Below, one piece after another: positions 1-56,373 of a stretch of 56,373 nucleotides of DNA. Numbering within the stretch: the first letter of the stretch is position 1; the number at the start of each line of letters is the position of its first letter. Source of the stretch: an uncultured Gammaproteobacteria bacterium (GTDB lineage: Bacteria > Patescibacteriota > Microgenomatia > Levybacterales > GWA1-39-11). The stretch spans positions 1 through 56,373 of the forward strand of contig CAZYWG010000012.1 in assembly GCA_964651815.1 (NCBI GenBank), given 5' to 3'. The notes below the pieces were generated by a model. It ran no database searches. It was not told where the DNA came from and was given only the letters and a program-made list of their open reading frames with translations. Made by a program: the position numbers and the translations under genes.

Positions 1-53
1 ACTCCCTGCCTCGCGAACCCGAATCGCGCGGTCTACCGATGACCTACACCCCG
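1..53 (-). tRNA. tRNA-Pro(CGG), 3' end truncated by the window edge
   Basis: Reverse complement reads CGGGGTGTAG...; anticodon arm CGCGA-TT CGG GT-TCGCG; T arm begins at the window edge. Confidence 0.85.
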
Positions 54-80
54 TGTTTACACTGAGAAATTCGAATTTTG

Positions 81-153
81 CGTCCCCGAGTGGAGTCGAA
101 CCACCAATCTTGCCCTTAGGACGGGCCTGCTCAATCCATTAAGCTACGGGGAC
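81..153 (-). tRNA. tRNA-Arg(CCT)
   Basis: Acceptor GTCCCCG/CGGGGAC, anticodon loop GT CCT AA, T loop TTCGACT; CCA is not encoded. Confidence 0.9.
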
Positions 154-167
154 AAATCTAATTCATA

Positions 168-195
168 ATTATATCTTACGTACCTCACTTTTCAA
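168..195 (-). promoter_or_regulatory. Putative sigma70 promoter for the tRNA-Arg/tRNA-Pro pair
   Basis: Minus strand TTGAAA-N16-TATAAT just upstream of tRNA-Arg. Confidence 0.5.
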
Positions 196-209
196 AACTA
201 CGAATGGGG

Positions 210-239
210 TTGACATATAGCTTTTTATTTTGTTAATCT
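210..239 (+). promoter_or_regulatory. Putative sigma70 promoter for ORF 252
   Basis: TTGACA-N18-TAATCT with a TGn extended -10, 12 nt before the ATG. Confidence 0.5.
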
Positions 240-251
240 ATTGGTGCAAAA

Positions 252-473
252 ATGTCAAAAGTAAAATCCAAATCAAAATCTAGCATATCCAAGAAAAAGA
301 TATACAAAAGGGTCTCTTCCCCAAAGAGAGTTAAAAACGAATCCAGAACAATTTCTTTTGTAGTTGGAATTTTAACTGTGTTGATAGTAGCCGCAGCGGC
401 ATTTTTCTTTCTTCAGGGAAATAATTATAAATCAGTCCTCGGCTCTCAAAACCAAGTAAATTACGCAAAGTAA
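252..473 (+). CDS. Small basic single-pass membrane protein, hypothetical
   Basis: Lys-rich N-terminus followed by one hydrophobic helix; a promoter lies upstream. Confidence 0.7.
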   Translation: MSKVKSKSKSSISKKKIYKRVSSPKRVKNESRTISFVVGILTVLIVAAAAFFFLQGNNYKSVLGSQNQVNYAK

Positions 474-476
474 GTA

Positions 477-2414
477 CTAATAAATTTTAGTGTCACCAAT
501 ACCATATTCCCAACCTCTTTTTGCTGGCACAAGGAAAAAGGAAAGTTCCTTGCTCTCATGGTCTATTTGAAAGAGTATTCTTACAGAATCTCTTTTCCTA
601 ACCATAAAGACTTCACCGTTTACCTCAAGCATTTGTCTTTTGAGATTTTTCATGGGTACAGTTGTTATCCAATCTAGGGCGTGGATTAAACTTGAGTTTT
701 TAATGGCTACCTGGCTACCTTCATCTGTTAAAACTTTTCCTAAAGCCTTTTCTTTGTCATCAAGATCTTTACCATCAATGGCAAGCAATTTTCCTCCATG
801 TTTTACTCTCATATTAGTTGTGTAAAAAAGACTCCATCCGGCAAGATTTCCCTCCTTGACTTGCCTGGATAATTCCTGCATTTCAACCTCTTCGTCTTTA
901 CTTTCCTGAGTTACATCTAATTCTTCTTCAACAGTTTCTTCAGGATGTACAATTTCTCGAGGCCCTGCTTCTGCAGCTAGTTCGAGTTCTCCATATGCCC
1001 ATTGCCAGTTATCTGTAAGCCACTTTTTTGAAAACCTTCTTATATCTCCAACTGTCTGATTTAATTCAGGCTCGTTTGTTGCTTGTAATCGACTCGCAAA
1101 TATATCTGCCATTTCCCAAATAATTAATTCCACTTTTTCCCCTTTCGAACCTTCAATTAATTCAGTCATATATTCTTTTTGGCCGCTTTGCATCAAATCA
1201 AATAGCGGTGCGAGTTGGTAATAATATAACTTGAAGAATTTCTTGTCTGTGTCTTTCAAGGCTCTGAGGTCTCCTTCTTTTTCCCGGCCAATGAGTCCCA
1301 AACGGTCAACTAGATTTTCATCAATTACTGTAGTTGCGGAAAACCCTCCATCCTTAAACTGTTTTTCCAACCATAACGCAACCAAATCACTGCCTATAGG
1401 CATCTGCTCCGTAAAAATGTTTATTGCACTTTTCCGAGATTCTTCCGGCGAAACCATAATATCGTCTAATTCATCAGCACTCATTTTTTTAACAACTTCT
1501 ATATCTCCCGGGTATGTATACATATTTTGTGTGGCAGATAGATAAATTAACGAATTTACCAAAGATGGCTGACCCGGGAAAAGATCTCTTCTCCTCTTCT
1601 CTATGTTCAAGGCAGATTTTATAAAAAGTCTATTATCATATTCACGTAAATCGTTGTAGTTTGAATTGACTTTATCTTGATAAATACTTATTGCAAGCTG
1701 CTCCTCAGTATCCTCCTTGAATTCTTCTTCTACCTGAGATCTCCGTGGCGCAACTCCATCTGAATCTGCAAACCAATCTGGAATCCACTCTGTAGAAACG
1801 AACCCAAATTCAAGTTTTTCTGTACTTATTCCATTAAAATTTGGATTTAACATTTCAGAGAAATTTGAGTATTCATCTATTAATTGCTCCCATTCTGTTT
1901 TTGACTTCCTAAAGCTTGGCGAAGGGACTCCCGCTATCTTTACAATTAAACGTCTCAGTTCTGGATAGCCCGCGGCTCTTGCTGCTTGATGCTTTCTAAA
2001 AGCAATTTCCTGGCTAGGATTATTACTCGGGTCGTATAATTTGTAAAATTCACATGCCATATAAAAGGATTTCTGAAAAAGACTAAAAATCTCTATATCC
2101 GGGATACCCCGAGGTGATAGATCGTCATACATTTGAAGATATGCAGCAGATACCGTTCTAAAACTGGAGTATTGGTTAATTAAATCCTGCTGTTCACTGT
2201 CTATCGCATCTAACTTACTCAATCTCCCAAAAATGGTAGTATCATCTACTAACCTGCGCCTGTTATTTACGTCTAAATCCCGGGACAACGATCGTCCAAC
2301 ACCCATCATTCCAAGAGTAGCAACACGTTCTTGCGGTCTAAAGTTAAAAAGATAAAGCTCTGTTGGCCTTGCTTGTGGCTCCCTTGGTTCTCCTGCTAAA
2401 ACTTCTGAATTCAT
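477..2414 (-). CDS. Large hypothetical protein with a possible C-terminal RelE/ParE-like domain
   Basis: 645-aa ORF; the C-terminus (FMVRKRDSVRILFQIDHESKELSFFLV) resembles the RelE-family R-x-G/D-x-x-R-I-x-Y/F beta sheet. Confidence 0.6.
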   Translation of the reverse strand: MNSEVLAGEPREPQARPTELYLFNFRPQERVATLGMMGVGRSLSRDLDVNNRRRLVDDTTIFGRLSKLDAIDSEQQDLINQYSSFRTVSAAYLQMYDDLSPRGIPDIEIFSLFQKSFYMACEFYKLYDPSNNPSQEIAFRKHQAARAAGYPELRRLIVKIAGVPSPSFRKSKTEWEQLIDEYSNFSEMLNPNFNGISTEKLEFGFVSTEWIPDWFADSDGVAPRRSQVEEEFKEDTEEQLAISIYQDKVNSNYNDLREYDNRLFIKSALNIEKRRRDLFPGQPSLVNSLIYLSATQNMYTYPGDIEVVKKMSADELDDIMVSPEESRKSAINIFTEQMPIGSDLVALWLEKQFKDGGFSATTVIDENLVDRLGLIGREKEGDLRALKDTDKKFFKLYYYQLAPLFDLMQSGQKEYMTELIEGSKGEKVELIIWEMADIFASRLQATNEPELNQTVGDIRRFSKKWLTDNWQWAYGELELAAEAGPREIVHPEETVEEELDVTQESKDEEVEMQELSRQVKEGNLAGWSLFYTTNMRVKHGGKLLAIDGKDLDDKEKALGKVLTDEGSQVAIKNSSLIHALDWITTVPMKNLKRQMLEVNGEVFMVRKRDSVRILFQIDHESKELSFFLVPAKRGWEYGIGDTKIY

Positions 2415-2463
2415 TTAGGTATTATACTAAAAACTACATTTAAATCAAATACTAGAGGATACT

Positions 2464-3036
2464 TTAGAGGTCTTCGCCGTAGCGCTTGTATGACTGAATC
2501 TCTTCCGGGTCAAACCAAAGCATTTTTTCAAAGTTTGCCTCCTCAACACTTGCCGAAATATGGACTAAGTTCATGACACCGCGTCTTTCATCATTTGCGT
2601 ATGCTGCAGAATCTGTAGAAAAATCACCCCTTATTGTGCCCGCGGGAGCCGCAACCGGCATTGTTGGGCCCGCCATATTCACAACATTTTCAACTGCGTG
2701 GCGGCCTTCCAAAATCATGGCAATTGAAGGCCCGCTCATTACATAATCAAACAACCATTTGTTAACAAGCTTTCCAAGTTCTAGCGGATTATCAGTCCCA
2801 AAGTCTGCTTTTGCGTCTTTTCCGTATTTTGTATAAGTAGCAAGCGTTTTTTCTCCCCAGCGCTTAAGAGTTGCTTCTTTATCAGATTGATAATGCTTGA
2901 GGAGAATATCTTCTGTGGGTGAAACCATTTTTATGGCAACTATTTTGAGTCCCATCCTTTCAAATCTGTGGATCAATTCGCCAATAATCCCACGCTTAAC
3001 GCCGTCCGGCTTAATGAGTACTAATGTTTGTTCCAT
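2464..3036 (-). CDS. ndk: Nucleoside-diphosphate kinase
   Basis: EQTLVLIKPDGVKRG, GTIRGDF and catalytic N-x-V-H-x-S motifs. Confidence 0.97.
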   Translation of the reverse strand: MEQTLVLIKPDGVKRGIIGELIHRFERMGLKIVAIKMVSPTEDILLKHYQSDKEATLKRWGEKTLATYTKYGKDAKADFGTDNPLELGKLVNKWLFDYVMSGPSIAMILEGRHAVENVVNMAGPTMPVAAPAGTIRGDFSTDSAAYANDERRGVMNLVHISASVEEANFEKMLWFDPEEIQSYKRYGEDL

Positions 3037-3114
3037 AAGGATTAATATTAAGGGTAGATGGCTCTAAAGTCAATAAGTTTAACGAGAAAATACTGATTAA
3101 CCCCTCTCGACAAA

Positions 3115-4383
3115 CTAATCAAGGAAGTTTTTGAAACGTGCTTCGTCTTTAAAGTCACCAATTATCGCAAGGTTTAGAGGTTGGGATAAAAATTCTTTTG
3201 CAACTGATAATACTTCTTCAAGTGTTACTTTTTCAACTCTGGCAATCACTTCAGAAGGCTCTTCAAGTTTTTTCTCAAGCAAAAAGTCAGAACCATAATA
3301 AACTGCAACAGAACGTGTATCTTCCAGCTCCAAAACAAAGTGCCCTTTTACAAATTCTTTTGCTTTTGTGAGCTCTGCTGCCGTAATTTCTCCCGCCTTT
3401 TGAACTTTTTTATATTCTTCAATTACCACTTTTATTGCGTCGTCAATTCTGGCAGGATCAGCCCCTACATATGTTGTCAAATGCCCACAATCTAGATAAT
3501 TTTCAGAAATTGTCCTCACATAATAAGCCAATCCGCGCTTCTCTCTGACTTCATGGAATAAGCGGGACGACATTCCGCCCCCAAGAATTGCGGCAAGAAG
3601 GCTCAAGGGATAACGCTTTGCTTCATCAGGCAAACCAACAGCTCTCACTCCAAGCGCAAAATGCGCCTGGTCAGTTTTTTTGTATCTTATTTTGACGGCC
3701 GGCTTTACTTGTCCTTCAATAACTGACCTATACCCTTCCGTAGTAAAAGTTGGAAGGGAGCTGAAATATTTTTCTACCAAGGCAAGACCGTCTTTCACGC
3801 TAATTTTCCCTGCAACTACAACTACCATATTAGTTGCCGAATATAACTTTCTCATGTATTTAACAAAATCTTCCCTTTTGGCACCTCGGATTACATCTTT
3901 GCTCCCCGCAATATCCCAACCCATTGGCGTATCACCATATAATAATTCTTCATATACGTCCCCTATTTTTCTTGGCGGCGTGTCTTCATATAAATTAATT
4001 TCTTCCATGATAACTCCTTTTTCTTTGTCAATTTCCTTTTGGTCGAGAAGCAAGTTTGTGAGCATATCGGAGAGGATGTCGAGTGAAAGCTCCACCCTAT
4101 GCGCTGCCGACTTAATGTAATAACCTGTGTATTCTTTGCCCGTAAACGCGTTGCTTTCAGCCCCCGCGCCGTCTATTAATGAGGAGATTTCTATTGCTGT
4201 TGGCCTTTTTTTGGTCCCTTTGAAAGCCATGTGTTCTAAAAAATGCGAGATTCCTGAGTTTGTTTTGTCTTCATAACGGCTGCCTGCGCCTACCATTATC
4301 ATAGTGGTGGCCGACTCCATTTCCATGATTGGCGCAATAACAACATTAAGGCCGTTTGCAAGTTTTGAATGAGTAAATTTCAT
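3115..4383 (-). CDS. M16 family zinc metallopeptidase (pitrilysin-like)
   Basis: GISHFLEHMAFKGT (HxxEH); GGGMSSRLFHEVREKRGLAY. Confidence 0.95.
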   Translation of the reverse strand: MKFTHSKLANGLNVVIAPIMEMESATTMIMVGAGSRYEDKTNSGISHFLEHMAFKGTKKRPTAIEISSLIDGAGAESNAFTGKEYTGYYIKSAAHRVELSLDILSDMLTNLLLDQKEIDKEKGVIMEEINLYEDTPPRKIGDVYEELLYGDTPMGWDIAGSKDVIRGAKREDFVKYMRKLYSATNMVVVVAGKISVKDGLALVEKYFSSLPTFTTEGYRSVIEGQVKPAVKIRYKKTDQAHFALGVRAVGLPDEAKRYPLSLLAAILGGGMSSRLFHEVREKRGLAYYVRTISENYLDCGHLTTYVGADPARIDDAIKVVIEEYKKVQKAGEITAAELTKAKEFVKGHFVLELEDTRSVAVYYGSDFLLEKKLEEPSEVIARVEKVTLEEVLSVAKEFLSQPLNLAIIGDFKDEARFKNFLD

Positions 4384-4493
4384 AAATTTGAATTTGAGAA
4401 CAGAGCACCATTATCTCACAGGCGCACTTTTCTTTCAATATCAAAGCTCAGTTGCTTGAAGTTGTGGGTTATTTCCTGTAAAATCCATAGCTT

Positions 4494-5093
4494 ATGCCAA
4501 GAAATGGAGTTGAGACCGGATCTGTCGCAGAGGTTGAAGCATCACCTTTGGGTTTTAGCACGGTTACACCACTCGCTGATATTCAGGCATCTTCAAGAAA
4601 AGGAATTGCCGCGACACCAGTGGAAAGATGGGACTATAACGCGAAGAAATTTGTTGCTGAAAGGCTGGATATAGTGCTTGGAACAATCGACGTTTTGAGT
4701 GGCGGTAGATTGGACAATCTTGGCTGGAAAGAAGCACTAGCTTTGGCAGAAGCATTTGCGGAAAAAAGTGGACATAAACCTTCAAAAATTGAAAAGGTAA
4801 CAAATGCCTCTCCGGTGCTCGGTGGAATAAGAAGAGAAGCAGTTAGAAGATTTCCCTCAGTTGGTCAAGCCCAAACTAATGCAGTTACTGCTGCGTTTAG
4901 AAATGCCTTTTTAGATATGCAGGCAGGCCGTGAAGCAGCGATTAAACAACCACCCAGAACAGAGGAAACGGAGGAAAGACCAAAAGCTCCTGTTGTTAAC
5001 TGGGATACGTCAGGCTACGCAAACAATATTAGTCAGGGTGCAACAAGAAGTACATCTGGCCACAACAGTAGACTCAAGAGGCGTTTTGCTTAA
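4494..5093 (+). CDS. Hypothetical protein
   Basis: 199-aa ORF filling the gap between the peptidase and argS; no motif recognised. Confidence 0.6.
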   Translation: MPRNGVETGSVAEVEASPLGFSTVTPLADIQASSRKGIAATPVERWDYNAKKFVAERLDIVLGTIDVLSGGRLDNLGWKEALALAEAFAEKSGHKPSKIEKVTNASPVLGGIRREAVRRFPSVGQAQTNAVTAAFRNAFLDMQAGREAAIKQPPRTEETEERPKAPVVNWDTSGYANNISQGATRSTSGHNSRLKRRFA

Positions 5094-5166
5094 TCTACAT
5101 CTTCTCTACTGTCTCAATTCTGACCACGAAGTGGCCATCCTAGGTTACGGAGTCAACCTAGGAAAC

Positions 5167-6900
5167 CTACATTTTGTCAACAGTACTGATGCCCAAAAGT
5201 TGCAGGCCGTTTTTGAGGATACGGCCAGTAGCAGCAGTAAGAAACAATCGAAAAGCCCGAGTTTCTGTATCTTCAATATTTAGGATTTGGTGTTTTTGGT
5301 AAAATAAATTAAAGGTTTGGGCGAGTTCAAAAAGATAATTACATACAAGATTTGGCGAAAATGTAATTGCTGCAAACTCTACAATTTCAGGGAAGTAGAC
5401 AAGCTGCCGCAAAACGGCAATCTCTTCTGGATTTAATTTTTCCTCTGAGTAAACTTTACCCTTAACGCTTTCCCCTTTACCCTTTTTGATCACGCTCTGC
5501 GTCCTGACGTATGTATATTGAATATACGGTCCGGAATTACCTTGCATATTCAAAATATCATCCCAATCAAAAGTTATATCTTGAATAGAATTTCTTTTTA
5601 GGTCATTCCATTTTAAAGCACCCATTGCAACGGCATTCGAATTCGAATTAGAGTCATCTGAAAGTAGACTTGCCCGCTTTTCAGCTTCTTTTAATACATC
5701 CTCAAGCCAAACAACATTACCCTTCCTTGTAGACATTTTTCCTTCTGCAAACCTGAAATGCCCATGTTTTATATGAATTCTTTGTCCATTTTTTACCCAA
5801 CCAAGCATTTTCTCAAGTTCGTAAAGTTGGTTAAAATATAATGATTGCTCTACTCCAACTTCATTAATAATTACTGTGTCAGGACCGTGCTCTTGAAGAC
5901 GAAACTTATCAGTTGCCAAATCCCTAGTTGAATAAAGAGTCGCGCCGTCCTGTTTTAAAATCATAAGTGGCGGATATTTATCTTCCGGAAAATAAACAAG
6001 TTCTGCACCCTCATGTTTTTTTAATAGGTTTTTCGAATTCAGTTCATCAAGAATGTCTGACATTTTATTTTCAAAAAAAGATTCTCCATATCCCATCCCA
6101 TTATTTTCTGTAAAAGTTACACCAAGAATTTCATACAGGCGTCCGAACTCGCGCACGGACCAGTCAATACACTTTTGCCAAAGTAGACGCGCCTCAGGGT
6201 CTCCCTCTTCAAGCTTTTTAAACCAAGCCCGGCCTTCGTCTTCGAGTTTGGGATCTTTTTCCGCTTCTTCATGGAATTTAACATATAACTCAACTAGATC
6301 TTTTACAGGATTTTCGCTTACCTCGATTTTTTTCTCATCTCCCCAAGTCTTAATTGCATAAATTTGTTTTCCGAATTGTGTCCCCCAATCCCCCAAATGA
6401 TTGTCCCGAAAAACTTCCCATCCGGTTGCTTCTAACAGATTTGCAACAGCAGCACCTATTATTGTTGACCTGAGATGCCCTACAGTAAATGGTTTTGCAA
6501 TATTTGGGGATGAAAATTCAACAACCACTCCTTTACCTTGATTTGTATCCGAATTTCCAAATTTTTCATTCTCCAAAACTGCATTCATTGTCTCAATCAG
6601 CGCTTTCTCCGAGAAAAAGAAATTAACAAAACCAGGACCCGCAATTTCTATTTTTGAAATAACATTGTCATTGCGAGGATTCGAAGAATCCAAAGCAATC
6701 TTTTCGAATTCCGATTTAATCTCCTCCGCAATCTCCCCAGGCTTTTTTTTGAGAATCGACGCGAGTTTTAAGGCAACATTAGTATAATAATCCCCATTTT
6801 CTCGCTTTTCAGAAATTTGTAGTTCAACAGGAATTTCTTTTCCCGCGATTTTTTCAACAATCTTTTTTAAATTCTCTTCTATAGTAAGTTTTCCCGTCAT
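5167..6900 (-). CDS. argS: Arginine--tRNA ligase
   Basis: GDYYTNVAL, AGPGFVNF, VEFSSPNIAKPFTVGHLRST (HIGH), KMSTRKG, GNSGPYIQY. Confidence 0.98.
   Translation of the reverse strand: MTGKLTIEENLKKIVEKIAGKEIPVELQISEKRENGDYYTNVALKLASILKKKPGEIAEEIKSEFEKIALDSSNPRNDNVISKIEIAGPGFVNFFFSEKALIETMNAVLENEKFGNSDTNQGKGVVVEFSSPNIAKPFTVGHLRSTIIGAAVANLLEATGWEVFRDNHLGDWGTQFGKQIYAIKTWGDEKKIEVSENPVKDLVELYVKFHEEAEKDPKLEDEGRAWFKKLEEGDPEARLLWQKCIDWSVREFGRLYEILGVTFTENNGMGYGESFFENKMSDILDELNSKNLLKKHEGAELVYFPEDKYPPLMILKQDGATLYSTRDLATDKFRLQEHGPDTVIINEVGVEQSLYFNQLYELEKMLGWVKNGQRIHIKHGHFRFAEGKMSTRKGNVVWLEDVLKEAEKRASLLSDDSNSNSNAVAMGALKWNDLKRNSIQDITFDWDDILNMQGNSGPYIQYTYVRTQSVIKKGKGESVKGKVYSEEKLNPEEIAVLRQLVYFPEIVEFAAITFSPNLVCNYLFELAQTFNLFYQKHQILNIEDTETRAFRLFLTAATGRILKNGLQLLGISTVDKM
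6667..6700. repeat. Palindromic GTCATTGCGAG...AAGCAATC element inserted in frame in argS
   Basis: GTCATTGCGA-GGATTC GAA GAATCC-AAAGCAATC; same end signature as the intergenic element at 12180-12283. Confidence 0.7.
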
Positions 6901-6985
6901 AAGTGTTATTTTAGAGCTTCAAACTCAAATAGTAAACTGGGCTTATTTAATAGATGCTGATTTGAGAAAGAAATTCCGAGGAAGT

Positions 6986-7867
6986 TTAGCTTAGGTTTAA
7001 TTCTCTGAGGAATTTTTTGAAGTCTTCCTTAATATCTTCATGTTCTAGTGCGAGTTCCACTGCAGTCTTCATGTATTCCAGTTTGTTCCCGGTATCGTAA
7101 TACCTACCGTTCTCGATTTCGCATGCATAAACCGGATAACCTGTTTTAATTAATGCGTCAATTGCTTCCGGCAGGTAAATTTCTCCCCCGGTCCCGGGCT
7201 TTTGGTTTTTTAATATCTCAAATATCTCAGGCGGCAAAATATATGCACCGTGAGTAGCTAAATTTGAAGGTGCAGAATCCGGATCCGGCTTTTCAACTAT
7301 TGATTTGATCCGGAATACATTACCCTCAACTGCTTCAACATCTGCAATTCCATATCTTTTTAAATCTTCTTTGTGTTGAATTCTGACAGCAGAAATAACG
7401 GCGCCTCCCAATTTTTCATGTACAGCTATCATCTGGGCAAGACGTGGCGGCTTGGAATAAATAAATTCATCCCCCCACATAACGGCAAAAGGCTCGTTAT
7501 CAATTATTGGCTCAGCCGCAAGGACCGGAGTACCATTTCCATATGGCCCTTTCTGTCTCACATATATAAAGTTGGCGAGCTCTGAAATCTTTGCTGTTTT
7601 TTCCATCAATTCTTTTTTCCCACCGGCCTCAAGATTCTTGATTAATTCCGCATTCATTACGTCAAAGTGGTCTTCAATGGCGCGTTTTAACGCTCCCGTC
7701 ACAATTATTATGTCTTCAATTCCGGACGCCACTGCCTCCTCAACCACATATTGAATAACCGGCTTATCAACTATAGGAAGCATCTCTTTAGGCATTGCCT
7801 TTGTCTGAGGTAGAAAGCGGGTGCCAAATCCGGCTGCAGGAATTACGGCTTTGCGTATTTTTGCCAT
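6986..7867 (-). CDS. galU: UTP--glucose-1-phosphate uridylyltransferase
   Basis: KAVIPAAGFGTRFLPQTKAMPKEMLPIVDKP; VEKP; YDTGNKLEY. Confidence 0.95.
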   Translation of the reverse strand: MAKIRKAVIPAAGFGTRFLPQTKAMPKEMLPIVDKPVIQYVVEEAVASGIEDIIIVTGALKRAIEDHFDVMNAELIKNLEAGGKKELMEKTAKISELANFIYVRQKGPYGNGTPVLAAEPIIDNEPFAVMWGDEFIYSKPPRLAQMIAVHEKLGGAVISAVRIQHKEDLKRYGIADVEAVEGNVFRIKSIVEKPDPDSAPSNLATHGAYILPPEIFEILKNQKPGTGGEIYLPEAIDALIKTGYPVYACEIENGRYYDTGNKLEYMKTAVELALEHEDIKEDFKKFLRELNLS

Positions 7868-7922
7868 TGTTTTTTAATTTTAGTCTGTGTAAATCAAAAA
7901 GTCAAAATGGGAAAATCTGTTT

Positions 7923-8228
7923 TCAACGCCTTCGCCAGGGATAGGGATTAAGCAAGTTGCTATATTCATTACTAATATTTTCTGAGGCGTTCTCTGCAAT
8001 ACCGGTATTATTATTTGTACCTATTGTTGCGCCGCCTGCTAGACCGACAAACACCATGCCTAAAAGTTGCCTTCTTGAAAATGTTTTGGTTCTTTGAATA
8101 GAACGCGCTTCATCTTCAGCGTATACCGGCGGCAAAGCAAGCTGTCCACCCCTTTTCCTGATCCACCTATCTGCACTTTCAGAAGTTGAACGGAAGAATT
8201 TTTCCAACATTAAAGAGAATTCTTTCAT
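7923..8228 (-). CDS. Hypothetical protein with an SRRQLL motif and one hydrophobic segment
   Basis: 101-aa ORF, divergent from secE. Confidence 0.55.
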   Translation of the reverse strand: MKEFSLMLEKFFRSTSESADRWIRKRGGQLALPPVYAEDEARSIQRTKTFSRRQLLGMVFVGLAGGATIGTNNNTGIAENASENISNEYSNLLNPYPWRRR

Positions 8229-8291
8229 ATTGTGTCATATTAGAGGTGCTACTCCTTTACATTCGAACCTGGCTTGTGGTAAAATCTTCAG

Positions 8292-8465
8292 ATGTTCACG
8301 TTTCTGGGTGAAGTAAGGTCTGAACTTGAAAAAGTTACATTCCCAACTAACACTGAAGTTATAAGACTCACAGCAACCGTAGTTATAATTAGTTTGCTGA
8401 TAGGATTGTACCTGGGAGGAGCCGATTACCTTTTCACTCAGCTTCTTGGACTACTGGTTAAATAA
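8292..8465 (+). CDS. secE: Preprotein translocase subunit SecE (absent from the ORF track, 57 aa)
   Basis: Manual translation MFTFLGEVRSELEKVTFPTNTEVIRLTATVVIISLLIGLYLGGADYLFTQLLGLLVK; SecE E-L-x-K-V-x-W/F-P motif; directly upstream of nusG. Confidence 0.95.
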   Translation: MFTFLGEVRSELEKVTFPTNTEVIRLTATVVIISLLIGLYLGGADYLFTQLLGLLVK

Positions 8466-8473
8466 TTTAAAAT

Positions 8474-9016
8474 ATGGATCCAATTATAGAAAACAGAGCG
8501 CGTTGGTTTATTGTCCACACTTATTCAGGACATGAAAATAAAGTGGCTAAAACTCTCATGCAAAGAGTTGACGCAATGGGTTTCAAAGAAAGAGTTCTTG
8601 ACGTTTTGGTGCCTACAAAAGAAGTTGTTAAAGTTCGTGCTGGGAAAAAAGAAACCGTTAAAGAAAAAATCTTTGCAGGGTACATTTTTGTGAAAATGGT
8701 GCTTGATGATGAGGCATGGCTTTTAGTCCGCACTACTCCCGGCGTCACAAGTTTTGTAGGGACAATGAATAAGCCAACTCCAATCAGGGATGATGAAGTT
8801 GATGCAATTTTGAAGTTTGTAGAAATGAAAACTCCTGTTTTCAAGTCTGCATTTACGCCCGGCGAGGCTGTAAAAATCAACGACGGACCTTTCTCAGATT
8901 TTCTTGGGAGTATTGAGTCAATTGACGAAGAAAAAGGGAAAGTAAAAGTCTTGGTTTCGATTTTTGGAAGGGAAACACCTGTCGAGTTGGACTTTTTACA
9001 AGTCAGCAAGATATAG
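8474..9016 (+). CDS. nusG: Transcription termination/antitermination factor NusG
   Basis: [14 protein letters not shown]; KOW domain; [14 protein letters not shown]. Confidence 0.98.
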
Positions 9017-9022
9017 AGAGAT

Positions 9023-9208
9023 ATGGGAAGTGTAATTGAAAGTGCATATGCACGAAACAGGCAACATTTTTTTGAATCGCAAAAAGGTAAAAAAATGACT
9101 GATGCTCAAGTTGAAGCTATAAATGGAAGAATCGGAAGAATGAGAGAGGCCCAACAGAGAAATATTAACGAGGCGCACGAAAGACACATGAATATACTTA
9201 AAAAATAA
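9023..9208 (+). CDS. Small hypothetical protein between nusG and rplK
   Basis: 61-aa ORF tightly packed: 6 nt after the nusG stop and 1 nt before the rplK ATG. Confidence 0.65.
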   Translation: MGSVIESAYARNRQHFFESQKGKKMTDAQVEAINGRIGRMREAQQRNINEAHERHMNILKK

Positions 9209-9209
9209 T

Positions 9210-9632
9210 ATGGCTAAGAAAATAAAAACACTTATAAAATTAAACGTAATTGGGGGGTCGGCTACTCCGGCACCACCTGTTGGTACTGCACTCGGTCCTC
9301 ATGGCTTGCCTATAATGGATTTTGTCAAAGCTTTTAATGACAAAACCGCAGACCAAAAAGGTACTGTACTACCTGTTGTCATCACAGTTTATGAAGACAG
9401 GACTTTTTCATTCATTGTCAAAAAATCGCCAATTGCAGAACTTATTAAAAAAGCTCTAAACTTGGAAAAAGGTTCTGGGAAGCCGGGGCGTGAAGTAGCA
9501 GGAAAATTGTCTGATACACAAGCAAAGCAAATTGCTGAGATCAAAATGGAAGATTTAAATACTAGAGATGTTGACGCCGGTGCAAAAATTGTAAAAGGTG
9601 TTGCAAGAAGCATGGGAATCCAGACAGAATAG
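9210..9632 (+). CDS. rplK: 50S ribosomal protein L11
   Basis: ATPAPPVGTALGPHG; VYEDRTFSF; KMEDLN. Confidence 0.98.
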   Translation: MAKKIKTLIKLNVIGGSATPAPPVGTALGPHGLPIMDFVKAFNDKTADQKGTVLPVVITVYEDRTFSFIVKKSPIAELIKKALNLEKGSGKPGREVAGKLSDTQAKQIAEIKMEDLNTRDVDAGAKIVKGVARSMGIQTE

Positions 9633-9641
9633 TATTCAAGG

Positions 9642-9674
9642 ATGCTCAGGCATTTCATGCCTGATGCATTTTTT
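9642..9674 (+). terminator. Hairpin plus T-run between rplK and rplA (possible intrinsic terminator or attenuator)
   Basis: TCAGG...CCTGA inverted repeat flanked by ATGC/GCAT and followed by a T tract. Confidence 0.45.
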
Positions 9675-9688
9675 AACAAAGTTTAAAA

Positions 9689-10537
9689 ATGGGAAAAGTA
9701 AAAGTACGCGTCGTAGGAGACGAAACAACTGAAAAAGAACAAAAAGAGGAACAAAAGCTAAAAAGAGAGGCTAAAAAACAGGCCCGCGGCCTTAACATGG
9801 GCGGAGGCCAGAGAATAAATTCCGTTGGAGTAAGTGAAGAAGAAATTGCTTCCCTAATTTCGGCGAAGCCGGAAGCAGAAGAAACAAGCAAACCTGAGGA
9901 GGATAAATCAAAAAAAACAAGACAAACGCAAAAAGAAAAAAAAGCAGAAGCAAGAGTCCTCTCAAAAAGACACACTTCAAACAAATCCACAGTAGCAACA
10001 GGGACTATTTATCCTGTTAAGTCCGGAATTGAAATTTTGAGAAGGTTCAAAAAAAGCAAATTTGATGAAACGGTAGAACTCCACGTAAATGTAAAAGAAA
10101 AAGGAATTTCTGGCCAAGTCACTCTACCCCACGGCTCAGGAAAAAAACTTAGAATCCGTGTGGCAGACGACGCACTGATTGCTGCAATTGAGCAAGGAAA
10201 AATTGATTTTGATGTTTTGATAGCCGAACCATCTATGATGCCAAAACTTGCAAAAGTTGCACGTGTTTTGGGGCCAAGGGGCCTTATGCCAAATCCAAAA
10301 GCGGGCACTGTAACTGACAAACCACAAGCATTAATTGAAAAATTGTCTGCAGGACAAATAAACTACAAAACAGAATCGGGAGCTCCAATTATTCACATGT
10401 CTGTTGGAAAACTCTCATTTGAAGACGCGCAACTTGCAGAAAATATCAATCAAGTGCTTTCTTCTATTGGCCCAACAAGAATTGAAAACATTACTCTTAA
10501 ATCTACAATGAGCCCCGCCGTCCGCTTGCAAATATAG
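9689..10537 (+). CDS. rplA: 50S ribosomal protein L1 with an N-terminal extension
   Basis: KFDETVELHVN, LPHGSGK, LGPRGLMPNPKAGTV, STMSPAV. Confidence 0.95.
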   Translation: MGKVKVRVVGDETTEKEQKEEQKLKREAKKQARGLNMGGGQRINSVGVSEEEIASLISAKPEAEETSKPEEDKSKKTRQTQKEKKAEARVLSKRHTSNKSTVATGTIYPVKSGIEILRRFKKSKFDETVELHVNVKEKGISGQVTLPHGSGKKLRIRVADDALIAAIEQGKIDFDVLIAEPSMMPKLAKVARVLGPRGLMPNPKAGTVTDKPQALIEKLSAGQINYKTESGAPIIHMSVGKLSFEDAQLAENINQVLSSIGPTRIENITLKSTMSPAVRLQI

Positions 10538-10560
10538 GTTTACTTGTTTTCATTTTAACT

Positions 10561-11283
10561 ATGACACCCGAAATGTTTGATTCCAGAATTAATTCCTTCG
10601 TTGAAGTTACACCAGTAACTATGTACAAAAAGGTTCGCGATGTTTTACAACACGGTGCATTTGCCAAACCCATGACTTTTGAAGAAATGAACAGAAGAAA
10701 TTTAGCAACTCGCGCTTCAAACCTAATTAATGGAATGCAAAGAGGCATAGAATCATTTGGCCTCCCCTTCGATGGAACTATAGAAGGCGGAATTGATGGA
10801 ATAGGCATGTTAACTTCAGAAGTTGCTGAAAAGAATAACCTATTACGGGAAGTCGGAGAAGCCTGGACCATTGGGGATGAATTATCAAGAAATATACTTT
10901 GGGTAAAAGTTATGACTTCTTTTCGGAGAGGAAGACCGAGTGCCCTCATTCCAGAGGAAATTGAATTCATGACAGGGAAAAGCATAAGCGCTTCAAGCAG
11001 AGCCTTGGTTTGGGCGGATCTCGGTGATCTTCCCGAGTTCAAAGATAAGGACAATATTGCCTGGTATGAACTCGAGCTTCAAGAATCGGGGGCCGTTGAG
11101 GTAGGATCAAAAACAATTGGATGGGAAAACGGAAGTCCAGTTATTAAACCGGTCGTACACTTTGTACTTCTTGATAAACTGAGTAGAACAAGACTTGCCT
11201 GTTGGCAAGAAGGGGATAAATCAATTAAAAGGTATCATAGTTGGACCGATACTTGCGACCTCGCAAGGGATTCAGCATCCTAG
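10561..11283 (+). CDS. Hypothetical protein
   Basis: 240-aa ORF downstream of rplA; no family recognised. Confidence 0.65.
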   Translation: MTPEMFDSRINSFVEVTPVTMYKKVRDVLQHGAFAKPMTFEEMNRRNLATRASNLINGMQRGIESFGLPFDGTIEGGIDGIGMLTSEVAEKNNLLREVGEAWTIGDELSRNILWVKVMTSFRRGRPSALIPEEIEFMTGKSISASSRALVWADLGDLPEFKDKDNIAWYELELQESGAVEVGSKTIGWENGSPVIKPVVHFVLLDKLSRTRLACWQEGDKSIKRYHSWTDTCDLARDSAS

Positions 11284-12170
11284 ACTCCTTTTCTATATTC
11301 CGCTTTTCTGAGTTTGATTTTTTCCCTATCTTCTTCAAAAAAGTGCGCTTTTATAAATTCCATTGTGTCTTTTGGATCTTGTGTATTTACAAAAATCCCG
11401 GTTGCGATTTCAAAACCACCGGCTATTTTTGCGCGCGGCATGATGCGCAAATACCAATCGCGTCTTGGGTAAATATAGAAGTTATAAGGAAAATCCTCAC
11501 CGTGACGCGCTTCAAATATATAAACCAAACGGCGCAAAACATATGCCAAATTTTCCATTTCTTCATAAGTTATTTCGCCAAATAATTTCCCGCGCTCGCC
11601 AGGTACAATCCAAACTTCATCTGGCCACTGTGAATACGGAGGACATACAATTTTAAGATCTTTAACTTGCAGATGTTCCTCGCGATAGTCAAGAAATTCC
11701 TCAAGAGACGGCACTACAACCGGCACCTCGTGAGGCACAACTGCAAGCTGCGAATGCGTATGTCCTATTGATTCGCCAGCGTCATGTCCAGAATTTGAAA
11801 AAATACAAACCGTACCGCTTTTAAGATGCGTATTGAAACGGTTTACAAAAGTTTCAATTACAAGTTTCACTTGCTCAACACTTAGCTCCGACAAACTGTG
11901 TTTATGCTCTGGTGTATGGATTATCACCTCATGGATAGACGCAAACGGATATCTATTTTTGACAACTCTGACTGACCAATTTTTATCGTGGTCCTCTCCC
12001 CCAATTCTATAGACTTCAGGATCATGTTTTTCATTTCCTAAACAAAACGGGCAAAAAGGTGTTTTGTTTTTTGTTTCGCGGTAAGGCCTTTTTGCGCGTT
12101 TTGGAGCTAAAATCACCCAGTTTTCAAGGCTCGGAATATTTATGAACTTAAAATCGTGTTTTGTGGGCAT
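11280..12170 (-). CDS. GalT-like / HIT-family nucleotidyltransferase (probable start ATG 12170)
   Basis: WVILAPKRAKRP, CPFC, VRVVKNRYP, HEVIIHTPEH, HTHSQ (HxHxQ). The longer track start at 12224 translates a repeat element. Confidence 0.85.
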   Translation of the reverse strand: MPTKHDFKFINIPSLENWVILAPKRAKRPYRETKNKTPFCPFCLGNEKHDPEVYRIGGEDHDKNWSVRVVKNRYPFASIHEVIIHTPEHKHSLSELSVEQVKLVIETFVNRFNTHLKSGTVCIFSNSGHDAGESIGHTHSQLAVVPHEVPVVVPSLEEFLDYREEHLQVKDLKIVCPPYSQWPDEVWIVPGERGKLFGEITYEEMENLAYVLRRLVYIFEARHGEDFPYNFYIYPRRDWYLRIMPRAKIAGGFEIATGIFVNTQDPKDTMEFIKAHFFEEDREKIKLRKAEYRKGV

Positions 12171-12179
12171 ATTTGCATT

Positions 12180-12283
12180 GTCATCCTGAACAAAGTGAAG
12201 GATCTTTCGCGAATGCGAACTCAAATAAATTCCGATTTAATCGGAATAAATTGAGAGATTCTTCGGCTACGCCTCAGAATGAC
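12180..12283. repeat. Bipartite palindromic (REP/RPE-like) element
   Basis: GTCATCCTGAACAAAGTGAAGGATCT ... AGATTCTTCGGCTACGCCTCAGAATGAC inverted arms, with an internal TTCCGAT/ATCGGAA hairpin. Confidence 0.75.
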
Positions 12284-12340
12284 ATCTGCTTTTGGGCATT
12301 AATTATATTAAGCCGAATTTGGAAGAAAAAATCAAGCTGA

Positions 12341-13111
12341 CTACTGATTTGGGACTGGTAAATTGTGTCGCTTAAGATATCCAGGATTTTGATCAATAGA
12401 AATATCTTCTTTAGGAATGCCTATTTTAATTTGACCACTTGAAAAATTATTACAGGAAAATTTGGTTTCTTCAGTTCCTGACCAATCAGGACAATACATA
12501 TTATTTGCTGTCATTATAGTTTCCCCTTGATTTGAAACAGCATCTGGCCTTTCCATTGTATATGCTCTTGCTGTCCCAATTTTTTTTGGATCTTGCCTGC
12601 TATCACGGTAACTTAATGAAATTCTGTAAGGGTATTCATCCGTATATCTACTAAAACCCTGAGGAACATCTTGCTTAATACCACCCGTCTTATTTGATAC
12701 TGTAACTATTCTGTCACTTGTTAATTCTTTGGGGCCTTGTGCAAAATTGTCGCAATTCAATTCTTTTGTTTCACCTCTGTCCTGCTCGAGATCCGGACAA
12801 AATACATTTTGAGCACTCACCTTAAGTTTGCCGGAGTCATCAAAAGAGAGCTTTGGCTCTTCCATAGTGTAAAGCCCAGCCTGATTTCGTGAAGTACCTA
12901 TAACAATTTTGTAGGGATAATCATGAGTATTGTTGCTAAAACCTTGTGGTACCTGATAACCCTGTGGCTGTGAGTCGCTTGTGCATGCAACACCACCACC
13001 AATTGCTGCTAAGACAACACCCGCAACTCCCGCAAAAGTCACGAGTCTTGAATTTCTGCTCTTACCTCCTGGTTTTACGTAATCAAGTGATTGTTCTTTT
13101 CCTCTTCCCAT
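12341..13111 (-). CDS. Putative lipoprotein or membrane-anchored protein with a tandem duplicated domain
   Basis: Hydrophobic segment ending GGGVAC; two copies of VPQGFS..YPY.I..YTME.P..CPD..C.NF. Confidence 0.7.
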   Translation of the reverse strand: MGRGKEQSLDYVKPGGKSRNSRLVTFAGVAGVVLAAIGGGVACTSDSQPQGYQVPQGFSNNTHDYPYKIVIGTSRNQAGLYTMEEPKLSFDDSGKLKVSAQNVFCPDLEQDRGETKELNCDNFAQGPKELTSDRIVTVSNKTGGIKQDVPQGFSRYTDEYPYRISLSYRDSRQDPKKIGTARAYTMERPDAVSNQGETIMTANNMYCPDWSGTEETKFSCNNFSSGQIKIGIPKEDISIDQNPGYLKRHNLPVPNQ

Positions 13112-13165
13112 TGTAGTGTTTGGATTATATTAAAAGGATAAATTTAAATCAAGACCGCGATTAAT

Positions 13166-13807
13166 CTACTGGCTTTGGGTAACAAGCTTTGCACGTAACT
13201 TAAAGTTATTTACAGATTCCAATAATACAACTACTGAAAACGCAGTTTGAAAAACTATCAATCCAACATGCCAGTGGTTGTTTATAAATAATTCTGGCTT
13301 CGCAAGAATTGCAATAAATGAAACAAGACCAAAAAGCATAGCCGCAGGGATGATGAACTTCATTTCAAACTGTTGACGGTTAAGAATATGGTTATAGAGT
13401 TTTAATTTTGCGCTAGTTTTGAATTTATCTTTTCTTGCAATAATCATTTTGAGGTCCACAAAGTATGATACAAAAGCGACTACAAAAAATGCCGTAATAA
13501 ATCCAAACCATGCAACTGGACTTGTTACATGAGAAAATGCCATAACCTCAATAAATGAGGCTAAGAAATATAAAAAACTGTGTGAGAGATCAAGCGGCCA
13601 GTCTATAAATGAAATTGCATGAATTATGGCAACTGACCAGAAGCTTAGAATTAATACGAATGATGAAATAATATACGGGAAATATTCAAGTCTTAAATTT
13701 CCAATTGTGTCGGCCGCAGCAGTTGCAAGCGCCCCAAGCGCCACTGCCTGAACAACGCTAATTAACAAAAATTCAACATCAAGTGAAAGGCCATCTAGCT
13801 TTTCCAT
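13166..13807 (-). CDS. Polytopic membrane protein, hypothetical
   Basis: About 6 hydrophobic helices. Confidence 0.75.
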   Translation of the reverse strand: MEKLDGLSLDVEFLLISVVQAVALGALATAAADTIGNLRLEYFPYIISSFVLILSFWSVAIIHAISFIDWPLDLSHSFLYFLASFIEVMAFSHVTSPVAWFGFITAFFVVAFVSYFVDLKMIIARKDKFKTSAKLKLYNHILNRQQFEMKFIIPAAMLFGLVSFIAILAKPELFINNHWHVGLIVFQTAFSVVVLLESVNNFKLRAKLVTQSQ

Positions 13808-13822
13808 GAGAGGATTTTAACA

Positions 13823-14590
13823 TTAAGTTTTGTCTCCGTCAAAAAATTCGTAATAACAAAGCGTAAAGATTGAACCAATTAAAATAAAGAAAAACAATTC
13901 CTCGAAAGGAAGATTGACTCCCCAAATCTTTATCATCATTAAAAACTTGCCTCCGTAAAACGTCCAATGATTCAATTTAAGAGCAACGATTTCATCAATA
14001 AATGAAACTACTGAAACGTAGCACGCAACTTTTATAAATGGTGAAATATACTTAGGATAAAATTTAAGAAATAAAAGCATAGGTAATAATGCTAGGAAAA
14101 TTCCAAATACTAAATAATAATAAGGAATACTACTTAGCAAAACTGGATTCAAAATAATCGAAATAAAGAAAATTGAAAATGCTAAGGCGTTCATTAAAAA
14201 CCAATATTTTGCGCGTTTACCTAGTAAGCTTTTATTTCCTGTTTTAAAATAACTTTCGTAGAATACCAAGATTAAATAAATCCATGAGAAACTCCAAACC
14301 GGATCCTCTATTGGAACTACACTAAAAAGTCTAAAACCAAATACAGTATTTATCACATACCATGCATGGTTCAAGAAACCCAGGTAGTCAACTAGAATTG
14401 CTAGCATACACGAACCCAAAAAAGCAGCGATTAAAAGTCTCGGGATAATTTGCTTATTCTTGAGTATGTAAGTTAAATAAATGCAGGGAATTCCAAATAA
14501 TATAAACGTAGTAATTAGAAGATTTGTCTTTGTTATCAAACAGAAAACCGCACCTATACTAGCCAGCAAATATAGCAGTGTTAGTTTCAT
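13823..14590 (-). CDS. Membrane protein with two lycopene-cyclase-like (CrtYc/Yd-type) repeats
   Basis: Repeated W-x-x...G...P-[IF]-E-[DE] motif (VPIEDPVW; LPFEELFFF). Confidence 0.6.
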   Translation of the reverse strand: MKLTLLYLLASIGAVFCLITKTNLLITTFILFGIPCIYLTYILKNKQIIPRLLIAAFLGSCMLAILVDYLGFLNHAWYVINTVFGFRLFSVVPIEDPVWSFSWIYLILVFYESYFKTGNKSLLGKRAKYWFLMNALAFSIFFISIILNPVLLSSIPYYYLVFGIFLALLPMLLFLKFYPKYISPFIKVACYVSVVSFIDEIVALKLNHWTFYGGKFLMMIKIWGVNLPFEELFFFILIGSIFTLCYYEFFDGDKT

Positions 14591-14615
14591 AATTTAATTG
14601 TAGCATTTTAGTTGC

Positions 14616-14688
14616 TTGACAAACGCTTTGTGCCGTGATATATTGATATATCGAAATATTTCGATGGATCAATAATTATTCCATCGAA
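14616..14688 (+). promoter_or_regulatory. Sigma70 promoter plus palindromic operator upstream of the ArsR gene
   Basis: TTGACA-N17-TATATT with TGn; perfect palindrome ATCGAAATATTTCGAT (14650-14665); overlapping TTCGATGGA-N11-TCCATCGAA. Confidence 0.75.
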
Positions 14689-14699
14689 CAAAAATCAAT

Positions 14700-14984
14700 A
14701 TGGCTGACCAAGTAATTAAAATATTTAAAGCATTGTCTGACGAAACAAGACTAGGAATAGTAAAAGACCTTTTGAATAAGTCCGAGCACGCTTGTTCTGA
14801 ACTTTCCAAGAAACTTCCTAAATCTCAACCTACTCTCTCTCACCACTTCAACAAACTAATGGACGCCAATATTATTCTCAAAAGAAAAGAAGGCGTAAAT
14901 CATTTTTATAGTATCAATCATGACTATCTTCAAAATCTTGGGCTAGACATTAAAAAAATAATAAAGGAGGCAAACAATGGATAA
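14700..14984 (+). CDS. ArsR/SmtB family transcriptional regulator
   Basis: FKALSDETRLGIV...SQPTLSHHFNKL winged HTH. Confidence 0.92.
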   Translation: MADQVIKIFKALSDETRLGIVKDLLNKSEHACSELSKKLPKSQPTLSHHFNKLMDANIILKRKEGVNHFYSINHDYLQNLGLDIKKIIKEANNG

Positions 14985-15588
14985 TTGGACACAAATACCA
15001 ACTGATGACGTAATTATACAAACTGCCGAAGCTCTTGCGAAAAATGGCATGCAAACAGAGGTTGTTACAACCGGTGAGGAAGCAAAAAAGCGGGTCTTAG
15101 ATCTGGTACCGGAAGGCGCGGAAGTTTTTACAATGACCTCAAAAACGCTTGATGCAATAGGTATTCCCGAAACTATTAACAAGTCCGGAAAATATAATTC
15201 TGTAAGGAATAAATTGATGTCACAAGACACTCCGCCAAGAGAAAAAAAAGTAACTGGGACTACTCCCGAATACGCAGTTGTTTCTGTTCACGCGCTTACA
15301 CAAGATGGGAAAGCGATGATTGCATCTAATACCGGGAGCCAATTGGCAGCAGATGTTTATGGCGCGGATCACGTGATTTGGGTTGTAGGGGCACAAAAAA
15401 TTGTTAAAGACATGGACTCGGGAATTAAACGAATTTACGAACATGTCTTGCCTCTTGAGGCCGATCGCGCTAATAAAGCTTACAATATAACATCAGGTAG
15501 TTTTGTCTCAAAACTTTTGGTAGTAAATAAGGAAATAAATCCTGAAAGAATTAAAATCATAATTGTCAAGGAAGCTCTGGGGTTTTAA
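14977..15588 (+). CDS. LUD-domain (LutC/YkgG-like) protein
   Basis: SVHALTQDG...ASNTGSQLA...VIWVVGAQKIV; overlaps the ArsR stop codon. Confidence 0.8.
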   Translation: MDNWTQIPTDDVIIQTAEALAKNGMQTEVVTTGEEAKKRVLDLVPEGAEVFTMTSKTLDAIGIPETINKSGKYNSVRNKLMSQDTPPREKKVTGTTPEYAVVSVHALTQDGKAMIASNTGSQLAADVYGADHVIWVVGAQKIVKDMDSGIKRIYEHVLPLEADRANKAYNITSGSFVSKLLVVNKEINPERIKIIIVKEALGF

Positions 15589-15589
15589 A

Positions 15590-15671
15590 TCCCAATGTAT
15601 CCGAATGTTTATTCCTAATCTACCCGAATTATTATTTGGATTAATTCGGACTAACTATTTGGACAAATTCG
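15590..15671. repeat. Nested inverted array of CCnAAT / ATTnGG heptamers
   Basis: TCCCAAT, TCCGAAT, TCCTAAT, CCCGAAT followed by ATTTGGA, ATTCGGA, ATTTGGA, ATTCG. Confidence 0.6.
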
Positions 15672-15688
15672 TGTAGAATAAATCTGCT

Positions 15689-16207
15689 GTGCTCTACGTC
15701 ATAATCCTCTTCTATGTTCTCTTCTTCCTCGCTTTCATCACTTGGGGAATTTTATATGTATTGCCGTTTTTCTTTGGCGCGCCTTACGTCAAAAGTTCGG
15801 ACCGGAGGACTAAAAAGATTATGAAACTTTTGAAACCCAAACCGGGCGAAAAAATTGTAGACCTTGGGTCAGGTGACGGAAAACTTTTATTCGAAATCGC
15901 GTCCCGCGGCGCAACAGCTTATGGATATGAAATAAACCCTTTTCTTGTTTTGAGAACCAGAATTCGGGCAAAACAACTTGGACTAGAGAAAAAAGTTAAT
16001 GTTTATTGCAAAAGCTTTTGGAACGTGGACCTTTCTAAGTTCGACAAAATCTTTTTCTACCAAATCACATATGTTATGCCGAGACTCGAAAAAAAACTTA
16101 TGAAAGAGCTAAAACAGGGGACGCGCATTGTATCTAATTACTTTTCATTTCCTAATTGGAAGCCGGAAAAAAAGGAAGATGAAATTTTGCTATATGTTAA
16201 AAAATAA
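15689..16207 (+). CDS. Membrane-anchored class I SAM methyltransferase (FAM173/ATPSCKMT-like)
   Basis: N-terminal TM; APYV; VDLGSGDG; GYEINP; LEKKL..EL; NYFSFPNWKP. Confidence 0.8.
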   Translation: MLYVIILFYVLFFLAFITWGILYVLPFFFGAPYVKSSDRRTKKIMKLLKPKPGEKIVDLGSGDGKLLFEIASRGATAYGYEINPFLVLRTRIRAKQLGLEKKVNVYCKSFWNVDLSKFDKIFFYQITYVMPRLEKKLMKELKQGTRIVSNYFSFPNWKPEKKEDEILLYVKK

Positions 16208-17041
16208 TTACTCTGCAACTTCCACACTTAAATCTAGATAAATCTTCTGCCCTGTTGCTACCTCAAGTTCTTTTCTGGTCATGCTGCCAATTACTTTAAT
16301 TTTTTGTCCACCCGCACCAATTATCATTTTCTTATATTTTTTGTCAGTTGTAATAATTTTTGCCTTAATATAATACATGCCATTTTGGCGATGTGTCACA
16401 TCCGCCACCTCAACACGGAGTCTATATGGAACCTCATCATGTAAAACTAAAAATGCTTTTTCCCGAATATTTTCAGATATATATAATTTAGAATCTAAAT
16501 TCATAGCAGGAGTCGCCATGTCTTCCTTAACAACAATAGGCTCCCCTTCCGGAAGTCTTTCAATAATTTCATCTACCAATCCTGAAAGATGTTTGTTTTT
16601 GAGTGCCGACACCTCAACAACCGTATCAAATTCATCTTCCAAAAATTTATATTCTTCAAGAAAACTTGGTTTTTCAAGATCAATTTTGTTAATTACCAAA
16701 ATTTTTGGTTTATTGATTTTCCTCAAAATTCCAAGCACCCTATTCTCTTCAATTCCGCGCCTGCGGGTGTGGTCTACCACATAAAGAACAATATCTATAT
16801 CATGTTTCAATGCACGTTCCGCTTCTAGATTTATATCTTGGTTAAAACTTTTTGCGAATATTCCCGGCGTATCTACAAATATTATTTGTGCAAATTCGTC
16901 TTGGTAAACTGCATATGTTGAAAACTGTGTGGTTTGGGGTTTAGGGGATGTTATTGCCACTTTTTGTCCCACCAAATTATTGACAAGTGTTGACTTGCCA
17001 GAATTGGGACGGCCGATTAATGCTACAGTTCCGACTCTCAT
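16208..17041 (-). CDS. era: GTPase Era
   Basis: GRPNSGKST, KPQTT, DTPG, NKID, and KH domain with IIGAGG. Confidence 0.95.
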   Translation of the reverse strand: MRVGTVALIGRPNSGKSTLVNNLVGQKVAITSPKPQTTQFSTYAVYQDEFAQIIFVDTPGIFAKSFNQDINLEAERALKHDIDIVLYVVDHTRRRGIEENRVLGILRKINKPKILVINKIDLEKPSFLEEYKFLEDEFDTVVEVSALKNKHLSGLVDEIIERLPEGEPIVVKEDMATPAMNLDSKLYISENIREKAFLVLHDEVPYRLRVEVADVTHRQNGMYYIKAKIITTDKKYKKMIIGAGGQKIKVIGSMTRKELEVATGQKIYLDLSVEVAE

Positions 17042-17141
17042 GGTTAAACTATGAGGCTAATTTTAACACACTTTTGCCTCTTAAACTATTTTTTAGTACA
17101 TGATTTACTCACAACGCTTGTTCTGTTACAATTCAGCCACG

Positions 17142-18710
17142 GTGAAAGTTTTATTTTTGAGCGCGGAAGTTGCCCCTTTTGCGTCAGTTGGAGGTCTCTC
17201 CCAAGTTGTATATTTTCTTTCGCGAGCACTAGTCTCTCGCGGTCATGATGTCAGAATTTTTACGGCAAGACACGGCGTCATGGATGAAAAAAAAGGTAAA
17301 TTTGCGCTTTCTACAAAAATTAAAACTCTGAAAGTTCCTTTCTTTCACGGATATGAGGACAAAATTAAAAACGGCCAGAAAAAATATATAAATTGCCGAA
17401 TTTCCGTATTTAAAAAACGAAAGGAACCCACAACTTATTTTGTTGAAAATAGGGAATATTTTGAACTCCGTGCTAATGTATTTGGCTATAAAGATGACCA
17501 TGTAAGATTTGCGCTTTTATCAAAAAGTGCTCTTGAATTTTTGTATCAAATTAAAAAAGCGGGGACTGAGAGCGAATGGTGGCCTGACATTATACATTGT
17601 AATGATTGGCACACGGGATATTTTTTGAATTTGGCAAGGGAAGACCCCAGGTATAAGGAGCTTCTTAATTCAATTCCAATAGTTTTTACCGTCCACAACT
17701 TTTTTTTCCAGGGCAATATCAATTTTAACTACATACCCCAAAAAGAGAGAGATACGGGAAGTGCTCCACTTGTCAGATTTGATTCACCCAAGCTTTTGCG
17801 GCAGAACGCTTTAGTCCGCGGCCTCATATATGCTGATGAGGTAAACACAGTCAGCCCCACCCATGCTATTGAAGTATTAACCCAGGAATATTCTGAGGGG
17901 CTTGACCCAATTCTTTCAAAAATTAGGGGCAAGCTTACCGGAATTTTAAACGGATTAGACACTGAAGAATTTAACCCAATGACTGACCCTTTAGTTTTTA
18001 AGAATTACAATTCTTCTTCTTTTGTTGCGTCCCGACGCATTAACAAGCTAAATCTGCAAAAAGAATTTGGGCTTGAAGAAAATAGGTTGAGACCCGTAAT
18101 TGCAATTCCCGGCAGAATTAGCGCCCAAAAAGGTTGGGATTTAATTCTTGAGGCTATGCCCCATTTGCTATCAGAACGGCGCGATATTCAATTTATTGTT
18201 TTAGGACAAGGAGATGAAAGGTACCAGGATGATTTAAAACGACTCCAAAGGGATTTTCCTGAGCAACTTGCACTTCATATGCAGCGCGATTTTAGGCTCC
18301 CAAGAAAAATCTTCTCAGGTGCCGACATAATTTTAATTCCGAGTATTTTTGAGCCGGGCGGAATTATTGCACTAGAAGCTCTACGCTATGGAGCAGTTCC
18401 GATTGTAAGGCGCACCGGCGGTTTAAATGACATAATTACAGATTTTGACCCTAACAGCCGCCGCGGCAATGGATTTTCTTTCACAAGGAAAAGCGCCTGG
18501 TCACTATATGGTGTAATAATGACGGCACTTACCGTTTATAAAAACACAAGCCTTTGGAATAGGCTTGTTAAAAATGGTTTACTCTCTGATTTTTCATGGG
18601 ACCACAGCGCCCGTGAATATGAGAAATGGTACCAAAAAGCGCTTATTGAAAGAAAAAGGGCAATTGGTGTTACTCCACATCCGGCTTATCAATTGCCAAG
18701 CGAAAAATAA
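17142..18710 (+). CDS. glgA: Glycogen/starch synthase (GT5); probable start GTG 17142
   Basis: EVAPF..VGGL, IIHCNDWHT, TVHN, GILNG, RISAQKG, PSIFEP, VRRTGGL. Confidence 0.92.
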   Translation: MKVLFLSAEVAPFASVGGLSQVVYFLSRALVSRGHDVRIFTARHGVMDEKKGKFALSTKIKTLKVPFFHGYEDKIKNGQKKYINCRISVFKKRKEPTTYFVENREYFELRANVFGYKDDHVRFALLSKSALEFLYQIKKAGTESEWWPDIIHCNDWHTGYFLNLAREDPRYKELLNSIPIVFTVHNFFFQGNINFNYIPQKERDTGSAPLVRFDSPKLLRQNALVRGLIYADEVNTVSPTHAIEVLTQEYSEGLDPILSKIRGKLTGILNGLDTEEFNPMTDPLVFKNYNSSSFVASRRINKLNLQKEFGLEENRLRPVIAIPGRISAQKGWDLILEAMPHLLSERRDIQFIVLGQGDERYQDDLKRLQRDFPEQLALHMQRDFRLPRKIFSGADIILIPSIFEPGGIIALEALRYGAVPIVRRTGGLNDIITDFDPNSRRGNGFSFTRKSAWSLYGVIMTALTVYKNTSLWNRLVKNGLLSDFSWDHSAREYEKWYQKALIERKRAIGVTPHPAYQLPSEK

Positions 18711-18799
18711 TCAAGCCCCGAACTACAAACTGTGAACCGTGAACCATGACTTTTAACCCTCCCTTTTTATCTCATATTAGTTTAAGATAGTATGTGTAT

Positions 18800-20488
18800 A
18801 TGCAGAATGATATTGCCTGGTTTGACGAATTTAAAAAATCCCAGTCTAAAAAATATCTTGAACAAAATCCTATTGCATATTTTTGTGCGGAATATGCGCT
18901 GACTACGGCTCTCCCAATTTATGCCGGCGGCCTTGGAGTTTTGGCAGGCGATTTTCTAAGGGAAATAAACGACCGTGACATTCCTCTTGTCGCAATTGGT
19001 ATTTACTACAATGACGGCTACCAAACGCTTCACAACGTTGATAAGAAAGGCTACATTGACGCGCCTCATGTTCACACTCCTCCGGAAGACTTTGGCCTTG
19101 AGGAGCTCGTTGATGAAGACCAAAATCTTATAACAATTGACGTCCCAATTCATGACAGGATTATAAAAGCAAAAGCTTGGATTTGGCATGTTGGAAAAGT
19201 AAAAATCTATCTTCTTGATACTGGCGTTAAGGAAAATTCAGAAAATGATAAAAAAATAACTGACCATTTGTATGTTAGTGACCGCGAAACTCGCCTAAAA
19301 CAAAAAATGTTAATTGGTATTGGAGGCGTAAGACTTCTTGAAAAACTTGGAATAACGCCATCAATTTATCATATGAATGAAGGGTTTTCCGCTTTATTGT
19401 GTTTTGAGTTGGCGAGTATGGAAATGAAAAAGAATAATATTGGTTTTGAGGAGGCAAAAGAAGCAATTAAGTCAAAAATTGTTTTTACAAACCATACGCT
19501 TGTGACAGGCGGAGAAGATACATACAATAACCAACTTGTGGCACTTGTCCTCTCAAAATACGCTACAGAGCTTGGAGTCCCGGTGAATATACTACTCGAG
19601 GCCGGGAAAGTACCTGACTCAAATACTTTTTCAACAACGCTTTTAGCGCTGCGTATAGCCGGAAAGTCAAATGCGGTTTCAAAACTCCACGGCGTGAAAG
19701 CGGAAGTTCTTTGGCCTGAAAATCCAATGATTCCAATTACCAACGGGATTCACGTTTCTTCTTGGGATGTAATTGACGGCGCGTCGTCAATCTGGCTTGC
19801 ACATCTTGAAAATAAGCGTGAGCTTCTCAAAAAGATTAATTTTGAATCCCGAATCTCCTGGGATGAAAATGCCCTTCTTATTGGATGGGCAAGGCGGCTT
19901 GTAAATTATAAAAGGCCTCTTGCGGCATTTGAAAATCTTAAACGGCTAAAACAAATTCTAGAAAATCAAGATCGCCCGGTGAGGATTGTAGTTTCCGGAA
20001 CGCTCCATCCGTCCGACATTGCCGCTGCAAACTTTTTTGACGAGTTTAGAAATAAAATTGAAGTTGAATTAAAGGATCTTGTTGTCTTTATTCCGGGCTA
20101 TGACACGGGGCTTTCAAAAATTTTGGTAGGCGGCTGCGACGTCTGGCTAAATACACCTATTGTAGGATTTGAGGCGTGCGGAACCAGTGGAATGAAAGCT
20201 GCTTTAAATGGAAATTTACCATTGTCGACGCGTGACGGGTGGATGGATGAAATAAATTTTTTTGGAATTGGATGGGATCTTGATGATAACCATATAAACA
20301 AAAGTATTCTTGATACATTGGAGCAAAAAATAGTTCCGCTCTACTATGACAGACCCAAAGATAATATTCCGCAAGGCTGGATTGAAAATATGACACACGC
20401 CCGAGAACTTATCTTAAAAGATTTTTCGACTACACGAATGTTGAAGGATTATATTGAACAACTCTACCAGCCGCTTCTTCCTAAATAA
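18800..20488 (+). CDS. glgP: Alpha-glucan phosphorylase (GT35), compact form
   Basis: YAGGLGVLAGD, HMNEG, FTNHT, ARRLVNYKR, EACGTSGMKAALNG (PLP lysine). Confidence 0.92.
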   Translation: MQNDIAWFDEFKKSQSKKYLEQNPIAYFCAEYALTTALPIYAGGLGVLAGDFLREINDRDIPLVAIGIYYNDGYQTLHNVDKKGYIDAPHVHTPPEDFGLEELVDEDQNLITIDVPIHDRIIKAKAWIWHVGKVKIYLLDTGVKENSENDKKITDHLYVSDRETRLKQKMLIGIGGVRLLEKLGITPSIYHMNEGFSALLCFELASMEMKKNNIGFEEAKEAIKSKIVFTNHTLVTGGEDTYNNQLVALVLSKYATELGVPVNILLEAGKVPDSNTFSTTLLALRIAGKSNAVSKLHGVKAEVLWPENPMIPITNGIHVSSWDVIDGASSIWLAHLENKRELLKKINFESRISWDENALLIGWARRLVNYKRPLAAFENLKRLKQILENQDRPVRIVVSGTLHPSDIAAANFFDEFRNKIEVELKDLVVFIPGYDTGLSKILVGGCDVWLNTPIVGFEACGTSGMKAALNGNLPLSTRDGWMDEINFFGIGWDLDDNHINKSILDTLEQKIVPLYYDRPKDNIPQGWIENMTHARELILKDFSTTRMLKDYIEQLYQPLLPK

Positions 20489-20546
20489 ACGCTTATCACC
20501 GAGATTGAATCCGAGCCTTAATTCAAATATAATTGAGGGACGCCTT

Positions 20547-20609
20547 AGGGTTTACCCTGAGGAACGAATAGATCGAAGGGTTTACCCTGAGGAATAAAGT
20601 GACGAAGGG
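20547..20609. repeat. Tandem pair of CCCTGAG...CGAAGGG palindromic repeats
   Basis: AGGGTTTACCCTGAGGAA at 20547 and 20577; a third copy CCCTGAGCCTGTCGAAGGG at 20886-20904. Confidence 0.65.
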
Positions 20610-20841
20610 CTGTGATGAAATGGTATCATAGAGGTCTCTCCATGAACATCTTGCCCAAATTGTTAATTTGGCTTAGATGTTCAGGATTCTGAATTTCTAA
20701 GCAGGGATATATTTATTAGGGATGTGATGAAATGGTATCATAGAGGTCTCCAAAACCTTTTTTCTGGGTTCGAATCCCGGCATCCCTGCAAGAAATTCAT
20801 GAACAAAACCTTTTTTTAGGGTTCGAATCCCTACGGCCCTG
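20606..20841 (+). tRNA. Interrupted outer tRNA-Trp(CCA): 5' half 20606-20638, 3' half 20804-20841, 165-nt insert
   Basis: Joined halves give AGGGCTG/CGGCCCT-G acceptor, ATGA/TCAT D stem, GAGGT-CTCCAAA-ACCTT anticodon arm, and TAGGG-TTCGAAT-CCCTA T arm. Confidence 0.7.
20718..20788 (+). tRNA. tRNA-Trp(CCA), intact inner copy
   Basis: AGGGATG/CATCCCT acceptor, G73, anticodon loop CT CCA AA, T arm CTGGG-TTCGAAT-CCCGG. Confidence 0.93.
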
Positions 20842-20847
20842 CATTAG

Positions 20848-20880
20848 ATTTTCTTAATGAACGAAGTGAATTTAGAAAAT
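20848..20880 (+). terminator. Hairpin downstream of the tRNA-Trp locus
   Basis: GATTTTCT...AGAAAATC arms followed by TTTT. Confidence 0.35.
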
Positions 20881-20948
20881 CTTTTCCCTGAGCCTGTCGA
20901 AGGGCTGATATAGTTTGGTATATTCCCCCCATTTGGTATAATCTCCGA

Positions 20949-21692
20949 ATGGTTGAAAGAAAATCAAATCCCTTGACTCCGGAGGCAATTGGAGATTTAA
21001 GAAAAACCTCAAATTACAGACGCGGCGTGACATTTATCATGCAACACGTACTAGACAGACTTTGGTCCTATAAACAATCAGGTATTGCGGGAGAGCGCGG
21101 ATACGATCATACATTTGCCCAACTGTTGTCTAACTCCGAGGGTAACTCGCTACAAGACGTTTTAGACAATAAATCAAATCCCTTGGTGTTGGATCTTATG
21201 AGCAATGGTGGCTTTGTAAGGCAATTAAAAGGCGCCAGGGGCCTGTCAGTGTCTCTTAGTAATCAGAGATCCAGGGAAGAAAGGGAACTAGATGAATCCG
21301 CAGGAAATGGATTCATCAAAGGTGATCTTAAAAGATCTACAACATGGAGAAACATAAGTGATTGGATTTCAAATAATGGAAGAGGTGATGGATTTGATAT
21401 GATTACCATTAGACCAGTAGCAGGTCTTTTGTCTATCCCAATGAACGAAACCTTCTATAAGTATGCTTTAGCAAAATGTTATAGTCTTTTGACAAATCAA
21501 GAAGGATATCTTTTTGCTCAATTTGATAGCCGAATGCTTAATTTTGTTAATAGTTATGTTGAACGTCTTTCAGCAGTCAAAGGCGTTCAAGTAAAAGTTT
21601 TAAGTACGGCCAAAGACCCCGAAGACCATCCTACTTTTATGTTAGTTAAACACGAAGAAGCTCCAAAATCATTAAAGGAACTGCCTCTATAA
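20949..21692 (+). CDS. Hypothetical protein with a probable divergent class I SAM-methyltransferase fold
   Basis: VLDLMSNGG, IKGDL, FDMIT and SLLTNQEGYLF spaced like MTase motifs I-VI. Confidence 0.5.
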   Translation: MVERKSNPLTPEAIGDLRKTSNYRRGVTFIMQHVLDRLWSYKQSGIAGERGYDHTFAQLLSNSEGNSLQDVLDNKSNPLVLDLMSNGGFVRQLKGARGLSVSLSNQRSREERELDESAGNGFIKGDLKRSTTWRNISDWISNNGRGDGFDMITIRPVAGLLSIPMNETFYKYALAKCYSLLTNQEGYLFAQFDSRMLNFVNSYVERLSAVKGVQVKVLSTAKDPEDHPTFMLVKHEEAPKSLKELPL

Positions 21693-21760
21693 AAACGCAA
21701 TAACATTGTCTCCTTTTTAGATATTGAAGTAATACGTTCCAACAAAGTTCACTAGACCCT

Positions 21761-21787
21761 GCCACGTTCAGTTTACATGAACGTGGC
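21761..21787. other. Perfect 10-bp hairpin (terminator or IS200/IS605-type end remnant)
   Basis: GCCACGTTCA-GTTTACA-TGAACGTGGC followed by GCGTTGA. Confidence 0.45.
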
Positions 21788-21838
21788 GCGTTGAAATTTT
21801 AACCCTATCTATTTCATCCTATAGAGAGTAAACTTGCG

Positions 21839-22657
21839 TTGCCTTCTGTTACACAGTATGGGAAAAAAAAAGGAAGAGCTACTGCAGCAAAGATAAAAAG
21901 CAATACAGAACCTAGGTTGATAAGCGCAACGTTAAAAGGTGCAATACAAGAAAGAATTATCCCTCAAGATCACTCAAGTATTATTCCCGGAATCAATGTA
22001 AACGAGCTTAAGCGCTCGCTAGATCTTCTAAAATATGCACTTGACTACTCGGAAGCAATTGTAGACACGGTAAGAACCCCCTTGATTGTTCTCAATAAGG
22101 AGCTCCATGTATTAACTGCGAATAGGTCATTCTATGATACTTTCAAAACAACTTCGCTTGAAACAGAAAACAAATTTATCTTTGACTTAGGTGAGAAATC
22201 CTGGGACGTTCCCAAATTCAAAACACTACTCGAAAAAATCCTTCCGTCCAATACCCATCTTGATAATTATGAGGTGGAGATTAATCATCCTAAAATCGGA
22301 CATAGAACTATGCTACTGTCAGCAAGGCGTACGTATCGTCAAGTAAATAATACGGAAGCAATTCTTCTAGCCTTTGAAGACATTACTGCCCGCAGATTAT
22401 TGGAGCGTCAAAAAGATGATTTTATTGGAATTGTTTCTCATGAACTTAAGACTCCCCTCACAAGCATTCTTGGATATTCTCACCTACTAAAACAGCATCT
22501 TGAAAAAATCGAAGATAAGCGAGGAGAATATTTTCTTTCCAGAATGACCGGACAAATGGAAAGGCTGACGCAGCTTATGGCATCTTTTGTAAACGTCTAC
22601 AAAATACAGAGTGGTAAGCTCGCTCTGAGGAAAAAAAGTTTTCATTTGATAATATGA
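21839..22657 (+). CDS. PAS + HisKA part of a cytoplasmic sensor histidine kinase (frameshifted from the next ORF)
   Basis: PAS (EAIVDTVRTPLIVLN...ANRSFY) and H-box (VSHELKTPLTSI). Confidence 0.85.
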   Translation: MPSVTQYGKKKGRATAAKIKSNTEPRLISATLKGAIQERIIPQDHSSIIPGINVNELKRSLDLLKYALDYSEAIVDTVRTPLIVLNKELHVLTANRSFYDTFKTTSLETENKFIFDLGEKSWDVPKFKTLLEKILPSNTHLDNYEVEINHPKIGHRTMLLSARRTYRQVNNTEAILLAFEDITARRLLERQKDDFIGIVSHELKTPLTSILGYSHLLKQHLEKIEDKRGEYFLSRMTGQMERLTQLMASFVNVYKIQSGKLALRKKSFHLII

Positions 22658-23079
22658 TAGAAAGTATTATTGCCGATTTTCAATTCACCTCAAAGTCACA
22701 CGTTATCAATCATTTTGGATCTACCGGAGTTGAAGTACTTGCAGATCGCGATAGAATTATTCAAGTTTTGATAAATCTAATTACAAATGCAATAAAATAC
22801 TCTCCTAAAGCTGATAAAATCACTGTAACAACGAAAAAAATGGGAAGTAAAGTTGAGGTTTGTATCCAGGATTTTGGCCCCGGAATTCCAAAAGAAGAAC
22901 AAGAAAAAATATTTGAGAGGTTTTTTAGATCACACAACAAAGCAGAATCAAATATCTCAGGCTTGGGACTCGGACTCTACATCTCAACAGAGATAATACG
23001 AAGGCACAGAGGAAAACTTTGGGTGGAAAGCACAAAAGGAAAAGGTTCAAAATTCTACTTCTCTTTACCCATTAATTAA
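22654..23079 (+). CDS. HATPase_c part of the same histidine kinase
   Basis: N box (QVLINLITNAIKYS), G1 (DFGPGI), F box, G2 (GLGLGLYI). Confidence 0.88.
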   Translation: MIESIIADFQFTSKSHVINHFGSTGVEVLADRDRIIQVLINLITNAIKYSPKADKITVTTKKMGSKVEVCIQDFGPGIPKEEQEKIFERFFRSHNKAESNISGLGLGLYISTEIIRRHRGKLWVESTKGKGSKFYFSLPIN

Positions 23080-23115
23080 TACGCAAGGTAACAATAATTT
23101 AACAACCAACCTAGT

Positions 23116-23967
23116 CTACATTTTTGCGTCGATGGCAATCATGATACAAAGAATGGTTATTAGCTTGAGTGAAAATTTAAATATATGGCGCGCCCAGACT
23201 TTGTCGTCTTTGGCTTTAAAACCGTCAAAGGCAAGTTTTAACCAATAAATGCCTAGCACCACTCCTACTACGAGGTAAAAATATCCTGCATATCCAAACG
23301 CTGTTAATGAAATTGTGGCGGCAATAAATGCAATTATATAGAACAAAATATGTATTTTAGTTATCTTAATTCCGCTTTTGACGGGAAGCACGGGGATTTT
23401 TGCCGCGGCATAATCTTTTAATCTGTAAATTGCTATTGAGTAAAAATGTGGCATTTGCCAAAGGACTAGAATTATAAATAATATAATGGCTCCCGCATCA
23501 ATGTGGTTACGAACGGCCGTGTAACCCGCCACCGGTGGGATTGCCCCTGAAACGCTCCCGATTATAGTGCTAAAAACAGAACGCCTCTTCCAGATGCTAT
23601 ACATAACAACGTAAAAAAATACGCCAACTGCTCCCACTAAAACTGTTAGAATGTTAGTAAACAAATACAAAACCGTAAAACCAATGACTCCCAAAACCGT
23701 TGCGTAAGTTATTGCGGCTTGCGACGTTACCGAACCCACAACTAGTGCGCGTTTTTTTGTCCTTTCCATTTTTTCATCAATTTTGCGGTCAAGAAGATTA
23801 TTGATTACGCAAGAAGAAGCAATTATTAAAGTGGTGCCACTTAACACTGCCGCAAATATTCCCAAATTGATCCTCCCGGCGGACGCTAGAAAAAACCCGG
23901 CCGCACACGTTATGAGATTTCCAATGATAATTCCAGGTTTTGTCAGTAAAAAATAAGTTTTAAACAC
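23116..23967 (-). CDS. cyoE: Heme O synthase (protoheme IX farnesyltransferase)
   Basis: LTKPGII, NNLLDRKIDEKMERTKKR, WQMPHF, DYAAAKIPVLP. Confidence 0.95.
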   Translation of the reverse strand: MFKTYFLLTKPGIIIGNLITCAAGFFLASAGRINLGIFAAVLSGTTLIIASSCVINNLLDRKIDEKMERTKKRALVVGSVTSQAAITYATVLGVIGFTVLYLFTNILTVLVGAVGVFFYVVMYSIWKRRSVFSTIIGSVSGAIPPVAGYTAVRNHIDAGAIILFIILVLWQMPHFYSIAIYRLKDYAAAKIPVLPVKSGIKITKIHILFYIIAFIAATISLTAFGYAGYFYLVVGVVLGIYWLKLAFDGFKAKDDKVWARHIFKFSLKLITILCIMIAIDAKM

Positions 23968-24013
23968 TTTAAATATAAGAATCGCTTTTTGAGAACAGAA
24001 TTCGCTCCCGAAA

Positions 24014-24421
24014 TTATTTCATTATCCCCTCTTCACTTTGTATAACCATGTTCATGTCACGAGACGACATATTGTAATTTAAGTGGTTCATAATCCAGAA
24101 AGACCCAATGATGATAATCAGAATAATACCGACCGTTGAAAGAAAAACAAATAAATTCCAGCGCATTTTTTCATCAGTTTTTGATTTTGCCACATGCAAG
24201 AAAAATATAAGCTGCACAATAAGTTGAAAAATGGCGAGCGCGGGTAGTAAAAGACTCATGGTTTGGTCAGTCGGTACTCTGTGACCTGAAGACAAGTGGA
24301 ACATAACTAAAAAATACGAACCAATTGTTAAAACCAGAGACAGTACAAATCCTACAATGTAAGACACGAGTTTGGAATTGATATTTTCCTTATTCGATTT
24401 GTCAACAGAAATATTTTTCAT
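24014..24421 (-). CDS. cyoD: Cytochrome o ubiquinol oxidase subunit IV
   Basis: SYIVGFVLSLVLT, QLIVQLIFFLH, GSFWIMNHLNYNM. Confidence 0.92.
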   Translation of the reverse strand: MKNISVDKSNKENINSKLVSYIVGFVLSLVLTIGSYFLVMFHLSSGHRVPTDQTMSLLLPALAIFQLIVQLIFFLHVAKSKTDEKMRWNLFVFLSTVGIILIIIIGSFWIMNHLNYNMSSRDMNMVIQSEEGIMK

Positions 24422-24996
24422 TACAATACTGCTCCCATAAGATATACAATAACAAAAATAAAAATCCAGACAATATCAAGAAAATGCCAGAATAGACTAA
24501 ACAATGTTAATTTTCTGACTGCACTTTTTGTGAGGCCGCGGCGGAATATGTAAAATATCAAAATTCCCAACCACAAAAGACCCGCTGTAATGTGAAGTCC
24601 GTGTGTCCCAACAAGTGTAAAGTACGACGACAAAAATGCGCTTTTTTGAAAAGTGTTTCCTTCACTAAATAAACGAGTGAATTCCGTAAGTTCCATAACC
24701 AAAAATGACGCTCCCAGGAGAAATGTTGCGCCGGTTGCCATAAGAACTTGTTTTTTGTTTTCTTGCTGCAATGCCAATAGCGCAAGTCCACATGTAAAAC
24801 TACTGGTAAGCAGAATTATAGTTTCTGTCAGGACAAACGGCCCATTAAACATATCTGCAATTGAAATACCACCAAAAGTATTATTATGAAGCACTGCATA
24901 AGCAGCAAAAAGGACAGCAAACATTAGTAGATCTGTCATTAAATATACCCAAAACCCAAAAACTACAGTGTCAGATGAAGATTCGTGTTTATCCAT
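24421..24996 (-). CDS. cyoC: Cytochrome o ubiquinol oxidase subunit III (probable start ATG 24996)
   Basis: [31 protein letters not shown]; GGAGGA upstream. Confidence 0.95.
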
Positions 24997-26962
24997 TTTT
25001 ATTCCTCCTATTCTCAATTTTTGCTACCTCTGCGGCAGTTACTACATATTCTGTTTCATCATCAAACGTTCGGATGATAACGCAAATAACAGCGCCTATT
25101 AGACCTGCTGCTGCAAGCCAAAATATATGCCAAACCATAGCAAAACCAAATATAAAAATGAATCCCGCAACATATATGCCAAGAGGTGTATTTTTGGGCA
25201 TATGGATATCTTCATACTTGTGGTTCGACTTATTTGTCCCGGCCTTCTTCATTTCCCAAAAGGCGTCGCGCGAGTTTACCTCCGGAACGATAGCAAAATT
25301 ATAAAATGGCGGTGGTGACGACGTTGACCATTCTAGTGTCCGGCCGTTCCATGGATCGCCCGTTGTATCAAGGTTTTGTTTTCTTTGCTTGATACTCACA
25401 ACAACTTGAACTACCTGTAGCATTGCCCCAAGCAAAATAACAAGAAACCCCAACCCGGCAATTATGAATAGCCCTTGCCAGCCGGTTGAGGCGTCGTAAT
25501 GGTCAAGCCTTCTTGTCGCGCCCATTACACCTAAAATATAAAGCGGCCCAAAAGACATAAAAAACCCAACCAGCCAACACCAGAATGCATATTTCCCAAG
25601 GCGCTCGTTGAGCTTAAATCCAGTCACCTTTGGAAACCAATAAGTAATACCCGCAAAAATACCAAATAACGCGCCTCCAATTATCATTGTGTGAAAATGC
25701 GCTACCAAAAACAAACTATTATGAAGCTGAAAGTCAGCAGGTGGCACTGCCAGTAAAACTCCCGCTAAACCACCGAACGTAAATGTGCTGATGTAGCCCA
25801 AAAACCAATACATTGGTGTCATAAATTTAATTCGCCCTTTATACATAGTTGAGACCCAATTAAAAATTTGAACGCCGGCCGGAATTGCAATAAAACTTGT
25901 GGTGATCCCAAAAAAAGCGTTTACGTCTGCTCCGGCACCCATGGTAAAGAAATGGTGTAACCATACAAGTAATGCGAGGAAAGATATGCCGAATGCGGCA
26001 AGCACTCCAGAAACATAACCTGTTAATCGCTTCTGGGAAAATGTTGCGACAACCTCAGAATAAACTCCAAATGACGGCAATATAAGGATATAAACCTCCG
26101 GGTGCCCCCACATCCAAATGAGATTCGTATACATCATTGCGTTACCACCTAAATCCGTTGTAAAAAAGTGCATACCAAACGTCCTATCAAGAGACAAAAG
26201 CGTAATAGTTGCCGTAAGTATTGGAAAAACAGTAACAACTAGAACCATACTAAATAAAGAAGTCCACGTAAACATAGGCATTTTCAAAAGGGTCATCCCC
26301 GGCGCGCGTTTTTTAATGATGGTCATTATAAAATTAATACCTCCAAGAAGAGTCCCAAGACCTGAAACCTGCAGACTCCAAATCCAGAAATCAACGCCAA
26401 CACCCGGGCTATATTGAAGTTCTGAAAGAGGCGCAATTGCAAGCCAACCTGTAGCAGCAAATTCTCCGCCAAACATAAAAAAAAGATTTACAAGTATTGC
26501 GCCGGCGACATATAGCCAGAAACCCAAAGTATTGAGAAATGGGGATGCAAGATCCCGGGCGCCAATTTGAAGCGGCAAAATGAAATTTATAAGGCCAAAG
26601 AGAAATCCCATGGTAACAAAAAATACCATGATGACACCGTGCGCCGTGAAAACTTGCTGAAAGTGGTCTGCATTGAGATACCCGTGTGAAGCGCCAACTG
26701 AAAGCGCCTGCTGCAACCAAATCATCCCTGCATCAAGTCCACCTCTGAATAACATTAATGAAGCAACAATTACATACATTATCCCGATTTTTTTGGGGTC
26801 GGTTGATGTAAGCCATTCGTTCCAAAGCCATTTCCAACGTTTTAAGTATATGACGAATACGAAAGCCGCAGCGCCAGCACCCAGCATGGCAACAGTCCCA
26901 CCAATCGTAAACCATTCGTGGGGAAGTGCTGCAAAAGTTAGTCTTCCAAATATTAATTCCAT
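24989..26962 (-). CDS. cyoB: Cytochrome o ubiquinol oxidase subunit I
   Basis: Six His ligands (FTAHG, GHPEVY, LHHFF, AHFH); quinol-site R..D and H..Q; D-pathway ARD; TRRL. Confidence 0.97.
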
Positions 26963-27002
26963 TATTATTGTCCTACATTATATTTCAATGCGCAGAATAC
27001 AC

Positions 27003-27881
27003 TTAACGTGCATTCTGTGAGCCACTTTCTGGCTGAGCCATAAATTTTCTGATTATATTATTATACAAATTCACGTCTGTTGAAGCGTAGAATGTTACGG
27101 GATTATTTTCGCTGGGGGAAGCCAATTTATTGTATTCCGTAAGGTCAAGCGTCTTCCCGGAGTTTTTAACTTCTTGCACCCAAGTGTCAAAATCTGCTTG
27201 CGAACTCGCGCGTGCCATGAACTTCATACCGGAAAATCCGGGACCATTAATTTCCGCGGCCGAACCTCTAAAATCTCCCGGCAAATCTGCAATAAGGTGG
27301 AGCTTTGATTCCATTCCTGTCATAGCATAGATCTGTCCGCCAAGGTTTGGAATCCAAAAAGAGCTCATGGGCGCATCAGCCGTCAATTCAAAATTGATTG
27401 GAGTTTGCGCGGGGAACTGAATAAAATTCACAGTTGCAATATTTTGCTCAGGATATATAAAAAGCCATTTCCACCTAAGAGCTACCACTTGTATTGTGAC
27501 GGGCTTGGAAGCAACATCGAGTGTTTTGTAAGGGTCAAGCGCATGAGTAGCTCTCCAATTAACAACACCGAGAATTAGAATGATTGCCGTAGGAAGTGCC
27601 CACCACGCAAATTCTAAGAATTTGTTGTGAACCGAATCGGGTGTATATTTTGATCCTGAATTCCCTTCTCTATATTTCCAAGCAACAAAGAAAGTCAAAA
27701 TTAATACGGGAATTATTACGCTAAGTCCTAAAAGGACGGTAAAACTTATTAATTCTCGTTCTTTTAGCGCAATCTCTCCTTTTGAATTGAACAAAGCTAT
27801 ATTATGTCCGTGCAACAATAACCACAAGAAAATAATCACATCAAACGCCAGAAAAATAAAAATAACAAGTTTCGATTTCAT
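27003..27881 (-). CDS. cyoA: Cytochrome o ubiquinol oxidase subunit II
   Basis: IQVVALRWKWLFIYPEQ, SFWIPNLGGQIYAMTGM; no CuA ligands; SAAEINGPGFSGMKF. Confidence 0.95.
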   Translation of the reverse strand: MKSKLVIFIFLAFDVIIFLWLLLHGHNIALFNSKGEIALKERELISFTVLLGLSVIIPVLILTFFVAWKYREGNSGSKYTPDSVHNKFLEFAWWALPTAIILILGVVNWRATHALDPYKTLDVASKPVTIQVVALRWKWLFIYPEQNIATVNFIQFPAQTPINFELTADAPMSSFWIPNLGGQIYAMTGMESKLHLIADLPGDFRGSAAEINGPGFSGMKFMARASSQADFDTWVQEVKNSGKTLDLTEYNKLASPSENNPVTFYASTDVNLYNNIIRKFMAQPESGSQNAR

Positions 27882-27964
27882 TCTTTCACGAGCCTTATTA
27901 TCATACCACTTTCAACTTTTTTCTATATTGTTTTATGGTTGAAAAAATAGTATATAATTATTTA

Positions 27965-28222
27965 ATGGTAATTCTTCTTCACATAATTATTGCGCTTTCA
28001 AGTGTAGCCTTCACCACATATGTATTTTTTCGTCCCTCAAAAACCAAGTTAAATATATCTTACTTTTTAGTTACACTTACAATAATCAGTGGTTCTTACT
28101 TAATAATAAGTAAACCAGCCCACATGGTACAATCCTGCGCTGAAGGTTTGATTTATATAGGCGTTGTCACAGTTGGAATAATTGCCGCGCGGAATAAACT
28201 TGCACACATATCAAACGGGTAA
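27965..28222 (+). CDS. Small 3-TM membrane protein divergent from cyoA (alternative start 27935)
   Basis: Three hydrophobic segments; His at the start of the first helix. Confidence 0.7.
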   Translation: MVILLHIIIALSSVAFTTYVFFRPSKTKLNISYFLVTLTIISGSYLIISKPAHMVQSCAEGLIYIGVVTVGIIAARNKLAHISNG

Positions 28223-28252
28223 AACTTCTCTCCTTTATAATTCGAGTAGCGA

Positions 28253-28621
28253 TTAAGGCTTAACTAATTCTTTTATCAAATCGGCAAATTTTTCCGGCTC
28301 AAAATCGGACTTAATTATATATTTTACTGCCCCTTTTGACAGCGCAGTCTCCGCGTCTTTTTCGCTTGATAAATTTGTGAGGATTACAACCGGAATTGTC
28401 TTAGTTTGCTCATCTGATTTTAAATGATCCAAGACTTCCAACCCATTCATTTTTGGCATCATAATGTCAAGTAAAATCAGCGCGGGCATTAGTGTTTTTG
28501 CAAGTGTCAAACCCTCTTCCCCGTCTTTTGCAAGCTCGAGCTCATATCCAACCCCTGCAAGAATATTTTGATACATTCTCGCCATCATGGGATCATCTTC
28601 AACTATCAGTATTTTTGCCAT
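28253..28621 (-). CDS. Single-domain response regulator (receiver)
   Basis: ILIVEDD, LLDIMMPKMNG, VVILTN, YIIKS. Confidence 0.95.
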   Translation of the reverse strand: MAKILIVEDDPMMARMYQNILAGVGYELELAKDGEEGLTLAKTLMPALILLDIMMPKMNGLEVLDHLKSDEQTKTIPVVILTNLSSEKDAETALSKGAVKYIIKSDFEPEKFADLIKELVKP

Positions 28622-28642
28622 ATAATTAGTCTGATTCGAACC

Positions 28643-29674
28643 CTAATCCGAACCTCCTATATCCATCATACTCTCTCTATTATTTAATTTATCAACATAT
28701 GTCTTGTTTACTTCCGTAAGCTCCGTGTTTTTGACGGCCAGTTCTTCACTTCCAAGCTCAAGATCTATGTTATTTATCCGCAGCTCCTCCTTCATTGCAA
28801 ACCTTTCCAATTCAAATTTATACAACAGCTTGATGTTTAACCAAGAAAGTACTGTTGATAGAAACACAATTAGTATTGCAAATATAGCAACTGCTTCATA
28901 TGGATTATATAAACCTACCCTAAGACCCATCAAACCAATGAGTCCCACAACTGGAGTAAACACGACATAAATTACAAGAAGCCGCAGCGCAAATATGCTG
29001 CTTACCGTGTCTATAGTAAACATACCTATAAATCCCCTATTTGGCCACCGTAACCAAATTGCATGCCCTGCAACTATAAACATGATTGCCAAAGTTAGCG
29101 GCATATTACCAATGTAAACGTGCGAATTAGGCGATAAAAGTTGATAAACATAATTTAAGATGGTCATCATATTTATTACAACAATCGCAAGAATTAGTAA
29201 ATGAACCACGTGGAAACGGTGACTTGCTTTTATGCGCGGCAAAAGTAAAGCAACTCCAAATAGAGAAAAGTCTATGCCGCTGCTCAAAAACGTCTGCTTC
29301 TCACCCATCAAGCCAACAATTTGAGCAATACCAAACGCGAGTATTAAAGTTGCACAAAATATTGATGCAAGTGTAAAGACGGGCCTGAGACGGTCCGGGG
29401 AATTATTCCCGATTTGCGAAAAGGCAAGTTTCTCCTCCAATAGTAAACACGTCCCAATTAATATCAACGCAACAGATATTAACGGATCAATGTTTCTTGA
29501 GAAAAAAAAGAAATTTTTAAAGATCGCAATATTTAATACCCAACCAAACATGACTATTCCTACAATCCCAATGATCAAAATGCCTAATATGAAAGAGGTT
29601 TTTCTTAACATCAAGATGAGCTTTTTGTTCTCCGGCAAATGAAGGCTTGAGAATGAATATTTTGTATCAGGCAT
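28643..29674 (-). CDS. Polytopic membrane protein resembling the input domain of sensor kinases, with no kinase core
   Basis: About 8 TM helices and a short C-terminal coiled coil; no H-box or G-boxes; adjacent to the receiver gene. Confidence 0.6.
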   Translation of the reverse strand: MPDTKYSFSSLHLPENKKLILMLRKTSFILGILIIGIVGIVMFGWVLNIAIFKNFFFFSRNIDPLISVALILIGTCLLLEEKLAFSQIGNNSPDRLRPVFTLASIFCATLILAFGIAQIVGLMGEKQTFLSSGIDFSLFGVALLLPRIKASHRFHVVHLLILAIVVINMMTILNYVYQLLSPNSHVYIGNMPLTLAIMFIVAGHAIWLRWPNRGFIGMFTIDTVSSIFALRLLVIYVVFTPVVGLIGLMGLRVGLYNPYEAVAIFAILIVFLSTVLSWLNIKLLYKFELERFAMKEELRINNIDLELGSEELAVKNTELTEVNKTYVDKLNNRESMMDIGGSD

Positions 29675-29776
29675 TAATTTAAGTATACTACTATTAAAGT
29701 ACCGAAAAAATCGACCGAAAAAATTGTCAAAAAAGTAAAAAATTAAGGGGTTAAGAAAACATTAAAACAAAATGCG

Positions 29777-30460
29777 CTAAGAATTACTAGCTGCTTGCGG
29801 AAGAAAGAATGCAATCTGACGGCTATGATGCCATTTCTCGCCAGGACTCTCCCAAACGTCACCGAGCCACAACCCATCAACAAAGCGATCGACGTAGAAT
29901 ATGACTGGACCACCATTACGGTCAGCCATAGGTTTCATATTCATCCAAATTGCCTCACCAACTTTTAGCTCACCTCCGTGTTGAAGTAAAATTTGATGCG
30001 CTGTCTCTGTGTAAACAGGCTCTAATCCCTTTTCATCACGAGCTTGGTCAATTTCTTCTGTTGTTGCAAATCTTCCTCTTGAATCTGGAACCAAAATGTC
30101 AACTGGTACAACTACAACTTCTCTTATGTGAGGATCAGGTTGTAAGGTGAATTCTGGACTCTCTGAAATAAGTGCTACATTTAAACCAACACCAGCACTC
30201 AAATTTTTGACTGCACCCAAAAGTTCTTGTTTTGACCGTCCACCATGTACAAGTGGCCAGTGGTGGGTGATGTTGCCTTCGAGTGTAAGAGGTAGTTCTG
30301 CTGGGTCTGGAGCAAATCTTTCAGGTAACAACGGGCCTCTTAAAGGAAAGTCTTTAAGCCCTGTTCTTCTTTGAAGTTCGGCTTGCAACTCTGCCTGTCT
30401 GCGAGCTAAATCCTGAAAACCAAATTGTCTGAGACCTGCCCCGGCCCGTTCCATTGTCAT
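29777..30460 (-). CDS. Hypothetical protein
   Basis: 227-aa ORF with a Trp-rich C-terminus (GLWLGDVWESPGEKW). Confidence 0.7.
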   Translation of the reverse strand: MTMERAGAGLRQFGFQDLARRQAELQAELQRRTGLKDFPLRGPLLPERFAPDPAELPLTLEGNITHHWPLVHGGRSKQELLGAVKNLSAGVGLNVALISESPEFTLQPDPHIREVVVVPVDILVPDSRGRFATTEEIDQARDEKGLEPVYTETAHQILLQHGGELKVGEAIWMNMKPMADRNGGPVIFYVDRFVDGLWLGDVWESPGEKWHHSRQIAFFLPQAASNS

Positions 30461-30659
30461 GACCCGAGCATTTTATACTGCTATAGGGCAACTGTCAACC
30501 CGATTTGCCCAATTACATGGGGTCAAGAATTCGTCAATTTACTGCAATTATTTGTTTGTTTGATACGTTTATAGGAATTTGGATATTGACTTTAATTTGA
30601 CAATTTAGTTGACTTAATTATGAGGGGTTTTCCCCGCTTTTTTCTGTGTGTGATCAACA

Positions 30660-32477
30660 ATGATTAAATTTCTTGGAACTGCCCAAAAAGAAGATAAATC
30701 TTTGCTATTTTACAATAATAAAGATGGTGAACTCGACAAGCTGAAAGTTGTTGATAGTCAGGACGGATTTGAATTCGGAGAAGAAGATAGGTATGTAATA
30801 GTAACAGATGACAAGGATAAACAGGAGAAAAATTATAACTGGAAAAGTTTTAGAATTTCAAAACAAGAAGATAAATACTTTCTCACATACAAACTAGACG
30901 GTAAAAAAAATTCACCACTTTTAGGCGCAATATCCACGGATTTAGTTAATTTTCAAAAAACAGGGGAAGTTGACCATATTACAGAAACAGGAAGCGTTGT
31001 CCCTGATTTCATTCATAGACAAAACTATTTGATGTACTTTGGGGAAACAAACATTAAAATAGCGTACTCCCCCTTCTTATATAACTGGAAGACATTAGAA
31101 AAACCGGTTCTTGAATCCCGGAAAAATTCATTTGATGAAGGCAATCTTGAGGTTGGAAACGCGTTTAAAAGAAGTGAAGGAATATTACTGACTTATTATG
31201 TTAAAGGAAAATCCGGCACGTATTCTGTTGGAGCTGCAATTTTTGATGAAAAAGAGCCTTCTGAGCTTTTATGGAGGGCTGAAGCGCCTATTTGGGAATT
31301 TTCTGAAGAATACCAATATGCAAAAATTCAGCCATTAGGCTCAGTTATTATTCGCGACGAACTTGTGTTGTACTGGCTTGTTGATGACGCGAGTATTCTT
31401 GCAGTTTCTACTAAAATTCCGGATACCCAAACTCGTCCGGAAACCAAAGTTTTTTCAACCTCGTTTAAAAAAACAGAAAAAAACCCTATCATTTCACCTA
31501 TCCCAAACCATCCGTGGGAATCAAGAGCCACTTTCAATAGCGCCGCAATTTACGCTGACGGCCGCGTCCACTTTATTTATAGAGCACTTGGAGATAGCGA
31601 CTTGTCTGTTTTTGGTTATGCAACAAGTGCCGACGGCATTCATATTGATGAAAGGCTCAACCAACCAATTTATATTCCCCGCGAACCTTTTGAAACGCCC
31701 GGTCAGCAAGTATTTAAAACATTTGCAGACCATTTTGCTTCCGGAGGCGGCTATGGAGGAGTTGAAGACCCTCGTATTACAAAAATTGATAACAAATTAT
31801 TTATGACATATGTTGCGTTTGACGGGGCAAATCCTCCAAGAGTCGCGCTGACTTCAATTTCATATGATGATTTTTTGAATAGAAGGTGGGAAAAGTGGGA
31901 AAAACCCAAATTAATCTCAGCACCCGGAATGGTGAACAAAAATGCAATTATTTTCCCAGAAAAAGTAAAAGGTAAGTATGTGGTTTTTCACCGAATTTAT
32001 CCGAACATTTTAGTTGACTACGTTGATGACCTTTCATTTGAAAATACACATCTCCAAGGACAATATTTTATTCCACCAAGAAAAAAGTATTGGGACAGCA
32101 AAAAAATTGGAGCCGGCGCGCCTCCTATCAAAACTGAGGATGGATGGTTGTTTATTTACCAAGCCGTAGGGCATCAGGAGCCGCACAAATATAAAATAGG
32201 TGCTATGCTTCTTGATTTGGAAAATCCCACAAAAGTTTTATTCAGGACAAATTCCCCAATTATTGAACCTGTTGAAAACTATGAAAATGACGGCTTTAAA
32301 GCGGGCGTTGTGTATCCATGCGGCGCGGTAGCCGTAAAAGACAACCTACACGTTTATTATGGAGGTGCTGATACTGTTGTTTGCGCGGCAACCGCAGACC
32401 TACCAAATTTTTTGAAAGATATGAAACGCAATAAAGAACCTAAAATGAAAATGGTAAAAAGTAATTTGTTTAATTAA
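30660..32477 (+). CDS. GH130-family glycosidase/phosphorylase-like protein (degenerate N-terminal propeller plus an intact domain)
   Basis: FNSAA, GVEDPRI, KIGAGAPP, GVVYPCG in the C-terminal domain. Confidence 0.85.
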   Translation: MIKFLGTAQKEDKSLLFYNNKDGELDKLKVVDSQDGFEFGEEDRYVIVTDDKDKQEKNYNWKSFRISKQEDKYFLTYKLDGKKNSPLLGAISTDLVNFQKTGEVDHITETGSVVPDFIHRQNYLMYFGETNIKIAYSPFLYNWKTLEKPVLESRKNSFDEGNLEVGNAFKRSEGILLTYYVKGKSGTYSVGAAIFDEKEPSELLWRAEAPIWEFSEEYQYAKIQPLGSVIIRDELVLYWLVDDASILAVSTKIPDTQTRPETKVFSTSFKKTEKNPIISPIPNHPWESRATFNSAAIYADGRVHFIYRALGDSDLSVFGYATSADGIHIDERLNQPIYIPREPFETPGQQVFKTFADHFASGGGYGGVEDPRITKIDNKLFMTYVAFDGANPPRVALTSISYDDFLNRRWEKWEKPKLISAPGMVNKNAIIFPEKVKGKYVVFHRIYPNILVDYVDDLSFENTHLQGQYFIPPRKKYWDSKKIGAGAPPIKTEDGWLFIYQAVGHQEPHKYKIGAMLLDLENPTKVLFRTNSPIIEPVENYENDGFKAGVVYPCGAVAVKDNLHVYYGGADTVVCAATADLPNFLKDMKRNKEPKMKMVKSNLFN

Positions 32478-32520
32478 ATACTTGCGCGATAATTAAATTT
32501 TGCTTTAAAGTGAACAAAAC

Positions 32521-34452
32521 ATGGCAACTCTCAAACGCGTTCCTGAAAATCCAATTTTGACACCCCGCGCCGATCATGAGTGGGAACACGACGGAGCATT
32601 CAACGGCTGTGTAGTTTTTGTAAATGGCACATACCACATGGTTTACCGCGCCCTTTCTTCCCCAAAACAACAACATGGCGTCACTATGCAGGTTTCGTCC
32701 ATTGGATACGCAAAAAGCACTGACGGAATTCACTTTACAGACCACAGACAATTAATTGCGCCTACTGAAGACTGGGAAATCTATGGATGTGAAGACCCAA
32801 GGATTACCCATGTCGACGGAAAATTTTATATTTTTTATACTGCCCTCTCAACTTACCCTTTTTCAGCATTCGGCATTAAACTTGCTGTTGCTATAACGCG
32901 CGACTTTGAAACGTTTGAAAAACATCCTGTTACAACGTTTAATTCCAAAGCAATGGGATTATTTCCCGATAAAGTTAACGGTAAAACCGCAGCACTTCTC
33001 ACAATTAATACCGATTTGCCACCTGCCAAAATTGCTTTCGCGGAATTTGATAACGAAAAAGATATGTGGTCGCCTACCTACTGGACTGAATGGTATGACC
33101 ATGCAAACGACCATATTATTCATTTGCTTCGGGATATTCGTGACCAGGTAGAACTTGGCGCACCTCCTATTAAAACCGCACTTGGTTGGTTAATTATTTA
33201 CTCTTACATTAAAAATTATATGTCTTCCGAAAAAAAATTTGGTATTGAAGCGGTTTTATTGGATTTTGACAATCCGCTCAAAATAATTGGGAGGACGCAA
33301 CTTCCGCTTCTTATTCCGGAAGAAAAATATGAGTTTGAAGGGAATGTGAGAAATGTAATTTTCCCATCAGGCGCGCTAGTACATGATGAAATACTTTTTG
33401 TGTATTATGGTGCGGCTGACACAAACTGTGCTGTTGCAACTTGTCATATAAATTCTCTACTCGACCAAATTAAACCGGTTGATACGTCGAGCGTTATTTC
33501 AGCACCTAAATTAAGAAAATTCAATAGGTATGAAGAAAATCCAATTATTGTACCTGCAGTTGAACTTGCCTGGCAACAAAATGGGACATTCAACCCCGCC
33601 GCAATTTATGAAGATGGAAAGGTCCATATTATTTACCGCGCACAGGCGTCCGACGGGACATCTGTTTTTGGATATGCAAATAGCCGCGACGGCTTGCATA
33701 TTGATGAGAATTTAAATTCTCCAATCTATGTCCCACGGGAAAAATTTGAAATAAAGTCTGCCCCAAATGGTAATTCTGGGTGTGAAGATCCACGTATCTC
33801 AAAAATTGGGGATAGGTTTTACATGACTTACACGGCGTATGACGGCGTAAACCCTCCAAGGGTTGCGCTAACTTCAATTTCAGTGAGCGATTTCCTTAAA
33901 AAAAATTGGAATTGGGAAAAACCTAAACTTATCTCGGCCCCCGGGGTTGATGATAAAGACGCGTGTATTGTAAAAAAGGTTGTTGGAGAAGGTTACGTTG
34001 CTTTTCACCGTCTTGGTAGTGTTATATGGCTTGATTTTTTGAGGGATTTAGAATTCCCTGAGAAAAAATATCTGACCGGAGGAATAATAGCCCAAGCAAG
34101 GCCTAACAAATGGGATAATCTTAAAATTGGTCTCGGCGCGCCTCCTATTGAAACGGAAAAAGGGTGGATATTGCTTTATCATGGGGTCTCTTCCCCCGGC
34201 AATGTTTATAAAGTTGGCGCGATGCTCCTTGATTACAATGACCCAAGAAAAGTGTTGGCAAGAACGGACGAACCAATACTTGAACCGGAAAAAACTTATG
34301 AACTACAGGGCGTAATACCCAATGTTGTTTTTCCCTGCGGAGCGGTTGTCATTGATAATATAATTTATCTATACTACGGTGGTGGGGATTACGTCATTGG
34401 AGTTGCAACTATGTCGCAGGATGCGCTTATTGACACCCTCTTGGGAAATTAA
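32521..34452 (+). CDS. GH130-family protein with two catalytic-type domains
   Basis: Two GCEDPRI motifs, two ELG/GLGAPP motifs, NVIFPSG and NVVFPCG. Confidence 0.88.
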   Translation: MATLKRVPENPILTPRADHEWEHDGAFNGCVVFVNGTYHMVYRALSSPKQQHGVTMQVSSIGYAKSTDGIHFTDHRQLIAPTEDWEIYGCEDPRITHVDGKFYIFYTALSTYPFSAFGIKLAVAITRDFETFEKHPVTTFNSKAMGLFPDKVNGKTAALLTINTDLPPAKIAFAEFDNEKDMWSPTYWTEWYDHANDHIIHLLRDIRDQVELGAPPIKTALGWLIIYSYIKNYMSSEKKFGIEAVLLDFDNPLKIIGRTQLPLLIPEEKYEFEGNVRNVIFPSGALVHDEILFVYYGAADTNCAVATCHINSLLDQIKPVDTSSVISAPKLRKFNRYEENPIIVPAVELAWQQNGTFNPAAIYEDGKVHIIYRAQASDGTSVFGYANSRDGLHIDENLNSPIYVPREKFEIKSAPNGNSGCEDPRISKIGDRFYMTYTAYDGVNPPRVALTSISVSDFLKKNWNWEKPKLISAPGVDDKDACIVKKVVGEGYVAFHRLGSVIWLDFLRDLEFPEKKYLTGGIIAQARPNKWDNLKIGLGAPPIETEKGWILLYHGVSSPGNVYKVGAMLLDYNDPRKVLARTDEPILEPEKTYELQGVIPNVVFPCGAVVIDNIIYLYYGGGDYVIGVATMSQDALIDTLLGN

Positions 34453-34555
34453 CTTCATTATTACCGTCTGCCACGCCTTTTTTGTAAAATAAAATCGACC
34501 GATTATTATCTGACAATATGACAAAAAATGTAATTTGTGAAATAATTAAAACCCT

Positions 34556-35389
34556 ATGTCTCCAATTCTGAAAATATTTACTAATATTCTATTATGTCCG
34601 AGAAAAACCCTAGTCCTTCTTTTATTTTTTTTACTACTTATTTTTTCCGCTAAAACATCTTTTGCGCAAACTACAGATCCATCCGTTGAGGGCGCAGCAA
34701 CTCTTGGGGTTGCCCACACTGTTGCAACAAACATAAAAAATTTAAAAGACGGCAGCGTTTTATCTGCCGGTTTACATGGCGCAATACTTTCAATTACGCC
34801 TTACGACCCACAAGTAGTTGGAGTTGTTGCAAGAGACGCCGGAATGATCTTTAACACCGGAAACACTTATAACAGCGTTCCGGTAATTTCTGTTGGAACC
34901 GTGTATATTTTGGTATCTTCCCAACAGGGAAATATTAAAAAAGGTGACTTACTTACCACTTCAACAATTGCAGGAGTTGCTGTTAAAGCAGTTAACTCTG
35001 GTTACGTCTTGGGCACGGCACTTGAGGATTATGCTAATTCCAATCCTAAAAAAACAGATAAAATTGCTATAAATCTTGATTTGCAATATTTTAATTCCAA
35101 ACCTACTTTAATTGGTACATTAACCGATATTTTCAAAATTGCGCTTCTGCCAACCAAAGATTCGCCAACTCCCATTTTCAAATACTTTTTTGCAGCTATT
35201 GTTGTTATAGGATCATTTGTTTTAGGGTTTTTAAGTTTTGGGAGGACTGCCGCCAAAGGTGTTGAAGCGTTAGGTAGAAACCCCGCGGCTAGTAAAATTA
35301 TTCATCTCGGAATTATATTCAATGTAGGCATAGTTGTAGCGATAGTTTTTGCGGGTTTAACGGTAGCATTTTTGATCCTAAGATTGTAA
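34556..35389 (+). CDS. Signal peptide + exported beta domain + C-terminal ATP synthase subunit c-like hairpin
   Basis: Signal peptide ending SFA-Q; C-terminus AAKGVEALGRNPAASKII matches the c-subunit polar loop (E-A/G-x-x-R-[QN]-P) between two TM helices; first gene of the atp cluster. Confidence 0.7.
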   Translation: MSPILKIFTNILLCPRKTLVLLLFFLLLIFSAKTSFAQTTDPSVEGAATLGVAHTVATNIKNLKDGSVLSAGLHGAILSITPYDPQVVGVVARDAGMIFNTGNTYNSVPVISVGTVYILVSSQQGNIKKGDLLTTSTIAGVAVKAVNSGYVLGTALEDYANSNPKKTDKIAINLDLQYFNSKPTLIGTLTDIFKIALLPTKDSPTPIFKYFFAAIVVIGSFVLGFLSFGRTAAKGVEALGRNPAASKIIHLGIIFNVGIVVAIVFAGLTVAFLILRL

Positions 35390-35401
35390 GATATATTATA
35401 T

Positions 35402-36040
35402 ATGCTGCCTAATCTGTTTATTCAATACGTTACTCTTGTAGCTGATTTTTTTATCTTTATCTCCATTGGATACTATTTTCTAAAATTTCGTTCCCGGGAA
35501 AATGACCTCGAAAAAAAAGAGGGAAAAATTGACACTAACTACCACCAAGTTGTTGATAATGCATTGACTCGCGAAAGGAAAATTCTTGAAGACGCGACTA
35601 GTGAGGCCGATCAAATTATCACAGACGCACACTATGTGAGTGAAACGGCAAAAGAAGCAATTAACAAGGCTTTACAGGACATTGTGACATCTATTCAGCA
35701 AGAGACAGGTACCACAGCCCAAACCTTTATGAATAGCTACCAAGAAACGTTAAAACAACTTGCCGCCCAATCCCTCGACCAGTTTCACAACGTAAACATA
35801 AAGCTTGAGGAGGATTTACAAAACCAAGTTAAATTAATTCATGAAACGCTGCTTCCAAAACTTGAGAAAGATCTTGAAGAATATAAACAAACTAGACTTC
35901 AGCAGACCGAACAAATGATTATCATGATTGTCCAAAAAGCGTCACAGGAAATTCTCAACAAGTCTATTTCTCTTGAAGACCATCATAAATTGTTAATTGA
36001 ATCGCTTGAAAGGGCCAAAAAAGAAGGGATATTTGTTTAA
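35402..36040 (+). CDS. atpF: ATP synthase subunit b-like protein
   Basis: N-terminal TM, long coiled coil, C-terminal EILNKSISLEDHHKLLIESL; position in the operon. Confidence 0.65.
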   Translation: MLPNLFIQYVTLVADFFIFISIGYYFLKFRSRENDLEKKEGKIDTNYHQVVDNALTRERKILEDATSEADQIITDAHYVSETAKEAINKALQDIVTSIQQETGTTAQTFMNSYQETLKQLAAQSLDQFHNVNIKLEEDLQNQVKLIHETLLPKLEKDLEEYKQTRLQQTEQMIIMIVQKASQEILNKSISLEDHHKLLIESLERAKKEGIFV

Positions 36041-36041
36041 T

Positions 36042-36599
36042 ATGGAACAACTTGACCTATCTGATTTTTTTAAAACAAAAGAAGAGGCAATTGATTTTTC
36101 AACTCGTCTTACTAACGTTTCCGAAAAGATTTTTGAGATGGATTTTAATGTAGAGAAAGCAATTTCTGATCAAGTTGGGATTCAAAAAAAGGACAAATTC
36201 ATAACTCTTTTGCGAAACAATAATATTAGTCTTGATTCTCACGCTTCTGTGAAAGAATTCTTTGATAAAGTTTTGCAAAAAATTTCAAATCTACCTGTTG
36301 TTTCTTTAACCGTAGCGTTTATTCCAAAAGATGAAACCCTAAGGGTGTTATCCGAATGGTTTCAAACGTCGTTTGCCAAGCAAGTATTGTTCGATATTAA
36401 AGTTGACGAGACGCTTATTGCGGGCGCGCTTGTTTCTGTAGGCGGCAAATACATGGATTTTTCAATAAAACCCAAATTTAATGAAATTTTTCAAACTGCT
36501 TTAACTAGTGCTTCTCAACCTAAAATACCCGATAAGGAAACGCCCACGCTACCTGTGGACGACCGCCAAAGTATTGAAAATATTTCTTTTGGTAGATAA
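36042..36599 (+). CDS. atpH: ATP synthase delta-like subunit (start ATG 36042)
   Basis: DIKVDETLIAGALVSVGGKYMDFSI matches the delta C-terminal domain. Confidence 0.75.
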   Translation: MEQLDLSDFFKTKEEAIDFSTRLTNVSEKIFEMDFNVEKAISDQVGIQKKDKFITLLRNNNISLDSHASVKEFFDKVLQKISNLPVVSLTVAFIPKDETLRVLSEWFQTSFAKQVLFDIKVDETLIAGALVSVGGKYMDFSIKPKFNEIFQTALTSASQPKIPDKETPTLPVDDRQSIENISFGR

Positions 36600-36606
36600 A
36601 TAATTT

Positions 36607-38124
36607 ATGGACAACTCTGTATTTAACCAATATTTACAAAAGACCGGAGAATACGGAACGGTTTACCAAATAAGCCATCCAATTGTATTTATTGAAGGCT
36701 TGCCAACTGTCAGCACGCACGAGGTAATATTGTTTGAAACTGGACAAAAAGGTGAAGTTTTTGCTATTAATAGGGGCAAAATTGAAGCAAGAATTTTCTC
36801 CCACGAACCGGTCTTGGTTGGGACGCGCGCTACAAGAACTGACCAATTACTTTCAATCCCGGTTGGAAAAGAGCTTTTGGGCCAAACCATTAATCCGCTG
36901 GGTGAGCCGCTTGATGCGTCTGCTCCGTTTGTCCTGCCAAAAGAATTTAGGGACCTTGATGCAAAGCCAGTGGGCATTTCCGGCAGGCAAAAAATCGCGT
37001 CTCGTCTGTCAACCGGCATTTCACTGATTGATATATTAATACCTATGGGAAAGGGTCAACGTGAATTAATTATAGGAGACAGAAAAACCGGAAAAACCTC
37101 ACTGCTCATGACAACTATTAAAACACAGGTTGCTGAAGGTTCCATTGCAATTTACGCGGCTATTGCCAAAAAACAAAGCGATATTAAAAAAATGCAGGAG
37201 TTTTTTGTTCAAGAAAAAATTGCAGACAAAATAATTATTGTCGCAGCAAGCTCACACGACTCGCCAAGCCTCATTTATCAAACACCTTACGCTGCCATGG
37301 CAATTGCCGAATATTTCAGGGACCTGGGCACCCATACGCTACTTATTCTTGATGATTTGTCTTCCCACGCTAAATTTTACCGCGAACTATCTCTCTTAGC
37401 CAGGCGATTCCCAGGCCGAGATTCATACCCTGGGGATATTTTTTATACACATTCAAAGCTTCTTGAACGCGCCGGAAACTTTAAACATCCAACTGTTGGG
37501 GAGGTGTCCATCACTTGTTTACCGGTCATTGAAATTGTTGAAGGGGATTTAACCGGTTACGTTTCAACAAACGTCATGGGAATTACGGACGGCCACATCT
37601 ACCTTGATAGTAATATTTATTACCAAGGCATGCGTCCTGCAGTCAATATTCCCTTGTCAGTTACCCGTGTCGGTCGACAAACTTTGGACAAACTCTCTCG
37701 TGAAGTTAACAAAACTTTAACGGCTTTTTTAGCACGATATGACAAACTTCAAAATTTGTCCCATTTTGGCCAAGAACTGACAGATGATGTAAAAAAGGAT
37801 TTGCGAATTGGGGAAATGGTCTACAAATTCTTTAACCAACCTTATCACTTAACTATTCCTGTGACTATTCAGCTCATTATTTTATCTATGATTATGCAGG
37901 ATATTATAGAAAGCGCTGAAGCTCTTGAAAAAATTAAAATCAATCTGATTGACGCTTTCTATCACGATGAGCCTAAAAAATGGCTTTTGGATATAGCAGC
38001 CACCAACGATTTGAAAGTTTTTAATGAAAATATAATGAAAAATAAAGACAAGCTCTTGTCCTTAGCCGTTGACGACAAACCTAAGGTTCAAAATGAGACT
38101 GTTAATAACACAGAGGCCAATTAA
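36607..38124 (+). CDS. atpA: F1 ATPase alpha subunit (divergent)
   Basis: GQRELIIGDRKTGKT, DDLSSHA..YRELSLL.RRFPGRDSYPGD, ITDGHIYL, SVTRVG. Confidence 0.93.
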   Translation: MDNSVFNQYLQKTGEYGTVYQISHPIVFIEGLPTVSTHEVILFETGQKGEVFAINRGKIEARIFSHEPVLVGTRATRTDQLLSIPVGKELLGQTINPLGEPLDASAPFVLPKEFRDLDAKPVGISGRQKIASRLSTGISLIDILIPMGKGQRELIIGDRKTGKTSLLMTTIKTQVAEGSIAIYAAIAKKQSDIKKMQEFFVQEKIADKIIIVAASSHDSPSLIYQTPYAAMAIAEYFRDLGTHTLLILDDLSSHAKFYRELSLLARRFPGRDSYPGDIFYTHSKLLERAGNFKHPTVGEVSITCLPVIEIVEGDLTGYVSTNVMGITDGHIYLDSNIYYQGMRPAVNIPLSVTRVGRQTLDKLSREVNKTLTAFLARYDKLQNLSHFGQELTDDVKKDLRIGEMVYKFFNQPYHLTIPVTIQLIILSMIMQDIIESAEALEKIKINLIDAFYHDEPKKWLLDIAATNDLKVFNENIMKNKDKLLSLAVDDKPKVQNETVNNTEAN

Positions 38125-38255
38125 AAGTTTATAATTTATATAATTAATTGTTACTTTAAATTTTATCTGCTGCAACGCATTTCTGCGCAAACCGGCAGGT
38201 AATTTTGGTTCGGATGAGATTTATCGAAATGTATAAAAATCATTAATATTTTATT

Positions 38256-39146
38256 ATGTCACAGAGAAAAATTGTCTTAGAAGAATTGGAAGCATTAAAC
38301 AGCCTTAAAGACTTGGCTGAAAGCTATGAGGAAATTGCCGTTGTCAGAATGCAAAATATCCGTGACTCAGTGCTTAAAACCCGCGACTTTTTATCGGAAT
38401 TGTCTGATGTTTTTGTTGACCTAAAAGCGTCATATGAACGCGAGATAAAAGACTTACTTTCAAGAAGAAAAACAGGAGATAAAAGCCTCATACCTTCCCT
38501 TCAAAAAAATGGGCAGACATTGTTTGTATATCTATCTTCGAATGGAAGATTGTATGGGTCTGTCACTCAAAAAGTCTTCAAATTGTTTGTTCAGGACCTC
38601 AGAAAACCGGAGTCAAAAGAGGCTGAGATTGTAATTATTGGTAGTGCGGGACGCGAGATGTATGAAAACTCAGGAGTTGGGAAAAAATTTGAATATTTTG
38701 ACATTCCCGATACGGATATACGCATGGAACATATTAAAAAGTTGATAGAAAAATTTTTGCAGTATGAAAAAGTATATATTTACTACGGTAAATTTAACAA
38801 TGTGGTAAAACAAAACCCCATTAGCACAAGTATCACAGGAGATGACATTTTTGAGACTGAAATTGTCACGGCAACGCCAAGAGACGACAGATTTATATTT
38901 GAACCAATTTTGGAGAAGATTTTCCACTTTTTTGAAGCTCAAATTATCGCAAATCTCTTCAGCCAAACCCTTCTTGAAAATCAGCTCGCGCGGCACGGCT
39001 CCCGCGTAAATTCTATGGAAGAAGCGTTAGTTCATATTGAAGAAGAATCAAAAAAACTGGATCAACAAAAAACACGCATTAAGCACTTGATGCAAAATAA
39101 AAAACAGCTTGAGACTATTTCGGGTATTGTTTTGTGGGATATGTAG
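38256..39146 (+). CDS. atpG: F1 ATPase gamma subunit (divergent)
   Basis: N- and C-terminal coiled-coil helices, SSNGRLYGS, ENQLARHGSRVNSM; located between atpA and atpD. Confidence 0.85.
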   Translation: MSQRKIVLEELEALNSLKDLAESYEEIAVVRMQNIRDSVLKTRDFLSELSDVFVDLKASYEREIKDLLSRRKTGDKSLIPSLQKNGQTLFVYLSSNGRLYGSVTQKVFKLFVQDLRKPESKEAEIVIIGSAGREMYENSGVGKKFEYFDIPDTDIRMEHIKKLIEKFLQYEKVYIYYGKFNNVVKQNPISTSITGDDIFETEIVTATPRDDRFIFEPILEKIFHFFEAQIIANLFSQTLLENQLARHGSRVNSMEEALVHIEEESKKLDQQKTRIKHLMQNKKQLETISGIVLWDM

Positions 39147-40709
<1,563 letters not shown>

Positions 40710-40719
40710 ATCAACCATT

Positions 40720-41043
40720 ATGTCGAATAAAAAAACTGTCAAAGTAAAAATTCGAGATACAGAGAATATTATCTTTGAAGGGGATACAGATAGGGTTAGT
40801 TCTTTTAATGAAGTTGGTCCTTTTGATATATACCCAATGCATGCTAACTTTATCTCAATAATTAGAAAAGAACTGGCATTATATTCATTGGGCAAAAAAA
40901 TCAAAGAGTTGACGTTTGAGCAAGCGGTCATGAAAGTTAAACAGGATATAATACATATTTTCTTAGGAATTGAGGTCCTTTCACTGGATGAGAAAAATAC
41001 AAAACCCGAGGAAGCAACAAAAACCCCAACTAAGCAACAATAA
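40720..41043 (+). CDS. atpC: F1 epsilon-like subunit, N-terminal beta-sandwich only (start ATG 40720)
   Basis: VKIRDTENIIFEG...GPFDIYPMHANFIS; no C-terminal helical hairpin. Confidence 0.75.
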   Translation: MSNKKTVKVKIRDTENIIFEGDTDRVSSFNEVGPFDIYPMHANFISIIRKELALYSLGKKIKELTFEQAVMKVKQDIIHIFLGIEVLSLDEKNTKPEEATKTPTKQQ

Positions 41044-42142
41044 GTATTTTCTAACCCAAAACTCCGAAATAATTTTGAAAATCGCAATTTTTAGTAATTT
41101 ATATATGAATCACATCTATAATAAAGGCTGAATTTAAACTATTGAGTATAAATATTGTTTTTAATTAAAATTTAGATCTAAATATCAGGAGAATTGAAAG
41201 TACATAATGTTGAACTAGCCTCAAGAAATCTACAAAACTTGCTGAAAATGTGTACATCGTATACTTATAGGATAATTATCTTGCTGAGTGAATGACGGTG
41301 ACAACATTTTTTAAAATTTCTGTGAAAAGTCTGTTATTTATTTAGTTTACTTTTCACGAATTTTTGAAAAACTTAAAATTTTAAAAAAACTTTTTTTAAA
41401 ACTCTACTCTACTAAAATGGCGCTTTCCTTTTTTTTTAAAAAAATGTTTTTTAAACTTTGTCTTTTTATTTCACCAAAATATTTTTTTATCATTTTATAA
41501 AGATTAGAAAATTTTCATCCGTTTAAAAAATGTACAATTCAAAAAAATGAAAACCGTGTTTTTGTATTTTTTAAAATAACAAATTTTATAAATTTGTCTT
41601 AAGTTTTAACAAATTAAAAGTTACTAAAAAATTTTGGAATTTTGTAGAAACTAAAAGAAATGTATTTTAGTTTAAAGTCTATTCTATTTTTAAAGAATCA
41701 AATAATTGCAAATGGCGGATTTTAAACATCCCAGAGTCTACTTTTTTAAAGCATCTTTCTAAATAGATAATTAACTCGAAAATTGTTTTTCAAAAAGTAA
41801 AATTTCTAACTTAACTAATACATCCGAACCACCATTTATTTTTAGGAAAATATTTCTTCTTTTAACAGATTTTTTATTGCATGAAAAGTTCTTTATTTTG
41901 TGTCGAAGCGTAGCCTTATTTTCTGTGAAAAATGTGGTATATAAATACCTATCTTATTGTACTTTAAAGTATTAAAATGCATCACGAATTTTAACCACCC
42001 TTTTTTTAGCCTCAATTATGGGAATCCTACATGTATCCACTAATGAATAGATTGATCTATTACGTAGTACTTTCGCTATGTTGACTAGCCTCCGTGAAAC
42101 ATGGACAATTAATGTAGGCTGGGAATTTATTTCGAGGAATTT
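41044..42142. other. About 1.1 kb very AT-rich non-coding region
   Basis: No ORF of 60 aa or more lies within it; dense A/T homopolymer runs. Confidence 0.75.
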
Positions 42143-43657
42143 ATGAATATTGGCCAGGACGGCGACAGCCAGAAAATATTATTATCATTACAACAAGCTT
42201 CTGAAAAGTTGGGTGTTACAATAGCAACCCTCCTAGAGTGGAATGAGCACAATATTCTCAAACCTACTATCACTCAGATTGGGGAAATCGGATATACTCA
42301 AGAGCAAATTGACCAATTCTTAATTATCAGAAAATTATCTCAAACTGGTCAAATTACGTCCGTGAAAACTGAAGCTGTCTCTAGCTCTTCTGAGCAAATT
42401 GAAAAAACCTCAAATTTGTTACCTCCTCAAAATAGCATGCCTATCGAAAATAATATTACGCCAGATAAGCCTAATTATTTGCCGTTAGAAAGCGCACCCG
42501 TGGTAAACGAGTCTGGCAAGAATGGATTTAAATTCACTACACCCATGCTCTTTTTGTCCTTTGCAGGGATTATTGCGGTTATGATATCCGTCTTGTATAT
42601 TGCACAGGGAAATTTAAATACTTTGTCTAATCAACAAGGAAATGGTTCTGTAAAAGTATCCGATAATAATGGAAATACTCCAACAGCTCAGACTAGTAGC
42701 TATGGTTATTCCGGACAGTCTACCCCATCACATCCAATAGAACTTGCGGATGAATTGTCGATTGCCAAAAATATTTACAACGTAGGTGAAAGCATTTTGA
42801 GAGAAAAAATAGTCCAACCAACACCATTTTATGGAAAAACCGCAAGTAGTACTGCGTCTACGACTAATCAAAAAAAACAAATAGCAACATTGGCGTCGTC
42901 TAGTAGGCAGACAACTGATAACAATATCAAACCCAATATTAATACAACAAACGATAGCAGCACAATGAGTGACGCTTCCAACTTTGCGTCAGAAAATCAA
43001 TGCCCAAATTGCACAAATCAGAGCGATTCGGCCTTTGATGGTAACGGAAACATTAAAGGAGATGTAACAAAGACAGATACTTTAGCTTCAATACTGGGAG
43101 AATTTGGTGGAGTCGGAAGTATAGATTCTTCTAGACAAACCACTGACCCAAAAAGCCAGCTAATTATTTTGACAATTTGTATTTTAACGGGTATTTTCCT
43201 TTTTAATAAACAACTGGCTTATGCATTTAAACCTCAACAGGCGCCCCAAATTGAGGCTAACTTTAGTCTTGTTGAAAATATGTCACAGAAGGTTTTTGAA
43301 CTTGACCAAAAAACAGATGGGACAGTTGTGTTATATTTCCAAGGACAAGAGCACAAAATTAGTAAGCCGGAGTTGTATAGTGATTCTGACCAATTTATTG
43401 GGAGATTGATGGAGTTAGTCCAGCCCGATATTAAGGAGATGGATTACAACAGTTTCAACGATCAAAAAATCAAGTTTTCCGCGCCTCTAAGTAGACTCGT
43501 AACAAGACTTGGTTTTGTAGGTGTAAAAAGAGATCTATTTTTTCCGCGCACTTCAAAGGATAGAGTTTTCTTTAGGAGATATATAACCCAACAAGACCTG
43601 AACGATATGAACCTGACAAGCAGTAAAGTTTTGACCGATTTGACACTACCTTCTTAA
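42143..43657 (+). CDS. Membrane protein with an N-terminal MerR-type HTH, two TM segments and a Ser/Thr/Asn-rich loop
   Basis: LLSLQQASEKLGVTIATLLEWNEHNILKP..T..GEIGYTQEQI; TMs near aa 135-155 and 340-358. Confidence 0.8.
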   Translation: MNIGQDGDSQKILLSLQQASEKLGVTIATLLEWNEHNILKPTITQIGEIGYTQEQIDQFLIIRKLSQTGQITSVKTEAVSSSSEQIEKTSNLLPPQNSMPIENNITPDKPNYLPLESAPVVNESGKNGFKFTTPMLFLSFAGIIAVMISVLYIAQGNLNTLSNQQGNGSVKVSDNNGNTPTAQTSSYGYSGQSTPSHPIELADELSIAKNIYNVGESILREKIVQPTPFYGKTASSTASTTNQKKQIATLASSSRQTTDNNIKPNINTTNDSSTMSDASNFASENQCPNCTNQSDSAFDGNGNIKGDVTKTDTLASILGEFGGVGSIDSSRQTTDPKSQLIILTICILTGIFLFNKQLAYAFKPQQAPQIEANFSLVENMSQKVFELDQKTDGTVVLYFQGQEHKISKPELYSDSDQFIGRLMELVQPDIKEMDYNSFNDQKIKFSAPLSRLVTRLGFVGVKRDLFFPRTSKDRVFFRRYITQQDLNDMNLTSSKVLTDLTLPS

Positions 43658-43753
43658 AACCTGAGCGCAAGTGCCAGGTCTACACAGGTCAGGACGAGTC
43701 TACTCGAGCCTCACACTACATCTATTTTTTAGCTTTAACTTAAGCTTAATTTA

Positions 43754-46700
43754 GTGAAAAAAGATTCTGGCCCAGACAATCAAGAAAAATTATTGAACCT
43801 AAAAGAAGCTTCAAACAAGCTTGGGGTTTCAGTTGATGTTCTCCTGAAGTGGAACGAACACAACATTTTGAAACCAACAATTACTCCAAATGGCGAGATT
43901 GCATATACAAAAGAGCAACTTGAACATTTTTTGAAAATTAAAAATGCTTCATTAGAAACTGAACGGACCGGCGAATCAGAAACAATAGCTTCAAGTGAAG
44001 AAACCGATTTGCAAAGAAAAATTGAGTTAGATTTAGCTTCAAAACAATACGTAAAGTCCCGGGAATTATCTATCTATCAAAAACTTGTTAAGTGGGTTGG
44101 GGAAGGATTTTATGAAGACGAATATATTAAAAGCTACCTCAAATCACAAGTTAGAGATTCGCTAACTTTCACTCCAAAATTCCCTTCTACTCGCACGTTG
44201 TCTATTCTTATAGTTTTTATTTCACTCTTTTCTCTTGGATTATTCACACAGCAAAATAGAATTAAATTCTTGTTAGACAGCTACCAAGTGCACTCACAAA
44301 ATGCGTCACAATCCAAAAGTGCGGTCTTGGGTGCCCAGACAAGCAGGCTAAAACTTATGGGGAATATTACATTTGGTTTACCCGTAACAATCAAAGACAA
44401 TACTACCCTCAAGAAAAATCTTTTGGTTGAAGGTAAAAGCACTTTCAAGCAGAACATCACTGCTCCTAATGTAATTTACGGTATAAAAGCAGGACAAAAT
44501 ATAACAATTACTGACCAGGCAAGCCAGATACCCACAATCTCTGTTGACCTTTCTAATGCAGTCACGTCTTTTCAGGGACAAACAGGAGATATACAACTTC
44601 AACCCGGCACGGATATTGCAATTGATGGTCTTACAATTTCCGACAAATCAACTCTTGATACTGTTTCGTCCAGAGGCGAATGTTCTTCTTGTATTACAGA
44701 CGGAGATGTTGCAAATAATCTGACAATTACGGCAGGTGGCCAAATAGCCGGTGAAGCTATTAAAACAGGCGTAATTAGTCCAAATGTTGGAGGAACAGGC
44801 CTTACAACATATGCCACGGGTGACCTTATTTTTGCAGAGTCGCCCGATACTCTTTCAAATTTACCAATTGGCACTTCAGGGCAGTTTCTGACAGTTGGTA
44901 TTTCAGGATTGCCAACGTGGGATAACATTGGGTCTTTTGCTGTAGCGGTTGTTAAAAAAGATAACGTTGTAATTTCATCCCTCACCAACACTTTGAATTT
45001 CTCAAGCGGAGACTTTAATCCAACCGTTAGTCCTGTGGGTCAAGTCAACTTTACTCTCGCGCCTACCCTAACTTCTGTCACGGGTGTTGCAAATAATTTC
45101 AACTTGGGTGGAGATACCCTAAGCTTTAGCGCCTCGGGTAATTTGGTTTCATCAGGTACTAACTCCATAAGTGTTGACTCCGGCACAACAGGGGACGTCA
45201 ACCTTGGGAATGGTAATAATCCAAAGGCAGTCAACATTGCAACCGGGGCTGGTGGGAATGCTGTTAATATAGCAACTGATGATACAACTGCAGATACCAT
45301 AAACATTGGATCAACTAAAGATACTACAACGCTTTCCGGTTCAGTTACTGCAAATAATCTTTTTTCAAACAATGCAACAATAACAGGTGGGACAATAAAT
45401 GGCACAATCATTGGTGGAAGTGCACCTGCCAACGGTACATTTACAAACCTTACATCAACTGGGGATACTACTCTCTCTAGCGGAGCCGGAGCAATTACAT
45501 CAATTGGAAATGCCACCGGAACTTTGCAAATACAATCAAGCGGCCTGCAAGTTTCAACGGCGGGTGGAATAACAATTCCAAATACCGAAACATTAACAGT
45601 TGGGACAATAGGTTTAAGTTCGGCCGGAACAAACGCTCTAAATTCAGGTGCTAATTTAGTTGGCGTATTTGATAATTTGGTAAATTCAAGTTCTAATAAT
45701 TTGCAACAAGTTTTGAAAGATTTGGATTCATCAATCACCTCTGCCGGAGTTTCACCCTTCACTATTGACACTGATATAACTTATGGAGACTTCATTAGGC
45801 CAACTACAAATAGCGACAATTTTACTTTGGGTGGGGATGGGACAATTGCCGGCTCTAAGTTATTTTTTAATGCTACAACAGGGAATCTGGCACTTGGAAC
45901 AAACAACACTGGGTCTGGCGGACTTAACGGGGCACTAACTTTTTATTCATCTGGTAATGGAGTAACGGACGCAACCGTAACTACAAATTCAACGGGAGAT
46001 CTTCTTATTCAAAATAGCAACGTTGGCATTGGAGCAACTCCATCGGACACTGATGCTGACAATAACCCGTTCAAACTCGAGGTTCATGGAAGCATTGGGC
46101 CTGATGTAAATGCTGTCTATGATTTGGGTTCACCAACCAAGCAATATAGAAATTTATATTTGACAGGACAAACAACTTCTGGCGGTAACATAACAATTGC
46201 AAATAGTGCTCCGGCTATTAATTTTGTCGAGACGGATAACAGTAACTATCAGTTTTCGGTACAAACAGATAACTCTACATTTCTCATAAATAACGATACT
46301 ACAGGACAAAGTATTTTGTCTGCTTCAGCAAGTGGAAACATTGATTTTGCGGGAGGCGTATCATCAACCGGCTGTACACTAATAAATGCAACTGGTGATC
46401 TTTCTTGTTCCGGCAACATAACAGGGACAAACAATGGAACGGTTGGATACTTCTCCAGAAATAACGGAACTTGGGTTGTTTCGCTCGCTACCAATACTGA
46501 TTCTCTTGCTATTGGGACTGCCAACCAATTCACAATATCAAACACCGGAGTACTTTCAACAACCGGAAATATTTCAACAACAGGCGGCGGCACAATTACT
46601 TCAAACGGCTTGCTTACAGCTTCAAACGGCTTTACTCTTTCTTCAGGTGCGCTAAATCTTACGGCAACAAGCGGCGCTTTGAACCTTACCGGTTTATTAG

Positions 46701-49700
46701 CATCAAATATTTCAACCGGCGCAAATAATTTACTTATTACATCCGGCAACTTTAATACAACGGCGACAGGGATTAATTCAACCGCAATCGGAGCCACAAG
46801 CGCGTCTAGCGGCGCTTTCACAACTCTCTCCTCTACCGGGGTTACGAACCTTGGTACTGCAGGTGCGTCCGACGTTAATATTGCGAATACTGGAACTGGA
46901 AATGTCTCTGTTGGAAACGCTACCGGGACATTTGCATTAACTTCTAATGGCGGTTTGAATGTTACAACTGTTGGCGACTTAACCGGTGTTGCAACCCTTG
47001 ACACAATTACAACTTCTGCAACCGGCCTGGGATTTGCTAATACCGGGGCAATTACAACAGGCGCCGCTTCTGATTTGTCACTTACTTCCGGAACAACAGG
47101 TGCTATAAACGTTGACTCGGGGACAACTGGAGCAGTTAACATTGGTACTGGGAATAATGCAAAAACAATTAACATTGGCACTGGGAACGGTGGAAACGCT
47201 ATCAACATTGCAACTGATAACACTAACGCGGACGTCGTAACTATTGGTTCGGGACTTGATACGGTTAACATTTTAGGTGCGGTAACTGCCAATAATTTGT
47301 CTTCAAACAATGTCACTATAACGGGCGGCTCAATTAATGGAACAACGATTGGAGCGATAACGCCTTTAACCGGTGCTTTCACTACCCTTTCTGCAAATAA
47401 CAATGTGACTTTCACAGGCCTTGGGACAGCAACAGGAAATGCAGTCTGTATCACTGGTGGTAATTTAATTGTGAAATGTAATGGCGGCGGAGGCCTTCAA
47501 ACAGCGTATGACATTGGAAACACAATTCTTACATCAAGCGGTAAAGATATTGGATTCACGCTCTACGATGAATCTTCTGATTCTGGAGTAGCAACTTCAT
47601 TTACTCTTAGGAATACGGGGACAGCATCTGCTTTTGTTATTAACGACACCAACCCAGCGGTAAATAATTCACTAGTTATTCAATCAAATGGGACAACAAA
47701 TTTGACAGTTGATGAATTTGGAAATGCCACAACATCAGGGACTATTGTTACAACAAACACAACAAACTCTACAAATTCAACAAACGGCGCTTTGGTTGTT
47801 TCGGGCGGCACGGGAATTGGTGGAGCTCTAAACGTTGGGTCAAGTGGAACGTTTGGGTCTACACTTACGGCGTCAAATGGTTTAACTCAAACCACCGGTG
47901 CTCTAAACTTGACCGCCAATTCCGGTGCACTTACGCTTTCCGGGCTTAGTGCTTCATCAATTAATACAGGGGTTAACAATCTTATTTTTACAAGCGCCAA
48001 CTTTAATACAACAGCAAATGGAATTAATTCAACCGCAATTGGAGCTTCAACGCCATCTACCGGCGCGTTTACTACACTCTCTTCGACTTTAAGTACAACT
48101 CTTTCATCAGTAGGTGGTAATGTAATTATTGGAAACGCGGGCGGCACATTTCAGGTTGCATCAAGTGGATTTAATGTAACAACGGCAGGCGCGTTAACAG
48201 GTGTCACGTCAATTGATACTATTTTAACCACCGCTAATTCGTTGACATTTGCCGCTGATGGGACACTTAAAACAACCGGCGCTAACACTCTGACTCTTGA
48301 CTCCGGCACAACAGGGGACGTCAACCTTGGGAATGGTAATAATCCAAAAGCAGTTAATATAGCAACCGGAACTGGTGGGAACAGTGTTAACATAGCAACT
48401 GATGATACAACCGCCGACACTATAAATATTGCTTCAAGTAAAGATACTACTACAATCTTTGGGGGGGTTACTGCAAATAATCTTTTTTCAAACAATGCAA
48501 CAATAACAGGTGGAACAATAAATGGAACAATCATTGGTGGAGCAGCACCAGCAGCTGGTACATTTACAAACCTTACATCAACTGGGGATACAACAATCGG
48601 CGATCAAACTTCTGATAAGTTAACTATTAATTCTGCACTACAAGGACTAAACGCCCTTCTCTTTGAAGGGGCAACAGTTGATGGCAGTAAAACAATATTT
48701 GCAGTAGCCGATCCTACCCAAAATAATACAATTACTCTACCAAATGCGTCAGGCACCGTTGCAGTATCCGCAACTGGACCCGTTGCTTTGAGCGCTGTTG
48801 GAGATATTTCGTGCCCCACGTGTTTGGTGAGTTCAAATGGTAGCTCTACTCCGGTGGTTTTGGCACCAACTTCAGCGCAGAACGACGCGTCTACCAACAC
48901 TTCAATCAACATATCAAAAACCGGAGTTGCTCCTCTACTCAGTCTTGTTCAAGGATCAACTCTTTCCAGTAATTACGCGACGACCGACGCAACAATCAAC
49001 CGAAACATAACGGGAGGAGTAAATAATATTGGCGGGACAATACTTTCTCTTTCCGATACGTCTGCAACGTCCGGATTGAATAATCCAACAGCTTTGGGTA
49101 TCACCTTCTCCACTCCCTTAGCAAGCTCGCTATACACCGGAAATTTTGTCAACTTTGGGAGGTCTGATGTTGCAGGCGGCGCCCCTGTTTCAAAGTTTTC
49201 AGTTGGAGCAACTGGAAATGTTACTGCCGCAGGAACTATCAATAACGCAACTATCTCTGGGGGCACTCTTTCCGGTGGAACATTCTCAGCCGGTTCTGTT
49301 TCCGGAGGGTCATTAACAGGCGGGACTTATACAGCCACCGGCTTCACAGTCGGTGGAAATTACACCGGCACCATAAATAACGGCGGAACATTTAATATTT
49401 CTGATGGAACAAATACTTTGTTTACTATCACTGACGCCGGGACACAGGGTGATGTATCAAATATTCGCGCTTTGACTGCTTCCGGAACAATTACACTTTC
49501 GAACCTAGTTGCAAATGGGCCTATCTACACAACGGCCGGCGGAGTCCTTAATTCAGAAGCGCAACTTGCAATAACCCGCGGTGGTACTAACAATTCATCA
49601 TTTGTTAATAATTCAGTTGTTTATTATGACGGCACATCTTTGTCCTCTCTTGGACAGGCAACTGATGGCCAAATCATCATTGGCGCTACCGGCGGCGCGC

Positions 49701-52700
49701 CTGTTTTGTCAACTGTAACTGGTACTGCCAATCAAATAAATGTCGCGAACGGATCCGGATCAATCACTCTATCTACTCCTCAAGATATTAACACAACTTC
49801 AGCCCCAACCTTTGCAGGGCTAAATCTTAATGGAACCCTAACTCTTGCCAATGCTTCTACAATTGATAATTCTTCAGCCGGAACATTTACGTTTGGCAGA
49901 GGCACAGCGGGAGCTATAACTCTTACTTCCCAAAACAATGGGGCGAATGCAGATTTAATAATTGAGCCATCAGGAGTTGGAACACTTACTCTTGGGAGCA
50001 ACACAACGCCTGTTGTTAATATAACGACGTCCGGCACTGGAGACAGCGCATTAGTTTTACCGGACCAGTCTGTTTCAGGGACCGAGATTACAAATGACAC
50101 AATAACCACAACTCAACTTGCGCAAGCGCTCACCTTTTCAAGCGGCGACCTGCTTGACCTTTCAGCTATAGACCACACAACAGCTACTCCTCAGGGTTTA
50201 ATTCTGCCAAATGTTTCCTCTCTTACTCCTACCAGTCCAAATGCGGGTGAAGGCTATGTTGCATATGACGCAACTGACAAACAGGTGATATTTTACAATG
50301 GAACAATTTGGGATACTTTAGCCTCAGGAACTAGTGCCTCAAAATGGACGGAGGATTCACTAAATAACATCCTCTACCCTAACAATGTTGGGAGAAATCT
50401 TTCTTTGAGTGCCACGCTTGTTTCTCCATTTTCAGTTGACTATGCTAACAATAAAGTACGAGTTGGTAATGGCGCTGGGACTAATGGAACAATAGCTCTT
50501 TATGCTTCTAACGCTGCCACCGGAAGTTTAATTTATAATACATCCGACCAATTTGAATTTTCTGGTGGAGATGTAAAAGTAGATAACAACTTAAATGTCA
50601 CTGGAGCAATATCAGGAGCTACAGCCACGAACACTATAAATAATTTAGTCTTAAACGGGACCGGTGGAATTTCAGGTACGTTAACTTCAATTACGCCTTC
50701 TGGATCTTTCACAGTTGGAGACCAAGCTCAAAATATCACTTTGCAAGGTGCAACAACTTCTCTGACTTCAACAGATACGGGCGTTACAAATACATTAACC
50801 TTTGCAACTCCCTCTTCTGGTAACAAAACAATTACAATTCCCAACGCCAGTGGGACAGTTGCAGTGTCGGCGTCCGGCGTAATTTCTGAAGATGCAAGTG
50901 GAAACGTAACATGTCCTAATTGTTTGACAAGCGGCAGCGGAAACCTGACAGGAGTTATTCTTGCACCAAATTCCGCACAATCAGATGCTTCAACCAATAA
51001 TTCTATATTTATTAACAAGACAGGAATTGGAAGTTTGTTAAACCTTACACAAAGTTCTACTCTAGCCGGTGCTTACTCAACAAATGATCTTTTAATTACC
51101 AGAAACTTGACGGGAGGAGTTAACACAAAAGGAGGATCACTTCTTAATTTGTCTGATACATCTTCAGGTAATGGAGCGAACACCGCAACCGGGGTTTTGA
51201 TCACAGAATCAACTCCAGTCGCAAGCGCATTATACACTGGGAATTTTGTAGATTTTCAAAGGGCTGACGTTGCCGCGGGAGCATTGGTTTCTAAATTCTC
51301 TGTTTCAGGAACCGGCAATGTTTTGGCCGCCGGCACAATCAACGGCTTAACAATTACAAATAACGGAACCAACACTTTAAATATTGCAGCTGGAAAAACT
51401 TTGGCAATTAATAATTCTTTAACATTTTCCGGAACGGATGCCACATCATTTACATTCCCTACAACTACAGGTGGAACTGTTTTGACAAACAATGCTCCAT
51501 CACAGTCTATTACTTCAGCGCAAACTTCCGGAACTATATTTAGTACATCCGATTCAACTGCTCTAACAGGGTCAATCACAGGACAGTCCATTTCTCTTAC
51601 CGGGAGCGGCGCGCAAGACCAAACAGGGCTTAAGATTACACTTTCCGGTGCGAGTGGATCCAACTTAAATGCTTTGGTTATAAATAATGGAATTTCTGAC
51701 ACGGCAACTATCTCAAAGGCAGGTGCCGCCTCATTTATTGGAGTGAATTCAAATTCAGGATTAATTCAAGGTACAGGTGGGGAAACAGTAACAGGAACTG
51801 TTAATCTAAATTCTACAGGTGGTGCAGATACAAATCTTGGGAATGGAACTGGAAATGTAACTTTAGGAAATGGGAGTGGAACACTTACTCTTGGAGGATT
51901 TACAACAGATAAAGGACTTCTATTTACAAATGGCTCAGGAGTTGTTTCTCAAACCTTGCAGGGGGGCGCTAACACAGTACTTCACGGAAATGGTTCTACT
52001 GCTCCTTCTTTTTCTGCAGTTGACTTATCTTCTGACACAACAGGAACTCTCCCTGTTAATAAAGGCGGCACAGGGACAACATCTCTAACACAAGATGGTG
52101 TTCTTCTTGGAAATGGGACGTCTGGCGTCTCAACAGCAAACGGAAATCCTTATGAGGTATTACGAATTCCTGGCGCAGGGGGCGCACCAGCTTTTGGGGC
52201 AATTGATTTGTCACAAGGTGCCGCGGTTACCGGTGTTTTGGGTATAAACAATGGTGGCACGGGAGGAACAGCAACGCCAACTTCAGGAGGCATTGCTTAT
52301 GGGACCGGGTCTGCATTTGGTTTTTCAGGAGCAGGTGCTGCAGGACAAGTCCTCCTGTCAGGAGGAGTTGGTAGCCCAACATGGACAACCGGGACACTCG
52401 CACTTGGCCAAAACTTTATTACCGCAGGGTCTTCTGCTTTAACTCTTACAACGGGCGGCTCTCCAACTAATGCTACTCTTCCAACTGGTAATATTACCTT
52501 AGCCGATTTGGAATCCGCTCAAACCTTCACTGGAAACAAAATATTTACGCCGTCAGGAGTTAACGATCTTACTTTAAACCTTGATTCCGACTCTACTTTC
52601 CAAAGAAATTTTTCGTCTGCAATTGATACCGCTTCCGGATCAGCATATTTGATTACTAACGCAGCTTCTAGCGGAACTATTGGCATAATTGGTGAAAATT

Positions 52701-55700
52701 ATTCACTTATTGGTACTGATAATGGCAGTGGAGCTAATACTACAACTGGCATTAACTTTACTAATGTAACATCACACACCAATAATACATTTAATGCAAT
52801 AACATTCGGTACAGGATTAACTAACTTTATTACTTCACCATCAATTAACATTTCAGGTGCGGGCGCAATAACTGGCGCAACTGGAATTTCAACGACAACG
52901 CTTAACACAACAGGTACTGTAACTCACGCTAACCTACCAACATCTGCCGGAACTTCTATTTGTGTGGACGGGTCAAACATTGTTGTTAAATGTAGCGCAG
53001 GGTCTTCAACTGCAACTCTTCAATCGGCCTACGATCTTGGAAATACAATCACAACTTCAGACAGCAGGAATATCTCTTTTACGTTGGCTGATACCGCAAA
53101 TCCTTCATATTTTTCTATAAATAATTTAAGTACTGCTTCTGCTGCGCTAGTCATAAACGACGCGAATGCTGCGACCAACACTTTGCTCGCTCTTCAATCC
53201 AACGGTACAACTACTCTCATGGCTAGCGAGAGCGGTGTGTTGAGTTTGGTTGGAAATAATACTGCAGACTTGACTACCTTCATTCCAGGAAATTCTTTGA
53301 CTATTCAACCAATAGTCACTTCCGTAAATACAGGTACTGGTGGCAATTTAGTACTCAAAGGAGGAGATGAATCCGGGACTACCAACGCAACAGGAGGAGA
53401 CCTTAACATTTCCGGCGGATCGGCACTTGGCGCCTCAGGAACAAGAAATGGTGGAGATGTCAATATTAATGCCGGCTCGGGGGCCACAACAAATGGTCTT
53501 GTTAACATTGGTTTAACAAACACGGACCACATTGTCTTAGGAGGAGCAGGCGTCAATACCGAACTCCCTTCACTCTCTTCTTCAACAGGAAGTGCTTTAT
53601 GTCGTGATTCGGTTACAGGTTACATTGTTGTGTGTTCTGCGGGTTCTTCTTCTGCAACACTGCAATCCGCATACGATCAAGGCGCAACCGCTACAATTCT
53701 TACTTCTAGTAACAGAAGTCTAAACTTAGTACTTGCGGACTCAGCAGTTGATTCTAATTTCTATATAGAAAACCAGGGCACTGCAACTGCTCAAGTCATA
53801 AATGATACAAATAACTTGGTCAATAATACACTCTTTTCAATTCAATCTAATGGTTCACAAAATCTTGGAATTGATGAACTTGGCAATGCAACAACGTCAG
53901 GAAGCCTCACAACAACAGGTAGTGGAACAATTACTTCAGCGGGATTACTTACTGTCCAAGCTGGAGGTGCATCCATAAACGGTGGAATAGTTAATAATAA
54001 TGGAGGGATTACCGGCACGGGCTCACTCCTTGGAGTATCAGATATTGAAGCGTCTGGAGTTGCTACACTATCTGGTGCAGCGCCGATTACACTTTCCAAT
54101 GCCAATCCGGCTATTACTCTTTCAACTCTTGGAACAAATGGAGTCTTAACAATTCAAGATGCAGAAGCCGCTCCTAATACTTTATTGACTTTGACGGATA
54201 ACGGCGCTACAGGGACGCTGGCAGTGACTGGCGCGCTCAACGCGGGAACTAACATTCAAACAGGTGGCACAAACAGGATTGATTCCGGAGGAAATTTAGT
54301 AAATATTGGCACTGTTGCAAGTGGAGCGATAACAACAACTGGATCCTTAACTTTTTCTGGTGTTTCAACTGATATCACTACTGCTTCAAATGAGGATCTG
54401 ACTTTGTTAGCTGCAGGAAACGGATCAATTAACCTAAATGATACTGTGCTACTTGCCGATCCAACTGCATTGACTCAAGGATCAGTTACTCTTTGTAGAA
54501 ATGTTTCGGGGCAAATTGCCACATGTTCTTCAAATGCATTGGGCGTCACATTACAACAAGCATATAACGCCGGCAACACAATTGCAGCTGACAATGCTCA
54601 TGGACACATTGATTTTTCTCTATCTTCAGGCAATAACCGCTCATTCTTATTAACAAATGCCGGAACAGCAACCGACAGCTTTATTATTAATGACACAGAC
54701 AGCGGTGGCACACATAATGCGTTGAATGTAGAATCAGGCGGTACTTCCAAACTTACAATTACAGAACTTGGTGCACTCACAACATCCGGAAATATCTTAA
54801 CAACAGGGTCAGGGACAATCACCTCAGCTGGTGTGTTAACTGTTTCGTCAGGCGGAGCGTCAATCACTGGCGGCATTAACAATAATAATGGTAACATTTC
54901 AAACACTGGGTCAATAACCGGCGCAACTAGTATTACCGCGTCCGGAACTATTCAAGGCGCCAACGTAAATGCAACATCGAATATTGAAACCAGTGGCGTC
55001 AACAGAATTGATACATCGGGAAATTTGGTAAACATTGGCACTGTTGCAAGCGGAGCGATAACTACAACCGGATCTCTAACTTTTTCAGGAGTTTCAACGG
55101 ATATCACAACTCCAGTTGGCTCAAATCAGGATCTGACTTTAACTCCAGACGGCTCAGGAGAAATTATTCTTAGCAACATTGTTAAAGTACCAAACCTTTC
55201 AAGTACCCAAGGTTCAACCATTGTTTGTAAAAACGCAAGCGACGAACTTTCAGACTGTTCACCAAATGCGTCCGGTGTTACATTGCAGCAAGCTTATGAA
55301 GCAGGAAACACAATAGCAGCTGACAATGCTCATGGAAATATTGACTTCTCTCTTGCAGTGGGCAATGCTAGATCATTCTTATTAACTAACGCCGGAACGG
55401 CAACTGATACATTTGTTATTAATGATACTGACAATGGCTCGGCACACAATGCTCTAAAAATTGAATCGGGCGGAACTCCTAATTTCTTGGTTGACGAGTT
55501 GGGGAATGTAACAACAAACGGTTCCGTGGCACAAACTTACTCTACTTCTACAAATAATGACAACGCTTATTTAATTAACCTGACGAACGCGAGTACTGGG
55601 GCTTCTTCCACAACAACAAATGGCCTTAACCTTACACTTTCAAATGCAGTCAACACAAATTCCGCCAACATAATTAACGGAATTAATTTCCCCGCAGCAA

Positions 55701-56373
55701 CAAATAATAATAGTAACGTCATCAATGGAATTAACTTTGCGTCTGCAACCGGATTTACCAAGTTCCTCTCTACCCCATCTATTAACATTTCGAGTGCCGG
55801 TGCAATAACCGGAGCAACAGGCGTTTCGACCACAACGCTTACTGCGTCGTCAACAGAAACCTTTTCTAACCTAACAACAAATAATGGATTATTGTTTACT
55901 AATGGATCCGGTGTAATTTCACAAACTGCTCAGGGAGCTGCAAACACCGTTCTACATGGAAACGGTTCAAGTACTCCAACATTTAGCGCAGTTGATTTGA
56001 CAGCTGATGTTTCAGGAATCTTGCCGGTGGCTCACGGAGGTACAAGTGCTTCGTCAGTTGGCGTTGCAGGTACAATTGCTTATTCAACCGGCTCGGCATA
56101 TGCATTTTCAGGACAAGGACAAACGGGACAAGCACTTCTTTCTGGAAACACCGGCGCGCCCACCTGGACAACCGGCGTTCTTACGCTTGACGGCAACTTT
56201 ACCGTTTCTGGAGCAAATGCGGTTACTCTTGCAACTGGAGTAGGAGGAACAACTGCAACTTTTCCCACAGGTGCAATTACTGTTGCGGATCTTGAAGATA
56301 CACAAACTTTCACGGGTACTAAGACTTTCAATGATATTACTGTTAACGATACAAATGTTTTGTTTACCGGAGG
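43754..56373 (+). CDS. Giant (>4200 aa, 3'-truncated) Gly/Thr/Asn/Ser-rich surface protein with an N-terminal MerR-type HTH and a TM anchor
   Basis: GTG at 43754; the ORF track shows no terminated ORF in this frame, and spot translations at 44162, 50102 and 56342 are in frame. N-terminus LLNLKEASNKLGVSVDVLLKWNEHNILKP; TM TLSILIVFISLFSLGLF; many internal repeats. Confidence 0.88.
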   Translation, partial: MKKDSGPDNQEKLLNLKEASNKLGVSVDVLLKWNEHNILKPTITPNGEIAYTKEQLEHFLKIKNASLETERTGESETIASSEETDLQRKIELDLASKQYVKSRELSIYQKLVKWVGEGFYEDEYIKSYLKSQVRDSLTFTPKFPSTRTLSILIVFISLFSLGLFTQQNRIKFLLDSYQVHSQNASQSKSAVLGAQTSRLKLMGNITFGLPVTIKDNTTLKKNLLVEGKSTFKQNITAPNVIYGIKAGQNITITDQASQIPTISVDLSNAVTSFQGQTGDIQLQPGTDIAIDGLTISDKSTLDTVSSRGECSSCITDGDVANNLTITAGGQIAGEAIKTGVISPNVGGTGLTTYATGDLIFAESPDTLSNLPIGTSGQFLTVGISGLPTWDNIGSFAVAVVKKDNVVISSLTNTLNFSSGDFNPTVSPVGQVNFTLAPTLTSVTGVANNFNLGGDTLSFSASGNLVSSGTNSISVDSGTTGDVNLGNGNNPKAVNIATGAGGNAVNIATDDTTADTINIGSTKDTTTLSGSVTANNLFSNNATITGGTINGTIIGGSAPANGTFTNLTSTGDTTLSSGAGAITSIGNATGTLQIQSSGLQVSTAGGITIPNTETLTVGTIGLSSAGTNALNSGANLVGVFDNLVNSSSNNLQQVLKDLDSSITSAGVSPFTIDTDITYGDFIRPTTNSDNFTLGGDGTIAGSKLFFNATTGNLALGTNNTGSGGLNGALTFYSSGNGVTDATVTTNSTGDLLIQNSNVGIGATPSDTDADNNPFKLEVHGSIGPDVNAVYDLGSPTKQYRNLYLTGQTTSGGNITIANSAPAINFVETDNSNYQFSVQTDNSTFLINNDTTGQSILSASASGNIDFAGGVSSTGCTLINATGDLSCSGNITGTNNGTVGYFSRNNGTWVVSLATNTDSLAIGTANQFTISNTGVLSTTGNISTTGGGTITSNGLLTASNGFTLSSGALNLTATSGALNLTGLLASNISTGANNLLITSGNFNTTATGINSTAIGATSASSGAFTTLSSTGVTNLGTAGASDVNIANTGTGNVSVGNATGTFALTSNGGLNVTTVGDLTGVATLDTITTSATGLGFANTGAITTGAASDLSLTSGTTGAINVDSGTTGAVNIGTGNNAKTINIGTGNGGNAINIATDNTNADVVTIGSGLDTVNILGAVTANNLSSNNVTITGGSINGTTIGAITPLTGAFTTLSANNNVTFTGLGTATGNAVCITGGNLIVKCNGGGGLQTAYDIGNTILTSSGKDIGFTLYDESSDSGVATSFTLRNTGTASAFVINDTNPAVNNSLVIQSNGTTNLTVDEFGNATTSGTIVTTNTTNSTNSTNGALVVSGGTGIGGALNVGSSGTFGSTLTASNGLTQTTGALNLTANSGALTLSGLSASSINTGVNNLIFTSANFNTTANGINSTAIGASTPSTGAFTTLSSTLSTTLSSVGGNVIIGNAGGTFQVASSGFNVTTAGALTGVTSIDTILTTANSLTFAADGTLKTTGANTLTLDSGTTGDVNLGNGNNPKAVNIATGTGGNSVNIATDDTTADTINIASSKDTTTIFGGVTANNLFSNNATITGGTINGTIIGGAAPAAGTFTNLTSTGDTTIGDQTSDKLTINSALQGLNALLFEGATVDGSKTIFAVADPTQNNTITLPNASGTVAVSATGPVALSAVGDISCPTCLVSSNGSSTPVVLAPTSAQNDASTNTSINISKTGVAPLLSLVQGSTLSSNYATTDATINRNITGGVNNIGGTILSLSDTSATSGLNNPTALGITFSTPLASSLYTGNFVNFGRSDVAGGAPVSKFSVGATGNVTAAGTINNATISGGTLSGGTFSAGSVSGGSLTGGTYTATGFTVGGNYTGTINNGGTFNISDGTNTLFTITDAGTQGDVSNIRALTASGTITLSNLVANGPIYTTAGGVLNSEAQLAITRGGTNNSSFVNNSVVYYDGTSLSSLGQATDGQIIIGATGGAPVLSTVTGTANQINVANGSGSITLSTPQDINTTSAPTFAGLNLNGTLTLANASTIDNSSAGTFTFGRGTAGAITLTSQNNGANADLIIEPSGVGTLTLGSNTTPVVNITTSGTGDSALVLPDQSVSGTEITNDTITTTQLAQALTFSSGDLLDLSAIDHTTATPQGLILPNVSSLTPTSPNAGEGYVAYDATDKQVIFYNGTIWDTLASGTSASKWTEDSLNNILYPNNVGRNLSLSATLVSPFSVDYANNKVRVGNGAGTNGTIALYASNAATGSLIYNTSDQFEFSGGDVKVDNNLNVTGAISGATATNTINNLVLNGTGGISGTLTSITPSGSFTVGDQAQNITLQGATTSLTSTDTGVTNTLTFATPSSGNKTITIPNASGTVAVSASGVISEDASGNVTCPNCLTSGSGNLTGVILAPNSAQSDASTNNSIFINKTGIGSLLNLTQSSTLAGAYSTNDLLITRNLTGGVNTKGGSLLNLSDTSSGNGANTATGVLITESTPVASALYTGNFVDFQRADVAAGALVSKFSVSGTGNVLAAGTINGLTITNNGTNTLNIAAGKTLAINNSLTFSGTDATSFTFPTTTGGTVLTNNAPSQSITSAQTSGTIFSTSDSTALTGSITGQSISLTGSGAQDQTGLKITLSGASGSNLNALVINNGISDTATISKAGAASFIGVNSNSGLIQGTGGETVTGTVNLNSTGGADTNLGNGTGNVTLGNGSGTLTLGGFTTDKGLLFTNGSGVVSQTLQGGANTVLHGNGSTAPSFSAVDLSSDTTGTLPVNKGGTGTTSLTQDGVLLGNGTSGVSTANGNPYEVLRIPGAGGAPAFGAIDLSQGAAVTGVLGINNGGTGGTATPTSGGIAYGTGSAFGFSGAGAAGQVLLSGGVGSPTWTTGTLALGQNFITAGSSALTLTTGGSPTNATLPTGNITLADLESAQTFTGNKIFTPSGVNDLTLNLDSDSTFQRNFSSAIDTASGSAYLITNAASSGTIGIIGENYSLIGTDNGSGANTTTGINFTNVTSHTNNTFNAITFGTGLTNFITSPSINISGAGAITGATGISTTTLNTTGTVTHANLPTSAGTSICVDGSNIVVKCSAGSSTATLQSAYDLGNTITTSDSRNISFTLADTANPSYFSINNLSTASAALVINDANAATNTLLALQSNGTTTLMASESGVLSLVGNNTADLTTFIPGNSLTIQPIVTSVNTGTGGNLVLKGGDESGTTNATGGDLNISGGSALGASGTRNGGDVNINAGSGATTNGLVNIGLTNTDHIVLGGAGVNTELPSLSSSTGSALCRDSVTGYIVVCSAGSSSATLQSAYDQGATATILTSSNRSLNLVLADSAVDSNFYIENQGTATAQVINDTNNLVNNTLFSIQSNGSQNLGIDELGNATTSGSLTTTGSGTITSAGLLTVQAGGASINGGIVNNNGGITGTGSLLGVSDIEASGVATLSGAAPITLSNANPAITLSTLGTNGVLTIQDAEAAPNTLLTLTDNGATGTLAVTGALNAGTNIQTGGTNRIDSGGNLVNIGTVASGAITTTGSLTFSGVSTDITTASNEDLTLLAAGNGSINLNDTVLLADPTALTQGSVTLCRNVSGQIATCSSNALGVTLQQAYNAGNTIAADNAHGHIDFSLSSGNNRSFLLTNAGTATDSFIINDTDSGGTHNALNVESGGTSKLTITELGALTTSGNILTTGSGTITSAGVLTVSSGGASITGGINNNNGNISNTGSITGATSITASGTIQGANVNATSNIETSGVNRIDTSGNLVNIGTVASGAITTTGSLTFSGVSTDITTPVGSNQDLTLTPDGSGEIILSNIVKVPNLSSTQGSTIVCKNASDELSDCSPNASGVTLQQAYEAGNTIAADNAHGNIDFSLAVGNARSFLLTNAGTATDTFVINDTDNGSAHNALKIESGGTPNFLVDELGNVTTNGSVAQTYSTSTNNDNAYLINLTNASTGASSTTTNGLNLTLSNAVNTNSANIINGINFPAATNNNSNVINGINFASATGFTKFLSTPSINISSAGAITGATGVSTTTLTASSTETFSNLTTNNGLLFTNGSGVISQTAQGAANTVLHGNGSSTPTFSAVDLTADVSGILPVAHGGTSASSVGVAGTIAYSTGSAYAFSGQGQTGQALLSGNTGAPTWTTGVLTLDGNFTVSGANAVTLATGVGGTTATFPTGAITVADLEDTQTFTGTKTFNDITVNDTNVLFTG

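Follow-up and report, generated by a model that had tools for sequence, protein, structure and literature searches.

A native tRNA-Trp gene in a member of the Levybacteria/Microgenomates order of the CPR has, in our judgement, probably been split by a small, non-coding selfish cassette that acts at the level of DNA and supplies the replacement of the gene it interrupts. The window, by which we mean the whole analysed stretch of 56,373 nucleotides, is contig C12 of the genome G000 (1.36 Mb, 38% GC, 94.8% complete). On its forward (+) strand, on which all features below lie, positions 20606–20841 read, in this order, as the 5′ half of an outer tRNA-Trp (A), 79 nt, a complete inner tRNA-Trp (B), 15 nt and the 3′ half of A. 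The 5′ half (20606–20638) comprises nt 1–34, that is the acceptor strand, the D arm, the 5′ strand of the anticodon stem and C32, U33 and C34, and equals the first 33 bases of the intact tRNA-Trp of G006, a genome of the same genus. The 3′ half (20804–20841) comprises nt 35–73, equals the G006 tRNA-Trp as well and is also present in the Logan contigs L156 and L157. Between them lies the inserted cassette of 165 nt (20639–20803), seen as a clean gap against the empty site of G006 and matching the covariance model R1 described below; it consists of hairpin 1 followed by hairpin 2, which carries B in its apical loop. Hairpin 1 (20639–20686), supported by the fold and by covariation in the family, has the arms TCCATGAACATCT and AGATGTTCAGGA, the conserved internal loop CTTGCC...GGCTTAG and, at its apex, a stem of A and T. 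The 5′ arm of hairpin 2 (TTCTGAATTTCTAAGCAGGGAT, 20687–20708) is homologous to the leader GTTCTAAGCAGG of other Trp cassettes and pairs with 20782–20803, the 3′ arm (ATCCCTGCAAGAAATTCATGAA), which according to sequence and fold shares the last 7 nt of B and reaches the final base of the insert.

Deletion of 20639–20803 yields a canonical tRNA-Trp(CCA) that is accepted by ARAGORN, with a junction after nt 34 that reads GAGGUCUC followed directly by CAAAACC. The insert boundaries are unique and cannot be shifted, and target bases were neither duplicated nor lost. The terminal inverted repeats of the insert are TCCATGAA...TTCATGAA, and those of its relatives TCCCAGTA...TACTGGGA. The inner tRNA-Trp(CCA), B (20718–20788; ARAGORN; Rfam RF00005, 61.1 bits), is complete, with A1-U72, G73 and no encoded CCA. 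No other tRNA-Trp was detected in the genome, and both ARAGORN and Rfam see B alone at this locus. The two alleles differ at acceptor pair 5 and in the T stem, which is TAGGG/CCCTA in A and CTGGG/CCCGG in B; in approximate numbering, the bases specific to A are C5, U49-A50, U64-A65 and G67-G68. The earlier note on this DNA had given the nesting with coordinates that are exact to the base; its statements that removal of the insert restores a canonical gene and that A and B differ at these positions were likewise correct. At minimum free energy, the 236 nt fold into one cloverleaf nested in another (−80 kcal/mol, z = −4.6). The 3′ end of B can pair either with the 5′ acceptor strand of B or with the 5′ arm of hairpin 2, so that these two are in competition. 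A predicted sigma-70-like promoter (TTGAAT-17-TATAAT, 20505–20533, 10/12 matches in a consensus scan) lies 5′ of the outer tRNA-Trp and likely drives the whole nested unit, and the same scan found no sigma-70-like promoter inside the cassette of the window. There is no ORF within the 165 nt; the neighboring ORFs encode a glucan-phosphorylase-like protein, a 247-aa protein and a histidine kinase. The downstream 247-aa ORF, considered as a mobility protein, had no Pfam or NCBIfam match and was dropped.

The empty site was found in a close relative. A search of 60 relatives returned one uninterrupted tRNA-Trp per genome, and in G006 this gene lies directly 3′ of the ortholog of the glucan-phosphorylase-like gene of the window (18794–20488). 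With the joined outer halves it shares 100% identity, so that the global alignment contains one clean gap of 165 nt, and the promoter and the leader that precede it are conserved between G006 and the window as well; the TTGAAT...TATAAT block is kept upstream of the uninterrupted tRNA-Trp in both G006 and G011. The Trp nest is absent from all 11 other genomes in the genus, and alleles resembling B are the sole tRNA-Trp in other members of the genus. Since the intact and syntenic tRNA-Trp of G006 equals the joined A, A is native to this lineage and B came with the insert. It had been suggested earlier that the outer halves were selected to pair across the insert. This is not borne out, as the joined halves are the native tRNA-Trp seen in G006 and the differences between A and B are allelic; the complementarity of the outer halves was inherited from the native gene and thus gives no evidence of selection after insertion.

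The anatomy of the cassette is that of two consecutive hairpins. Hairpin 1 starts at the first base of the insert, and its internal loop (CTTGCC/GGCTTAG) is asymmetric and conserved; hairpin 2 starts right after hairpin 1, holds the tRNA in its apical loop and extends to the final base of the insert. Among 66 distinct sequences of hairpin 1, 94.6% of the cells are paired and compensatory double changes occur in 16 of 19 pairs. None of 500 shuffles paired as well and slid controls were 28–60% paired, in an alignment which, being fitted to the model, somewhat favors the structure. For hairpin 2, the leader-trailer duplexes of the family have a mean of −13.5 kcal/mol, versus −7.8 with shuffled trailers. 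The compensatory changes fit the pairing of two hairpins (arm-a with arm-a′ and arm-a2 with arm-a2′; L064, L077), and they rule out a conserved helix between the two ends of the insert, which had been considered as another arrangement. This clearly indicates that both hairpins must fold as single strands. Among the non-Watson-Crick stem cells, G.T (24) and A.C (22) are about equally frequent, without a G.U bias, some of the A.C cells being perhaps alignment noise near bulges. As weak evidence, and unlike what is typical of RNA families, this would argue against a purely RNA-level constraint. A general promoter in the loop of hairpin 1 was also considered, given a TGnTAnAAT-like motif in several Thr cassettes; it was rejected, as the apex covaries as a stem and the motif is missing in the Cys and Trp members.

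The same cassette recurs across the order. We used a covariance model of hairpin 1 (R1), built from 12 seeds with the window sequence among them, on 245 genomes from 103 genera of the order. R1 matches were found in 45 of the 245 genomes and in 31 of the 103 genera; the search of related genomes for the same nesting, proposed in the earlier note, thus found it well beyond the window. In the rest of the phylum only 1 other genome among 400 sampled had a match, so that the family is nearly confined to the order as far as R1 can see; other CPR lineages may have hairpin types that are invisible to it. In 58 of the 63 R1 matches an intact tRNA follows directly after the hairpin, inside a shell of the same anticodon. 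These 58 nests concern Thr-UGU (26), Cys (14), Trp (6), Thr-GGU (5), Thr-CGU (5), Ser (1) and Ala (1), and an extra nest was found in a tRNA-Val, with the cassette in the D loop (L149). The conserved cassette ends TCCCAG...CTGGGA thus surround unrelated tRNAs (Thr, Cys, Trp, Ser, Ala and Val). Scans with exact patterns returned 6 clearly CPR-labelled GTDB loci and 10 JGI metagenome loci, all 16 of which have nested tRNAs, and some of the further pattern matches, from MAGs labelled otherwise, are also members of the family. Full-text searches of the literature found no description of bacterial tRNA-in-tRNA nests, in keeping with the novelty that had been claimed for the locus. The type of element is apparently undescribed. 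Its principle is known: selfish DNA inserts into a tRNA gene and makes good the damage that it causes.

The window sequence at 20638–20693 matches R1 with 52.6 bits (E 6e-10 to 1e-10), a score that is not independent since the window is one of the seeds. Independent support for its membership comes from the motifs that it shares with the 5 other Trp cassettes, namely the leader (GTTCTAAGCAGG versus TTTCTAAGCAGGG) and the trailer (AAGATACTTCTGGGA versus AAGAAATTCATGAA). These five cassettes are inserted at the same site, after nt 34. The copy in the window is a diverged member, with all four arms altered and the pairing kept (e.g. TCCATG for TCCCAG). By BLAST, its 79-nt linker has no second copy in its own genome and gives weak matches to nested tRNA-Thr in two other genomes, with the same conserved hairpin. 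The genome of the window contains a second nest on contig C10, a tRNA-Cys with a broken shell, and the kinship of this Cys cassette to the window surfaced only through the covariance model. Across the family, the insertion site follows nt 34 in Trp and Cys genes and nt 35 in Thr genes, each time just 5′ of YAA; the junction falls after nt 34 in 5/5 canonical Trp and 6/6 Cys solutions.

Some members delineate the core of the element. Empty double hairpins of ~95 nt, without tRNA, are found in a Ser anticodon loop or an Ala D loop (L132, L140), where the hosts are truncated tRNA copies adjoining an intact copy. In the tRNA-Val nest L149, the hairpin module is inverted in the D loop and the sense of the cargo is still that of the outer gene; in fact, cargo and shell have the same sense in all nests seen. 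The core unit is thus the double hairpin, its targets are the loops of tRNA-gene hairpins, and the cargo sits in a hairpin loop of the element.

The fate of the outer shells is informative as well. After removal of the insert, a recognizable tRNA remains in 24 of the 58 nests and none in the other 34, whereas the inner tRNA is intact wherever it adjoins the hairpin (58 of the 63 R1 matches). The reverse, a preserved outer tRNA with a decayed inner one, was not seen among the nests of the family. Decayed outer halves without covariation in relatives, which the earlier note had named as an observation that would speak against a selected outer gene, are thus common in the family. Among the decayed shells, L099 has lost the 3′ half, and in others GC-rich palindromes sit within D or T arms or loops. 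In the shell lineage with GCCTCCC...GGGAGGC, the 5′ strand of the anticodon stem reads GGGGA, AAAGA, TATGT or CATGT opposite a constant 3′ ACATA, a drift that is uncompensated. Moreover, nests are invaded again: L102 is nested three levels deep, displaced 3′ halves form trails at L064, L103 and L146, and identical tRNA alleles are cargo in one genome and shell in another.

The following course of events is proposed. A double-hairpin cassette would have entered the DNA of the anticodon loop, between nt 34 and nt 35, leaving the target bases unchanged. The cell would keep a working tRNA-Trp through the B of the cassette, since this tRNA is intact and has the same anticodon and the same sense. 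Transcription would start at the resident promoter (20505–20533) and proceed across the 5′ half and hairpin 1 to include B; such a dependence on the outer promoter fits the observation that cargo and shell share their sense even when the module is inverted (L149), and that no internal promoter was found. B would most likely be trimmed by the ordinary enzymes of tRNA end processing, RNase P and 3′ trimming, and the hairpins may insulate it from mispairing with the homologous outer halves. The outer halves in the window would be the pristine relic of a recent insertion, in which A is presumably non-functional. In older nests the shells would decay and gather other palindromic repeats or be invaded again, giving rise to Russian-doll loci. 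We assume that cargo and target match in their anticodon by selection against lethal mismatches. A cassette acting on DNA is favored because the outer shells are dispensable in the family, 34 of 58 being unrecognizable, with uncompensated drift in their stems.

Among the other explanations, we regard a new kind of bacterial tRNA intron spliced by proteins as unlikely. B would be freed by RNase P and 3′ processing, a probably dimeric endonuclease would cut at the base of the hairpins and a ligase would join the outer halves, with two tRNA-Trp as the outcome. More doubtful still is the specific form of a new class of non-self-splicing bacterial introns, in which a dimeric enzyme would read the pseudo-symmetric junction of the stacked hairpins and would cut and rejoin it without RtcB or EndA. 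The first and the last base of the insert each close a helix, by which the junctions are juxtaposed; the exon ends come together at the foot of two helices that can stack coaxially, which would suit cutting and rejoining of RNA or of single-stranded DNA. The nested double cloverleaf as the optimal fold, the common sense of inner and outer tRNAs throughout and the recognizable shells of 24 nests also speak for splicing, and the strong covariation of the hairpins would suit an RNA-level role too. As for the flawless outer halves, the locus itself fits a recent relic and a gene still in use alike. However, the perfect outer A is fully explained by its identity to the native gene of G006, and the behavior of the family is at odds with splicing, with more than half of the outer shells broken next to intact inner tRNAs, no decayed inner tRNA with a kept outer one, uncompensated stem drift and no bias of G.U over A.C. 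The module is also found inverted in D loops, and empty beside tandem intact copies. Moreover, RtcB and EndA are missing. RtcB was found in none of the genomes G000, G006, G031 and G040, with a control positive in 10 of 14 reference genomes, and at the 94.8% completeness of G000 its absence is likely; EndA (PF01974) was also found in none of these four, while the control detected it in 4 of 14 genomes, all four archaea. The nuclease and ligase route that the earlier note had proposed to check through RtcB or splicing endonuclease genes thus has neither in G000 and three related genomes. An Rfam scan of the window found nothing besides tRNA, with no Intron_gpI or other ribozyme.

A recombination scar is likewise improbable. 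According to this explanation, a foreign tRNA-Trp with a structured leader and trailer entered by short-homology or illegitimate recombination, and the hairpins are processing stems of its pre-tRNA. CPR bacteria are presumed to depend on the uptake of DNA, the halves of the tRNA offer homology arms of ~35 nt, related genomes have a tRNA-Trp similar to allele B and no mobility gene was identified. Nonetheless, homologous recombination would replace the resident gene rather than nest a copy inside it, and the same hairpin 1 and the same ends TCCCAG...CTGGGA are found around unrelated tRNAs, at a fixed loop position and with base-exact junctions; the existence of empty double hairpins also stands against it. 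Finally, chance and misassembly are very unlikely, and dozens of independent assemblies show this same architecture. A misjoining of strain variants A and B through shared k-mers would be thinkable in a metagenome-assembled genome in which A and B share identical stretches of 28 and 13 nt and in which Logan unitigs break exactly at the A/B repeats. It can practically be set aside, as a chimera of two strains would not make hairpin linkers, the linkers of 79 and 15 nt have no second copy in the genome yet are homologous to cassette parts in many other assemblies, and a second nest lies on contig C10. On the right side, the Logan per-run contig L157 (SRR9179562, from another assembler) is 100% identical to window 20723–22927 and joins B, the 15 nt, the 3′ half of A and 2 kb of downstream sequence; Logan contigs identical to the window come from the runs SRR9179560, SRR9179562 and SRR9179563. 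On the left side, no second assembly across the junction 20638/20639 was found; contigs with the gene preceding the upstream gene end ~1.4 kb short, and an exact look-up of the upstream protein was negative.

The cassette can be compared to several known systems, each of which resembles it in single aspects alone. Group I introns of bacterial tRNA genes (tRNA-Leu(UAA), fMet, Ile and Arg) are likewise inserted precisely in the anticodon loop, patchy in distribution and presumably mobile. They differ from the cassette, which has no ribozyme core and no terminal G and carries a complete tRNA, and whose outer exons decay in relatives, as would not be expected of a spliced essential gene. The earlier note had argued against a group I or II ribozyme on similar grounds, and it is right in this: the insert has 94 nt of non-tRNA sequence, no Rfam ribozyme match and the end TTCATGAA, which is not G, and the cassettes of the family end in ...CTGGGA, without an omega G. 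Archaeal tRNA introns with a bulge-helix-bulge include a tRNA-Trp intron encoding a C/D-box RNA and the transposing introns of Thermoproteales (PMC10714607, which cites Fujishima 2010). These introns depend on proteins; like the cassette, they are structured, can hold another functional RNA, spread among tRNA genes and occupy non-canonical positions. In contrast, the host here is bacterial and has neither EndA nor RtcB, and by inspection the junctions have no bulge-helix-bulge geometry; they face each other across an internal loop of 3+4 (Trp) or 4+3 (Thr) nt.

Integrative elements and islands that target tRNA genes resemble the cassette in that their insertion is tolerated as the element restores a functional tRNA, and in the trails of displaced fragments, as seen here at L064, L103 and L146. 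However, they span kilobases and include an integrase gene, they copy just the 3′ part of the target gene or, rarely, its 5′ part, and they have the restored tRNA at one end, whereas the cassette has ~165 nt and no gene, brings a whole tRNA, nests it and displaces both halves. A classical integrase island had already been discounted in the earlier note, and with 165 nt, no ORF and no integrase beside it the locus agrees. A MITE of a DDE transposon would share the terminal inverted repeats, but a target-site duplication is missing and the flanks rejoin to the native sequence. Because there is neither a target duplication nor a linked gene, the cassette fits neither DDE-type MITEs nor integrase islands. 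As for elements of the IS200/IS605 type, the hairpins and the lack of duplication fit; the tetranucleotides of the left flank vary (TCTC, TCTG, TTTG, TTGG), without any conserved target tetranucleotide 5′ of the cassettes, and the hairpins are at the terminal bases, not subterminal. A core site of a tyrosine recombinase (arms with a GGATCC center) was considered and is speculative, as the target loops share no core with it.

Short hairpin repeats, such as Rickettsia palindromic elements, Neisseria Correia elements and dRS3/NTS, are also short, non-coding and mobile, with stems of the TCCC...GGGA type; none of them is known to have a tRNA cargo or tRNA loops as targets. Mitochondrial double-hairpin elements (DHEs) of Allomyces are tied to insertions that bring a replacement gene end. 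DHEs consist of two adjacent hairpins that form one small non-coding mobile unit, inserted in genes and intergenic DNA. They differ in their organellar hosts and have no sequence kinship to the cassette, and neither tRNA cargo nor targeting of tRNA loops is known for them. Such elements are reportedly found in the mtDNAs of chytrids and other fungi, in work attributed to Paquin, Laforest and Lang in 2000.

No transposase, integrase or homing-endonuclease gene was found in or beside the cassette of the window. Because neither a linked mobility gene nor an autonomous version was found, we infer the mobility of the cassette from its distribution alone. Our best guess, which is tentative and has less than an even chance, is that movement would proceed either by attack on the hairpin loops of single-stranded tRNA-gene DNA or by a nuclease-triggered homing through gene conversion. 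Candidate enzymes for it would be the small GIY-YIG (Ssn-like) nucleases, of which these genomes have multiple copies. Phage T4 SegB is a free-standing GIY-YIG homing endonuclease in a tRNA gene cluster. Similarly, GIY-YIG genes between tRNA genes could drive the replacement of alleles by cleavage and repair, with the difference that the cassette itself encodes no protein. No cleavage specificity is known for the GIY-YIG proteins of the CPR. Small GIY-YIG genes number on average 8.7 in cassette-positive versus 5.2 in cassette-negative genomes (Mann-Whitney p = 2e-7, uncorrected for phylogeny or genome size), and 10 lie within the 159 kb of sequence flanking nests, versus ~1.5 expected, with copies beside nests in G031, G059 and G050. 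They are also found beside ordinary tRNA genes, as in G000 between tRNA-Arg and tRNA-Lys (C11:16162–16431), and none flanks the nested tRNA-Trp locus of the window. As drivers of the cassette, these nucleases are thus candidates whose link to it is a correlation. The small single-domain class to which they are compared includes Ssn of Neisseria, a hairpin-specific single-strand DNase (PMC11893778).

If this reading is correct, the nested locus is a compact case of a selfish DNA that pays for its own damage. The locus of the window offers a clean test case, with a pristine shell, an empty site in a congener and an older, decayed tRNA-Cys nest in the same genome. The hairpin loops of tRNA genes, together with the conserved double hairpin, provide a concrete substrate for an enzyme search, possibly among the small GIY-YIG nucleases. 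If, on the other hand, the intron reading were true, the cassettes would represent a new RNA splicing pathway and the first protein-dependent tRNA splicing system in Bacteria. Moreover, standard tRNA finders report the inner gene alone, and tRNA phylogenies and isoacceptor counts in the CPR may track the alleles of horizontally moving cassettes, not native genes. In these minimal genomes tRNA genes are single-copy and essential; about one fifth of the genomes of the order still tolerate repeated invasion, because the invader delivers a spare tRNA.

A second nest of the source genome lies outside the window, on the minus strand of its contig C10 (~64150-64470), where a cassette with an intact inner tRNA-Cys(GCA), carried by the canonical double hairpin (TCCCAGTACC...), is enclosed by an outer tRNA-Cys. 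This outer shell is broken at two places: its D loop has gained 6 nt, and its T loop contains a 28-nt palindromic repeat of the GGGTTTACCC type. The dead tRNA-Cys shell holds copies related to a short palindromic repeat, (A)GGGTTTACCCTGAGGAA, which is tandemly arranged a short distance upstream of the tRNA-Trp of the window (20549-20565 and 20578-20594), with further related copies on contigs C11 (34489-34515) and C7 (67937-67963) of the same genome. (A)GGGTTTACCCTGAGGAA appears to be a REP/MITE-like repeat of this genome.

Genomes of the same genus cease to be syntenic with the window downstream of the tRNA-Trp (20949-27000). This stretch includes a 247-aa ORF with no match in Pfam or NCBIfam and a histidine kinase encoded by two ORFs that overlap (HisKA, 21839-22657; HATPase, 22654-23079), followed by cyoE-D-C-B. 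The stretch may represent an acquired region bordering the tRNA gene. In the same-genus genome G006, where the tRNA-Trp is uninterrupted (L006, contig C12 of that genome), the last 18 nt of the intact gene (GAATCCCTACGGCCCTGC) recur as a direct repeat ~130 nt downstream, and this repeat appears to be an att-like remnant left by a different type of integration at tRNA-Trp.

Small GIY-YIG nuclease genes were also located near tRNA genes. In the source genome, a single-domain gene of 90 aa lies between tRNA-Arg(TCG) and tRNA-Lys(CTT) (C11, 16162-16431), and similar genes directly adjoin the un-nested tRNA-Trp of the genomes G001 (L002) and G018 (L007), as well as several nests (L119, L116, L148, L139 and L109).

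The CPR cassette was also present in three MAGs (L043, L052 and L087; ENA CAZLZN01, CAZWMJ01 and CAZYIC01) titled “uncultured Gammaproteobacteria bacterium”. These titles appear to be mislabelled, the MAGs apparently corresponding to members of this CPR order (G211, G121 and G158).

Finally, a GC-rich palindrome, CCTGCCTGCCGGCAGGCAGG, was recurrently observed in the D arm and variable region of dead tRNA shells from several genomes, being found in L045-type outer shells such as L115, L124, L152, L103 and L149. This palindrome, too, appears to be a small mobile hairpin repeat of these bacteria.

Follow-up and report, generated by a model that had tools for sequence, protein, structure and literature searches.

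The window analyzed here, meaning the whole 56,373-nt stretch of DNA, contains a tRNA-Trp gene whose anticodon loop is interrupted by a second, complete tRNA-Trp gene and its flanking sequence. What is the interruption, and what do its strong predicted hairpins do? A preliminary description had proposed an RNA switch, in which mutually exclusive folds alternate between maturing the inner tRNA and presenting the junction of the outer one. Direct reading of the plus strand, to which all features below belong unless stated otherwise, placed a 165-nt insert at 20639–20803, splitting the loop at CTC|CAAA. The 5′ half of the resident (outer) gene (20606–20638) comprises acceptor strand, D arm, anticodon stem strand, and the loop bases CTC through C34; the 3′ half (20804–20842) resumes with CAAA and continues through the anticodon stem strand, variable loop, T arm, acceptor strand, and discriminator. 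When joined, the two halves were called as tRNA-Trp(CCA) by ARAGORN. The inner tRNA-Trp(CCA) (20718–20788; ARAGORN, and Rfam tRNA at 61.1 bits) accounts for 71 nt of the insert, its 3′ end being placed at 20788/9 by the two programs, and is the sole tRNA-Trp gene found by ARAGORN in the genome (1.36 Mb, 15 contigs, 38% G+C). No ORF was found within the 165-nt insert.

A promoter-like sequence of the resident tRNA-Trp, TTGAAT-17-TATAAT (20505–20533; 10/12 in a consensus scan), probably drives transcription of the entire nested unit, and a TATAAT-like motif, aatataatt, stands at the equivalent position upstream of the uninterrupted tRNA-Trp of a genome from the same genus (G006). Two direct copies of AGGGTTTACCCTGAGGAA (20547–20564 and 20577–20594) lie immediately upstream of the outer tRNA, the last CGAAGGG of the copies extending into its first bases. 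Related copies occur on contig C11, before the tRNA-Trp of another relative (G018), and in the T-loops of decayed outer tRNAs, and by their sequence they look like another small tRNA-associated repeat family. Further downstream, a histidine kinase is encoded by two overlapping plus-strand ORFs, 21839–22657 (PAS and HisKA) and 22654–23079 (HATPase_c); the gene may be genuinely split, or the arrangement may reflect a frameshift or a programmed shift.

The insert begins with hairpin 1 (20639–20686), in which TCC-A-TGAACATCT (20639–20651) pairs with AGATGTTCA-GGA (20675–20686) and encloses a CCAAATT/AATTTGG stem. Stem 2 follows, with a 5′ arm of TTC-TGAATTTCT-AA-GCAGGGAT (20687–20708) and, beyond most of the inner tRNA, a 3′ arm of ATCCCTGC-A-AGAAATTCA-T-GAA (20782–20803). 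Its core is formed by TGAATTTCT (20690–20698) with AGAAATTCA (20791–20799) and is lengthened by the flanking TTC (20687–20689) and GAA (20801–20803). The first 7–8 bases of the 3′ arm are the 3′ acceptor strand and discriminator of the inner tRNA itself; the last 8 bases of the 5′ arm, GCAGGGAT (20701–20708), are exactly complementary to ATCCCTGC (20782–20789), so that this 8-bp pairing takes up all but one of the seven bases of the inner tRNA's 3′ acceptor strand and would act as its competitor. Directly 5′ of the inner tRNA is an A/T-rich, unpaired leader, ATATTTATT (20709–20717). Hairpin 1 with its inner stem, stem 2, and the competitor complementarity had all been noted in the preliminary description and were all present on direct reading. 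It had also placed a CATGAACA repeat at both ends of the insert; both copies exist (20641–20648 and 20798–20805), but the second crosses into the outer gene, the last base of the insert being A20803. This second copy arises because the ends of the element are inverted (TCCATGAA...TTCATGAA; TCCATG...CATGAA at the position of the family consensus) and is not a target duplication.

Folding of 20606–20841 with RNAfold gave −80.0 kcal/mol and used hairpin 1, stem 2, and the competitor together. Relative to 200 shuffles, the z-score was −4.59 for this segment and −4.83 for the insert alone, which agrees with the earlier statement that the insert is fully structured. Pair probabilities were 0.83–1.0 for the competitor and 0.001 for the inner acceptor stem; an ATGAA/TTCAT stem at the junctions, suggested earlier as an alternative, also reached only 0.001. 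Forcing the inner acceptor stem cost ∼3 kcal/mol, a penalty to be read with the caveat that nearest-neighbor folding leaves tRNA tertiary stabilization out of account. Such a fold, as the predicted minimum, is what would be expected if the leader competitor and the acceptor stem were mutually exclusive and controlled maturation of the only tRNA-Trp; against this, the acceptor stem was predicted with P > 0.85 in 16 of 28 homologous units, and a ligand- or signal-sensing element is not apparent. G·U was compared with A·C pairing, and sense with antisense folding, as a way of telling selection on RNA from selection on DNA; the outcome was a weak sense bias (mean −0.75 kcal/mol in favor of the sense strand, from non-independent sequences). 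The hairpins may have a role at the RNA level, for example as a processing stem.

The exact limits of the insert, and the relationship of the two tRNAs, were established by comparison with relatives. The joined outer halves are identical at 72 of 72 positions to the intact tRNA-Trp of G006 (locus L009), with no base duplicated, which fixes the insert boundaries exactly. By tblastn, the G006 gene lies directly downstream of an orthologue of the upstream gene here (61% amino acid identity); this synteny of the empty site comes from tblastn, pairwise alignment being uninformative across the diverged spacers. The inner tRNA differs from the outer one at seven positions, all compensatory and in the acceptor and T stems, and matches the tRNA-Trp of G001 and G008, which represent two further species of the genus, at 69 of 72 positions. 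These compensatory differences and the closeness to G001 and G008 identify the inner tRNA, on its sequence, as a xenolog from a related lineage, not a local duplicate, and we read the outer tRNA as the resident gene and the inner as the arrival.

Other insertions at or near tRNA-Trp were seen in relatives. In G006, a duplicated tRNA-Trp 3′ end, GAATCCCTACGGCCCTGCCA, occurs ∼95 nt downstream of the gene, after a ∼95-nt insert with a TTTACCCTGAG-type repeat, and looks like a T-loop insertion that brought a replacement 3′ end. In G018 (L010, 1203–1583), a 15-nt 5′ fragment of tRNA-Trp precedes, in this order, a hairpin, a small GIY-YIG ORF, and a complete tRNA-Trp; this is a different, D-loop type of insertion that likewise restores the gene, and a homologous ORF lies upstream of the tRNA-Trp of G001 (L005).

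To find further copies, BLAST searches were carried out with the non-tRNA part of the insert, and homologous inserts were found in G068 (in tRNA-Trp) and G031 (in tRNA-Thr). BLAST also matched the 3′ junction to a site on contig C5 (L004), which falls within a coding region and was discarded as chance. A first pattern scan of genome contigs (CATCTTGC..GCTTAGATG) was loose, returning mostly chance and 23S rRNA matches together with two true ones (L095 and L132), the latter being a tRNA-Cys case. A covariance model of hairpin 1 and the conserved bases that follow it (R1, built from alignment A2) scored 79 bits at 20636–20702. Of the 151 genomes of the order, 22 were found by this model to contain the module, as were 8 genomes outside it, from seven other families of the class. 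All of these matches (29 and 8, respectively) stand directly upstream of a tRNA gene, for Thr (three anticodons), Cys, Trp, Ala, Val, or Glu. With a stricter pattern, at least 120 loci were found in metagenome contigs; among the matches listed, 98 of 107 distinct units had a tRNA at a median of 16 nt after the first hairpin, and the cargo was Thr(TGT) in 39, Cys in 25, Thr(CGT) in 14, Trp in 13, Thr(GGT) in 3, Tyr in 1, and antisense in 3.

The R1 model also revealed a second copy in the same genome, on contig C10 (locus L170, ∼64170–64430, minus strand), where a tRNA-Cys(GCA) is nested in a tRNA-Cys split at CTG|CAAA. The outer tRNA-Cys at that locus has extra D-loop bases and a 28-nt T-loop insert, TTTACCCTG...GAAGGG.

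Nearly all units interrupt a tRNA in its anticodon loop and have the same order: outer 5′ half, TCCCAG, first hairpin (U1), GGGA|TCCC, 5′ arm of the second hairpin (U2), complete tRNA, U2 3′ arm (CTGGGA), and outer 3′ half. Among the matches listed, this nested two-hairpin architecture is common to 36 other genome units and ∼100 metagenome units. The family ends are inverted, with the consensus TCCCAG...CTGGGA often extending to about 13 bp. The U2 arms resemble those of U1, and R1 matches U2 on the opposite strand with the tRNA taking the position of the loop; hairpin 1 and stem 2 are thus described here as two homologous units of one cassette. In the units read, the anticodon of the inner tRNA is always that of the outer one, and this holds for each of the three Thr isoacceptors. 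Full-text literature searches turned up no account of nested tRNA genes in bacteria, a meeting report on the CPR mentioning rRNA introns only, and the two-hairpin tRNA-carrying cassettes apparently form a large, undescribed family.

This breadth also bears on whether the locus could be an assembly artefact that joined two strain variants of tRNA-Trp. In favor of this, the assembly is a draft of 15 contigs, and long stretches are identical between the two copies. Against it, the same architecture, with conserved non-tRNA hairpins, recurs on more than 100 contigs from metagenomes and in dozens of genomes that are independent of this one, which refutes the idea in practice and leaves it extremely improbable.

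Conservation was then examined pair by pair. RNAalifold of 29 modules showed compensatory double changes in six pairs of hairpin 1, and stem 2 was kept in essentially every unit, so that the pairings described from this one locus are indeed conserved among homologues. The competitor has a narrower distribution. In units with Thr or Cys cargo, a leader and a trailer outside the tRNA form the inner part of stem 2, and none of 52 such units has five or more pairs into the tRNA; the competitor is absent from all of them. The Trp units are of two types. Three (G121, L214, and L316) have a leader-trailer pair, GCAAATTTTT/AAAAATTTGC, and no competitor, whereas eight GCAGG-type units (this window, G068, G154, L249, L276, L295, L307, and L220) lack the trailer, and their stem 2 runs on into the terminal ...CCTGC of the tRNA. 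The GCAGG-type leader consists of GC plus a copy of tRNA bases 1–6. In these eight, each leader forms 5–8 consecutive base pairs with the 3′ end of its own tRNA (mean 7.25), compared with a mean of 5.83 with the ends of other units, a difference that amounts to covariation beyond the five invariant pairs.

The competitor is thus a real and maintained feature of one cassette sub-lineage and not a family-wide design: conserved and covarying in the eight GCAGG-type Trp cassettes but missing from the three other Trp and the 52 Thr and Cys cassettes. With the trailer lost in that sub-lineage, the stem 2 arm now enters the tRNA's own 3′ end and has been kept complementary to it. We accordingly describe the competitor as the innermost segment of stem 2, complementary to the 3′ end of its own cargo in a tRNA-Trp sub-lineage without a trailer. 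The leader/3′-strand covariation would suit an RNA switch; it is equally explained by keeping the inverted repeat continuous up to the cargo. As a control of the maturation of the sole tRNA-Trp, a switch is in our judgement unlikely, and the alternation between inner tRNA and outer junction put forward in the preliminary description is not supported, the competitor not being general and the junction stem having a probability of only 0.001. In the transcript the competitor must still vie with the acceptor stem, probably as a by-product overcome by RNase P and 3′ processing with no regulated switch. The case suggests that a striking alternative fold predicted for an RNA may reflect no more than the inverted repeat of a DNA element. 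It also makes the maturation of the genome's only tRNA-Trp, whose 3′ acceptor strand would be sequestered by the leader of the precursor, a matter for experiment.

We next considered the fate of the outer copies. Among the matches listed, the inner tRNA was intact in 37 of 37 genome units and in the 98 of 107 metagenome units noted above. After exact removal of the module, the outer gene was still called as a tRNA by ARAGORN in only ∼8 of 25 units; the others had stem mismatches, deletions, or extra palindromes in the D- or T-loop (e.g. CCGCCAGAGGCGG, CCTGCCTGCCGGCAGGCAGG, and GTCCCG..CGGGAC). The outer gene in this window has no such decay and is identical to the working tRNA-Trp of G006.

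An intact outer copy invites the alternative that the insert is an intervening sequence removed from RNA, cut at the bases of U1 and U2, with ligation of the outer halves giving two tRNA-Trp species per transcript; a conceivable route would be cleavage by RNase P before U1 and by RNase Z after U2, with an RNA ligase sealing the halves. Its boundaries are exact and conserved, its ends are complementary (TCCCAG/CTGGGA), the joined outer sequence is a perfect tRNA here and in several other units, and module and tRNA are strongly co-oriented (in at least 95% of units, with antisense cases for Val, Glu, and Leu); a quasi-palindromic module would show identical ends in either orientation, which would also suit this alternative. 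About two-thirds of outer copies, on the other hand, could not yield a tRNA even after exact excision, whereas the inner one is intact wherever it was detected. For the same reason, together with the absence of a tRNA splicing endonuclease from the genome, there is no sign that the outer junction is presented for use, as had been supposed.

Known intron types fit poorly. Group I introns have a P1–P9 core, are usually longer than 200 nt, and follow a 5′ exon ending in U (U·G in P1) while themselves ending in G. Here the last base of the 5′ exon is C (CTC|) and that of the insert is A (...TGAA|), and scans of 20500–20950 at Rfam gathering thresholds and by E-value gave no group I core, only the tRNA match, with noise added at E ≤ 10. 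The bulge-helix-bulge (BHB) motif of archaeal and eukaryal protein-spliced tRNA introns consists of two 3-nt bulges separated by a 4-bp helix; both boundaries here lie instead at the helix bases of a three-way junction, on the same side and not as staggered bulges, so that the cut sites fall outside this geometry. No EndA (PF01974) was found in the 94.8% complete genome in a search that detected EndA in four control archaea. Archaeal tRNA introns can be mobile and multiple, and like group I introns they resemble the cassette in interrupting the gene at the anticodon or next to it, between exact boundaries; unlike them, the cassette rescues the gene by a spare copy and has no group I core, EndA, BHB geometry, or evidence of splicing.

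The positions and the company of the modules argue further against removal from RNA. The module sits at 34/35 (Trp and Cys) or 35/36 (Thr and Ala), tracking a sequence (∼YTG|YAA) and not a structure; the 5′ flank is usually YTG, with CTC for Trp and CAA in one Val case. Three tRNA-Thr(TGT) loci (L321, L223, and L326) are nested three layers deep, each cassette lying in the anticodon loop of the tRNA of the previous cassette. Every module is accompanied by a spare tRNA, apart from an empty one, with a small hairpin as its U2 loop, in the anticodon loop (CTG|TAAA) of a broken tRNA-Tyr (L213, ∼3198–3300; L231, ∼588–690), and that broken gene has a complete tRNA-Tyr inserted at a later point. Taken together, we regard RNA splicing of the insert as unlikely. 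A more elaborate version, in which the hairpins are minihelix mimics cut by RNase P on the 5′ side and RNase Z on the 3′ side, the loop is resealed by a ligase, and the competitor times the order of tRNA release, is less likely again.

Further loci speak for movement or insertion at the DNA level. The cassettes of L216 and L302 are 93% identical and have identical cargo, yet stand in unrelated resident tRNA-Thr(CGT) genes with unrelated flanks. A copy of the module was found in a 16S–23S spacer (L309, ∼2941–3000), just past the 16S rRNA 3′ end and after ...AATTTG; no tRNA was detected in the next 420 nt. In G059 and G081 the right end is doubled. Decayed outer copies, nests, an empty module, a cassette shared between different genes, a position set by sequence, the few modules antisense to their tRNA, and the absence of EndA and of a group I signal together favor insertion at the DNA level, compensated by the cargo.

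We therefore consider it reasonably probable that the insert is a non-autonomous double-hairpin cassette that moves as DNA and that the outer gene is its relic, the hairpins being more likely the element's own architecture than an RNA switch. The cassette consists of two tandem palindromic units, U1 (hairpin 1) and U2 (stem 2, with the complete tRNA-Trp as its loop). It would have inserted with no target duplication at CTC|CAAA, a version of the family target ∼YTG|YAA that is exposed in anticodon loops, killing the resident gene and supplying a foreign-type working tRNA-Trp; the outer halves would be a still-pristine relic. Transcription of the cargo would start at the resident promoter, and ordinary end processing would release the tRNA. 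Such a cassette would persist only where its cargo replaces the tRNA that it breaks, which would explain the constant match between cargo and target. Some observations sit less easily with the cassette. Its strong co-orientation, the several intact outer copies, and the precise ends would also fit a process at the RNA level. The G031 and G143 units have module and outer oddities in common and very different inner tRNAs, which a simple picture of module plus cargo moving together does not explain, and the reading gives no account of how a cognate tRNA was first captured.

Comparison with known elements placed the cassette between several of them. Like MICs and MITEs, it is small, has no transposase of its own, ends in inverted repeats, exists as many diverged copies, and carries a passenger gene between its ends; it differs in having two tandem hairpin units, a tRNA anticodon loop as target, and a passenger tRNA cognate to the gene that it splits. 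For a MITE of a DDE transposon, the terminal inverted repeats are present, but a target-site duplication is absent in the comparison with G006. Like PATEs (IS200/IS605-derived) and attC sites, it has hairpin ends, inserts without duplication by a short motif, and plausibly acts as single-stranded DNA. Unlike them, its ends are true inverted repeats and its cargo and target rules differ; hairpins and lack of target duplication match the IS200/IS605 type, and the 5′ flank varies (YTG, CTC, and CAA). No link of the cassette to a Y1 transposase, sought in this genome, or to an integron integrase was found.

tRNA genes are common targets of integrative elements, which bring a replacement segment with them. 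Elements that enter tRNA and tmRNA genes resemble the cassette in that the target is an essential tRNA gene and the cell is kept alive by the replacement sequence, but they encode an integrase, replace no more than the 3′ part of the gene, and produce a direct repeat in tandem, whereas the cassette is ∼165 nt long and carries a whole tRNA in a nested layout with no ORF in the insert. The insert could in principle be the scar of a larger element of this type whose interior was later deleted, and tRNA fragments near tRNA-Trp in relatives (the 3′ fragment of G006 and the 5′ fragment of G018) would fit such a history. The nested, not tandem, arrangement, the lack of a direct att repeat, and the carriage of a whole tRNA in place of a 3′ segment speak against it, as does the recurrence of a compact unit with conserved hairpins at more than 100 loci, which random deletion scars would not produce; we regard the scar as very improbable. 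Group I intron, BHB intron, DDE-type MITE, and integrase element thus each lack a defining feature here, whereas the locus has what defines the family described above, a two-hairpin module in a tRNA loop whose second hairpin encloses, between its arms, a complete tRNA with the matching anticodon. By analogy, the cassette would work like a MIC or MITE with a passenger gene, combined with integrative elements that restore the tRNA gene they enter.

Movement would then probably take place as folded single strands, as with IS200/IS605 ends, integron attC sites, and other hairpin repeats, the hairpins serving mobility as folded single-stranded or cruciform DNA recognized by a nuclease or recombinase. 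A search with PF01797 found no Y1 (IS200/IS605) transposase in this genome. An autonomous, ORF-bearing version was sought in L304 and L309, where neither a convincing right end nor a transposase-like ORF was found. ORFs around 30 loci were clustered; the largest clusters proved to be artefacts of translating the conserved module, and apart from these the clustering brought out no more than syntenic rpmG and small GIY-YIG genes. At ∼6 of the 30 loci a small single-domain GIY-YIG ORF is found no more than 1.5 kb away, which is only a correlation and a lead for a candidate enzyme. Such ORFs also adjoin tRNA genes here and in relatives, the one in G018 being inserted in the tRNA-Trp D-loop. In this genome a 90-amino acid single-domain GIY-YIG ORF (C11, 16162–16434; L175, 1486–1758) lies between tRNA-Arg(TCG) and tRNA-Lys(CTT); its closest solved relatives are the UPF0213 proteins 1ZG2 and 1YWL, and an NCBIfam search gave the small protein no name. 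Ssn proteins are single-strand-specific GIY-YIG nucleases associated with hairpin repeats (Chenal et al. 2025, PMC11893778). The likeness lies in small single-domain GIY-YIG genes near hairpin-repeat families, and the difference in that the protein tested from this genome is closest to UPF0213; by sequence the Ssn nucleases are a lead only, not a match.

If the insert is such a cassette, essential single-copy tRNA genes of ultra-small (CPR) bacteria would be repeatedly overwritten by tiny selfish elements, each surviving by carrying a substitute for the gene that it destroyed. This would offer a simple route to horizontal replacement of tRNA genes and would account for the "Russian-doll" tRNA loci and stray tRNA halves that confuse annotation. 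It would also define a double-hairpin structure in DNA, compact and conserved, with a structure-specific nuclease or recombinase as its possible partner enzyme.

Follow-up and report, generated by a model that had tools for sequence, protein, structure and literature searches.

The window, a 56,373-nucleotide stretch of a 1.36 Mb CPR genome, encodes a bo3-type quinol oxidase whose subunit I, CyoB, has lost the lysine of its K-pathway. On the evidence of its conservation, lysine-free CyoB is a natural enzyme variant in CPR, Chlamydiae and Verrucomicrobia, neither an error nor a dead gene, and phylogenetic trees show that this CPR/PVC subfamily lost its lysine-based K-pathway a single time and never regained it. 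The encoded enzyme probably functions as a quinol:O2 oxidase that would take up its protons independently of the lysine. Lys362 (E. coli numbering) is regarded as a defining, essential residue of the A-family of haem-copper oxidases. The need for a second proton channel is a long-standing question, as is whether the lysine serves as a proton carrier or only as a charge balancer. Here, a large, conserved natural subfamily does without the lysine and, for the most part, without the glutamate at the channel entrance. Among A-family cytochrome c oxidases, lysine-free enzymes have been described before; a literature search found no lysine-free member described among bo3 quinol oxidases, so that this case appears to be new.

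The cyo operon and the residues of its subunits

The features referred to below are listed with their E. coli equivalents in brackets; the equivalents in CyoB were taken from the alignment.

23116..23967, minus strand: cyoE, heme O synthase, 283 aa (NF003348, 388 bits, cut-off 285)
24014..24421, minus strand: cyoD, subunit IV, 135 aa (TIGR02847, 87 bits, cut-off 81)
24421..25017, minus strand: cyoC, subunit III, 198 aa (TIGR02842, 234 bits, cut-off 223.75)
24989..26962, minus strand: cyoB, subunit I, 657 aa (TIGR02843, 997 bits), placed in the lysine-free bo3 subfamily by the trees
25868..25870, minus strand: Gln365 codon CAA of cyoB (position of Lys362)
25877..25879, minus strand: Ala362 codon GCC of cyoB (position of Thr359)
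26006..26008, minus strand: Gly319 of CyoB (position 316, helix VII)
26096..26554, minus strand: D-channel and active-site block of CyoB with Asp137 (D135), Asn144 (N142), His287 (H284), Glu289 (E286) and Tyr291 (Y288)
26477..26914, minus strand: remodelled quinol groove of CyoB with W17/F18, W82 and F161/F162, identified from clade-specific columns
27003..27881, minus strand: cyoA, quinol oxidase subunit II, 292 aa, without the CuA cysteines (TIGR01433, 284 bits, cut-off 266)
27612..27614, minus strand: Glu90 codon GAA of cyoA (subunit II Glu89, the K-channel entrance; 'kvEavvw' versus 'kflEfaww')
27935..28222, plus strand: small membrane protein of 95 aa, with three apparent transmembrane helices and no Pfam match

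The window operon cyoABCDE comprises the intact genes of a bo3-type quinol:O2 oxidoreductase, in the same order as in E. coli and with the cyoB frame open over all 657 aa. As in other bo3 complexes, subunit II lacks CuA, the cupredoxin domain of CyoA being without Cys. CyoA (272 bits against PDB 1FFT_B), CyoC, CyoD and CyoE each score above their own NCBIfam cut-offs. CyoB covers TIGR02843 completely (model positions 1-646 of 646) and at 997 bits narrowly misses the cut-off of 1020.35; of the 17 CPR genomes that gave a match, just 4 pass this cut-off. The gene lies on the minus strand; an earlier sequence-only reading had placed it at 24989-26962 without giving a strand. Homologues of the small membrane protein adjoin the cyo operon in 37 other loci, and in one locus (L082) the homologue is fused to the C-terminus of CyoE.

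Window CyoB was aligned with E. coli CyoB (PDB 1FFT/8F68) by phmmer, giving an end-to-end match of 861 bits that includes TM0 and is ungapped across helices VI-VIII. E. coli numbering was rebuilt from the PDB alignment and checked against 22 known residues. The helix VIII segment containing AGVQ aligns with E. coli IAIPTGVKIFNW, with both Thr and Lys replaced, and the codons at 25868-25882 read CCG GCC GGC GTT CAA. The loss of both K-pathway residues (T359A and K362Q, here A362 and Q365) and the five codons are thus as the sequence-only reading had described them. Its statement that the metal ligands, the His-Tyr pair and the D-pathway and quinol-site residues are all present was also borne out by the residue check. 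Window CyoB keeps the six His ligands (H106, H421, H419, H284, H333 and H334), the H284-Y288 pair and E286 expected of a CyoB, together with R481 and R482. The A-family D-channel, defined by an Asp, three Asn or other polar residues and a Glu, is complete, with D135, N124, N142, T211, Y61 and E286 invariant, and TM0 and the quinol head-group site are represented by R73, D77, H100, Q103 and E16 (R71, D75, H98, Q101 and E14 in E. coli). In all these residues, and in its CuA-free subunit II, the enzyme is like E. coli bo3. It differs from E. coli bo3 in K362Q, T359A and L316G, in the D-channel lining (S145G and T204G), and in F368S and V389S. The K-channel fingerprint in the A-family definition of Pereira and Sousa is Lys354/Thr351/Ser291/Tyr280 in P. 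denitrificans numbering (PMC3084760); at the equivalent E. coli positions K362/T359/S299/Y288, the window has Q/A/S/Y. The subunit II entrance glutamate (E. coli E89, R. sphaeroides E101) is retained as CyoA Glu90.

The quinol groove is built from TM0, TM1 and TM3 (PMC13022660). Compared with E. coli, the groove of the window enzyme carries P15W and I16F in TM0, R80W in TM1, and S159F and L160F in TM3. The resulting Trp17/Phe18, Trp82 and Phe161/Phe162 are clade-specific and nearly fixed (203-205 of 205), and the remodelling already exists in P0114, the K-bearing sister of the lysine-free clade.

Distribution and history of the lysine loss

At position 362, 226 relatives were found to carry Q (158), L (45), V (1), I (1) or K (21). 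A further 120 chlamydial and verrucomicrobial (PVC) homologues carry Q (118) or L (2) and never K, bringing Q or L to more than 320 homologues in total. Every close relative of window CyoB shares Q at this position, and AGVQ is present in 25 of the 27 members of its subclade, from independent assemblies. The sequence-only reading had asked whether AGVQ is lineage-conserved, which it is, and had named a single-genome error or a private mutation as what would overturn its claim; Q or L being clade-wide, neither applies. T359A is the mark of the 27-tip subclade (25 A, 2 S). Ala or Ser at 359 is limited to this subclade and, independently, to PVC sequences, and the lysine-free subfamily as a whole has T, S, A or M there. 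Both parts of the double loss are therefore real, but they are separate events of different ages and not one private event.

An IQ-TREE analysis with columns 359 and 362 removed requires a single change between K and non-K. The non-K clade (98 tips) was recovered with an SH-aLRT of 91, its K-bearing sister P0114 joins at 100, and the FastTree topology agrees. No reversion to K was found within the lysine-free clade. The loss is nested within the bo3/quinol-oxidase branch, the basal members of which all have K. Mapped on these trees, Lys362 is shown to have been replaced by Gln and then, repeatedly, by Leu. Representatives chosen at 50% identity gave no resolution within CyoB and served only as an A-family baseline; Q occupies the 362 site in 21 of these 150 diverse representatives, in subunit I+III fusions of which some come from Actinomycetota.

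The cyo operons of CPR and environmental Chlamydiae are neither plain E. coli-like bo3 operons nor pseudogenes. They encode an isoform of their own, in which the quinol groove is remodelled and alongside which a canonical copy is kept in some genomes. Four PVC genomes were found to keep a canonical K-type CyoB paralogue beside the K-less one, and the retention of both implies a distinct function.

Constraint and co-variation around the former K-pathway

Across 208 sequences, the ligand and active-site residues H106, H421, H419, H284, H333, H334, Y288 and E286 are 100% conserved, as are D135, N124, N142, T211, T352 and the haem-propionate arginines R481 and R482. D135, N124, N142 and E286 are invariant in more than 300 sequences. 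Judged by this conservation, catalysis in the lysine-free subfamily is under purifying selection. At the column of CyoA Glu89, the other protonatable residue of the K-channel, E was found in 17 of 17 K-type loci versus 15 of 85 K-less loci. In the K-less tree, the residue at this column has changed 34 times or more; in the K-type tree it has not changed at all, against an expectation of about 11 changes (P about 1e-5). The comparative data show that the entrance glutamate of subunit II was released from constraint alongside K-less CyoB, and that the release of the K-pathway was coordinated. Within the subfamily, E89 is kept in 15 of 42 Q-type and 0 of 43 L-type loci, raw counts that represent only 1-3 phylogenetically independent pairs.

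Position 362 itself is not neutral, since the K-less clade is limited to Q or L/V/I and K is absent even though Q to K is a single base change. The cavity of the K-channel is still constrained, as indicated by S299 in 158 of 158 and N365 in 133 of 158 Q-type sequences. A substitute charged residue was sought in TM helices VI-IX and none was found to have been gained, the only charges lost being R80 and K362.

Position 316 in helix VII faces 362 across the K-channel, and a molecular dynamics (MD) study of the R. sphaeroides enzyme takes the M316-K362 distance as the channel width (PMC9687966); the spatial statements made here around 362 are based on helix numbering and this one study. A polar residue at 316 occurs in 0 of 18 K-type, 16 of 158 Q-type and 36 of 47 L-type sequences. 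It was found in 8 of 11 independent Q-to-L lineages, as against 6-10% of Q-type sequences. Among the Q-type sisters of L lineages, 316 is often polar already, and it is apolar in 3 of the 11 Leu lineages and at the base of the big Leu clade. A polar 316 would, on this pattern, be a partial and incomplete compensation for Q362L. In the window's subclade, A359 is accompanied by the hydroxyl gains S294, S/T353 and S325. These were considered as compensation for A359; they do not recur in the independent PVC A359 lineages and may be a coincidence of lineage.

Function of the lysine-free enzyme and its relation to known oxidases

The favoured reading is that O2 reduction continues in this enzyme, probably together with proton pumping, and that the protons for reduction of the binuclear centre would arrive by a lysine-independent route. 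The most likely route would be a neutral, water-filled polar wire in the old K-channel cavity. Such a wire would use Gln362 or a polar 316 residue of the opposite helix, and the replacement of bulky by small residues at 319, 320, 322, 368 and 389 would assist it. Alternatively, within the same explanation, the D-channel may carry all protons. The window enzyme (Q362, A359, G316, with subunit II E89 kept) is by its residues one moderately derived member of the subfamily, and its Gly316 and Ala359 count against the explanation because its wire would depend on water alone. Also counting against it, Thomas and colleagues are said to have reported in 1993 that the K362Q, K362L and K362M variants of E. 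coli bo3 are inactive. In R. sphaeroides, too, oxidase activity is lost in K362M (PMC7601700).

Neither a cytochrome bd gene nor a second haem-copper oxidase gene was found in the 1.36 Mb genome. A search of the same genome for NDH-2, a quinone prenyltransferase, a polyprenyl synthase and ferrochelatase found none of them. The sole Pyr_redox_2 match, considered as NDH-2, looks like a thioredoxin reductase (CAPC motif, 342 aa ORF), and the second UbiA match, considered as a quinone prenyltransferase, looks on inspection like a decaprenyl-phosphate phosphoribosyltransferase. The sole electron-input candidate found is a homologue of an FAD-linked oxidase (C2:144495-146126), a gene that often adjoins lysine-free cyo operons. 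In favour of the explanation, NDH-2 adjoins the operon in 8 loci. NuoH, sought as a sign of a respiratory chain based on complex I, was absent from the seven PVC genomes. Quinone and haem would probably be scavenged, the FAD-linked oxidase being one candidate quinone reductase. Elsewhere in the genome, a canonical F1Fo atp operon encodes subunit a and a c subunit with the carboxylate, and this enzyme could use a proton gradient. The remark of the sequence-only reading that the ATPase of the window appears unable to use such a gradient was in this respect misleading. The genome is just as consistent with a role in O2 removal at low flux.

Such a role would fall to a crippled enzyme whose K-pathway is dead and unreplaced. 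Reduction of its binuclear centre would be slow, its turnover would reach no more than a minor part of the canonical one, and it would remove trace O2 instead of conserving energy, a low kcat giving a low apparent Km. This explanation is rather unlikely, and evidence was found on both sides of it. Constraint is relaxed at 362, 359 and subunit II 89, all of them in the K-pathway, Leu362 with an apolar 316 exists, and the window genome has no NDH-2 and no quinone or haem biosynthesis. Oxygen scavenging is proposed for CPR cyo operons in PMC6031116, and the K-type paralogue of PVC genomes could be the 'real' respiratory oxidase there. However, D135, N124, N142 and E286, the residues of pumping and fast turnover, have stayed invariant, 362 is held to Q or L without drift, S299 is universal in Q-type sequences, and 316 offers polar compensation. 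The canonical ATP synthase of the window genome also argues against a mere scavenger, as do the lysine-free A-family oxidases reported from iron oxidisers of acidic habitats, which respire.

Conversion into an H2O2-reducing quinol peroxidase appears very improbable. The peroxidase half-cycle needs only the D-channel, which is intact, and ultra-small symbionts have few peroxide defences; against this, haem-copper oxidases react slowly with H2O2. No residue change indicates peroxide chemistry, and everything that O-O splitting needs (the CuB ligands, Glu286 and the cross-linked His-Tyr pair) is invariant. Aerobic iron oxidisers, moreover, have cytochrome c oxidases with the same loss. The sequence-only reading had correctly stated that loss of the K-pathway lysine blocks normal O2 turnover while peroxide-driven activity persists: according to PMC7601700, K362M loses oxidase activity and retains full peroxidase activity, and Vygodina 1998 is cited there for the abolition of the former and not the latter. 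There is practically no chance of an artefact, a private mutation or a decaying pseudogene. A TIGR02843 score slightly under the curated cut-off is all that was found in favour, and the open frame, the intact operon, the conserved catalytic residues, the 25 of 27 subclade members and the more than 320 homologues with Q or L refute it. Of the three readings originally offered, the rewired proton route is the one favoured by the clade-wide Q/L, the Glu89 release, position 316 and the invariant D-channel, whereas the peroxidase-like enzyme gained no positive support.

A precedent is known from acidophilic Fe(II) oxidisers, whose A-family cytochrome c oxidases have neither K354 nor COX2 E78 and keep the D-channel (bioRxiv 10.1101/2020.03.01.968255), and K-channel-less A-family oxidases also occur in some Actinobacteria and Chloroflexi (Degli Esposti et al.; PMC8239418). 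The subfamily as a whole resembles these enzymes in having Lys replaced, the entrance Glu lost and the D-channel conserved. However, they are cytochrome c oxidases with CuA and haem A, placed deep in the A-family, whereas the loss described here is secondary within the bo3 branch, and Gln, not Ile, predominates. The window encodes a quinol oxidase without CuA and with a haem O synthase, Gln and the entrance Glu; by these features it is an analogue of the Degli Esposti class by convergence, not a member. In the B-family ba3 oxidase of Thermus thermophilus, protons pass via neutral Thr/Ser/Tyr residues and water, without a lysine (PMC3084760), a lysine-free K-analogue chemistry similar to that proposed for the window subfamily. 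Unlike ba3, which has Thr/Ser/Tyr and no D-channel, the window enzyme has Q/A/S and a complete D-channel and does not belong to the B-family; window CyoB is a remote homologue of ba3 (E about 1e-4 to 1e-6).

The K362M mutant of R. sphaeroides aa3 and the K362 laboratory mutants of E. coli bo3 are neutralised at the same position as the window enzyme. Laboratory single K362 mutants are inactive as oxidases according to PMC7601700, whereas selection has conserved the natural variants, in which many other positions co-vary. Operons of cyoABCDE without quinone synthesis are described from soil Saccharibacteria, Doudnabacteria and Parcubacteria in Starr 2018 (PMC6031116) and Nicolas 2021 (PMC8407418); they are the same operons as that of the window and probably of the same clade. 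Both papers go no further than a 'discrepancy in the functional residues' that they do not specify, and the passages searched for the K-channel, K362 and subunit II E89 mention none of the three.

More tentatively, the CPR/PVC lysine-free bo3 enzymes may form a distinct A-family class, which would run the reductive half-cycle with no protonatable residue in the K-channel, Lys362 and subunit II Glu89 both being absent, and would nevertheless keep turnover and pumping. If so, the co-varying sites (polar 316; small residues at 319, 320, 322, 368 and 389; S145G and T204G in the D-channel) would be natural second-site suppressors of the classic lethal K362 mutation, and moving them into E. coli bo3 would reveal whether the lysine acts as a proton carrier or a charge compensator. 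Sequence identity between the lysine-free subfamily and E. coli bo3, which is the best genetic model of these enzymes, is about 60%, and this makes the lysine question directly testable by residue swaps.

The cyo operon of the window and its subunit I

The window carries a complete set of five cyo genes, all co-directional on the minus strand. The products of four of them score above the NCBIfam equivalog cut-offs, whereas CyoB falls slightly below its own.

Features of the cyo operon in the window and of the adjoining membrane protein gene (residues in E. coli numbering)
27003-27881, minus, cyoA, above cut-off
27612-27614, minus, codon of the retained CyoA Glu at position 89
24989-26962, minus, cyoB, 997 bits against a cut-off of 1020
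25877-25879, minus, GCC codon, Ala at CyoB position 359
25868-25870, minus, CAA codon, Gln at CyoB position 362
24421-25017, minus, cyoC, above cut-off
24014-24421, minus, cyoD, above cut-off
23116-23967, minus, cyoE, above cut-off
27935-28222, plus, small membrane protein of 95 aa, no Pfam family

Window CyoB aligns end to end with the E. coli protein in the PDB (861 bits), and the E. coli sequence rebuilt from that alignment places 22 textbook residues at their published numbers. On this numbering, the sequence-only reading was right that Ala359 and Gln362 stand in place of the K-pathway residues. It was also right that the metal ligands, the His-Tyr pair, and the D-pathway and quinol-site residues are present (H106, H421, H419, H284, H333, H334, Y288, E286, D135, N124, N142, R71, D75, H98, Q101, R481 and R482); the sole addition to that observation is the minus strand of cyoB. 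The K362Q variant of E. coli bo3 is inactive.

Distribution and history of the lysine loss

Homologues were drawn from the 120 best matches in a 5.8-billion-protein collection, from 80 loci of species-representative genomes, and from loci of relatives together with 400 genomes sampled evenly across the phylum. Position 362 in the combined alignment (n = 226) is Q in 158 sequences, L in 45, K in 21, and V and I in one each. A second search with a Rhabdochlamydia member as query returned 120 further sequences, named as Ca. Protochlamydia phocaeensis, Rhabdochlamydiaceae, Waddliaceae and Verrucomicrobia, with Q in 118, L in two and K in none; at position 359 these have S (82), A (19), T (14) or M (5). 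The substitution is thus not a private mutation, a possibility that had been left standing, as Q or L occupies the site in 203/226 and 120/120 homologues. The operon is patchily distributed in the phylum (17/401 sampled genomes), where K-type as well as K-less forms occur.

Two trees with a QoxB-like root were built, one with FastTree from all 226 CyoB sequences and one with IQ-TREE from 119 non-redundant sequences after removal of columns 359 and 362. In both, the K-bearing sequences are basal: E. coli, one verrucomicrobial sequence, a 15-tip CPR clade and P0114, the K-bearing sister of the K-less clade. All non-K sequences fall into a single clade (SH-aLRT 91; junction with P0114, 100), so that one change between K and non-K suffices. 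Inside this clade, residue 362 changed about 11 further times, each time from Q to L, I or V, and no reversion to K was found on the tree, though Q to K requires one base change. Position 359 shows seven state changes, and T359A characterises a 27-tip subclade to which the window belongs (25 A, 2 S). Many MAG records titled "uncultured Gammaproteobacteria bacterium" (loci L012-L014, L026, L027, L030, L035, L060, L066 and L070) carry cyoB genes 70-78% identical to that of the window and nested among CPR sequences; this label is probably wrong.

Four PVC genomes (Verrucomicrobia/Chlamydiae; G459, G463, G464 and G465) hold both a canonical K-type CyoB (loci L115-L118) and a K-less one (L067, L084, L079 and L086), 56-61% identical to each other. 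The canonical paralogue has K362, M316, R80, S159 and L160, whereas the other is lysine-free with an aromatic groove.

Descriptions exist of A-family cytochrome c oxidases without the lysine, from acidophilic iron oxidisers, archaea and some Actinobacteria (bioRxiv 10.1101/2020.03.01.968255; PMC8239418); these likewise lack the subunit II Glu and keep the D-channel. Of 150 diverse A-family representatives, 21 carry Gln at this position (P0137, P0144, P0151, P0163 and about 17 others); those checked are fusions of subunits I and III, about 850 aa long and in part from Actinomycetota, which read PSG(I/V)QVFAW and keep E286, Y288 and D135. Lysine loss as such is therefore no categorical novelty, and the lysine-free state seems commoner in the A-family than textbooks imply. 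No published account was found in the literature of an independent, secondary lysine loss inside the bo3 quinol-oxidase branch, nor of its size, its CPR and PVC spread, the decay of subunit II Glu89, the covariation at position 316 or the co-existing paralogues; the searched passages of two CPR papers (PMC6031116, PMC8407418) mention just an unspecified discrepancy in functional residues.

The former K-channel and the supply of protons

The entrance of the K-channel is Glu89 of subunit II, the counterpart of R. sphaeroides E101. This column has E in 17/17 loci with a K-type CyoB, including the partner of P0114, and in 15/85 K-less loci, the rest having V, Q, A, S, D, K and more; by type, it is kept in 15/42 Q-type and 0/43 L-type loci. 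Parsimony gives at least 34 residue changes here on the K-less side of the tree and none on the K-type side, where about 11 would be expected at an equal rate (P ~1e-5).

Helix VII numbering is the same in the R. sphaeroides and E. coli enzymes, and MD of the former used the M316-K362, P358-A319 and P315-S365 distances as channel widths (PMC9687966); on these two grounds position 316 is taken to face 362. It is apolar in 18/18 K-type sequences and polar in 16/158 Q-type versus 36/47 L-type sequences, with N, T, S or Q in 8/11 independent Q-to-L lineages; in several cases the Q-type sister of the L lineage is already polar. Polar 316 thus tends to arise on loss of Q362, in what looks like a permissive or compensating relationship, though not an obligatory one.

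Eight changes (S145G, F328L, F368A/S, V389S/A/G, T320A, S322G, A281M and Y173I/V/Q) are placed on or near the K-loss branch because P0114 keeps the ancestral state at each. S145G lines the D-channel, as does T204G, which is already in P0114. No new charged residue was found in helices VI-IX of K-less CyoB, and the only charges lost are R80 and K362. K-type CyoB invariably has Tyr173, a residue of the loop that follows TM3; the window has I176 there (codon 26435-26437).

The ubiquinone groove is made by TM0, TM1 and TM3 (PMC13022660). P15W, I16F/Y, R80W, S159F, L160F and F93Y are nearly fixed in the K-less clade, where the quinol head-group ligands are kept. The same remodelled groove is present in P0114, so the change is older than the loss of the lysine.

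K-less CyoB is under strong purifying selection on the residues of O2 chemistry and D-channel uptake, which, with its retention beside a canonical paralogue in some genomes, excludes a pseudogene or artefact. The canonical K-pathway is dismantled, with the lysine gone, the entrance Glu free to drift and Thr359 variable. The old cavity, however, does not drift freely: position 362 accepts Q or L almost exclusively, S299 is present in 158/158 Q-type sequences, T352 is kept in 204/205 K-less sequences of the 226-sequence alignment, and polar 316 tends to accompany the loss of Q362. Taken together, these sequence patterns favour a functional oxidase that receives its protons without the lysine. 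The most likely route would be a neutral water wire in the old K-channel cavity, comparable to the Thr/Ser/Tyr channel found in B-family enzymes (PMC3084760); alternatively, the D-channel would carry all protons. A deliberately slow O2 scavenger is a serious rival to such an oxidase, while a peroxidase role has its sole basis in the behaviour of K362M (PMC7601700).

Respiratory setting and operon neighbours

The earlier remark that the ATPase of the window appears unable to use a proton gradient needs correcting, as a canonical atp operon with subunit a and a carboxylate-bearing c subunit lies on another contig of the genome (C9, 25434-31469). In the window, the second ATPase operon begins with a gene (34556-35389, plus) whose product ends in a c-subunit-like hairpin (GRNPAA...IIFNVGIVVAIVF) that lacks the carboxylate, and no subunit a adjoins it. 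Cytochrome bd, ferrochelatase, NDH-2 and a quinone prenyltransferase were not found in the genome, which is 95% complete; its single Pyr_redox_2 match was rejected as NDH-2 because it resembles thioredoxin reductase. With neither ferrochelatase nor quinone prenyltransferase, haem and quinone are probably scavenged, as has been proposed for other CPR (PMC6031116, PMC8407418).

A FAD-linked oxidase of about 550 aa (PF01565 + PF02913, GlcD/D-lactate-dehydrogenase-like) adjoins the cyo operon in 18 loci (L082:10061-11710 and 17 others); the genome of the window has a 47% identical homologue on another contig (C2:144495-146126). The enzyme is a candidate for passing electrons to the quinone pool. 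NDH-2, the type II NADH dehydrogenase, lies directly beside the operon in eight loci, mostly of the Leu362 type (L057:7726-8913 and seven others), and no homologue of it was found in the genome of the window.

The small membrane protein (about 85 aa across the loci, 95 aa in the window; apparently three transmembrane helices) is also found beside the operon at 37 other loci. It may be a hitherto overlooked accessory or assembly factor for oxidases of this kind. A His close to its N-terminus looks invariant and a Cys is conserved; in locus L082 the protein is joined to the C-terminal end of CyoE.

Upstream of the operon are two minus-strand ORFs (28643-29674, 343 aa; 29777-30460, 227 aa) for which neither a Pfam/NCBIfam match nor conservation beside other cyo operons was found. 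A sensor histidine kinase seems to lie in two plus-strand ORFs overlapping by four bases, 21839-22657 matching the N-terminal and central parts of PhoR/PnpS-type kinases and 22654-23079 the catalytic C-terminal part; either a frameshift or a naturally split kinase could account for the arrangement. Beside the cyo operon is a lone receiver-domain gene (28253-28621).
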